Shown: piece by piece, positions 1 to 32,000 of the stretch
Layout of the letters: every line of letters starts with the position of its first letter
How positions within the stretch are numbered: the stretch's first letter is position 1
Assembly: GCA_965228485.1 (NCBI GenBank)
Contig: OZ245819.1
Coordinates: 1,080,001-1,112,000, forward strand
DNA: 32,000 nt
Source: Candidatus Saccharimonadota bacterium
Lineage (GTDB): Bacteria > Patescibacteriota > Gracilibacteria > UBA4473
Reading direction: 5' to 3'
Translations under genes and position numbers: made by a program
The notes under the pieces: model-generated
Told to the model about the DNA's origin: nothing
The model's database searches: none
The model's input: only the letters and a program-made list of their open reading frames with translations

Positions 1-68
1 GAAAGGTCTAGTACATTAGCTTCCCCGACAGTATCTCTTGAGATATCTCTTAAAATTCTAAAAGCCAT
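1..68 (-). CDS. 5' end of an unidentified ORF that runs off the left edge (MAFRILRDISRDTVGEANVLDL...)
   Basis: ATG at 68-66 on the minus strand, open to position 1. Only 22 codons are visible and no recognisable motif is present. Confidence 0.2.
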   Translation of the reverse strand, partial: MAFRILRDISRDTVGEANVLDL

Positions 69-238
69 GAATGGTGGCGTTCGATCGATATCGAATAAAA
101 TTTGACTCATTTGTAAAATTTTTTTCGAGAATACGTATTAAAAATATTTTTTCTAATAAAAATTGTATTTTATGGTTGACCTTGGTGTTTTTTGTACCTG
201 TTTACAAGGTGGGGGAAACTGATAGAGTGAATATTAGA

Positions 239-913
239 ATGGGTATGGCTGAAAAAACTTTGAATGTTTATCGAAAAAGGGCTCAAAATTGGGCGAATTT
301 TTTGGGAAATTTTCCAGGAGTTGAAGCGATCTTTTTGTCGGGAAGCCTGGCTACGGGTAAGGCGAATATCAATTCTGATATTGATTTTTTTGTAATTGCT
401 ACCCCAGGGAGAATCTGGACAGCTCGTTTTTGGATATTTGTCTGTCTCAGGCTCACAGGAAATCTGGCCAAACCTCACAATCACCCTGGGAAAATCTGTC
501 CAAATCATTTTATTACGAGTGATAACCTAGAGATTCAGGATAAAAATGGTTACAGTGCCTATCTTTTTTCTCGTAATAAACCTTTGTTTGACCCGGCTAA
601 TATTTTTGAAGCTTTTGCGATAAAAAATGCATGGGTTTCAGAATTTAAGGAGTCTTTTCCAGTACAAATTTTATCTACCAATTTAGAAACAAAACTTCCA
701 AAGGCTCAATCTAAAAATTGGACAGAGAGGTTATTGGAACGTTTTCAAAAAAAGAAAATAATGAAGAATCCTGATTTTAATAATGAGTCAGCCAAAATTG
801 CGTTTAATGATCAGGAATTACGATTTCATCCAGTCGCTAAAAGTCGTCATTGGAAAAAACCTAAGGTTGTTGAGCAAGAGCTTGAAATTCACAATCCTTA
901 TCAAAAACCTTAG
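239..913 (+). CDS. Pol-beta-superfamily nucleotidyltransferase domain protein
   Basis: G-S...DxD signature 'FLSGSLATGKANINSDIDFFVIATPG'. The ORF track opens at 71, but the first 56 codons are low-complexity and AT-driven. The ATG at 239 gives a normal NTase N-terminus. Confidence 0.6.
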   Translation: MGMAEKTLNVYRKRAQNWANFLGNFPGVEAIFLSGSLATGKANINSDIDFFVIATPGRIWTARFWIFVCLRLTGNLAKPHNHPGKICPNHFITSDNLEIQDKNGYSAYLFSRNKPLFDPANIFEAFAIKNAWVSEFKESFPVQILSTNLETKLPKAQSKNWTERLLERFQKKKIMKNPDFNNESAKIAFNDQELRFHPVAKSRHWKKPKVVEQELEIHNPYQKP

Positions 914-1311
914 TTTTTTGAGTCTAGAAATGTTTGTTTGTCTATAATATAGTTTGATGTTCCAGGTAGATAGTGGGTCGAAGAAAAGCAGAGCATTACT
1001 GCTTCTGGAGAGAAATCTTTGAATTCATGCCAACAATTTTTTTCGACGAGGAGCGCTTTATTCTTTCTGTCGAGTAAGATTTCTTTGTCTCCATTTCCAT
1101 CATTTACTACGGCGGTAATGCTTCCTTGAGCGGCCACGAATACTTCAGCTTCTATTAAGTGAGCATGCCCCCCCCTAACAGCTCCATCATTGGCAGTCAC
1201 TAGATAAACTCTCTTAACTTCAAAAGGAAAATTTTCATCTAGTTCAAAAGGAATTAGTCCACCACGATCATCTTCAAACTGGGGAAAATCGATAATTTGA
1301 TAAAGATTCAT
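910..1311 (-). CDS. FdtA/WxcM-type cupin (dTDP-4-keto-6-deoxy-sugar 3,4-ketoisomerase-like)
   Basis: 'DDRGGLIPFE...PFEVKRVYLV...GAVRGGHAH...WHEFKDFS' matches the FdtA/WxcM C-terminal cupin pattern. The ORF-track start at 1344 is a GTG; the ATG at 1311 (MNLYQIIDF) matches the family N-terminus. Its stop overlaps the stop of the convergent 239..913 gene by 4 nt. Confidence 0.78.
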   Translation of the reverse strand: MNLYQIIDFPQFEDDRGGLIPFELDENFPFEVKRVYLVTANDGAVRGGHAHLIEAEVFVAAQGSITAVVNDGNGDKEILLDRKNKALLVEKNCWHEFKDFSPEAVMLCFSSTHYLPGTSNYIIDKQTFLDSKN

Positions 1312-1357
1312 CTTTATTATTCTAAGGTATTTTACGCAAATCACAATACCTGTCGGT

Positions 1358-1386
1358 TTGACAGATTTGGTTGTCCAGACTACAAT
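1358..1386 (+). promoter_or_regulatory. sigma70-type promoter TTGACA-17-TACAAT for the 1418 lipoprotein gene
   Basis: TTGACA at 1358-1363, a 17-nt spacer, and TACAAT at 1381-1386, 31 nt upstream of the ATG. Confidence 0.5.
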
Positions 1387-1417
1387 CGGCTCTGTTTTAT
1401 CACTTAATTAAAAAAAA

Positions 1418-1756
1418 ATGAAAATTCTATCTCTATTGGTAGTAGCGTTTGCACTTGTTGCTTGTTTGCCTGAACCTGCTGAACCACCAGCACCTTCAGC
1501 TTCTCTAGAAGAAAAACTAGAAGAAAAAATGGCTGAAGAAAAAGCTACTGAGGAAAACACAGAAGAAGCCGCTACTGAAGAAAATACAGAAGCTGCTACG
1601 GAAGAACCAGCAGAAGAAGCTGCTGTAGATCCTGAAGTTCAAGCTCAACTTGAAGCGGAAGCTCAAGAAGCTGCTGAAGCTCAAGCAAAAGCTGAAGCGG
1701 ACCCTTCAATCGTAATTGAAGAAGAACTTACTAATCAACCAATTATTATCGAGTAA
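1418..1756 (+). CDS. Small acidic Glu/Ala-rich lipoprotein
   Basis: Signal peptide with lipobox 'FALVAC'. The mature part is E/A/T low complexity with internal repeats (ATEENTEEA x3, EAEAQEAAEAQAKAEA). Confidence 0.65.
   Translation: MKILSLLVVAFALVACLPEPAEPPAPSASLEEKLEEKMAEEKATEENTEEAATEENTEAATEEPAEEAAVDPEVQAQLEAEAQEAAEAQAKAEADPSIVIEEELTNQPIIIE
1544..1621 (+). repeat. Three imperfect in-frame tandem units (27/24/27 nt) inside the lipoprotein gene
   Basis: The units gctactgaggaaaacacagaagaagcc, gctactgaagaaaatacagaagct and gctacggaagaaccagcagaagaagct are read directly from the sequence. Confidence 0.7.
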
Positions 1757-1779
1757 TTGGTCAATAATCGAACAAAACT

Positions 1780-1809
1780 AAAAAAGTGCTCAGTTAGGGC
1801 ACTTTTTTT
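1780..1809. terminator. Bidirectional rho-independent terminator between convergent genes
   Basis: AAAAAAGTGC-(loop)-GCACTTTTTTT. An A-run lies 5' and a T-run lies 3', so a U-tract follows the hairpin on either strand. Confidence 0.6.
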
Positions 1810-2728
1810 ATTCTAAATATTGTTGGTGTGTTTTCTTTAGATCAGCGTTTGCCACATGTGTATAGATTTGTGTGGTGGCAATATTACTGTGTCCAAGCAT
1901 TTCTTGGACGGATCTTAGATCGGCTCCATTTTTTAGAAGAGTGGTCGCAAAAGTATGTCTTAACTTATGTGGGGTTACAGGTTTTGTGATTCCGCATTTT
2001 CTTCCTCTATCACGAATCATAATTTCTATAGCGGTTCGACTCAGCCGTCGAGATTCCCCGTTGGTTTCAAATTCGTCTTTTCTCATGCGAGCATTGATGA
2101 ATAGAGGAGGGTACACATCTTCTCTTAAATCTAAATATCGCTCAAGGCAGTTGATAGCCAGGTCAGTAAGGAAGACGCTTCGATATTTCTTTCCTTTTCC
2201 GAGAACGTTAAATTCTTTGGTCTTTAAGTTTACTTGCTCACGGTTAAGCGCGCAGAGTTCCGATATTCGGAGCCCAGTAGAGAATAGGATTTCGACAATC
2301 GCACGATCTCGCGCTGCGATGAGTGGGTTTTTGCTATCATTGTATTCTCTCAATCTTTTGAGTTCTTCTAGAGTCAACCCCGAGACGTCTCTGGGATCAT
2401 TTTTTGGAAGGTCTATTTTTTCAGGATTTAGGATTGGATCGTCAAGTTCCTGCTTTATGCAGTACTTTAGAAAGCTTCTGACAGGGATGAGATAAATGTT
2501 TTGGGTGCTTCTGCTTATCGGGTCTCCATTTCTAGTTTTGATCTCAAAAATATGATCTCGAAATGTATCGAGTTTCTCGAGGGTTATTTCCCCCAGACTA
2601 ATGTTTTGTGGAAGACTTTCTTCAAGTAATATTAGAGATTTTTGGTAGTTTCTAAGGGTATATTCTGAAGCATTTTGGTACAGCTTTAGATGTCTTAGGT
2701 ATTTTTCAATGGCCTTCGATAACTTCAT
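1808..2728 (-). CDS. xerC: Tyrosine site-specific recombinase, XerC/XerD family
   Basis: C-terminal catalytic box 'HKLRHTFATTLLKNGADLRSVQEMLGHSNIATTQIYTHV' plus 'ARDRAIVEILFSTGLRISEL' (Arg) and an N-terminal SAM-like domain. XerC versus XerD cannot be resolved by eye. Confidence 0.88.
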   Translation of the reverse strand: MKLSKAIEKYLRHLKLYQNASEYTLRNYQKSLILLEESLPQNISLGEITLEKLDTFRDHIFEIKTRNGDPISRSTQNIYLIPVRSFLKYCIKQELDDPILNPEKIDLPKNDPRDVSGLTLEELKRLREYNDSKNPLIAARDRAIVEILFSTGLRISELCALNREQVNLKTKEFNVLGKGKKYRSVFLTDLAINCLERYLDLREDVYPPLFINARMRKDEFETNGESRRLSRTAIEIMIRDRGRKCGITKPVTPHKLRHTFATTLLKNGADLRSVQEMLGHSNIATTQIYTHVANADLKKTHQQYLE

Positions 2729-2734
2729 GAAATC

Positions 2735-2740
2735 ATTATA
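2735..2740 (-). promoter_or_regulatory. -10 box TATAAT lying 6 nt upstream of the xerC ATG (leaderless-type arrangement)
   Basis: The minus strand reads TATAAT-gatttc-ATG. The -35 is weak (TAGATT). Confidence 0.35.
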
Positions 2741-2772
2741 TTGTGTTAAGTAAACAAAATCTAGAAGGTTGT

Positions 2773-2800
2773 TTGACTTTGTTTTTGTGATTTATATTTT
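2773..2800 (+). promoter_or_regulatory. Promoter TTGACT-16-TATTTT ending 6 nt before the 2807 ATG
   Basis: TTGACT at 2773-2778 and TATTTT at 2795-2800, followed by ctgagc-ATG. No SD is present. Confidence 0.4.
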
Positions 2801-2806
2801 CTGAGC

Positions 2807-3025
2807 ATGATTAAGACCTCAGTGTTAAAACATTCAACAAGTGACTTGGACGTAGTTTTACCTAAAGATCGAGATAGAGTTTTAGCCATTATAGAAGAAA
2901 ATACTCAAAAACAATCTCCAGCAATGAGAGTGGGATTTTGTGATGAGGTAGCTCTTTCTACGGCTTTAAAAGTAGAAGGACTAACTTATGTAGTCGATAA
3001 CATGAATTTATCAGAGGCGGCTTAG
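2807..3025 (+). CDS. Hypothetical 72-aa protein
   Basis: Intact ORF with a well-spaced promoter directly upstream. No recognisable motif. It overlaps the fbp stop by 4 nt (convergent). Confidence 0.4.
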   Translation: MIKTSVLKHSTSDLDVVLPKDRDRVLAIIEENTQKQSPAMRVGFCDEVALSTALKVEGLTYVVDNMNLSEAA

Positions 3026-3942
3026 TCAGCCATTATTTCCAACACTTCACTGACTTCATTTTTAGACCCTACAAAGATCGTTGTATTTTGATGATAGTGT
3101 TCTACGGTGATATCTAGAACGGCTTGGTTGAATTGGTCTTTCCCAACACCTTTGGCTTCTTCAAAAATAAAACTAAATGGAGCACACTCGAAAAGGAGTC
3201 TTAGCTTTCCATTTTCATGATCTTCATCACTTGGATAACAGAAAATACCATTACCTTTTGAAAGAATATGATGTAGATCAGGCACCATTCCCCCTGAGTA
3301 TCGGAGTTTTTGCTGTCGGTCTAGCCAACGCTCCATTACGAGTCGATATTTAGAGTTTTCAGCTACAGCTCGGAGGTTCCCAGGAGCAAAGTATTTGGTG
3401 TCGTCTTTAATGGTGATATCACTTCTTGTGAGAATAAATTCTCCGACATCATTGAGTTCAAATTCATGAACTCCTTTATCTTTGAGGGCAATAGTCATCG
3501 TAATTCTTGGGCCGTAGACCGCGTAGCAGGCGGCTACCATGTTTTCTCCAGCTTTTTGGCCAATAACATCTGGTGTATCCCAAATCCCGAATATAGAGCC
3601 AATAGCAAGATTAGCATTTACTAGAGAACTTCCATCGAGTGGATCATAGGCTACGAAAAAGTTACCACGATGAGCTTCATATTCGATACAGGTTTCCTGT
3701 TCTTCACTAGCAATTACTTTGGCTAGTTCGGACTTCTCAAGTTCGGTAGAGATAATTTTATCGGCCAAGACATCTAGAGCCATTTGTTCCTCTCCAAAGG
3801 AGTTTTGGGTCGCAATTTTTTCCGTGTTCCCAGCCCTGATCGAGAAGTTGATATATTTAATACTTCGGGCGATATGATACAACAAACTTCGAACGTCAGG
3901 ATCGGTACCTCGTTCTCTTAAAAAATGATTAAAAGATTCCAT
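3022..3942 (-). CDS. fbp: Fructose-1,6-bisphosphatase, class I
   Basis: 'EEQMALDVLADK', 'YDPLDGSSLVNANLAIGSIFGI' and 'RYSGGMVPDLHHIL' are class I FBPase motifs. Confidence 0.9.
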   Translation of the reverse strand: MESFNHFLRERGTDPDVRSLLYHIARSIKYINFSIRAGNTEKIATQNSFGEEQMALDVLADKIISTELEKSELAKVIASEEQETCIEYEAHRGNFFVAYDPLDGSSLVNANLAIGSIFGIWDTPDVIGQKAGENMVAACYAVYGPRITMTIALKDKGVHEFELNDVGEFILTRSDITIKDDTKYFAPGNLRAVAENSKYRLVMERWLDRQQKLRYSGGMVPDLHHILSKGNGIFCYPSDEDHENGKLRLLFECAPFSFIFEEAKGVGKDQFNQAVLDITVEHYHQNTTIFVGSKNEVSEVLEIMAD

Positions 3943-4025
3943 TTGGTGAGTGGGATAATATTTTCACAAATAGTATATTAATAAAAAAAAAAATCGGTAT
4001 TCTAATTGCGAAATTTTGTGTATTT

Positions 4026-4487
4026 ATGATGAATTATTGGTTATTTAAATCGGAACCTGATTGTTATTCCATAGATGATCTAAAAAGAGATAAAGTTGAG
4101 CATTGGGACGGAGTTCGCAACTACCAGGCTCGTAATTTTCTACGTGATGAATGTAAAAAGGGCGACTTAATAATTTATTATCATTCTAGCTGTAAAGTTC
4201 CTGCGGCGGTTGGTATTGCGAGAGTTGTTAAAGAAGGCTATCCTGATCATACCGCCTTTGACCCTAAGTCAGATCATCCAGACCTGGATTCTGATCCTGA
4301 AAATCCACGTTGGTTCATGGTTGATGTTGAATTTGTAGAGAAATTTTCAACTCCAATACCTCTTACGGATATGAAAAATATGCCAGAGCTGCAAGGGATG
4401 AAGTTATTGCAAAGGGGAAATAGGTTGAGTCTCTTCCCTATTGATAAACATCATTTTGATATTGTTTCTACGCTGGGAAGACAATAG
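4026..4487 (+). CDS. EVE (PUA-like) domain protein
   Basis: 'NYWLFKSEPDCYSIDDL...WDGVRNYQARNFLRDECKKGDLIIYYHS' is the canonical EVE/THYN1-like N-terminus. Confidence 0.85.
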   Translation: MMNYWLFKSEPDCYSIDDLKRDKVEHWDGVRNYQARNFLRDECKKGDLIIYYHSSCKVPAAVGIARVVKEGYPDHTAFDPKSDHPDLDSDPENPRWFMVDVEFVEKFSTPIPLTDMKNMPELQGMKLLQRGNRLSLFPIDKHHFDIVSTLGRQ

Positions 4488-4501
4488 TTGTTTTTTGTGG
4501 T

Positions 4502-4530
4502 TTGAGTTTTGTTGTTATTTCTGCTATAAT
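4502..4530 (+). promoter_or_regulatory. Promoter TTGAGT-17-TATAAT for the 4555 gene
   Basis: TTGAGT at 4502-4507 and TATAAT at 4525-4530. Confidence 0.45.
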
Positions 4531-4554
4531 AAAGGGATTTTATAACTTTATTTT

Positions 4555-5439
4555 ATGCAAGATTTAACTCCAGAACGGTTAGCTGAAAAAATTAAACAAC
4601 TATTGAATGGGGGCGTAGAATTGGAGGATATTCAACGTATGGCATTGGCTCAAGGGGTCGATGAAATTGTTTTTGCGGAAGCCCTTGATGTTATTCAGGG
4701 AAAAAGTCTTACTGACGATGATTCAGAAGAAGATGAAACTTCAACTGTTCCATCCAACAAAAACAAGCATCTGATTCTTTTTATTGTTGGAGCGATTGTT
4801 TTTATTGGATTGATTTTTGGCGGTTATCTTTTTTGGCAGAAAAATCAGATTCCGGAGAAAGTGGAAGAAGTTGGGACAGTTGTATTAAATGCAGAAGAGA
4901 TTTTCGCTATTAATAATGAGATTGATTTTTTGGAGGGAGAAGAAGAGGCTTTAACTGAAATTATTACAGACATTATAGATTCTCAGGATGAGAATATTTT
5001 TTATGATCTTGAAGAAGATTTTGATTTATCAGGAGTTCAATTTTTTGAAGATCTTGATAACCCTGGATCGTCTCTCGTGGCAGAGGAAGAGTTTGAGGAT
5101 GAAGAAGAGACTATTGAAGAAGAGTTGCTTGCGGAAATTGAAGTTGGAAGATTTGAAATAGCAGGGATGCCAAGAACGGTTCAGCCAGGAGCGCCTTCAG
5201 AAGTGACGGTTTCAGTTTATGATCTTGAAGATCAATTGATTCCTAACTATCAAGGAACCGTAGAATTCCGTTCTACGGCGTTAGATGTGGATTTACCATC
5301 GAATTATACTTTTTCACTTGAGGATGAGGGGAAGGCTAAATTTAAAGTAGTATTTAACAGCTTAGGAAAACACACCTTTGTTGTGAACGAAAAGGATAAT
5401 ACCACCAAAAGAGCCCAGGTTACTGTGAGGATTCGATAA
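4555..5439 (+). CDS. Single-pass membrane protein with an acidic linker and a C-terminal Ig-like beta domain
   Basis: One TM helix ('LILFIVGAIVFIGLIFGGYLFW'), a long D/E-rich segment, and a C-terminal ~95 aa with alternating beta pattern ('EVTVSVYDLEDQ...GTVEFRS...FKVVFNSLGKHTFVV'). Confidence 0.6.
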   Translation: MQDLTPERLAEKIKQLLNGGVELEDIQRMALAQGVDEIVFAEALDVIQGKSLTDDDSEEDETSTVPSNKNKHLILFIVGAIVFIGLIFGGYLFWQKNQIPEKVEEVGTVVLNAEEIFAINNEIDFLEGEEEALTEIITDIIDSQDENIFYDLEEDFDLSGVQFFEDLDNPGSSLVAEEEFEDEEETIEEELLAEIEVGRFEIAGMPRTVQPGAPSEVTVSVYDLEDQLIPNYQGTVEFRSTALDVDLPSNYTFSLEDEGKAKFKVVFNSLGKHTFVVNEKDNTTKRAQVTVRIR

Positions 5440-5453
5440 AGAAGTTCTTAGAC

Positions 5454-5487
5454 AAAAAAAAGCCTGTCTAAATGACAGGCTTTTTTA
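5454..5487. terminator. Bidirectional rho-independent terminator (ends the rpsJ..rpsC operon and the 4555 gene)
   Basis: AAAAAAAAGCCTGTC-TAAAT-GACAGGCTTTTTT is a perfect 8-bp GC-rich stem flanked by A and T runs. Confidence 0.8.
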
Positions 5488-5489
5488 AT

Positions 5490-6131
5490 TTACTCTGATT
5501 TATTCTTTTTAAAGACCAGTCCGTGATAAACCCAGACTTTAACTCCAATTACTCCGTACATTGTAGAAGCTTCACTTGTAGCGTAATCAATATTGGCTCG
5601 TAGAGTATGAAGTGGTACTGTTCCAGCGCTGTAGGTTTCGCTTCGAGCGATGTCTACCCCATTAAGACGTCCACCAACTTTTACTTTAACTCCTTTTACT
5701 CCAGATTCTTTAGCTTTGTCTACTGCCATTTTACAAACTCGTCGGTAAGGGAACCGTCGCGTAATTTGATCAGCAATATTTTGGGCAATTAGTTGTGCGT
5801 TAGCTTCTGGTTTTCGAACCTCTTGAACATTTACTTCAAAAACTTCACCAAACTTTTGTTTTAATGTTTTTTGAAGATTTTGAATTTCTTCTCCTCCTCG
5901 ACCAACGATCATTCCTGGCTTAGCTGCGTGCATGATAATGCTAATTTTCCCAGCACTTCTAACAATTTCTGCTTTAGCTAGACCAGCCTTTTTGTAGTTA
6001 GCTTCAAGGTATTTTCGAATTTCTAAATCTTGTAGAAACTTATCTTGAAAATCTCGTTTTGCGTACCATCGAGAATTCCATGTTCTAGTGATTCCAATAC
6101 GAAGCGAATGCGGTGAAACTTTTTTTCCCAT
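5490..6131 (-). CDS. rpsC: 30S ribosomal protein S3
   Basis: 'MGKKVSPHSLRIGI...WNSRWYA' with KH and S3-C domains. Confidence 0.97.
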   Translation of the reverse strand: MGKKVSPHSLRIGITRTWNSRWYAKRDFQDKFLQDLEIRKYLEANYKKAGLAKAEIVRSAGKISIIMHAAKPGMIVGRGGEEIQNLQKTLKQKFGEVFEVNVQEVRKPEANAQLIAQNIADQITRRFPYRRVCKMAVDKAKESGVKGVKVKVGGRLNGVDIARSETYSAGTVPLHTLRANIDYATSEASTMYGVIGVKVWVYHGLVFKKNKSE

Positions 6132-6137
6132 AAATAA

Positions 6138-6470
6138 TTATGCTTTAGGTTCTAATTCTACTGAAATATGAGCCGTTGGTTTGCTTAGAGGTAAGGCTCG
6201 CCCTCGTGGGGATGGAACGTATCTTCGGTATACTGGACCTTTATTGATAATAATAGATTTTACTTTTAGTTTATCAACGCTCATTCCATCGTTGTTTTCA
6301 GCATTAGATACCGCTGATTGAAGGACTTTATAGATAAGTGCTGCCGATTTTTTTGGAGTAAACCGTAGAATATCTAGAGCCTCTTGAGCGTCTTTTCCCC
6401 GTACAAGACCAGCAACAATGTTAGCCTTTTTTGGTGAAGTCCGAGTTCGTCTTAAATGTGCTTTCATCAA
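6138..6470 (-). CDS. rplV: 50S ribosomal protein L22
   Basis: 'RTSPKKANIVAGLVRGK...ALDILRFTPKK' in the conserved operon position. Confidence 0.96.
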   Translation of the reverse strand: MMKAHLRRTRTSPKKANIVAGLVRGKDAQEALDILRFTPKKSAALIYKVLQSAVSNAENNDGMSVDKLKVKSIIINKGPVYRRYVPSPRGRALPLSKPTAHISVELEPKA

Positions 6471-6494
6471 TTAAATAATTTTGATTCTTAGATA

Positions 6495-6764
6495 TTATTT
6501 AGCAAGTTTACCTCCATGACTTCTGAATCGTCGTGTTGGAGCAAACTCTCCAAGTTTATGCCCTACCATTAGCTCCGTGCAGAACACAGGAATGTGTTCT
6601 TTTCCGTTGTGAACACCAAATGTGTGTCCTACGAATTCTGGAGAGATAGTACAGTCTCTTGACCAAGTCTTGATTACTTTCTTTTGACCAGCAGCGTCCA
6701 TAGCGGCTACTTTTTTTGTCAATCTTGGGTCAACGTACGGTCCTTTTTTGGCTGATCGAGTCAT
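6495..6764 (-). CDS. rpsS: 30S ribosomal protein S19
   Basis: '[10 protein letters not shown]...[23 protein letters not shown]'. Confidence 0.97.
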
Positions 6765-6788
6765 TTTAGTTTATTAAAATAAGTTTAA

Positions 6789-7634
6789 TTATCGTTTTTT
6801 AGCTCGGTGACGAGATACCACAATGAGTTTGTTGCTCGCTTTTTTCCGAGATCGAGTTTTTACTCCAAGAGCATGTGCTCCCCATGGAGTTTTTGGGTAT
6901 TTAAGCCCGATAGGTGATCCTCCTTCTCCCCCTCCATGTGGATGGTCACAAGGGTTCATTGCTTTACCTCGAACGGTTGGTTTTCGCCCTCGATGTCGCA
7001 TTGCACCAGCTTTACCAACTCGAGTTTGGCTATTTTCTTCATTAGAAACAATTCCAATGGTTGCGTAGTTAGTTTTTTCTACATATCGAATTTCTCCTGA
7101 TGGAAGTTGTATCTGAGCTTTTTCTCCGTCTAGAGACACGAGTGTTGCGTATTGTCCTGCACTTCGTACAACTTGCCCTCCTTTGTTTGGAGTGATTTCT
7201 ACGTTGAAGATAGAGTATCCAACTGGAATGTTTTTTAATTGCATTCGGTTTCCTTCTCGTACTTTTGCTTTTGCATCAGTAATAACCTCATCTCCTACTT
7301 TTGCATTCTTATGAGCTAGTACGTATCGTTTGTCTCCATCTTTATAAACTACTAGAGCAATAAAAGCAGTTCGTTTTGGATCGTATTCAATAGCATCGAT
7401 TCGCCCTGGAACTCCAAGTTTCTCAGTTCCATTGAAATCAACCGCTCGGTAATGAGATCGAGTTCCTCCACCTCGGTGTCTGATAGTGATTGTACCGTTC
7501 GATCGCCCCGTAACTTTTTTTGATTTTTTCAAAAGAGACTTCACAGTCGGTTTTTTAGCTGTTACCTGTGCTCGATCATTGAGATTTGTATCTCGTTGAC
7601 CATTCGTCATCGGTTTCAATCGTTTAATTCCCAT
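6789..7634 (-). CDS. rplB: 50S ribosomal protein L2
   Basis: 'RHRGGG...MNPCDHPHGGGEG'. The start overlaps the rplW stop (TAATG). Confidence 0.97.
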   Translation of the reverse strand: MGIKRLKPMTNGQRDTNLNDRAQVTAKKPTVKSLLKKSKKVTGRSNGTITIRHRGGGTRSHYRAVDFNGTEKLGVPGRIDAIEYDPKRTAFIALVVYKDGDKRYVLAHKNAKVGDEVITDAKAKVREGNRMQLKNIPVGYSIFNVEITPNKGGQVVRSAGQYATLVSLDGEKAQIQLPSGEIRYVEKTNYATIGIVSNEENSQTRVGKAGAMRHRGRKPTVRGKAMNPCDHPHGGGEGGSPIGLKYPKTPWGAHALGVKTRSRKKASNKLIVVSRHRAKKR

Positions 7635-7921
7635 TATTTAAAGTCGTTAAAGTTAAGTGTCTTCCCATCTTTTAGGGTAACAATAGCTTTTTTTGATTCA
7701 GATCGTTTTGTTGTCATTTGACCACGATTGAAGAATCTAAATTTAGGTTTAACTTTTAAGATGCTTACTTTTTCTACTTCTACACCATAGAAAGTATTTA
7801 CGGCGTTTTTAACGTCGTTTTTATTCGCTGCAGGATTGATCTGGAATGTGTATTTTCCCGCCATCCCTACAGATTTCTCAGTTTCTACTGGTTTAATGAT
7901 AACGTCTTCAGTTTTAATCAT
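7634..7921 (-). CDS. rplW: 50S ribosomal protein L23
   Basis: 'IIKPVETEKS...YTFQINPAANKNDVKNAV...GVEVEKV' in the conserved operon position. Confidence 0.95.
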   Translation of the reverse strand: MIKTEDVIIKPVETEKSVGMAGKYTFQINPAANKNDVKNAVNTFYGVEVEKVSILKVKPKFRFFNRGQMTTKRSESKKAIVTLKDGKTLNFNDFK

Positions 7922-7928
7922 CGTTAAA

Positions 7929-8561
7929 TTATTGTTGGTTCAAAAAAGTTTCTTGAGTTTTTGCAAGTGCTGTATCTACGAAACAGATTTTGTCTGCGAC
8001 AAGAACGTCTGAAGGGTTTAGGTATTGAGCAAGCAATACATTTACTCCTGGAATGTTTCGTGCTGATTTTTCGAAAACTTCGTCTTTTCCTGGGATGACA
8101 AAAAGGTATTTCTTTCCTTCTGGTAATTTTCCAAGAAGTGAAGCAAAGTCTTTCGTCCTTGGTGCTTCGTATTTAAGCGCCTCAAGTCCAAAGATGTTTT
8201 TTCCTTTAGCTTGTGTAGAAAGTGCAGAGAACAATGCCGCTCTTCGTTCTTTTTTTGGCATAGATTTTGAGAAGTTTCGATCATTTCGTGGACCGTGTGT
8301 TACTCCTCCTCCTCGAAGGATATTTGTACTTCGTGCCCCTCTACGAGCGTTACCAGTTCCTTTTTGTCGGAACATTTTCTTCGTAGAGTAAGCTACTTCT
8401 CCTCGAGTTAGTGTGTGAGCGATAGGATTTCGAGCATTTGCATTTCTCATAACGATAGCTCTATGCATTAGATCTGGATTGATCTTAGCTTCAAACATAT
8501 CTTTATTTAGCTCAACAGAACTCTTCTTTTCACCGTTAGCGTTATAAATATCAACTTTCAT
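7929..8561 (-). CDS. rplD: 50S ribosomal protein L4
   Basis: 'QKGTGNARRGARSTNILRGGGVTHGP'. The start overlaps the rplC stop (TAATG). Confidence 0.96.
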   Translation of the reverse strand: MKVDIYNANGEKKSSVELNKDMFEAKINPDLMHRAIVMRNANARNPIAHTLTRGEVAYSTKKMFRQKGTGNARRGARSTNILRGGGVTHGPRNDRNFSKSMPKKERRAALFSALSTQAKGKNIFGLEALKYEAPRTKDFASLLGKLPEGKKYLFVIPGKDEVFEKSARNIPGVNVLLAQYLNPSDVLVADKICFVDTALAKTQETFLNQQ

Positions 8562-9148
8562 TATGCTTCACGAATAAAGACAAAACTATTTTTTGGCCCT
8601 GGAACAGCACCTTTTAGAGCAATAAGACGATTATTAGCGTCTACTTGCATTACTTTAACTCGGTTAAGAGTTACTTTGTCTGCTCCATATCGTCCTGGAA
8701 GTTTCTTTCCTTTTAAGATTCGGGCAGGCTTAGCACACATCCCAACAGAACCTGGCTCTCGGTGATGATGTGAACCATGCGTTTCTGGACCACGACTAAA
8801 GTTATGTCGTTTAATAACCCCTGCAAACCCCCGTCCTTTTGAGGTTCCAGTAATTTTTACAAATTCTACATCAGCAAAGTCATCAACTTTTACTGTGTCT
8901 CCTTTGTTAATAGATTCACCATCAAGTTGAACCTCTTGGATGAATTTGTAATTCTTGTTAGCATTCTTTCTTTTCTTGTTTCGTTCAAACCCAGCAAGAA
9001 CAGCTGCATCGTAACCATCTTTCTCAGTGGTTTTAACTTGTAGCACCGTGTTCTCTGGAGCTTCCAAAACAGTAACAGGTGTAATTTTTCCTGTTTCTGG
9101 GCAGATTACCCGAGTCATACCGACTTTTTTTGCTAGAATTCCTTTCAT
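8561..9148 (-). CDS. rplC: 50S ribosomal protein L3
   Basis: 'GILAKKVGMTRV...TGTSKGRGFAGVIKRHNF'. Confidence 0.96.
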   Translation of the reverse strand: MKGILAKKVGMTRVICPETGKITPVTVLEAPENTVLQVKTTEKDGYDAAVLAGFERNKKRKNANKNYKFIQEVQLDGESINKGDTVKVDDFADVEFVKITGTSKGRGFAGVIKRHNFSRGPETHGSHHHREPGSVGMCAKPARILKGKKLPGRYGADKVTLNRVKVMQVDANNRLIALKGAVPGPKNSFVFIREA

Positions 9149-9232
9149 GGTTGTAAATCTTATTTCTTAAGAGGTTTTGTTGAGAGGTCGACTTAAACGT
9201 TGCGACATCATTTCTTTTGAAATTCAAATGAT

Positions 9233-9592
9233 TTAGAGCATTTTAATTTCTACATCAACTCCTCCTGGTAGTGAGAGATTTTGCAATGACTCAATTGTTT
9301 GAGGTGTTGGTTCTTTAATATCAATCAATCGTTTGTGTGTTCGGATCTCATATTGATCTCGAGCGTCTTTGTTAACAAAGAATGAACGATTAATAGTATA
9401 TTTTTTAATCTTAGTTGGTAGTGGAACTGGTCCAGAAACAAGTGATCCGTTTCTTTCTGCAGTCTCTACAATTGATTTAGCTGCTTCATCAATGATTGTG
9501 TAATCAAATGAACGAACAATAATTCTTACTCGAGAAGCTGATACTTCTTCTTTTTTTGCCGATTTTTTTCCTGAACTTTTTGTTGTTGCCAT
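9233..9592 (-). CDS. rpsJ: 30S ribosomal protein S10 (with a ~17-aa basic N-terminal extension)
   Basis: 'RVRIIVRSFDYTIIDEAAKSIVETA...GPVPLPT...HKRLIDI'. Confidence 0.96.
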   Translation of the reverse strand: MATTKSSGKKSAKKEEVSASRVRIIVRSFDYTIIDEAAKSIVETAERNGSLVSGPVPLPTKIKKYTINRSFFVNKDARDQYEIRTHKRLIDIKEPTPQTIESLQNLSLPGGVDVEIKML

Positions 9593-9619
9593 CTACCTTT
9601 AATTAAAAAGAGCCAGCGG

Positions 9620-9647
9620 AATATAAAGAAAAGGTGGGGTCTGTCAA
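9620..9647 (-). promoter_or_regulatory. Promoter TTGACA-16-TATATT for the rpsJ operon
   Basis: On the minus strand, TTGACA is the reverse complement of 9642-9647 and TATATT is the reverse complement of 9620-9625. Confidence 0.5.
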
Positions 9648-9654
9648 ATGTTTT

Positions 9655-9683
9655 TTGATTTTGGTTAAAGACTGTGGTATAAT
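9655..9683 (+). promoter_or_regulatory. Promoter TTGATT-17-(TGg)TATAAT for the 9710 gene
   Basis: TTGATT at 9655-9660, then an extended -10 with TGG followed by TATAAT at 9678-9683. A second TATAAT lies at 9688-9693. Confidence 0.5.
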
Positions 9684-9709
9684 GGTCTATAATTACTTTT
9701 AAAAACAAA

Positions 9710-10129
9710 ATGTCAGAAGAAAACACAAATCAAAATTCGGCAGCAGCTGGAAATGAAAGCAATCCACCTCGGGAAGAGAGTGTTGCCCAACAAAAGGCTG
9801 CACAAAAAGAAGCTCAAAAACAAATGGTTGAGCAGGCAGTAATTGACTCTAAAAAGACAGCTGCACAAGAAATGGCTGAGATTGTTCGTTACCCAGCATT
9901 AAAGCTAATTATTCGGTTTGCGAAGATTCTTGCTATTACCTTTGGAGTGATTTTTGCGATTATTGCGATTGTTTCACTTTTTACAGGCGACTCTATTTGG
10001 GAAGGGATTGTAAACTTTGTAGTGTTGCTTTGTCTTGGTGTAGTTTTCTTTGCCCTAACATGGGCTGTTGGAGATGTTTCTCAATTGATGATTGATATTG
10101 AAGAAAATACGCGAAAAAACTCAAAATAG
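9710..10129 (+). CDS. Hypothetical two-TM membrane protein with a disordered Q/A/E-rich N-terminus
   Basis: Two hydrophobic helices ('ILAITFGVIFAIIAIVSLF' and 'FVVLLCLGVVFFALTWAV'). No recognised family. Confidence 0.6.
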   Translation: MSEENTNQNSAAAGNESNPPREESVAQQKAAQKEAQKQMVEQAVIDSKKTAAQEMAEIVRYPALKLIIRFAKILAITFGVIFAIIAIVSLFTGDSIWEGIVNFVVLLCLGVVFFALTWAVGDVSQLMIDIEENTRKNSK

Positions 10130-10154
10130 TTTTTTATAAATAATTTAATAACAC

Positions 10155-10185
10155 AAAAGACCGCTAATTAACGGTCTTTTTTGTT
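10155..10185. terminator. Bidirectional terminator hairpin overlapping the stop of the 10168 gene
   Basis: AAAAGACCG-ctaattaa-CGGTCTTTTTT. Confidence 0.6.
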
Positions 10186-10884
10186 TTTTACTGAAGGAGG
10201 ATCTAAGTATTTTTGAGTTATGATATTATCTTCTTTCTTAACGAAGCAATAATAGTGTCTGATGATTAAATAGCCCCAGAATAAGATGGTAATAAGTAGA
10301 AAACATTCAATCATTTGTTTTAGTGGTTGAATGTGTAAGGGAAGGCCTATGGTATCTACGTCTCCGCAAAGAATATGCATACAGTTTATATTGTCTTTTG
10401 GGCTTCCGAGCCAGTAGCTAATGGGGAGTAATATTGAAAGATAGAAATAATAGAAAAATAAGAATGATTTTATTTTAAGCCCTACTTTCCAAACTCCATA
10501 TCCGGAAAGAGGAATAAGTATTGCATGAGCAACAATCGATAGCACAAGCGTTAACCCATTGAAAAAATTAGGATTCTGTGCATAGGTTTCAAAAAAACTA
10601 AAACGGTTAAGACTGTATTCGCTCCCCAAAATATTGAGAATAAAGTCAAAAATCCAGGCGCTTTGTGCGGGGATAGAGGTGACAAAGACGGCTCCGATTA
10701 AAATAGGGGATCGACGCCAAAAACCTAAAGCAAGTATTAATAATGAGATATTGCAATACCACAGGAATATTTCTGCAAGAGAGTCTCCTTTTATCCAGTA
10801 AAATAGATTAGATTTTACAAGAAAGAAGCTGAGTAATGCGAAAGTTATCCAGCGAGACAATTGCTGATTCTTGTTTGATATCAT
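10168..10884 (-). CDS. Polytopic (about 7-8 TM) membrane protein, unknown family
   Basis: Hydrophobic segments run throughout. The ATG at 10884 overlaps the upstream stop (ATGA). The ORF-track start at 10908 is a TTG that extends into the upstream gene. Confidence 0.65.
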   Translation of the reverse strand: MISNKNQQLSRWITFALLSFFLVKSNLFYWIKGDSLAEIFLWYCNISLLILALGFWRRSPILIGAVFVTSIPAQSAWIFDFILNILGSEYSLNRFSFFETYAQNPNFFNGLTLVLSIVAHAILIPLSGYGVWKVGLKIKSFLFFYYFYLSILLPISYWLGSPKDNINCMHILCGDVDTIGLPLHIQPLKQMIECFLLITILFWGYLIIRHYYCFVKKEDNIITQKYLDPPSVKNKKDR

Positions 10885-11174
10885 TTTTTGCCACCCCCTC
10901 CACCACAAGAGGCAATTTCAAGGTCGTTTGGTGGGTTGTTGAGTGCTTTTTCTGCTTCATTCCTAGTCTTTGTTGGAATAAAATAGGACTTTAAGCCGGT
11001 ATGACGTACTCGTTTACAATCTGAGTGAGCTCTGATTTCTTGGTAAGAAGTTGTTGTTTGAAAGCCTTCATTTTGGGTGTTTATAGCCCAAATTGCTACA
11101 GGGAATCCCAGTAGGACTATGGAAGTTAGCCCAATTATTAAGAGAGATTTGTGTTTGGCTTCTAATTTTTTCAT
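10881..11174 (-). CDS. Small secreted two-cysteine protein; paralog of the N-terminal module of the RCC1 protein at 25350..26615
   Basis: Signal peptide ending 'AIWA|INT'. The mature part aligns ungapped with residues 21-81 of the RCC1 protein. It ends with C-GGGGG-KK. Confidence 0.6.
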   Translation of the reverse strand: MKKLEAKHKSLLIIGLTSIVLLGFPVAIWAINTQNEGFQTTTSYQEIRAHSDCKRVRHTGLKSYFIPTKTRNEAEKALNNPPNDLEIASCGGGGGKK

Positions 11175-11237
11175 GTCCTTATTAGGGTATATGATTGAGT
11201 ATTATCAGGCAATAGGTCTTTTGAGGTTATTATTTTA

Positions 11238-11268
11238 GAAAAAAAACCGCCAATTGGCGGTTTTTTTA
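11238..11268. terminator. Rho-independent terminator downstream of tuf
   Basis: AAAAAAAACCGCC-AATT-GGCGGTTTTTTT. Confidence 0.8.
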
Positions 11269-11288
11269 TTTTGAAAGCAATCTTGTGA

Positions 11289-12479
11289 TTACTTAAGAAT
11301 TTTTGTTACCACTCCGGCACCAACAGTTCGTCCTCCTTCTCGGATCGCGAATCGTGTTCCGTCGTTTAGGGCGATGGCTTTTCCAAGAGTTACTTTGAAT
11401 TTAGCGTTGTCCCCAGGCATAACCATTTCTACTCCGTCTGGAAGATGAACTTCTCCAGTTACATCTGTAGTCCGGATGAAGAATTGAGGTTTGTATCCTT
11501 TGAAGAATGGAGTGTGTCGACCACCTTCTTCTTTTTTAAGTACGTATACTTCCGCTTCAAATTCAGTATGAGGAGTGATTGTTCCTGGCTTAGCAAGAAC
11601 TTGTCCTCGTTCGATATCTTCTCGTTCGATTCCTCGTAGAAGAAGACCTGCGTTGTCCCCAGCTTGACCTTCGTCAAGAAGTTTTCGGAACATTTCTACT
11701 CCTGTAACGGTTGTAGAAGTTGTGTCTTTAAGACCAACGATTTCAACGGTGTCTCCAACTTTAACGATTCCTCCTTCGATACGTCCAGTAGCAACAGTAC
11801 CTCGTCCTTTAATAGAGAATACGTCTTCAATTGGCATTAGGAAATCTTTATCAGTGTCTCGTTTTGGTTCTGGAATTTCAGTATCAAGAGCATCTAGAAG
11901 CTCTTTAACTTTATCTCCCCATTCTCCAGATGGATCTTCAAGAGCTTGAAGAGCTGATCCTCGAATGATTTTTACATCTGAGTACTCTCGTTTTTCTAGT
12001 TCTTCAGTTAGTTCCATTTCAACCAACTCAAGCATTTCTTCGTCATCAACCATGTCACATTTGTTCAGGAAGACAACAATCTTTTCTACTCCTACTTGTC
12101 GAGCAAGAAGGATATGTTCTTTTGTTTGTGGCATTGGACCATCGGTCGCAGCACAAACTAGGATTGCACCGTCCATTTGAGCGGCACCAGTAATCATGTT
12201 TTTTACGTAATCAGCATGCCCAGGACAATCTACATGTGCGTAATGTCGAGCTTCTGTTTCGTACTCTTGGTGAGAAGTTGAGATAGTAATACCTCGAGCT
12301 TTCTCTTCTGGAGCATTATCGATTTGATCGAATGCTACAGAACTGTTACCTGGAAAGTCTGGGTAACGATTTGCAGCGACAGCAGTAATAGCTGCTGTAA
12401 GCGTTGTTTTACCGTGATCCACGTGACCAATGGTTCCCACGTTCACGTGCGGTTTGGTTCTTTGATAAGCATCTGCCAT
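11289..12479 (-). CDS. tuf: Elongation factor Tu
   Basis: '[13 protein letters not shown]', 'DCPGHADY' and 'NKCD' GTPase motifs. Full length, 396 aa. Confidence 0.98.
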
Positions 12480-12541
12480 TTTAGATGTGGGTTAAAAATT
12501 TTAGTAATATATGTGTACTCAGACACAATTTTACGATCGGA

Positions 12542-12569
12542 ATAGTAGAAGTCCAAGAATTTTTGTCAA
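12542..12569 (-). promoter_or_regulatory. Candidate tuf promoter TTGACA-16-TACTAT
   Basis: On the minus strand, TTGACA is the reverse complement of 12564-12569 and TACTAT is the reverse complement of 12542-12547. Confidence 0.4.
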
Positions 12570-12597
12570 AGTTTTTTTATTGACCATTTTTAGTGTG

Positions 12598-12621
12598 AAA
12601 GTCCTTATGAGTAAAGACTTT
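12598..12621 (-). terminator. 9-bp hairpin just downstream of guaA (possible terminator without a U-tract)
   Basis: The minus-strand RNA folds as AAAGUCUUU-ACUCAU-AAGGACUUU with one G-U pair. No T-run follows, so this is weak. Confidence 0.25.
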
Positions 12622-12640
12622 TATATCAAAAGGTTTTTTT

Positions 12641-14455
12641 TTATTCCCATTCAATTGTTCCTGGGGGTTTGCTCGTTACGTCTAAGAATACAGCTGAAAT
12701 TTCTGTATCTTTGAGTATTTCTTGGGCGGTAGCTTCAAAGAAGTCCCAAGGAAGCTTTCCTACACTGGCACTCATGGCGTCAATGGAATCAATTGGGCGC
12801 AAGATAATTGATTCAATTCCTTTATTATTAAAGTTAATAGGGGCTAAGACAACCGGGAATTGCCAGACATTATTGTATATCCCCATTTCTTGGAGCTTTG
12901 ACATGACAATATGGTCAGCGCTTTGGAGCCTTTTGACTCGGGCGTGATTGATGTCAGATTTTTCAATATTTATGTTATCGATTTTCCCTGTAAAATTTTT
13001 CCCAAGGAGTTTTAAACAACGATTAATTTCGGTGTAGTGATTAATCAACTTTGTTGATAGATTCTCTAGGGCGTTGATGTCTTTTTCTTCAACCGTAAGC
13101 AGTCCTGGGTGTCGATAGGTTCTAAAATCGCCTTGGACCCCTACAGACTTGAGTGGGAGTGTTTGGAATGGCTTTTTGTTGGTTTGAAGGGTGAAGGCAT
13201 TCACTTTATCATGCGTTATTTCGTTAATGTTTTCTTCGGCGCAAAGAATTCGAACGCCAAGCCCAGGTCCAGGGAATGGGTGTCTCCAGACTAGTTCGTG
13301 TGGGAGTCCCATCAGTTCTCCCAAGCGCCGAACTTCGTCTTTATATAGATCGGCTAAGGGCTCAATAACTTTGCCTTCATCAATGAGTTTTTGAATTTCG
13401 GGGACGCGGTTGTGGTGGGTTTTGATTTTTGCTGCATTTTTTGTTCCGCCCGTTTCAATCGTATCTGGATAGATAGTTCCTTGAGCCAAGAGGGTGTTTT
13501 CGTCTAGCTTGTGTGTGTTGAAAAAATCCTTTTGTACATCCAGGAAAGTATTTCCAATGATTTCTCGTTTTTGTTCTGGATCATGAATGCCATTTAGATT
13601 GTTTAAAAATCGTTCGGATTCTCTCATAACCGTAAGGTTTGCTCCGATTTTGGTGAGGGCTTTTTCTACGTATTCAACTTCTCCATGTCGTAGGAGCCCT
13701 GTATCAACAAAGAGTCCTTGGACTCTTTCTGCGCCAAGAATTTTAGAAAGGAGTGCAAAGGCAACGGTTGAATCAACCCCTCCAGAGACAAATAAAACAA
13801 TCTGTTTTTCTCCAATTTGGGCCTTTAGTTTAGTCTGATGTTCTTGATAAAATTTCTCAATCGTCCAGTCACCTTTTAGTTCACAGATATCGATAAAGTT
13901 TTGGAGTAGTTGGCTTCCAAATTCAGAATGGGTGACTTCTGGGTGGAATTGAATCCCGAAAAGATTTTTTTGGGGATGCCAAACTGCCGCATTGGCACAT
14001 AGTTCGGTTGCTCCGCAACCAATAAATCCTTCTCCCAGTTGTGAGACTTCATCTCCGTGGCTCATCCAGAAAGTTGAAGTTTCTGCAATGTCCTTAAACA
14101 GAGGGCATTTGGTGTTATGCGTAAGTTCAGCTCTCCCAAACTCTTTTCCGGCCTCCTGACCTGGAACGACTTTCCCTCCGAGTGATTGATTGAGAAATTG
14201 GTGTCCGTAACAAATCCCGAGAACGGGTTTTCCAAGCTGAAAAATTTCAGGGTCGCAGGCGGCACTGCCTTCGTCGTATACACTTTGTGGTCCGCCCGAA
14301 AGAATAATTCCCTTAATGTTTTCGTTTTTGAAAAAATCAACATTTACTTCATCGGGTTGGTGAATTTCGGCCAAAACGTTTGATCGTCGAATTCTACTCG
14401 CAATAAGGTGCGCGTATTGACCCCCAAAGTCGAGAATGATTATTTTTTCGTGCAT
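12641..14455 (-). CDS. guaA: GMP synthase (glutamine-hydrolysing), long form with a duplicated C-terminal subdomain
   Basis: GATase 'GICYGHQ'/'HPE', PP-loop 'SGGVDSTV', and C-terminus 'SKPPGTIEWE'. It is 604 aa, against the ~520 aa typical of bacteria. Confidence 0.93.
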   Translation of the reverse strand: MHEKIIILDFGGQYAHLIASRIRRSNVLAEIHQPDEVNVDFFKNENIKGIILSGGPQSVYDEGSAACDPEIFQLGKPVLGICYGHQFLNQSLGGKVVPGQEAGKEFGRAELTHNTKCPLFKDIAETSTFWMSHGDEVSQLGEGFIGCGATELCANAAVWHPQKNLFGIQFHPEVTHSEFGSQLLQNFIDICELKGDWTIEKFYQEHQTKLKAQIGEKQIVLFVSGGVDSTVAFALLSKILGAERVQGLFVDTGLLRHGEVEYVEKALTKIGANLTVMRESERFLNNLNGIHDPEQKREIIGNTFLDVQKDFFNTHKLDENTLLAQGTIYPDTIETGGTKNAAKIKTHHNRVPEIQKLIDEGKVIEPLADLYKDEVRRLGELMGLPHELVWRHPFPGPGLGVRILCAEENINEITHDKVNAFTLQTNKKPFQTLPLKSVGVQGDFRTYRHPGLLTVEEKDINALENLSTKLINHYTEINRCLKLLGKNFTGKIDNINIEKSDINHARVKRLQSADHIVMSKLQEMGIYNNVWQFPVVLAPINFNNKGIESIILRPIDSIDAMSASVGKLPWDFFEATAQEILKDTEISAVFLDVTSKPPGTIEWE

Positions 14456-14534
14456 TTGGCATTAATATAAGCAAAAAAATGTTTTTGAAAATCTTGATCT
14501 TCCTCTTTTTGGAATTTCAGTTTAGAATAATAGA

Positions 14535-14732
14535 ATGAAAAAAGGTTATAGAAGATTGGGGTTAATTGGGGGAAGAGATGCTGGATTGGAAATTCAAAGC
14601 TTTGGCACCAAAAAAGAAGTTGTTAGAGGGCCTCTGATTATGAATGGAGACATCGTTGTTGGGTTTGTAGAAAAACGAACAAAAGACCAATCTAGTCGAG
14701 TCGTTGATATGTCAGATGAAGATCTTGATTAA
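14535..14732 (+). CDS. Doubtful 65-aa ORF in the ribD-guaA spacer
   Basis: Only an open frame. It has no SD or promoter and overlaps the ribD 3' end by 41 nt on the opposite strand. Confidence 0.15.
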   Translation: MKKGYRRLGLIGGRDAGLEIQSFGTKKEVVRGPLIMNGDIVVGFVEKRTKDQSSRVVDMSDEDLD

Positions 14733-15672
14733 GGGAAGAGGTCTGTGTAAGTCTAAAATTATCTAATTTTATTTCGGTATTTGTGGTGGATTTTTCTTGG
14801 TGATTTAACAAGTGTGGAGCGATAAAATATTCAATTTGGTCTACAAGTTTTTTCTTAAGCAGTAAGCTATTTAAGGTTGTGCCACATTCGGTCATAATTG
14901 AATCGATATTTTTTTCCCGGCAGAATGCATACAGGTCTCCTAGATTTTTTAGGTAGTAAATTTTTCTACCTGGAATTTGAAAAACTTTGAGATTTTTTGG
15001 CAATTTTTGTTTTCCTAGAATAATTATGACTGGGTTGGAATATGGTCGATGAAATGATTCCAAACGACAATCTAGAAGTGGATCGTCCTTTAAAATAGTT
15101 TTAGTAGTAGTCAGTAAAGCGCTGTATTGGGCTCTCATCTGATGTACAAAATCTCGGGATAGATTATTGGTGATATATTTATCTTTGCTGGTGATTCTTC
15201 CGTTAAGACTTTGAGCTATTTTAAGAGTAATATATGGTTTTTTCTCTGTAATCCAGGTTTTAAAAAAAGGATTTAATTCTTTGCAGGCTTTGTTTGGCAG
15301 ATATTGAATGTCTATTCCGAGTGACTGAAGGTGTTCAATGTTTTGACCTTTGAATTGTGGGTCAAGAGAGCCAACATAAACCTTTTTGGGTTGAAGATTT
15401 AAAAGTAGGTTGGTGCAGCTTGGGGTTTTTTTCCCTGGGAATATATGACAAGGTTCTAAGCTTATGAATACTTCACAATCCTTGTAATCGATATTTTTTG
15501 ATAAGGCTTGGACTTCTGCATGAGCACTACCAAATTTTTCATGGATTCCTTCGGCAACAATTTTATTATCTTTAACAACTATGCATCCAACCCTTGGGTT
15601 AGGACTGGTGAGATGAGGATCAACTTGGTTGGCGACAAAAGCGGCTCTTTCCAGGTAGTCTTGAGGCGTCAT
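14692..15672 (-). CDS. ribD: Bifunctional riboflavin biosynthesis protein RibD (pyrimidine deaminase/uracil reductase)
   Basis: CMP/dCMP-type zinc site 'HAEVQAL...LEPCHIFPGKKTPSC', followed by a reductase-like C-terminal half. The start lies 9 nt after the PBP stop. Confidence 0.88.
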   Translation of the reverse strand: MTPQDYLERAAFVANQVDPHLTSPNPRVGCIVVKDNKIVAEGIHEKFGSAHAEVQALSKNIDYKDCEVFISLEPCHIFPGKKTPSCTNLLLNLQPKKVYVGSLDPQFKGQNIEHLQSLGIDIQYLPNKACKELNPFFKTWITEKKPYITLKIAQSLNGRITSKDKYITNNLSRDFVHQMRAQYSALLTTTKTILKDDPLLDCRLESFHRPYSNPVIIILGKQKLPKNLKVFQIPGRKIYYLKNLGDLYAFCREKNIDSIMTECGTTLNSLLLKKKLVDQIEYFIAPHLLNHQEKSTTNTEIKLDNFRLTQTSSLNQDLHLTYQRLD

Positions 15673-15681
15673 TTCCTGGAT

Positions 15682-18600
15682 TTAGAAGTTAATGGTTCGT
15701 TGGTTTATTTTTTGCATTTTATCTTCTCCAAATCGTTTTATGTAGAGTGCGGCCGTAGCCGTCCCAGACAAGTTTTTGTCTTTAGGGAGATAAACTTGTT
15801 TGTATCGAGTAATCTCGTCCCAGTTGACTTGTAGGATGATTTTTTCGGGTTTACTAATCACTAGTTGTGCGGCTTCGATTTTATCTGGACTTGGGAAAGT
15901 GGTTTCTATGTAGACGGTTCGGAATCGTTGGTCTATTTCAGAGATAAATGGGTTAGTTTCTTCGATAATATTTTCTCTTTCGATGTTTACTGGGATGCTT
16001 TTATTGCTTACATTTCCTTGTGTGTCCCAGGCTTTTATGGCGATAGTTTTTCGTCCTCTGTCAGTAGGGGTAAATGATCGTGTGAATGGTGGTGTAGTAC
16101 TGATCCCTAAGCTTTTATTATTTACCAGGAACTCTACTCTATCTACACTCGATTGGAGGTCTGTTACCTGAGCCTGAATTTGAATTTCTGAGTTGATAGG
16201 GATGCTCTGGTTTGAAAATGGTCCAAGGATGATAATCTCAGGACCTTTGTCATCGGCTCCTACCGTAACCGTGATTTCGTCTTCTGCGATTCCAAAGTTT
16301 TCATCTAACAGAACGGCTTTGATGGTGTGTTTTGATCTAAAATTAAAATCTTCAGGAATAGTGAACTTTCCAGTGAATGGAGATTTTTTTGCCTGGTATA
16401 TTAATTCATCGTCCAGATAATACTCTACTGATTCAATTGGGTATTTTGCTTGGGTACTTACCATGACATTGATTTGTCCGGTTGTTACTTTTGATTTTGG
16501 GCTTAAAATACTAATTTTGGGAGCACTTTGATCGCTTGGATCTTGTAGCTGACTCCAGTCGATATCTTCTCCTCGCTCTTGCATATCTCGAATTCGTTTT
16601 TGAAGGAATGGAGGAAGGTCTCTTAAAAGTACTTCTGGAATACGCCAATTATTTGTTTTGTTTTCTTCTGTGTCATCTTCTTCTGATTCTTCTTCTAATT
16701 CTACTCCAAGACTGATAAGAAATTCAGGATGTTCATTGAGCCACTCTTCTACAGGGGTTTGCCAGTTTGGAAGATCTGGTTTTAAAGACGCAAGATTTAG
16801 GATTTTTACTTTTCTGATAAAAGCTTTTGGAGTTTTTTCATCAGCCTCTTTCCCAGTAAAGATATTAATTTCTTTTTCTATGATGCTATTGTCTGTTTCT
16901 GTTGGAAGATTGAACGAAGGGAAAACATCAGTTACTCGGAGATTTTCTGGGGTGTCTTCGGTTGCTAGTTTTCCGGACAGCGCATTAATTTCTTTGATCT
17001 GTAATGGTTTTGGTTCGTTGTATTCTTTATCTGGATCGGCCCCTTTTTTGATAAGAATTTCATGAGCATTCTCCATAGTGGCTTTCCAAATTGGGGCCGC
17101 AACGGTCATTCCAGTACTTCCAGATTTCATTGGTTTTCCTCGGTTGTTTCCTACCCATACTCCAGTCACTAAGTGAGGCGTAAACCCGATAGTCCAAGAG
17201 TCTCCAGGTACAGTGGTAAACCTTCGATTATCATCAGATTCAGGAATCTCTCGATTAAATTCAGGATTATTGATGACCCGATTGGAGGTTCCAGTCTTGG
17301 CTCCGTTATTAAGTTTTGCTAATTGAAGTAGATTGTTCCAGTCAAAGTCATCGGTTGTTGGGCGAGTAGTTTCGTCAGTGAGAATATTTCTTACCATTGC
17401 GGCGACCTCCGGGTCGAGTCCTTCTTTTTTGAAGTCTTCGGTATTAGTCTTTTCAAGGACTTTCCCATCTGCGTTTCTAATCTCTAAGATAGCGGTTGGT
17501 TCATAATAACTCCCGTCTCCAGCAAATGTTTGATAGGCATTTATGTGTGATAATGGTTCTACTTCAGCTACTCCGACACCAATAGCGACTCCGTGTGTAT
17601 CTGAATCCCCCTCATATTTAATACCTATTTTATCGGCTACTTTTAGTACCTTGTCAGGGGTTGCTAGATAAGCCATTTTAATAGCCGGGATATTGAGACT
17701 TGCATTGAGAGCTTTTCTAAATGAAGTTGGTCCACGGAATTTTTGGTCAAAATTTTGAGGTTTGTAGTTATTTCCAAAATCAGTTTCTACATCGAAAACA
17801 ACACTCCCAGGCGCATATCCCTCTTCAAACCCAGCGGCGAAAACCATTGGTTTAAAACTTGAGCCGGGTTGTCTCCGGGAAGTGAGCACATCTACTTGTC
17901 CATCGTTTGTGTCATCAAAAAAATCTTTCCCACCTATATAGGCAAGGATTTCTCCATTGTCAGGATTAATACTTGTAAGCGCTACATTATTAGCTCCGTA
18001 GGCTGTAGCATAATTGGCTGACTTTTGAGCAATCACTTCTTCCGCAGCATTCTGCACATCTGGGTCCAGCGTGGTGTAGATTCTAAGCCCTCCTTTATCA
18101 AGAAACTCTTTTCCATATTTATCTTCCATCTGTTGTCGAACATAGAAGACAAAATGAGGGGCTTTGATATCTGCTTTTGCTCTTTTAAAATCTGTATAGA
18201 GTCCCTCTCCCCAAGCTTGTTGAAATTGCTCTTGAGTGATGAAGTCCAATTCGAGCATTCTTTGCAAAACGAGATCTTTTCGCCCTTTTTTATAAACTTT
18301 CAGTTTGTTCCCATCTTGAATATCATCGGTTATTTCTTCGTTTTCAAGATTTGATTCAATTTCTTCAGCCTCAGTATTATCGGTTTCGTTCGTAGTTTCT
18401 GGCGTTGTGATAGATTCTTCGCTAGCGCGAGCCTCTGCTTCAGTTTTATAGTAGTCTTTGTAGTCGTAGTAGCCCATTAATAAATCCTTGTTTGGGCCGT
18501 AAGGGTTATAGGTTGTAGGTCTATTTGGAATGCTCGCAAGAATAGCTGATTCGGTAATCGTCAAATCTCGGGCAGATTTTCCAAAATAAGTTCGAGCCGC

Positions 18601-19203
18601 AGCTTCAACTCCATAGGCGTTGTTCCCGTAAGGAATTTTATTTAGGTAGAGCTCTAAAATCTCATCTTTGCTGTAGTGCCACTCGAGTTTTATAGAAAGG
18701 AGGAGTTCTTTGAATTTACGGATATAAGAACGTTCTGAAGAAAGAAATACTTGTTTGGCGAGCTGTTGTGTAATAGTGGATCCTCCACGTTTTGGCCCAA
18801 TGCCAAAAGCTTCGTGTATAAATACTTTTACTAGGGCAGGAAGATCAAATCCAAAGTGAGAATAGAATTGGTCATCTTCTATGGCAACCGTCGCTTGAGA
18901 CATCCAAGGAGAAATTTCTTCAAGGGACATATATTCTCGATTCTCATCACCATGGATGACGTAGAGAATGTGTTGTTCAGGTTTTGCTCCAGGAAGTAGG
19001 GCCTCTCGATCATATATTATTGTAGATTCAGCAAAGCTTAACTCCGATGCATCTTTTACGCTTGGGAGGAAAAAAGCTCCATAGACAATACAAAAAATTA
19101 CGACAAATATTGGACCAAGAATCATCATCCATTTCCATGGAAGTTTTGTGATCCGTGTGAGTAATTTTTTTTTCTTTTTCCTTTTGAATCGCTTTATATG
19201 CAT
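15682..19203 (-). CDS. Class A penicillin-binding protein (GT51 transglycosylase + transpeptidase) with a ~450-aa C-terminal extension
   Basis: GT51 motifs 'AIEDDQFYSHFG', 'GGSTITQQLAK' and 'RKFKELLLSIKLE'. Transpeptidase motifs 'SSFK' (S448), 'SLN' (502-504) and 'KTG' (636-638). N-terminal TM anchor. Total length 1173 aa. Confidence 0.93.
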   Translation of the reverse strand: MHIKRFKRKKKKKLLTRITKLPWKWMMILGPIFVVIFCIVYGAFFLPSVKDASELSFAESTIIYDREALLPGAKPEQHILYVIHGDENREYMSLEEISPWMSQATVAIEDDQFYSHFGFDLPALVKVFIHEAFGIGPKRGGSTITQQLAKQVFLSSERSYIRKFKELLLSIKLEWHYSKDEILELYLNKIPYGNNAYGVEAAARTYFGKSARDLTITESAILASIPNRPTTYNPYGPNKDLLMGYYDYKDYYKTEAEARASEESITTPETTNETDNTEAEEIESNLENEEITDDIQDGNKLKVYKKGRKDLVLQRMLELDFITQEQFQQAWGEGLYTDFKRAKADIKAPHFVFYVRQQMEDKYGKEFLDKGGLRIYTTLDPDVQNAAEEVIAQKSANYATAYGANNVALTSINPDNGEILAYIGGKDFFDDTNDGQVDVLTSRRQPGSSFKPMVFAAGFEEGYAPGSVVFDVETDFGNNYKPQNFDQKFRGPTSFRKALNASLNIPAIKMAYLATPDKVLKVADKIGIKYEGDSDTHGVAIGVGVAEVEPLSHINAYQTFAGDGSYYEPTAILEIRNADGKVLEKTNTEDFKKEGLDPEVAAMVRNILTDETTRPTTDDFDWNNLLQLAKLNNGAKTGTSNRVINNPEFNREIPESDDNRRFTTVPGDSWTIGFTPHLVTGVWVGNNRGKPMKSGSTGMTVAAPIWKATMENAHEILIKKGADPDKEYNEPKPLQIKEINALSGKLATEDTPENLRVTDVFPSFNLPTETDNSIIEKEINIFTGKEADEKTPKAFIRKVKILNLASLKPDLPNWQTPVEEWLNEHPEFLISLGVELEEESEEDDTEENKTNNWRIPEVLLRDLPPFLQKRIRDMQERGEDIDWSQLQDPSDQSAPKISILSPKSKVTTGQINVMVSTQAKYPIESVEYYLDDELIYQAKKSPFTGKFTIPEDFNFRSKHTIKAVLLDENFGIAEDEITVTVGADDKGPEIIILGPFSNQSIPINSEIQIQAQVTDLQSSVDRVEFLVNNKSLGISTTPPFTRSFTPTDRGRKTIAIKAWDTQGNVSNKSIPVNIERENIIEETNPFISEIDQRFRTVYIETTFPSPDKIEAAQLVISKPEKIILQVNWDEITRYKQVYLPKDKNLSGTATAALYIKRFGEDKMQKINQRTINF

Positions 19204-19279
19204 ATCATTTCTGTTTTAGACAAACCATTGAAAATTTCAAATAGGTTTTACGAATAATTTTAATAATTTATGACACTTT

Positions 19280-19786
19280 TTAGTGACAACCTTTCCCGTT
19301 GAATAGTGGGACATCCCAGATTATGTCATCAGAGTTTCCCCTAAGTCCATCCGGTCCAACTGATCTAATAGTATCTTGTCTGCAAGGGGTTTCGTCCTCA
19401 TTTTCATCTAGAGAATAAGGGCTTCCCCACGGATCGGTGTATAAACCTCCTAAGTCAGTTCTAGCTGCCTGAGCTATAGCGTTCAAGGCATTTTGCCATC
19501 GGGTGTGACAAGCATGTGATTCGGGAAGTGTATAATATGGTTGACTGGATCGACAACCACAATCGGTACAGCCACTTCCCGTTATGTAGCGTAGGGAAGT
19601 GCCTTCAAAATTTCTGGCGATTATTATGGCTTTGATAAGTTGAGAAACTTCGGCTTCTACTTGGGCTCTTCGAGCGTCTTTGAAGTAAGCATTATAAGTG
19701 GCAGTGGCTATGATTGAAAGAATTCCTATAATCACAATTACTACGAGTAATTCGATAAGGGTGAATCCTTGATATTTAATTTTCAT
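19280..19786 (-). CDS. Type IV pilin / T2SS GspG-like pseudopilin with a Cys-rich insert
   Basis: Prepilin leader and methylation motif 'MKIKYQG|FTLIELLVV'. GspG-like 'DPWGSPY...GPDGLRGNSDDIIW'. Confidence 0.88.
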   Translation of the reverse strand: MKIKYQGFTLIELLVVIVIIGILSIIATATYNAYFKDARRAQVEAEVSQLIKAIIIARNFEGTSLRYITGSGCTDCGCRSSQPYYTLPESHACHTRWQNALNAIAQAARTDLGGLYTDPWGSPYSLDENEDETPCRQDTIRSVGPDGLRGNSDDIIWDVPLFNGKGCH

Positions 19787-19818
19787 CCGTTTAAGATTGT
19801 ACCATCTAGATATTTATT

Positions 19819-20457
19819 ATGAAAATTGCGCCTTCAATTTTAGATGCTAATTTTGGTTCTCTGCAATCAGAACTTGATAGTATTTCCAGCGCTGATCGGA
19901 TCCATTTAGATATTATGGATGGTCATTATGTGCCCAATTTAAGCTTTGGTCTGCCTGTTTTAAAAAATCTTGAATACCCAGTAGAAACGGAAGCTCATTT
20001 AATGGTGAATAATCCTGAAGAGTTTTTTGATATGTTTATCGATATTGGTTGTGAAACGATCACTTTTCATATCGAAAACACGGGAAGAGAAAAAGCCTTA
20101 ATGCTGTTAGAAACTTTGAAAGAATTGGGAATCAAAGGAGGAATTTCCATTGATGGATATACAGACTCTGATTTCTTATCTGATGATATCTTGGGAGTGG
20201 CCGATCAGATATTGGTGATGTCAGTGAAAGCTGGATTTGGTGGGCAAAGTTTTATGACTGCATCTATTGATAAAATTAAATCTCTGAGATCTCGGGGGTT
20301 TGCTGGAGAGATAGAGGTCGACGGGGGAGTGAATTTAGATAATGTAACAGATTTAGCTGCAGCAGGAGCAGATATTGTGGTAGTCGGAAGTTTTTTGATG
20401 AAAAAATCAGTGGAGGAAAGAGCTCAGATTATCCAATCTTTTCATAATATTAAATAA
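19819..20457 (+). CDS. rpe: Ribulose-phosphate 3-epimerase
   Basis: 'KIAPSILDANFGSL...HLDIMDGHYVPNLSFG' and 'GFGGQSF'. Confidence 0.93.
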   Translation: MKIAPSILDANFGSLQSELDSISSADRIHLDIMDGHYVPNLSFGLPVLKNLEYPVETEAHLMVNNPEEFFDMFIDIGCETITFHIENTGREKALMLLETLKELGIKGGISIDGYTDSDFLSDDILGVADQILVMSVKAGFGGQSFMTASIDKIKSLRSRGFAGEIEVDGGVNLDNVTDLAAAGADIVVVGSFLMKKSVEERAQIIQSFHNIK

Positions 20458-20470
20458 TAAATATAAAAAC

Positions 20471-21037
20471 ATGAGTAAGAAATTAGTTATTGTTTCCGGT
20501 CATCCTGATAGAAATAGCTTGGCAGAGGCCAATGTAAAAGCGCTTGAAACAGCGGCAAAAAAACAAGATATCGATGTAAAAATTTTTTATGCTTACGATT
20601 TTCCTTTACTGCAGACAAATCCGGCAAAAGGTGATATTCCAGCTGAATTTGAAGCTCCAGTGGAGGCAATGCTTGAGGCCAACTACTTTGCTTTTGTCAC
20701 CCCTATGTGGAATTTTGGAGTAACAGGAGGATTAAAAAACTTTATAGATGGAGTTGTCCAACGTAAGAAGTTTTTTGAATTTACTCCAGAAAGAAAACCA
20801 AAAGGACTTTTAAAAACAGAAAAAGGCCTTGTTGTATGGACCAGCGGAGGCCCAGATTGGATTTATGGAACGGTAATGAAGAATGTTTTGTTTGGTGAGC
20901 TCAAAAGTATTCTTAAATTTTGTGGTGTTAAAAAGATGTCTCAATTAAGTCTTGGAAATGTTTTAGGTAAAGAGACTCATCAAGAAAAAGCCGCAATTAA
21001 TGCTTTTTTAGCCAAGCTAGAGAACTATAAATTCTAG
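20471..21037 (+). CDS. Flavodoxin-like-fold NAD(P)H (quinone) oxidoreductase / azoreductase-family protein
   Basis: 'KLVIVSGHPDRNSL...' and 'FVTPMWNFGVTGGLKNFIDGV' fit the Flavodoxin_2/AzoR-type pattern. Confidence 0.7.
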   Translation: MSKKLVIVSGHPDRNSLAEANVKALETAAKKQDIDVKIFYAYDFPLLQTNPAKGDIPAEFEAPVEAMLEANYFAFVTPMWNFGVTGGLKNFIDGVVQRKKFFEFTPERKPKGLLKTEKGLVVWTSGGPDWIYGTVMKNVLFGELKSILKFCGVKKMSQLSLGNVLGKETHQEKAAINAFLAKLENYKF

Positions 21038-21038
21038 T

Positions 21039-21623
21039 ATGTTTACAGGTATTGTTGAGGGTACGGGAGTGATAAAATCTATAAATGGAAATGAATTTGT
21101 AATTTCTCATCCGTTTGGAAATCATTTTGAAGTGGGAGAGTCTGTGGCGCTTTCAGGGATGTGTGCGACAGTTCTGGAAAGTTCAGATAATGATTTTCGA
21201 GTGGAGATTATTGAGGAGTCTCGAAAGCTTACGGTCTTTAGTACTTTGGAAGTTGAAGAACTTGTAAATTTAGAGCGCTCAGCCCTTATAGGTGGTCGTA
21301 ATTCTGGTCATAATGTAACTGGGCATATTGATCAAGCGGGAGAGGTCCTAGATGTAGAGAAAGTTCAAGATTATCAGCTTCTACGAATTAAAATAGATCC
21401 TGAAAATAGAAAATATTTGGTTTATAAAGGATCAGTAGCTATTAATGGAGTTTCTTTAACCGTTAGCGGGGTGAGTAAATTGAGTGATTCTAAGGCTTGG
21501 TTTGAAGTTTCCCTGATATCTCACACTTGGACAGAAACAAATCTGCACCGGTTAAATATGGGAGATTTAGTGAATTTGGAATTCGATATTTTTGGAAAAT
21601 ATGTCCTTAACTACCAAGATTAA
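21039..21623 (+). CDS. ribE: Riboflavin synthase (alpha chain)
   Basis: 'MFTGIVEGTGVI' N-terminus and two lumazine-binding repeats ('GESVALSGMCATV' and 'GSVAINGVSLTV'). Confidence 0.92.
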   Translation: MFTGIVEGTGVIKSINGNEFVISHPFGNHFEVGESVALSGMCATVLESSDNDFRVEIIEESRKLTVFSTLEVEELVNLERSALIGGRNSGHNVTGHIDQAGEVLDVEKVQDYQLLRIKIDPENRKYLVYKGSVAINGVSLTVSGVSKLSDSKAWFEVSLISHTWTETNLHRLNMGDLVNLEFDIFGKYVLNYQD

Positions 21624-21882
21624 AAACATTATTGAGTGGCCTGATAAAGCGTTAGCTTCTACAGCGATAGTGGCTATTGGTCTGTATCAAAAAACTATTT
21701 CACCAGACCATTCGGCGAAAGGGAAGCTGGAGCCATTTCATGGTTGTAAATTTTATCCGAGTTGTTCGGAATATGCGATTTTGAGTTTGGAGAAGAAAGG
21801 GTTCTTGTTGGCACTTCCAAAAATTTTTTGGAGACTATTGCGTTGTCACCCTTGGAGTAAAGGAGGGATTGATAAGCCTTAA
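21601..21882 (+). CDS. yidD: Membrane protein insertion efficiency factor YidD
   Basis: 'LYQKTISP...CKFYPSCSEYA...RLLRCHPWSKGGIDKP'. ATG at 21601; the track start at 21592 is a TTG. It overlaps the ribE 3' end. Confidence 0.88.
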   Translation: MSLTTKIKNIIEWPDKALASTAIVAIGLYQKTISPDHSAKGKLEPFHGCKFYPSCSEYAILSLEKKGFLLALPKIFWRLLRCHPWSKGGIDKP

Positions 21883-21936
21883 GTTTTGCTAAAAAAATAA
21901 AAATGTTTAAGGTCGTGAAGGTTTAAAAAAACACTT

Positions 21937-22869
21937 ATGATTATCGTTTCTATATTGGCTTTTCTCATTATCTTTTCAACCCTTGTGATTGTTCATGAGT
22001 TTGGGCACTACTATGCGGCCATAAAGTCTGGAGTGAAGGTTGAAGAATTTGGTTTGGGGATGGGAAAAAAACTTCTCGGGAAAAAATATGGAGAAACAGA
22101 ATTTACACTTAATTTAGTGCCATTTGGAGGCTTTGTAAGAATGTTGGGAGAGGAGTCTGCATCAAAGGATCCTCGAAGTTTTGGAAAAGCGAATCTACTC
22201 AATAGAATGATGATTACTCTCGCAGGAGTTTTTATGAATTTTATTTTGGCTATTTTGCTTTTGACTATGCTTTTTACGGTTGGAACGAATCCTATCTTGG
22301 TCTCTAAAGATGATATCAATAATGCTTATGATAAAGGCTGGATTACTTTTGAAACAGCGGAAGGTGAAAAGATCACTCGAGAGGCTCTGCAGGCAGAGAA
22401 AGATGAAAAACGAAAGGTAAAAATTATTTATGAAACGGAGATTCAAAAACCATTGCCTCAGGCCTTTGTGTTTTCAATTAAAGAAACTGGGAGAATTTCA
22501 TGGGCAGTACTCAAAAAAGCTGGAGAGATTCCAGTAGAACTTATCGCTCGTCGAGCTTTGCCAGAAGGAATTGCCGGACCTGTAGGAATTGCCGAAATTA
22601 CTCATAAAGTTATTCCTCTTGGATTTTTGGCATTGGTAAAATTGGCGGCGTTATTATCCATTTCTTTAGGAGTCATGAATTTATTACCTATTCCTGCGTT
22701 AGACGGAGGACGATTTATGTTTCAGTTATTGGAGCTAATCATGAAACCTTTTAGAAGAAAACCGAGTGAAAAATTGGAAAATATGGTTCATTTGGCAGGC
22801 TTTGTTTTGCTTATGGGGTTGCTGGTTATTATCACTTGGAACGATATTCAGAGAATTTTTCTGGGATAA
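21937..22869 (+). CDS. rseP: M50 site-2 (RIP) zinc metalloprotease, RseP-like but without a recognisable PDZ domain
   Basis: 'HEFGHY' in TM1 and 'NLLPIPALDGG' near the C-terminus. Only 310 aa. Confidence 0.85.
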   Translation: MIIVSILAFLIIFSTLVIVHEFGHYYAAIKSGVKVEEFGLGMGKKLLGKKYGETEFTLNLVPFGGFVRMLGEESASKDPRSFGKANLLNRMMITLAGVFMNFILAILLLTMLFTVGTNPILVSKDDINNAYDKGWITFETAEGEKITREALQAEKDEKRKVKIIYETEIQKPLPQAFVFSIKETGRISWAVLKKAGEIPVELIARRALPEGIAGPVGIAEITHKVIPLGFLALVKLAALLSISLGVMNLLPIPALDGGRFMFQLLELIMKPFRRKPSEKLENMVHLAGFVLLMGLLVIITWNDIQRIFLG

Positions 22870-22870
22870 T

Positions 22871-22898
22871 TTGACAAAAAAACATTCCGCTCTAAACT
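22871..22898 (+). promoter_or_regulatory. Promoter TTGACA-16-TAAACT for rplY
   Basis: TTGACA at 22871-22876 and TAAACT at 22893-22898. Confidence 0.45.
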
Positions 22899-22922
22899 CG
22901 CGCGGCTAAGTGTGAATTATTG

Positions 22923-23567
22923 ATGACAGAAACTTACGATTTGGCTGCCGAAAAACGAGAAGCAACTAAACATTCTGCACGAGATACTCGATCTGCGGGG
23001 AGAGTTCCAGGAGTTGTTTATGGTCATGGAGTTGATCCTCAACCAGTGTCTGTAGACTATTCTGAGTTTTTGAAACTTTTCCGACGAGCTGGACAAGCTT
23101 CTCTTGTAAATTTAGATATTAGTGGAAAGAAGACGAAAGTTCTTATTCATACCTACGATCTTGATCCAGTTCGAGATACGTTTGATCATGTAGATTTTCT
23201 AGCGGTAAATCTAAAAGAAAAAGCAATGGTAACGGTGCCATTAGTATTTACTGGAGAATCTCTTGCGGTTAAGAATTTGGGAGGAATCTTTATGTCGAGT
23301 CATGACTCAATTGAGATTCGATGTCTTCCAACAGAAATTCCACATGATATTCAAGTAGATATTTCAGCACTGGCTGATCTTCACGATCATATCACTATCG
23401 CTGACCTTAACTTGCCTGAAAATTTGGAAGTAATGCATATGGATATCGATACAGTAATTTGTTCTATTACTGGTCGAGCATCTGCAACAGAGGAAGAAGA
23501 AACAGAAGCAACTACGGAAGCAACTGAAGAAGGAGGAGAAGAGTCTACAGAGGAAGCTTCTGAGTAA
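22923..23567 (+). CDS. rplY: 50S ribosomal protein L25 / general stress protein Ctc, with an acidic C-terminal tail
   Basis: 'RSAGRVPGVVYGHG...PVSVDYSEF'. ATG at 22923; the track start at 22920 is a TTG. Confidence 0.9.
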   Translation: MTETYDLAAEKREATKHSARDTRSAGRVPGVVYGHGVDPQPVSVDYSEFLKLFRRAGQASLVNLDISGKKTKVLIHTYDLDPVRDTFDHVDFLAVNLKEKAMVTVPLVFTGESLAVKNLGGIFMSSHDSIEIRCLPTEIPHDIQVDISALADLHDHITIADLNLPENLEVMHMDIDTVICSITGRASATEEEETEATTEATEEGGEESTEEASE

Positions 23568-23589
23568 TTAAATATTTGAAATTTTATTT

Positions 23590-23620
23590 AAAAAAGTCAC
23601 CATACAGGTGGCTTTTTTAT
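23590..23620 (+). terminator. Rho-independent terminator after rplY
   Basis: AGTCACC-ATACA-GGTGGCT followed by TTTTTT. It ends about 8 nt before the next ATG. Confidence 0.65.
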
Positions 23621-23627
23621 TTTTGAT

Positions 23628-24401
23628 ATGCAGGTTTGTTTTAATGGTCAGATTATGGAGGAAAAAGAGGTGCCCTCAATCTCTCCATTTGCAAAACACT
23701 TACAATTTGCTCAAGCAGTGTTTGAAACTTTTCGAGTAAGTAATGGTGAGATAGTGTTTTTTGATAAACATTTACAGAGGTTGGATCGTTCTAGAAGTTT
23801 AATGGGTTTTGAATGGCCAGAAAAACAAAACTTAAAAACGGTCGAATCAACGATTAAGCAATTTTTAGAATTACCAAAAACCTCTCAAGGCCTTTGGAGA
23901 GGGAAAATCTTCTTAACTCCTGATTTCTGGTGGTTTCGTTTGATATCATTAGAAGTTATTGATGAAAGAATTTATAGAGAGGGAGTCGTGGTAAATGCTG
24001 CGCAAGAAAAAAGGGCTTTGCCTCAGGCCAAGGGAGCTTCAGCGATCTATCTTCGACATATGAATCAGAAGAATATTTTTGAGACTTTGTTTTTTGATCA
24101 CAATGATTATTTAAGAGAAGGAAATGTCACGAATGTATTTATAGAATTAGAAAATGGTTTAGTGGTGACTCCAAAGGATAATATTTTACATGGTATTATG
24201 AGATCGGGAGTCTTGGATATTCTAAAGATCGAAGGTATTAATGTAGAAGAGCGAGAAGTACATAGATCAGAATTGTGTCAGGCGAGGGCTATGTTTCTTA
24301 CCAATACAATCAAAGGGGTCGTGCCTATCGCCACCTTTGAGGACTGGAAAGGAAATGATTTTTCTTTGGTAAGCCGTATTCGTGAACACTTGTCCTTTTA
24401 G
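23628..24401 (+). CDS. Class IV (fold type IV) PLP aminotransferase family protein (BCAT / D-aa AT / ADC-lyase-like)
   Basis: 'FETFRV', 'HLQRLDRS', 'EGNVTNVF' and 'ILHGIMRSGVL' match fold-type IV signature positions. Substrate cannot be assigned. Confidence 0.75.
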   Translation: MQVCFNGQIMEEKEVPSISPFAKHLQFAQAVFETFRVSNGEIVFFDKHLQRLDRSRSLMGFEWPEKQNLKTVESTIKQFLELPKTSQGLWRGKIFLTPDFWWFRLISLEVIDERIYREGVVVNAAQEKRALPQAKGASAIYLRHMNQKNIFETLFFDHNDYLREGNVTNVFIELENGLVVTPKDNILHGIMRSGVLDILKIEGINVEEREVHRSELCQARAMFLTNTIKGVVPIATFEDWKGNDFSLVSRIREHLSF

Positions 24402-24459
24402 GGACTTGTTAAAGTGTTTTAAATATGATATAATATCCAATTGTAGTTTAAGTAATTTT

Positions 24460-25374
24460 ATGTCGAAGGTTTCTATTGTAATGCCCGCCTTTAATGAAGG
24501 AGAGTGGTTGAAGAATACGGTGTATGGGGTTATGGAGAATACAAATTTTCCAGATTTTGAAATTGTTGTAGTTGATGATGGAAGTGACGATGGGAGTGCC
24601 AAGTTTTTAAATGAGAAGCCAATTCCTAATGTTATTTATCACCGGCTGGAGAAAAGCCAGGGGGCTATTATCGCCCGAAATGAAGGAGGGAAAATAGCGA
24701 GTGGTAATTATCTCATTTTTATTGATGCCCATGAGATTCCTGAAACTGATAATTGGGTTTCTGTATTAGTGGGGTTACTAGAGAAGCCTAATACTGGTGC
24801 GGCAACTATTCCGATCTCAAGTTTTGAAGATCCTCGAAGGGTAGGTTATGTTTATCGTATTAAGGATTTGGCTTTAGAGCCAACTTGGGAATCATCAAAA
24901 TCAAAACATTTGGAATTAGTTCCGGCTATTCCTGGGGGATGTTTTGCTATAAAAAAATCTTTGTTCATTCAAACGGGAGGCTTTAATCCTTTACTTAAAA
25001 AGTGGGGGAGAGAGGACTTGGAGTATTCGCTTCGTTTATGGCGGATGGGGTATGATTTAAGGTCATCTAAATTGGCTAAAATTTCTCATGCTTTTAATCA
25101 TAAAAGAGCTTTTGAGATTAGCTGGGATCAGGTGGATCATAATATTTTGCTTATTGCTGATTTATTACTTTCTGTCGATGCGGCTATAAAAGTTTTCGAG
25201 CATCTAAAAAAGATTCGTCCACAGAATTATGATAAAATTTATCAACAATTATTAAATAATGAAGCCTACCAAACTTACAAAGCAAAACTACTGCTAAAGC
25301 GTAGTTTTGAGGACTATAGGATCGAGTTTAAAGACTATTTACCAAAAAATTATTCTCTTATGCCACAAGTATAA
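24460..25374 (+). CDS. GT-A fold glycosyltransferase (GT2), with ppGalNAc-T (GT27)-like motifs
   Basis: 'VSIVMPAFNEG', 'EIVVVDDGSDDGS', DxH 'FIDAHE' and 'WGREDLEYSLRLWRMGYDL'. ATG at 24460; the track start at 24382 is a GTG. Confidence 0.85.
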   Translation: MSKVSIVMPAFNEGEWLKNTVYGVMENTNFPDFEIVVVDDGSDDGSAKFLNEKPIPNVIYHRLEKSQGAIIARNEGGKIASGNYLIFIDAHEIPETDNWVSVLVGLLEKPNTGAATIPISSFEDPRRVGYVYRIKDLALEPTWESSKSKHLELVPAIPGGCFAIKKSLFIQTGGFNPLLKKWGREDLEYSLRLWRMGYDLRSSKLAKISHAFNHKRAFEISWDQVDHNILLIADLLLSVDAAIKVFEHLKKIRPQNYDKIYQQLLNNEAYQTYKAKLLLKRSFEDYRIEFKDYLPKNYSLMPQV

Positions 25375-26615
25375 AACATTCCAAGCCCTATATTTTTCCA
25401 GTCATTATCACTTCCAACTCTTAATGGAGTAGTGCTATAGCCAATATAACTAGGGACGATTGATCCAAGCTCTCCATGGTTTCCACTTCCCCAACACCAT
25501 AAAGCACCATCATTCTTTATCGCACAAGAGTGAGAGTATCCTGAAGCAACGCTTTCCCAAGTGTTCTCACTTCCTACCTGTGTAGGAACCCTCTTACTAT
25601 CTCTATAGCGTGATCCCAGACCAAGCTGTCCAGAGCCATCTCCTCCCCAACACCACAAAGTATTATCTGTTTTTATCGCACATAAGTGTCTTTTTCCTAT
25701 ACCAATACTTTTCCAAGTATCGGTACCAACCTGAACGGGAGTACTTCGATCTATAGCATCATTCTGTCCTAGTTGTCCATAACGGTTATCTCCCCAGCAC
25801 CACAAGGTATTATTATTTTTAGTCGCACAGGCAAATTTATTTCCAAGGTAAATATTTTTCCAATCGTTATCGCTACCAACTCGCACAGGGCTCGGTTGGT
25901 TATCTGATGGATCATTACTACCAATTCCAAGTCTTGAATCAGAATTACTCCCCCAACACGACAAAGTATTATCAGTTGTTATTCCACAAGTATGATCTAA
26001 TCCTGCTGAAACATCTTTCCAAGTACCAGGTAATCGCTTAGGGTAATGTTCATACTCATGAATTCCTCCTTTTCTGCCTATTCCTAGCTTCCCAAGGTAA
26101 GTGTGTCCCCAACACCATAACGTATTATCATCTTTTATTGCACAAACATGTCCAGAACCTAAACCAAATTCTATAGTATCTGCCAGACTACTTAAGTATG
26201 CAGGACTCATTCCCCAACATTGAAGATTTTTTCCACTTGAAATAGCACAAAAGGAAATCTCCCCAATTCCAACTTTGTTCCAACTACTACTTTCAAACTG
26301 CTCAGGCTCATGAGTATTTGATAATCCTGGAAGAGGTGAGCTTCCCCAGCACCAAAGAGCCTCTGGAACATGGCATGCCGAAAATTCAATATTTATGGGT
26401 TTATTATTCAGAAAAGAGTGCCATCCTGTGGTGGTTTGAGTTGGAACAAATCGTTCTTTCCCATCCAAGCTCTTAATTTTTTTACAAATTCCATGAGCAT
26501 TAATTATTTTATCGGCTGTTCCAATACGGAATCCAGTAAGAATGGTATTAATTGCAAAAACCTCGTCAAAAAGAAGCAATAACGAAAGTAAGAAAAATAA
26601 TTTTTTTGTTCTCAT
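25350..26615 (-). CDS. Secreted RCC1-repeat (seven-bladed beta-propeller) protein with an N-terminal two-Cys module
   Basis: Signal peptide 'LLLLFDEVFA|INT'. Seven '(L)WCWG..xxGxLG' blades with ~50-aa period. The start overlaps the upstream stop (ATGA). Confidence 0.88.
   Translation of the reverse strand: MRTKKLFFLLSLLLLFDEVFAINTILTGFRIGTADKIINAHGICKKIKSLDGKERFVPTQTTTGWHSFLNNKPINIEFSACHVPEALWCWGSSPLPGLSNTHEPEQFESSSWNKVGIGEISFCAISSGKNLQCWGMSPAYLSSLADTIEFGLGSGHVCAIKDDNTLWCWGHTYLGKLGIGRKGGIHEYEHYPKRLPGTWKDVSAGLDHTCGITTDNTLSCWGSNSDSRLGIGSNDPSDNQPSPVRVGSDNDWKNIYLGNKFACATKNNNTLWCWGDNRYGQLGQNDAIDRSTPVQVGTDTWKSIGIGKRHLCAIKTDNTLWCWGGDGSGQLGLGSRYRDSKRVPTQVGSENTWESVASGYSHSCAIKNDGALWCWGSGNHGELGSIVPSYIGYSTTPLRVGSDNDWKNIGLGMFYTCGIRE
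25353..26370 (-). repeat. Seven-fold ~150-nt periodic intragenic repeat (RCC1 blades)
   Basis: Recurrent 'ccccaacaccacaa'-type strings (reverse complement of L-W-C-W-G) near 25491, 25641, 25791, 25953, 26108, 26211 and 26343. Confidence 0.8.
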
Positions 26616-28519
26616 AGATTCATAACTTCCTTTAATTTATTAATTTGTTCTTGTTGATTTTCAATTAATTTCTGTTGTTGATCCGTTAGTTCTTTCATTT
26701 CTTTTAAGGCCTCAACAAGTATGGCATTTATATTTCCATAGCGAACCGACTTCAGCCCATCCACCTCGCTTGTTTCTACGAGTTCTGGTAGGACTCTTTC
26801 AACATCTTGAGCAATGAAACCAATAGAATTTTTATCAGAATTATTCCATTTAAATTTAACACCTTCTAATTGCTGAATAATTTTTATTGGATTTTTGATT
26901 TTCAAAATGTCTTTTTTCAAACGCTTATCAGAGGAGTAAACAAAATCTGTTGCTAGAACTGTTCCTTCAACATCTAGCTTCTGAGAAGGGGCCGTCGTCC
27001 CAATCCCGACATTGCCCGTATGCGCAACCGTCATGGAAGGTGTCCCGCCATAATAGGAATTACCAGCAGCACCATCTACATAAAACCGAATATCCCCTGC
27101 ATTGGACACCAAACGTATCCAGTTGCTTCCACCTTCAGAATAAAGCCCTAAATCAGTACCAGAAGCCAAACCCGCTTTGTTGATGATGCCCTCTCGAACC
27201 CTCAAACCACCACTACCAATATCCAACGTAGCACTCGGCGCCGTCGTCCCAATCCCAATATTCCCATTTCCTAGATTCAAGGTCATCATATCACCGCCAC
27301 CACCAGTAGAAGAAAATCTAGCTGTATCCTGAGCTCCTGCATAAGTTTTTATTCTTAATGAGTCTGTAGCATTACTAATAATTAAGCCGTCATCACTAGC
27401 TCCACCATTAACTTTCATATCTCCGACCACCTGAAGCGCATGAGATGGATTTGTCGTCCCAATTCCAACCTTCCCACTAGCATTAACAGTCAGAACGGTA
27501 GTTCCTGGTCCGCTATTAAATTTTGCTAAGTCCCCTGTTTGAGAATTATTTCCTTCCACTACAAGAGGAGTGGAAGCTGGGTGTTCTGATTTTGCAAATA
27601 CCCCGACTCCATTAGGGCTATAACTCTCTCCCCACACACCAAATACATACCCGCTAGAAGCTTGCGCTGTCCCACGAACAGCGGTTCCAGTTGTACTGTA
27701 ATTCATACCATAAATACTTGTAGAATATTCTGCAGACGCGTCAGCGTTACCATAAATCCCTATTCCATATTGTCCCATAGCATTCCCATAAACCCCTATT
27801 CCATTTTGACCACTCGAAACACCAGAAACTCCTTGTCCATTTGTTACGGTGCTTACTGAAGATATGGCAGCGTCCGTACCGTTACTGACAGAGGCCTGGA
27901 TTCTACCATTTACCTCTAATTCTGTCGTTGGACTTGAAACTCCAATTCCTACTCTCCCATTCTCTTGTATTTTCATAAGTTCAGCCCAATTTCCTCCTGG
28001 TCCAGGAGCATTTTTTCCGATAATTAAAGCTCGATTGTCATTATCGTTATTATTCCAGTCCATAGAGATGTAGACATTGTCTTCTCCGTTTAATTCCAGC
28101 GCCCCACTACTATCATATACGGTTCCCCCTCTTACGAGCAAAGTTCCATCTATCTGGAGATCACCGTCTTCATCAATATTGGCTTTATCTGCATCGGCTC
28201 CCGTTCCAATCTGGAAAAGTTTTTCATTGGCCGCAGGGGACTCTTTATGTACAGAAAATTGCGCTGGAGGTACGGCTGTCCCAACTCCAACCTGTCCGTT
28301 AGTATAGTACATATCTCCACCACTAGAATTCCAGAGCTGGTTGCTCAGAATATCTATCGCTGATGATATGGTAATAAGATCTGAGCGTACTTTGTTCCAG
28401 TCAGAGGCTCGAATAAGCTCCCCACTGTTTACCGTCGGAGTCGTTATCGTTACTGCGGCGTAGGAAATGTTTGAAAGGCCAAGTAATAGCCATGCTAGTA
28501 GTAGAGTTCTCATATTCAT
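26612..28519 (-). CDS. Secreted tail-fibre-like protein with a C-terminal peptidase S74 intramolecular-chaperone (auto-cleaving) domain
   Basis: Signal peptide 'LLLGLSNISYA|A'. Five 'G(V/I)G(T/V)xxPxxxLxV' knots and a Gly/Ser/Thr/Tyr-rich middle. The C-terminus 'SSDKRLKKDI...GFIAQDVERVLPELV...' is followed by a coiled coil. Confidence 0.85.
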   Translation of the reverse strand: MNMRTLLLAWLLLGLSNISYAAVTITTPTVNSGELIRASDWNKVRSDLITISSAIDILSNQLWNSSGGDMYYTNGQVGVGTAVPPAQFSVHKESPAANEKLFQIGTGADADKANIDEDGDLQIDGTLLVRGGTVYDSSGALELNGEDNVYISMDWNNNDNDNRALIIGKNAPGPGGNWAELMKIQENGRVGIGVSSPTTELEVNGRIQASVSNGTDAAISSVSTVTNGQGVSGVSSGQNGIGVYGNAMGQYGIGIYGNADASAEYSTSIYGMNYSTTGTAVRGTAQASSGYVFGVWGESYSPNGVGVFAKSEHPASTPLVVEGNNSQTGDLAKFNSGPGTTVLTVNASGKVGIGTTNPSHALQVVGDMKVNGGASDDGLIISNATDSLRIKTYAGAQDTARFSSTGGGGDMMTLNLGNGNIGIGTTAPSATLDIGSGGLRVREGIINKAGLASGTDLGLYSEGGSNWIRLVSNAGDIRFYVDGAAGNSYYGGTPSMTVAHTGNVGIGTTAPSQKLDVEGTVLATDFVYSSDKRLKKDILKIKNPIKIIQQLEGVKFKWNNSDKNSIGFIAQDVERVLPELVETSEVDGLKSVRYGNINAILVEALKEMKELTDQQQKLIENQQEQINKLKEVMNL

Positions 28520-28582
28520 GTTGTTTCATACTTCATAATACAAGTATCTACTTTAGGTTTAAAGCTAAATTTTCCGAAAAAA

Positions 28583-28611
28583 TTAGAGTTCTTGTTTTTT
28601 ATTTTTAAAAT
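28583..28611 (+). promoter_or_regulatory. Promoter TTAGAG-17-TAAAAT ending 9 nt before the malic-enzyme ATG
   Basis: TTAGAG at 28583-28588 and TAAAAT at 28606-28611. No SD lies before 28621. Confidence 0.35.
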
Positions 28612-28620
28612 ATTGCCAGT

Positions 28621-29754
28621 ATGGACTATAAAAAAGCATCGGTTTCAGTGAGAGAGGAGACGGGTGGGCAGATTGAAACAGGCTTAAAGACCTCGCTAGA
28701 TACTCAAGATGATTTAGCAACTTTCTATAGCCCAGGAATTGCTGGACCTTGTATGGTTATTGCCGATGATGTTGAACAATCAAAGAAATTAACCATCAGA
28801 AAAAATACGGTTGCAGTTGTGTCAGATGGAAGTGCTGTTTTGGGGCTTGGAAACATTGGTCCAGAGGCAGCTTTGCCGGTTATGGAGGGAAAGAGTATGT
28901 TGCTTAAACATTTTGGAGGGGTTGATGGATTCCCCATTGTTTTAAATACTCAAGACACAGAAGAAATTATAGAAACGGTCAAAAGAATTGCTCCAACTTT
29001 TGGAGGTATTAATTTAGAAGATATTGCGGCGCCTCGTTGTTTTGAAATTGAACAGCGGCTTACAGAAGCATTAGATATTCCTGTTTTTCATGACGATCAG
29101 CATGGAACCGCTATCTGTACTCTCGCCGCACTGATTAATGCCTTGAAGCTTACTAAAAAGTCTAAGGACGATATTCGAGTGGTTATTTCTGGGGCGGGAG
29201 CTGCTGGAATTGCGACAGCAAAGCTGCTTCGTTCTTGGGGAGTTGAAGATTTGGATTTAGTGGATTCTCGTGGAGTTATTGATTGTCGTCGTGAGGGATT
29301 GAATGGAGAAAAGAAAGAGTTTTGTAGCTTTAAAGAAGGTAATTTAGCCTCAGTTTTGGTGGATGCAGATGTTTTTATTGGAGTTTCAAAAGCTAATATT
29401 TTAACTCCTGAAATGGTAAAATCTATGAAAGTGAATCCTATTGTTTTTGCGATGGCCAATCCGGATCCAGAAATTCATCCTGATTTGGCTGAAGAAGCAG
29501 GTATAGCGGTGATGGCCACAGGACGTTCAGATTATCCAAATCAGATCAACAATGTACTCGTGTTTCCGGGTTTATTTAGAGGTTTATTAGATGCAGGAAT
29601 TAATAGAGTAACCGAAGAAATGAAGTTGGAAGCGGCTATGGCCCTGGCCAGTATAGTGGAGACCCCTCGATCAGATTATATTATTCCTCATCCTTTTGAT
29701 GAAGCGGTACCAAAGGTTATTGCTCAAGCTATAAAAGGAGTGAGTGCAACCTAA
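28621..29754 (+). CDS. NAD(P)-dependent malic enzyme (short, single-module form)
   Basis: 'VVSDGSAVLGLGNIGPEAALPVMEGKSMLLKHFGGVD', 'VFHDDQHGTA' and 'GAGAAGIA' (Rossmann). Confidence 0.92.
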   Translation: MDYKKASVSVREETGGQIETGLKTSLDTQDDLATFYSPGIAGPCMVIADDVEQSKKLTIRKNTVAVVSDGSAVLGLGNIGPEAALPVMEGKSMLLKHFGGVDGFPIVLNTQDTEEIIETVKRIAPTFGGINLEDIAAPRCFEIEQRLTEALDIPVFHDDQHGTAICTLAALINALKLTKKSKDDIRVVISGAGAAGIATAKLLRSWGVEDLDLVDSRGVIDCRREGLNGEKKEFCSFKEGNLASVLVDADVFIGVSKANILTPEMVKSMKVNPIVFAMANPDPEIHPDLAEEAGIAVMATGRSDYPNQINNVLVFPGLFRGLLDAGINRVTEEMKLEAAMALASIVETPRSDYIIPHPFDEAVPKVIAQAIKGVSAT

Positions 29755-29759
29755 ATCGT

Positions 29760-29787
29760 TTGTATTTTTATGGTTCTTTTCTAGAAT
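29760..29787 (+). promoter_or_regulatory. Promoter TTGTAT-16-TAGAAT for the S41 protease gene
   Basis: TTGTAT at 29760-29765 and TAGAAT at 29782-29787. Confidence 0.4.
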
Positions 29788-29808
29788 CGCCCAGATTAAT
29801 TATTTTGA

Positions 29809-31200
29809 ATGCCACATTATCAAAGAAATATTCGTTTTGTTCTCTTCTTGGTATTGCCAATCCTTGGTTTCTTACTGGGCTGGAGCTTGAGTCAAAAGAA
29901 TGCCTCGGTGGCTCGAGATGTTTCTGTAGAACTTCCTGTAGAGGAAAAAAGTGAAGAAGATATTCATACCAATGTTATCAAAAGTTCATCAAAGTTTTTT
30001 AGAAAGACCGATCCAAAAGATGTTGATCTCGATATTTTTTGGGAAGTTTGGCATTTGACGGAATCAAATTTTCTTCATCCAGAACGTTTCAAAACTCAAG
30101 AACAAGTTTATGGTGCTACGAGAGGTTTAGTGGACTCATTAGAAGACCCCTATACGATCTTTTTGACGCCAAATGAGACTGAAGAATTTGATGAATCAAT
30201 GTCGGGAGAGTTTCAAGGAATTGGAGCAGAAATTGATAAACGAGATGGACAAATTATTGTTGTCAGTCCGCTCAAAGGTTCTCCAGCAGAATCAGCGGGA
30301 CTTAAAACTGGGGATATTATTTTTGAAGTTAATGGAGATCCAACCCATGGTTGGTCTATTACTGAAGCCATCACCAATATTCGTGGACCAAAAGGAGAGA
30401 AGGTTGTTCTGACTGTTATTCGCGAAGATGAAAGAAAGCCTGTGGAGATTACTATTGTTCGAGATAGTATTGTTCTCCCAACTTTGGAATGGGAAATAAA
30501 AGATGATGTGGCAGTGATTTCTGTGTACCAGTTTGGAAATAATGTAGTGAAAGATTTTAAAAAAGCGGTAGAAGAGATTGTTCTAGAAGCTCCAGAGGGG
30601 GTAGTCATTGATTTGAGAGGTAATGGAGGAGGACTCCTTGACGCGAGTATCAAAATTATTTCTGAGTTTTTAGAAAATGAAGTAGTCGTTAAAACCAGTG
30701 GAAGAAGATTTGGAGATAGTGGTGATTTGATGAGTGGACGAGATGGAGTATTCTTGGATATGCCATTAGTGGTGATTGTTAATAGAGGATCAGCGAGTGC
30801 TTCAGAAATATTTGCTGGAGCGATGCAGGATTATCGTCGAGGGGTGGTAGTCGGAGAAAAAACTTTTGGTAAAGGTTCAGTTCAAAACTTGGTGCCTTTG
30901 TCTGATGGTTCTAGTTTAAAAGTGACGGTGGCTGAATGGTTAACGCCTAAAGGTCGATCTATTCAGGATAATGGAATTACTCCAGATGTGATTGTTGAGC
31001 CAAGTGATGAGCCAGAAATTGATCTTATTTTGGATAAAGCTTTGTCTTTGTTTGGATCTGATGAAATGAATGAAATTTTATCTCAGCCAGCGCCTCCTAT
31101 TGAAGCAGAAGAGTCAGATGTATCACAAAAACTTGATTCTGCCCCTCAAGTTGATAATAGTGAGAATCAGCTTGATGAATCAGATGAAATTGCAGAATAG
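29809..31200 (+). CDS. ctpA: Carboxyl-terminal processing protease (peptidase S41) with a PDZ domain and an acidic tail
   Basis: N-terminal TM anchor, PDZ 'GIGAEI...VVSPLKGSPAESAGLKTGDII', and S41 core 'DLRGNGGG' and 'GSASASEIFAGA'. Confidence 0.9.
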   Translation: MPHYQRNIRFVLFLVLPILGFLLGWSLSQKNASVARDVSVELPVEEKSEEDIHTNVIKSSSKFFRKTDPKDVDLDIFWEVWHLTESNFLHPERFKTQEQVYGATRGLVDSLEDPYTIFLTPNETEEFDESMSGEFQGIGAEIDKRDGQIIVVSPLKGSPAESAGLKTGDIIFEVNGDPTHGWSITEAITNIRGPKGEKVVLTVIREDERKPVEITIVRDSIVLPTLEWEIKDDVAVISVYQFGNNVVKDFKKAVEEIVLEAPEGVVIDLRGNGGGLLDASIKIISEFLENEVVVKTSGRRFGDSGDLMSGRDGVFLDMPLVVIVNRGSASASEIFAGAMQDYRRGVVVGEKTFGKGSVQNLVPLSDGSSLKVTVAEWLTPKGRSIQDNGITPDVIVEPSDEPEIDLILDKALSLFGSDEMNEILSQPAPPIEAEESDVSQKLDSAPQVDNSENQLDESDEIAE

Positions 31201-32000
31201 AGTTTATGGAATTGTTTTTGGGATATTGTTGTCGCTTGTTGTGACGGAAGTTTCTGCAGCTCCGCGTGTTATGCGATTGGTTTTTGATGATCGAATTGTA
31301 ACCGTTAATTTTCAGGCTAATCCAGATCTTTTGGAGCAAACTCCTCAGCATTTTATAAAGATTGGATCGCAGTTAGTTCCAGCAGATTTTGATGAGAATT
31401 TGCCTTTGGCTTCCACTATTTGGCCTATTGAGACAGAATTTATAACAACGGTTTCAGAAGATAACCTGCGTGAATACTTTGATACTACTTCACTTTTGGG
31501 AGGTGGGGCAAAAGATCCGATTGAAATTACGATTAATGAAAATGATATTATTCGGATTAGTGGTCGTCCACGAATGGGAACTTTTGAGGTTGATTTTCCC
31601 CAGTTGGTCTTGCTTATGAATGCGGCTATTGCTGAAGAGCAAAATTATGTTCGAGTTCCGTCTCACAAAGTTTTTAATCCTGTGGTTGTTGATCAAGATT
31701 TGAAAGAGAGAGGAATTAAGGAAATAATTGCTATTGGGCGATCAAATTTTACGGGTTCGTCTCGAGCTCGTATTCAGAATATTATGGCTGGGGCGAGAAA
31801 ATTTAATGGTTTAATTGTTTCTAGGGGAAGAAACTTTTCTTTTAATCATACCCTTAAGTCTGTGAAAGAACGGGATGGTTTTGTAAAAGAGTTAGTAATT
31901 AAGGGAAATACAACAGAAAAAGAACTTGGAGGTGGTGTTTGTCAGGTCTCGACCACCGTTTATAGAGCGGCGTTTGAGGCAGGGCTTCCAATTTTGGATC
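31184..32000 (+). CDS. VanW-family protein, 3'-truncated by the window edge (absent from the ORF track)
   Basis: My own translation of frame 31184+: 'MKLQNRVYGIVFGILLSLVVTEVSAA...' (signal peptide) through '...GRNFSFNHTL...ELGGGVCQVSTTVYRAAFEAGLPILD' (VanW core motif). It overlaps the ctpA end by 17 nt. Confidence 0.8.
   Translation, partial: MKLQNRVYGIVFGILLSLVVTEVSAAPRVMRLVFDDRIVTVNFQANPDLLEQTPQHFIKIGSQLVPADFDENLPLASTIWPIETEFITTVSEDNLREYFDTTSLLGGGAKDPIEITINENDIIRISGRPRMGTFEVDFPQLVLLMNAAIAEEQNYVRVPSHKVFNPVVVDQDLKERGIKEIIAIGRSNFTGSSRARIQNIMAGARKFNGLIVSRGRNFSFNHTLKSVKERDGFVKELVIKGNTTEKELGGGVCQVSTTVYRAAFEAGLPILD

What the first reader, a model, noticed from the sequence alone, without database searches (positions are those of the whole stretch)
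25350..28519. Non-prophage, translationally coupled secreted pair: a self-cleaving tail-fibre-like protein plus a seven-bladed RCC1 propeller
Two minus-strand genes share an ATGA stop/start overlap at 26612-26615, so they are almost certainly co-translated. Both products begin with Sec-type signal peptides.

The upstream protein (635 aa) resembles a phage tail fibre or tailspike. It has five 'G(V/I)G(T/V)xxPxxxLxV' knots, a Gly/Ser/Thr/Tyr-rich repetitive middle (GVSGVSSGQNGIGVYGNAMGQYGIGIYGN...), and a C-terminal S74 intramolecular-chaperone domain followed by a coiled coil. The downstream protein is a seven-blade RCC1-like propeller.

Nothing nearby is phage-like. There is no capsid, terminase, portal, baseplate or integrase gene, and the flanks are a malic enzyme, a glycosyltransferase and an aminotransferase.

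My inference is that this is a cell-surface fibre with a ligand-binding propeller, which would be a candidate host- or partner-contact apparatus in a small-genome organism. I do not know of a characterised fibre-plus-RCC1 operon of this kind.
Basis: partly seen in the sequence, partly recalled or inferred. Interest (0 to 1): 0.72.

Follow-up and report, generated by a model that had tools for sequence, protein, structure and literature searches.

The report
Secreted phage-type fibre plus RCC1 propeller
A tiny-genome bacterium of the Patescibacteria group carries, among housekeeping genes, a secreted version of a phage tail-fibre gene pair (a self-cleaving fibre and a seven-bladed propeller) that is built from swappable cassettes and was recently exchanged between distantly related genomes, so it is a good candidate for the device these bacteria use to recognise partner cells.

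Summary
Two overlapping minus-strand genes encode a 635-aa fibre with a Peptidase_S74 domain (catalytic SDKRLK) and a 421-aa seven-blade RCC1 propeller. Both carry signal peptides and sit among housekeeping genes.

The fibre is not a new kind. By sequence it matches the Bdellovibrio 'mosaic adhesive trimer' (MAT) fibres. Its five 'knots' fit the published MAT capping-loop motif.

- **Cassette mosaic.** All four cassette borders seen against three paralogues fall on these motifs.
- **Recent exchange.** A 2-kb block (the whole RCC1 gene plus the fibre's distal shaft and S74 domain) is 99-100% identical to a Candidatus Altimarinota genome whose flanking genes are only 66-85% identical in protein.
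- **Phage precedent.** The S74-fibre-to-RCC1 pair, with overlapping stop and start, recurs in phages: Synechococcus phage S-SRM01, and 16-20 of 60 viral RCC1 loci including fusions. It was absent from 80 cellular RCC1 loci.
- **Shared N-terminal module.** A roughly 60-aa two-cysteine module of the RCC1 protein also heads a lectin encoded just downstream of a Bdellovibrio S74 MAT fibre.

The best reading is a cell-surface recognition fibre with a co-made binding partner, adapted from a phage tail-fibre module. Physical docking and the ligand remain inferred.

The parts
26612..28519 (-). Fibre gene (635-aa ORF; probable true start at 28513, 633 aa)
   Evidence: ORF. Pfam S74. PHROG tail-fibre families. 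PDB sequence hits to Bdellovibrio MAT Bd2133 (8OND, E 5.8e-11), phage S16 gp37 (6F45) and MyRF. Start codon inferred from the leader alignment.
28457..28519 (-). Fibre signal peptide (aa 1-21, ...SYA|A)
   Evidence: Read from the sequence. Paralogues P0002-P0010 have equivalent hydrophobic leaders. No predictor was run.
27941..28456 (-). Conserved N-terminal region (aa 22-193): a family-specific first ~40 aa (predicted helix) followed by generic fibre repeat units
   Evidence: 51-78% identical across 8 family members. Only 6 representatives among 1.84 billion proteins match it full length, whereas positions ~40-185 match thousands of giant fibre proteins many times over. The structure model has low confidence.
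27452..27940 (-). Gly/Ser/Thr/Tyr-rich middle cassette (aa 194-356)
   Evidence: 100% identical only to paralogue P0002 of the same genome and absent from the sister fibres. Contains a 36-nt tandem repeat.
27239..27451 (-). Shaft cassette (aa 357-427)
   Evidence: 100% amino-acid identity to P0004 aa 194-262 and to P0002. 98% nucleotide identity to L006 10507-10731.
26933..27238 (-). Distal shaft cassette (aa 428-529), predicted to be the tip of the mature fibre after cleavage
   Evidence: 100% amino-acid identity to P0003 418-497 and beyond, and to P0004 498-577. Aligns three times to the beta-helix/capping-loop units of Bd2133.
26615..26932 (-). S74 intramolecular chaperone/protease (Ser530, Lys535) plus C-terminal helical tail (aa 530-635)
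   Evidence: Pfam. SDKRLK motif. 50% identical to the C-terminus of S-SRM01 gp334. 100% identical to P0003.
28250..28291 (-). Capping-loop motif 1 (aa 77-90, VGVGTAVPPAQFSV)
   Evidence: Member of the DNA repeat family D1.
27911..27952 (-). Capping-loop motif 2 (aa 190-203); cassette border at aa 193/194
27428..27469 (-). Capping-loop motif 3 (aa 351-364); cassette border at aa 356/357
27218..27259 (-). Capping-loop motif 4 (aa 421-434); cassette border at aa 425-428, where paralogue P0002 switches to its other tip
   Evidence: The two BLAST segments to the sister genome overlap exactly here, at 27246-27266.
26969..27010 (-). Capping-loop motif 5 (aa 504-517); cassette border at aa 507/508
   Evidence: 86% DNA identity to motif 4 (D2).
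26612..26615 (-). ATGA stop/start overlap (translational coupling)
   Evidence: The same 4-nt overlap is present in the sister genome.
25350..26615 (-). RCC1 partner gene (421 aa)
   Evidence: AlphaFold model with pLDDT >90 for aa 155-420; Foldseek top hits are UVR8, HERC2 RLD and RCC1.
26553..26615 (-). RCC1-protein signal peptide (aa 1-21, ...VFA|I)
   Evidence: Read from the sequence. The model puts a helix at aa 3-22.
26370..26552 (-). ~60-aa two-Cys N-terminal module (aa 22-82; GF..AHxxCKK..FVPTxT..W..F...C)
   Evidence: BLASTP E 3e-8 to the N-terminus of the protein encoded downstream of Bdellovibrio S74 MAT P0054. jackhmmer/HMM hits to window 10881..11174 and to L257. No Pfam or NCBIfam family.
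25353..26369 (-). Seven-blade RCC1-like propeller (aa 83-421), 14 of the protein's 16 Cys
28520..28577 (-). Conserved upstream leader with a promoter-like TTTAAA-17-TATTAT
   Evidence: Shared by the window fibre gene and both sister fibre genes. The promoter scan is not above chance overall.
25280..27270 (.). Recently exchanged block: 99-100% nucleotide identity to the sister genome
   Evidence: Sliding identity, against flanks of 65-82% nucleotide and 66-85% amino-acid identity (35% for the aminotransferase).
10881..11174 (-). Stand-alone 97-aa secreted protein consisting of the same two-Cys module (outside the reported coordinates)
   Evidence: jackhmmer E 2e-33. ORF and sequence. Present in the 1,295,315-bp genome.

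Best explanation
The locus encodes a two-part cell-surface recognition device: a cellular, Sec-exported adaptation of a phage tail-fibre module.

**Shown**
- The first gene encodes a MAT-like fibre with a signal peptide, a family-conserved N-terminal region, a shaft of beta-helix units punctuated by capping-loop motifs, and a C-terminal S74 domain with an intact Ser-Lys dyad.
- The second gene overlaps it by 4 nt. It encodes a signal peptide, a ~60-aa two-Cys module and a seven-blade RCC1 propeller.

**Inferred from the S74 and MAT literature**
- After export, the S74 domain and its helical tail nucleate trimerisation.
- S74 then cuts itself off before Ser530.
- That leaves a fibre of about 508 aa per chain. 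The conserved N-terminus holds it at the cell and aa 428-529 form the free end.

**Inferred from context**
- The propeller is made in step with the fibre and works with its distal end as the binding module, or a second one, for a surface structure on a partner or host cell.
- The grounds are translational coupling, co-transfer of the RCC1 gene with the distal fibre cassette as one 2-kb block, phage fusions in which RCC1 propellers sit directly before the S74 cleavage site, and the shared N-terminal module on a lectin downstream of a Bdellovibrio S74 MAT.

**Diversification**
- Specificity is varied by recombination at the ~30-nt DNA that encodes the capping loops. This swaps shaft and tip cassettes between paralogues and between genomes.
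For: **MAT-like fibre**
- S74 and RCC1 HMM hits, and SDKRLK with five capping-loop motifs.
- Sequence homology to solved Bdellovibrio MAT fibres (8OND, E 5.8e-11, and others).
- The published MAT definition matches: a signal peptide, a conserved N-terminal end, the capping loop V-G-G/N-pi-x-x-P-x-x-x-L, and S74 or non-S74 tips.

**Mosaicism**
- Paralogue P0002 in the same genome is 100% identical over aa 21-428 and then has a different, non-S74 tip.
- P0003 and P0004 share other cassettes.
- All four borders fall on capping-loop motifs, whose DNA is itself a repeat family.

**Recent exchange**
- Window 25280-27270 is 99-100% identical to the sister genome.
- Syntenic housekeeping proteins are 66-85% identical.

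**Not a prophage**
- Flanks are housekeeping genes, syntenic in the sister genome.
- Signal peptides are present here and absent from the phage counterparts.

**Phage counterpart**
- In S-SRM01, gp334 (an S74 fibre) is followed by gp335 (RCC1) with an 8-nt overlap.
- L172/L173 have the same arrangement.
- Of 60 viral RCC1 loci with upstream sequence, 12 have an S74 fibre immediately upstream and 4 are RCC1-S74 fusions. Junctions overlap or are 0-6 nt apart.
- 0 of 80 cellular or metagenomic RCC1 loci have an S74 gene nearby.

**Shared partner module**
-.
Against: - No experiment or co-folding shows that the propeller touches the fibre.
- In this lineage the pairing is seen in only two genomes and amounts to one evolutionary event. 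Relatives with the same fibre family lack an RCC1 gene.
- Only 2 of 76 viral S74 fibres have an RCC1 partner.
- The window's S74 domain is not clearly nearest to the RCC1-linked phage fibres, so common descent of the pair is not shown.
- The two-Cys module also occurs as a stand-alone 97-aa protein far from any fibre gene. It may therefore be a general surface-retention module rather than a fibre adaptor.
- The N-terminal region shows no similarity to the Bdellovibrio MAT N-domain.
- Signal peptides were judged by eye.
- The monomer model of the N-terminal region was unusable (pLDDT 54).
Confidence: 0.55

Rival explanations
1. The two products are both secreted and co-transcribed but physically independent. 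The fibre is a complete adhesin in its own right, as Bdellovibrio S74-type MATs are thought to be. The RCC1 propeller is a separate soluble or surface binding protein that happens to share an operon within a surface-protein island.
For: - Bd3182-type S74 MATs are thought to bind ligand in a cleft of their own beta-helix.
- The fibre family exists without an RCC1 gene in relatives.
- Most viral S74 fibres have no RCC1 partner.
- The two-Cys module also occurs alone.
- Neighbouring genes in related loci are other large surface proteins.
Against: - A 4-nt overlap is conserved in both genomes.
- The RCC1 gene and the distal fibre part were co-transferred as one 99-100% identical block.
- The same tightly coupled order recurs in phages, where both must be virion parts, and fusions of RCC1 propellers with S74 occur in single proteins.
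- A Bdellovibrio S74 MAT also has an overlapping downstream gene with the same N-terminal module.
Confidence: 0.25
2. The RCC1 protein serves the fibre rather than the target. It would be an assembly, retention or anchoring factor that holds the fibre, or its released S74 fragment, at the cell envelope. This would resemble phage tail-fibre assembly proteins encoded downstream of fibre genes.
For: - The gene sits where tfa and gp38-type genes sit in phages (established knowledge of T-even, lambda, Mu and P2 fibre loci).
- The genes are translationally coupled.
- The conserved N-terminal module is shared across different C-terminal domains.
- P0097 carries a Kelch propeller in the proximal half of an S74 fibre.
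Against: - The S74 domain is itself the folding chaperone, so a second chaperone is not needed.
- The partners' variable parts are classic ligand-binding folds: an RCC1 propeller, fibrinogen-related lectins and Ig-like repeats.
- In phage fusions the propellers lie at the distal end, next to the S74 cleavage site.
Confidence: 0.12
3. The pair is a decaying remnant of a prophage, or a recent viral insertion, with no role for the cell.
For: - Both domains and their coupled order are typical of phage tail-fibre modules.
- GC content is raised over the fibre gene (0.45 against about 0.38).
- There is evidence of lateral transfer.
Against: - No capsid, terminase, portal, tail or lysis genes lie within 32 kb.
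- The flanks are housekeeping genes and syntenic between two diverged genomes.
- Both ORFs are intact and carry signal peptides that the phage versions lack.
- The N-terminal region is shared with other chromosomal fibres of the lineage.
- Paralogue and sister cassettes are 100% identical in protein.
Confidence: 0.04
4. The 2-kb near-identity with the sister genome is an assembly or polishing artefact between co-occurring populations, not lateral exchange. This rivals only the transfer sub-claim.
For: Both genomes are metagenome-derived circular contigs in the same archives. I could not check reads.
Against: - The flanks are too diverged (65-82% nucleotide identity) for cross-mapping.
- Identity decays gradually through the GT2 gene rather than stopping abruptly.
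- The block contains 14 differing codons and one indel.
- Other cassettes match different sister genes at 97-98%.
Confidence: 0.03

Closest known systems
Bdellovibrio bacteriovorus MAT (mosaic adhesive trimer) fibres, S74 subgroup, e.g. Bd3182 and Bd2133 (Caulton et al. 2024, PMC10769870)
   Same: - Signal peptide, a conserved end next to it, and a shaft of beta-helix units with the capping-loop motif.
- C-terminal S74 with SDxxxK.
- Several paralogues with swapped S74 and non-S74 tips.
- Direct sequence hits to the solved structures.
- The closest Bdellovibrio relative also has an overlapping downstream gene whose product starts with the same two-Cys module.
   Different: - The N-terminal region is not similar to the Bdellovibrio one.
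- The host is a Patescibacteria-group bacterium with a 1.3-Mb genome.
- The fibre is shorter (635 aa against about 1,000).
- The partner is an RCC1 propeller. Partners are not mentioned in the MAT paper.
Phage S74-fibre-to-RCC1 modules, e.g. Synechococcus phage S-SRM01 gp334/gp335 (NC_070963.1) and IMG/VR relatives; annotated but uncharacterised
   Same: - An S74-terminated fibre gene is immediately followed by a ~350-400-aa RCC1 propeller gene, with overlapping or abutting stop and start.
- The S74 domains are 50% identical.
   Different: - The phage proteins have no signal peptides.
- The phage RCC1 partners start with a different conserved peptide (MPxQFLSPEGDLE...) that shows no similarity to the window's N-module.
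- Phages often carry 2-5 RCC1 genes in a row, with a DUF4376 gene between them.
T-even long tail fibre tip: gp37 plus the downstream gp38 adhesin (phage S16 structure 6F45; T2-type). Recalled from the literature, apart from the 6F45 hit.
   Same: - The gene order is a distal fibre gene followed by a separate protein that, in T2/S16-type phages, sits on the fibre tip and binds the receptor.
- S16 gp37 aligns to the window fibre's C-terminus (E 1e-9).
- Recombination at conserved motifs swaps specificity.
   Different: RCC1 has no homology to gp38. Whether the propeller docks on the tip is untested.
K1F endosialidase / T5 pb1 C-terminal intramolecular chaperone (Peptidase S74), and eukaryotic MyRF
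   Same: The same domain and the same Ser-Lys dyad, which drives trimer folding and is then released.
   Different: Here it is chromosomal and Sec-exported, with no sialidase or virion context.
RCC1-like seven-blade propellers (RCC1, UVR8, HERC2 RLD)
   Same: The same fold and repeat family.
   Different: This one is secreted and Cys-rich (WCWG blades), with an extra N-terminal module. There is no reason to expect Ran-GEF activity.

Membership tests
MAT fibre superfamily (Caulton et al. 2024) | N-terminal signal peptide | tested here: met
   Read from the sequence: n-region MNMR, hydrophobic core, SYA|A. No predictor was run.
MAT fibre superfamily (Caulton et al. 2024) | Conserved beta-rich ~130-aa N-terminal domain homologous to that of the 21 Bdellovibrio MATs | tested here: not met
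   - BLASTP of the fibre against Bdellovibrio P0054 aligns only aa 343-620.
- The lineage has its own conserved N-terminal region. Its later part is a generic fibre repeat.
- The arrangement is analogous, but homology is not shown.
MAT fibre superfamily (Caulton et al. 2024) | Beta-helix shaft with capping-loop motif V-G-G/N-pi-x-x-P-x-x-x-L | tested here: met
   Five motif copies. Three aligned units to Bd2133 8OND (E 5.8e-11), plus hits to 8OJN, 8OML and 8OL4.
MAT fibre superfamily (Caulton et al. 2024) | S74 terminus with SDxxxK, or an alternative non-S74 tip, across several mosaic paralogues | tested here: met
   SDKRLK. Paralogue P0002 has a non-S74 Gly-rich tip, and P0003/P0004 share cassettes.
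MAT fibre superfamily (Caulton et al. 2024) | Intertwined homotrimer, surface display and binding to prey or host | not testable with these tools
   Only monomer prediction is available, and the N-region model had pLDDT 54.
Peptidase S74 intramolecular chaperone | PF13884 above the gathering score, with a Ser-Lys dyad | tested here: met
   56.8 bits against a cut-off of 22. Ser530 and Lys535.
Peptidase S74 intramolecular chaperone | Autocleavage releasing the C-terminal domain | not testable with these tools
   Needs expression of the wild type against an S530A mutant.
RCC1-like propeller | Seven RCC1 repeats forming a closed propeller | tested here: met
   - Pfam and seven CWG blades.
- Model pLDDT is above 90 for aa 155-420 but low for blades 1-2.
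- Foldseek E 1e-23 to 1e-20 against UVR8, HERC2 and RCC1.
Phage S74-fibre-to-RCC1 tail-fibre module | S74-terminated fibre gene immediately upstream of an RCC1 gene, same strand, with stop and start overlapping or within a few nt | tested here: met
   ATGA overlap in the window, compared with junctions of -11 to +6 nt in 14 viral pairs.
Phage S74-fibre-to-RCC1 tail-fibre module | Located in a virus genome, with no signal peptides and the RCC1 partner carrying the conserved phage N-peptide | tested here: not met
   Housekeeping context. Signal peptides are present. The N-peptide HMM finds only the LWxWG blade motif.
Phage S74-fibre-to-RCC1 tail-fibre module | Common descent of the pair with the phage pairs | tested here: inconclusive
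   - The best viral S74 match (L174) and P0083 are RCC1-linked.
- Bdellovibrio and other cellular S74 domains score as high or higher.
Prophage | Neighbouring virion, lysis or integration genes | tested here: not met
   Pfam on 28 window ORFs. The only recombinase is XerC/D-like and 24 kb away. The flanks are syntenic in the sister genome.

The most novel reading that the evidence does not exclude
S74-type fibres of cells and phages commonly work as two-component receptor binders: a trimeric stalk plus a separately encoded, co-translated binding protein that docks on the stalk once the S74 chaperone has left.

- In cyanophage-like viruses the partner is an RCC1 propeller. This would give a function to phage 'RCC1' proteins, for which none is known.
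- In cellular versions (Patescibacteria-group bacteria, Bdellovibrio) the partner carries a previously undescribed ~60-aa two-Cys docking module fused to interchangeable binders: an RCC1 propeller, fibrinogen-related lectins or Ig-like repeats.
- In these Patescibacteria-group bacteria the tip-plus-partner unit is passed between genus-level-diverged genomes by recombination at capping-loop motifs. This would act as a host-range cassette for an episymbiotic or predatory lifestyle.
Probability: 0.3. Interest if true: 0.85.

Novelty: new variant of a known kind. Interest (0 to 1): 0.64.

Why it matters
**Host recognition in small-genome bacteria.** How Patescibacteria-group (CPR) bacteria recognise and attach to their hosts is largely unknown beyond type IV pili and unspecified giant proteins. 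Here is a defined, small, testable candidate. It has a solved-structure relative in a bacterial predator, a clear processing site, a swappable specificity cassette, and evidence that the cassette moves between lineages.

**Two leads beyond this genome.**
- Phage RCC1 proteins were previously guessed to act on DNA (PMC7247149). They are genetically tied to S74 tail fibres and are probably receptor-binding parts.
- Bdellovibrio MAT fibres may have unnoticed partner lectins that share an N-terminal module with the protein found here.

Tried and rejected
**Retrieval that failed**
- The look-up of encoding contigs holds no record for P0001 or P0002. The locus of paralogue P0002 in the same genome could therefore not be inspected.

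**Candidate partners and matches that did not hold up**
- The 421-aa gene next to the fibres of relatives is not an RCC1 protein. It is a short member of the fibre family.
- The phage RCC1 N-terminal peptide shows no detectable similarity to window RCC1 aa 22-84.
- P0002's Gly-rich tip has no significant match to the 'glycine rich protein' of phage LIBA2945 and no Pfam hit.

**Analyses that were inconclusive or unusable**
- The N-terminal-region structure model had pLDDT 54, so no fold search was run on it.
- Ranking S74 domains to prove co-descent with the phage pairs was inconclusive.
- The A1 profile search through the search for homologous proteins returned only short, weak hits. The exhaustive search showed that most of that 'domain' is a generic fibre repeat.

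**Literature**
- No paper links RCC1 or S74 tail fibres to CPR bacteria.
- PMC12906663 was a false lead, because 'RCC' there denotes culture-collection strain numbers.

**Negative searches**
- NCBIfam has no family for the fibre, the RCC1 protein or the 97-aa protein.
- The two-Cys module was not found in viral contigs or plasmids.
- Promoter and terminator scans were not above chance.

**Alternative genetic code**
- Code 25 (TGA read as Gly), which would abolish the stop/start overlap, is rejected because the housekeeping ORFs are intact under table 11.

Full report
**Observation.** They share an ATGA stop/start overlap. TGA is a true stop in this organism, because EF-Tu, GuaA and a 1173-aa PBP1A are intact under table 11.

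Pfam gives Peptidase_S74 for the fibre (E 2.7e-15, aa 530-581). For the partner it gives RCC1-like domain, RCC1 and RCC1_2 (E 4.5e-48 to 1e-32). The S74 catalytic motif is present as SDKRLK at aa 530-535. Five motifs [VIL]G[VIL]GxxxPxxx[LFMI] lie at aa 77, 190, 351, 421 and 504. The partner has seven (W/Q/S)CWG blades and 16 cysteines, against none in the fibre.

An AlphaFold model of the partner is confident for aa 155-420 and matches UVR8, HERC2-RLD and RCC1. Blades 1-2 and aa 11-84 are low confidence. Both N-termini read as standard Sec signal peptides, though no predictor was available.

Two small corrections apply. The conserved start of the fibre is probably the third codon, at 28513. 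The window also holds one XerC/D-like tyrosine recombinase at 1808..2728, 24 kb away among FBPase and ribosomal-protein genes.

**Context and organism.** All other genes in the window are housekeeping: M50 protease, L25, class IV aminotransferase, GT2, malic enzyme, S41 protease, PBP1A, RibD, GuaA, EF-Tu and a ribosomal-protein operon. No tRNA genes were found.

The identical fibre protein is on record from a 1,295,315-bp contig. The only close relative of the RCC1 protein (97% identity) lies on a 1,326,059-bp chromosome labelled 'Candidatus Altimarinota bacterium', a phylum of the Patescibacteria group. That sister locus is syntenic: PBP1A ... M50, L25, aminotransferase, GT2, then RCC1, then fibre. 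It carries an extra 953-aa S74 fibre and a 1908-aa secreted protein with C1q domains before the malic enzyme gene. The locus is therefore a variable surface-protein island in a conserved chromosomal position, not a prophage.

**What the fibre is.** A sequence search of the PDB returns the Bdellovibrio protein Bd2133 (8OND, E 5.8e-11, three aligned repeat units) and three further Bdellovibrio 'cell wall surface anchor' entries. It also returns phage S16 gp37 and MyRF.

These Bdellovibrio proteins are the 'mosaic adhesive trimer' (MAT) fibres of Caulton et al. 2024 (PMC10769870). As described there, MAT fibres have:
- a signal peptide and a conserved N-terminal domain;
- an intertwined trimeric beta-helix shaft with capping loops of consensus V-G-G/N-pi-x-x-P-x-x-x-L;
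- either an autoproteolytic S74 terminus (SDxxxK) or other adhesive tips.

They are displayed on the predator surface and bind prey glycans.

The window fibre meets these features except one. Its N-terminal region shows no similarity to the Bdellovibrio one. An exhaustive profile search shows that only six cluster representatives match the whole 185-aa N-terminal region. Positions ~40-185 are a generic fibre repeat present many times over in thousands of giant proteins.

**Mosaic structure.** A paralogue in the same genome (P0002, 624 aa) is 100% identical over aa 21-428. It has a different signal peptide and a different, glycine-rich, non-S74 tip. The sister genome's two fibres share with the window fibre:
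- the N-terminal region (about 79%);
- a shaft cassette (aa 357-425, 100%);
- the distal shaft (aa 428-507, 100%);
- in one of them, the S74 domain and tail (100%).

The four cassette borders (aa 193/194, 356/357, 425-428, 507/508) all fall on capping-loop motifs. These motifs cover about 11% of the protein, so four chance coincidences would be expected at roughly 1.5e-4 by my own arithmetic. The motif-coding DNA is a five-copy repeat family, with two copies 86% identical over 29 nt. The BLAST segments to different sister genes overlap exactly on one motif (27246-27266). Recombination at these motifs is the simplest account.

**Recent lateral exchange.** Syntenic housekeeping proteins of the two genomes are 66-85% identical, and the aminotransferase only 35%. 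Nucleotide identity in the flanks is 65-82%.

In contrast, window 25280-27270 is 99-100% identical in 100-nt windows, with identity fading through the 3' half of the convergent GT2 gene. This block holds the entire RCC1 gene plus fibre aa 428-635. The RCC1 genes differ at 14 codons, 12 nonsynonymous and 2 synonymous, plus one indel. The differences cluster at aa 119-154 and 327-339. The numbers are too small for a selection test.

The propeller gene and the fibre's distal end have thus moved, or been homogenised, together between genus-level-diverged genomes.

**Is the pairing conserved?** Within the lineage, not beyond these two genomes. Four further loci with the same fibre family carry a 2.7-kaa LVIVD/LamG protein, a 421-aa short fibre, an ~800-aa fibre and a 730-aa protein, but no RCC1 gene. 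These come from Crystal-Geyser-type and 'Gracilibacteria' bins. Beyond the sister, the RCC1 protein has only generic 30-40% relatives.

The same pair does recur in phages.
- **Synechococcus phage S-SRM01.** The 'long tail fiber distal subunit' gp334 ends in an S74 domain 50% identical to the window's. It is followed, with an 8-nt overlap, by a 344-aa RCC1 protein, and further RCC1 genes follow.
- **A 153-kb metagenomic contig** has the same order.
- **IMG/VR scan with RCC1 patterns.** This gave 77 loci, 60 of them with at least 600 nt of upstream sequence. Of those 60, 12 have an S74 fibre ORF immediately upstream, 4 are single ORFs combining RCC1 propellers with a terminal S74, and 4 have S74 about 3.6 kb upstream. 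Some loci are near-duplicates, leaving about nine distinct adjacent arrangements.
- **Fusions.** The last propeller ends about 80 aa before the S74 serine, so it sits at the distal end of the mature protein.
- **Junctions.** They overlap or are 0-6 nt apart, with an AGGAGG inside the fibre's 3' end. The phage proteins have no signal peptides.

Controls bound the association. None of the 80 best RCC1 loci from general metagenomes has an S74 gene within 5 kb. Only 2 of 76 viral S74 loci have an RCC1 partner, although the single best viral match to the window's S74 domain is one of them. S74 similarity ranking does not place the RCC1-linked phage fibres clearly nearest. The pair is therefore an instance of a recurrent phage architecture, but common descent of the pair is not proven.

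The papers I could search give no function for phage RCC1 proteins. One paper speculates that they condense DNA, and the S-SRM01 paper does not mention them.

**A shared N-terminal module on partner proteins.** The closest Bdellovibrio S74 MAT (P0054) is followed, with an 11-nt overlap, by a gene for a 478-aa secreted protein. After its signal peptide comes a ~60-aa segment similar to window RCC1 aa 21-81 (BLASTP E 3e-8, 32% identity, same position). Two fibrinogen-related/intelectin-like lectin domains follow.

An iterated search of everything fetched found the module twice more:
- A stand-alone 97-aa secreted protein in this very window (10881..11174, just downstream of tuf; E 2e-33).
- A protein of at least 468 aa with InlB-type repeats, 1.4 kb downstream of another cellular S74 fibre (E 1.3e-8).

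Invariant positions are His, Cys, Phe-x-Pro, Thr and a second Cys. Neither Pfam nor NCBIfam models the module. It was not found in viral contigs or plasmids, and the MAT paper does not discuss downstream genes.

So three independent cellular S74-fibre loci, out of the five I could test, have a downstream gene with this module fused to a different binding fold. My capped database searches were exhausted, so its wider distribution is untested.

**Mechanism proposed.** Shown here are the domain content, the coupling, the mosaicism, the exchange and the phage counterpart.

Inferred from S74 and MAT biochemistry: Sec export, then trimerisation nucleated by the S74 domain and its helical tail, then self-cleavage before Ser530. 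This leaves a mature fibre held at the cell by its conserved N-terminus with aa 428-529 at the free end.

Inferred from context: the propeller is produced in step with the fibre and acts with its distal end as a binding module for a partner-cell surface, possibly docking through the two-Cys module. I put this overall reading at 0.55.

Rivals are scored as follows:
- an independent co-expressed secreted protein, 0.25;
- an assembly or retention factor, 0.12;
- a prophage remnant, 0.04;
- an assembly artefact behind the identical block, 0.03.

Related CPR bacteria (Vampirococcus) are epibiotic predators with fibrous surfaces. That makes a host-contact role plausible, but it is not evidence for this organism.

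**Novelty.** The fibre is a new member of a known kind (MAT / S74 tail-fibre-domain proteins) in a new host lineage, with its own N-terminal region. Three things appear undescribed in the library I could search:
- the coupled S74-fibre-to-RCC1 module shared by phages and a Patescibacteria-group chromosome;
- its exchange as a unit between diverged genomes;
- the two-Cys module shared with a Bdellovibrio MAT-downstream lectin.

I rate it a new variant of a known kind, with interest 0.64.

Noticed in passing
window 10881-11174 (-): A stand-alone 97-aa secreted protein just downstream of tuf. It consists of the same ~60-aa two-Cys module that heads the RCC1 protein, and no Pfam or NCBIfam family covers it.
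   Followed up: partly
L254 7846-9282 (Bdellovibrio bacteriovorus CP168967.1): The S74 MAT fibre P0054 has an overlapping downstream gene for a secreted protein with the two-Cys module and two fibrinogen-related (GGGWT) lectin domains. The MAT paper does not mention partner genes.
   Followed up: partly
L257 4001-8362: The cellular S74 fibre P0016 (beside DnaE and RNase HII) is followed by a HEPN/nucleotidyltransferase pair. After that comes a protein of at least 468 aa with the two-Cys module and InlB-B-type repeats.
   Followed up: partly
window 1808-2728 (-): A 306-aa tyrosine recombinase (Phage_integrase plus SAM-like N-domain), XerC/D-like, next to FBPase and a ribosomal-protein operon.
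   Followed up: partly
window 23628-24401 (+): The class IV aminotransferase is only 35% identical to the syntenic sister gene, while its neighbours are 66-85% identical. It may have been replaced or be evolving fast.
   Followed up: no
L006 3988-9714 (sister genome OZ246423.1): A 1908-aa secreted protein with a fibre-type N region (aa ~245-400), four C1q domains and a BclA_C-like segment. Its C-terminus looks by eye like a phage tail-collar motif, but Pfam does not support that. This gene and a second S74 fibre (953 aa) are absent from the window, where the malic enzyme gene directly abuts the fibre gene.
   Followed up: partly
L001 16445-19963: The sister genome has a MacB-type ABC efflux operon (periplasmic adaptor, ATPase, FtsX-like permease) between ribulose-phosphate epimerase and PBP1A. 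The window lacks it.
   Followed up: no
L002-L005, L007, L008: Related bins carry a cluster of a 2668-2684-aa LVIVD-propeller/LamG protein, a 421-aa short fibre with a Cys-rich lectin-like tip, an ~800-860-aa fibre ending CTNAPNASGVCSCS, and a 730-aa Big_1-like protein next to gyrA.
   Followed up: partly
L024/L025, L043/L044, L014, L172/L173 and other viral loci: Phage loci carry 2-5 RCC1 genes in a row after the S74 fibre, and giant fibres with several RCC1 propellers fused before the S74 domain. A DUF4376 gene sits between RCC1 genes in S-SRM01-like genomes.
   Followed up: partly
L011 3-3370: Two tandem S74 fibre genes with a 4-nt overlap lie next to relaxase, MobC-like and type IV coupling protein genes on an activated-sludge contig. 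This places fibre genes on a conjugative element.
   Followed up: no
L013 (Clostridioides phage LIBA2945): A 'tail fiber protein' is followed by a 1627-aa protein with about four RCC1 propellers, then another tail-fibre gene and a 'glycine rich protein'. That echoes the glycine-rich tip of paralogue P0002, though no sequence similarity was found.
   Followed up: partly
window 28520-28577 and L006 9883-9946, 12911-12974: All three fibre genes carry the same ~58-nt upstream leader with TTTAAA-17-TATTAT, so the leader duplicates together with the gene.
   Followed up: partly
window 25582-25681 and 26082-26281: Inside the otherwise identical block, the RCC1 genes differ at 12 nonsynonymous and 2 synonymous codons. 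These cluster in two patches (aa 119-154 and 327-339), which could reflect patch conversion or selection on binding loops.
   Followed up: partly
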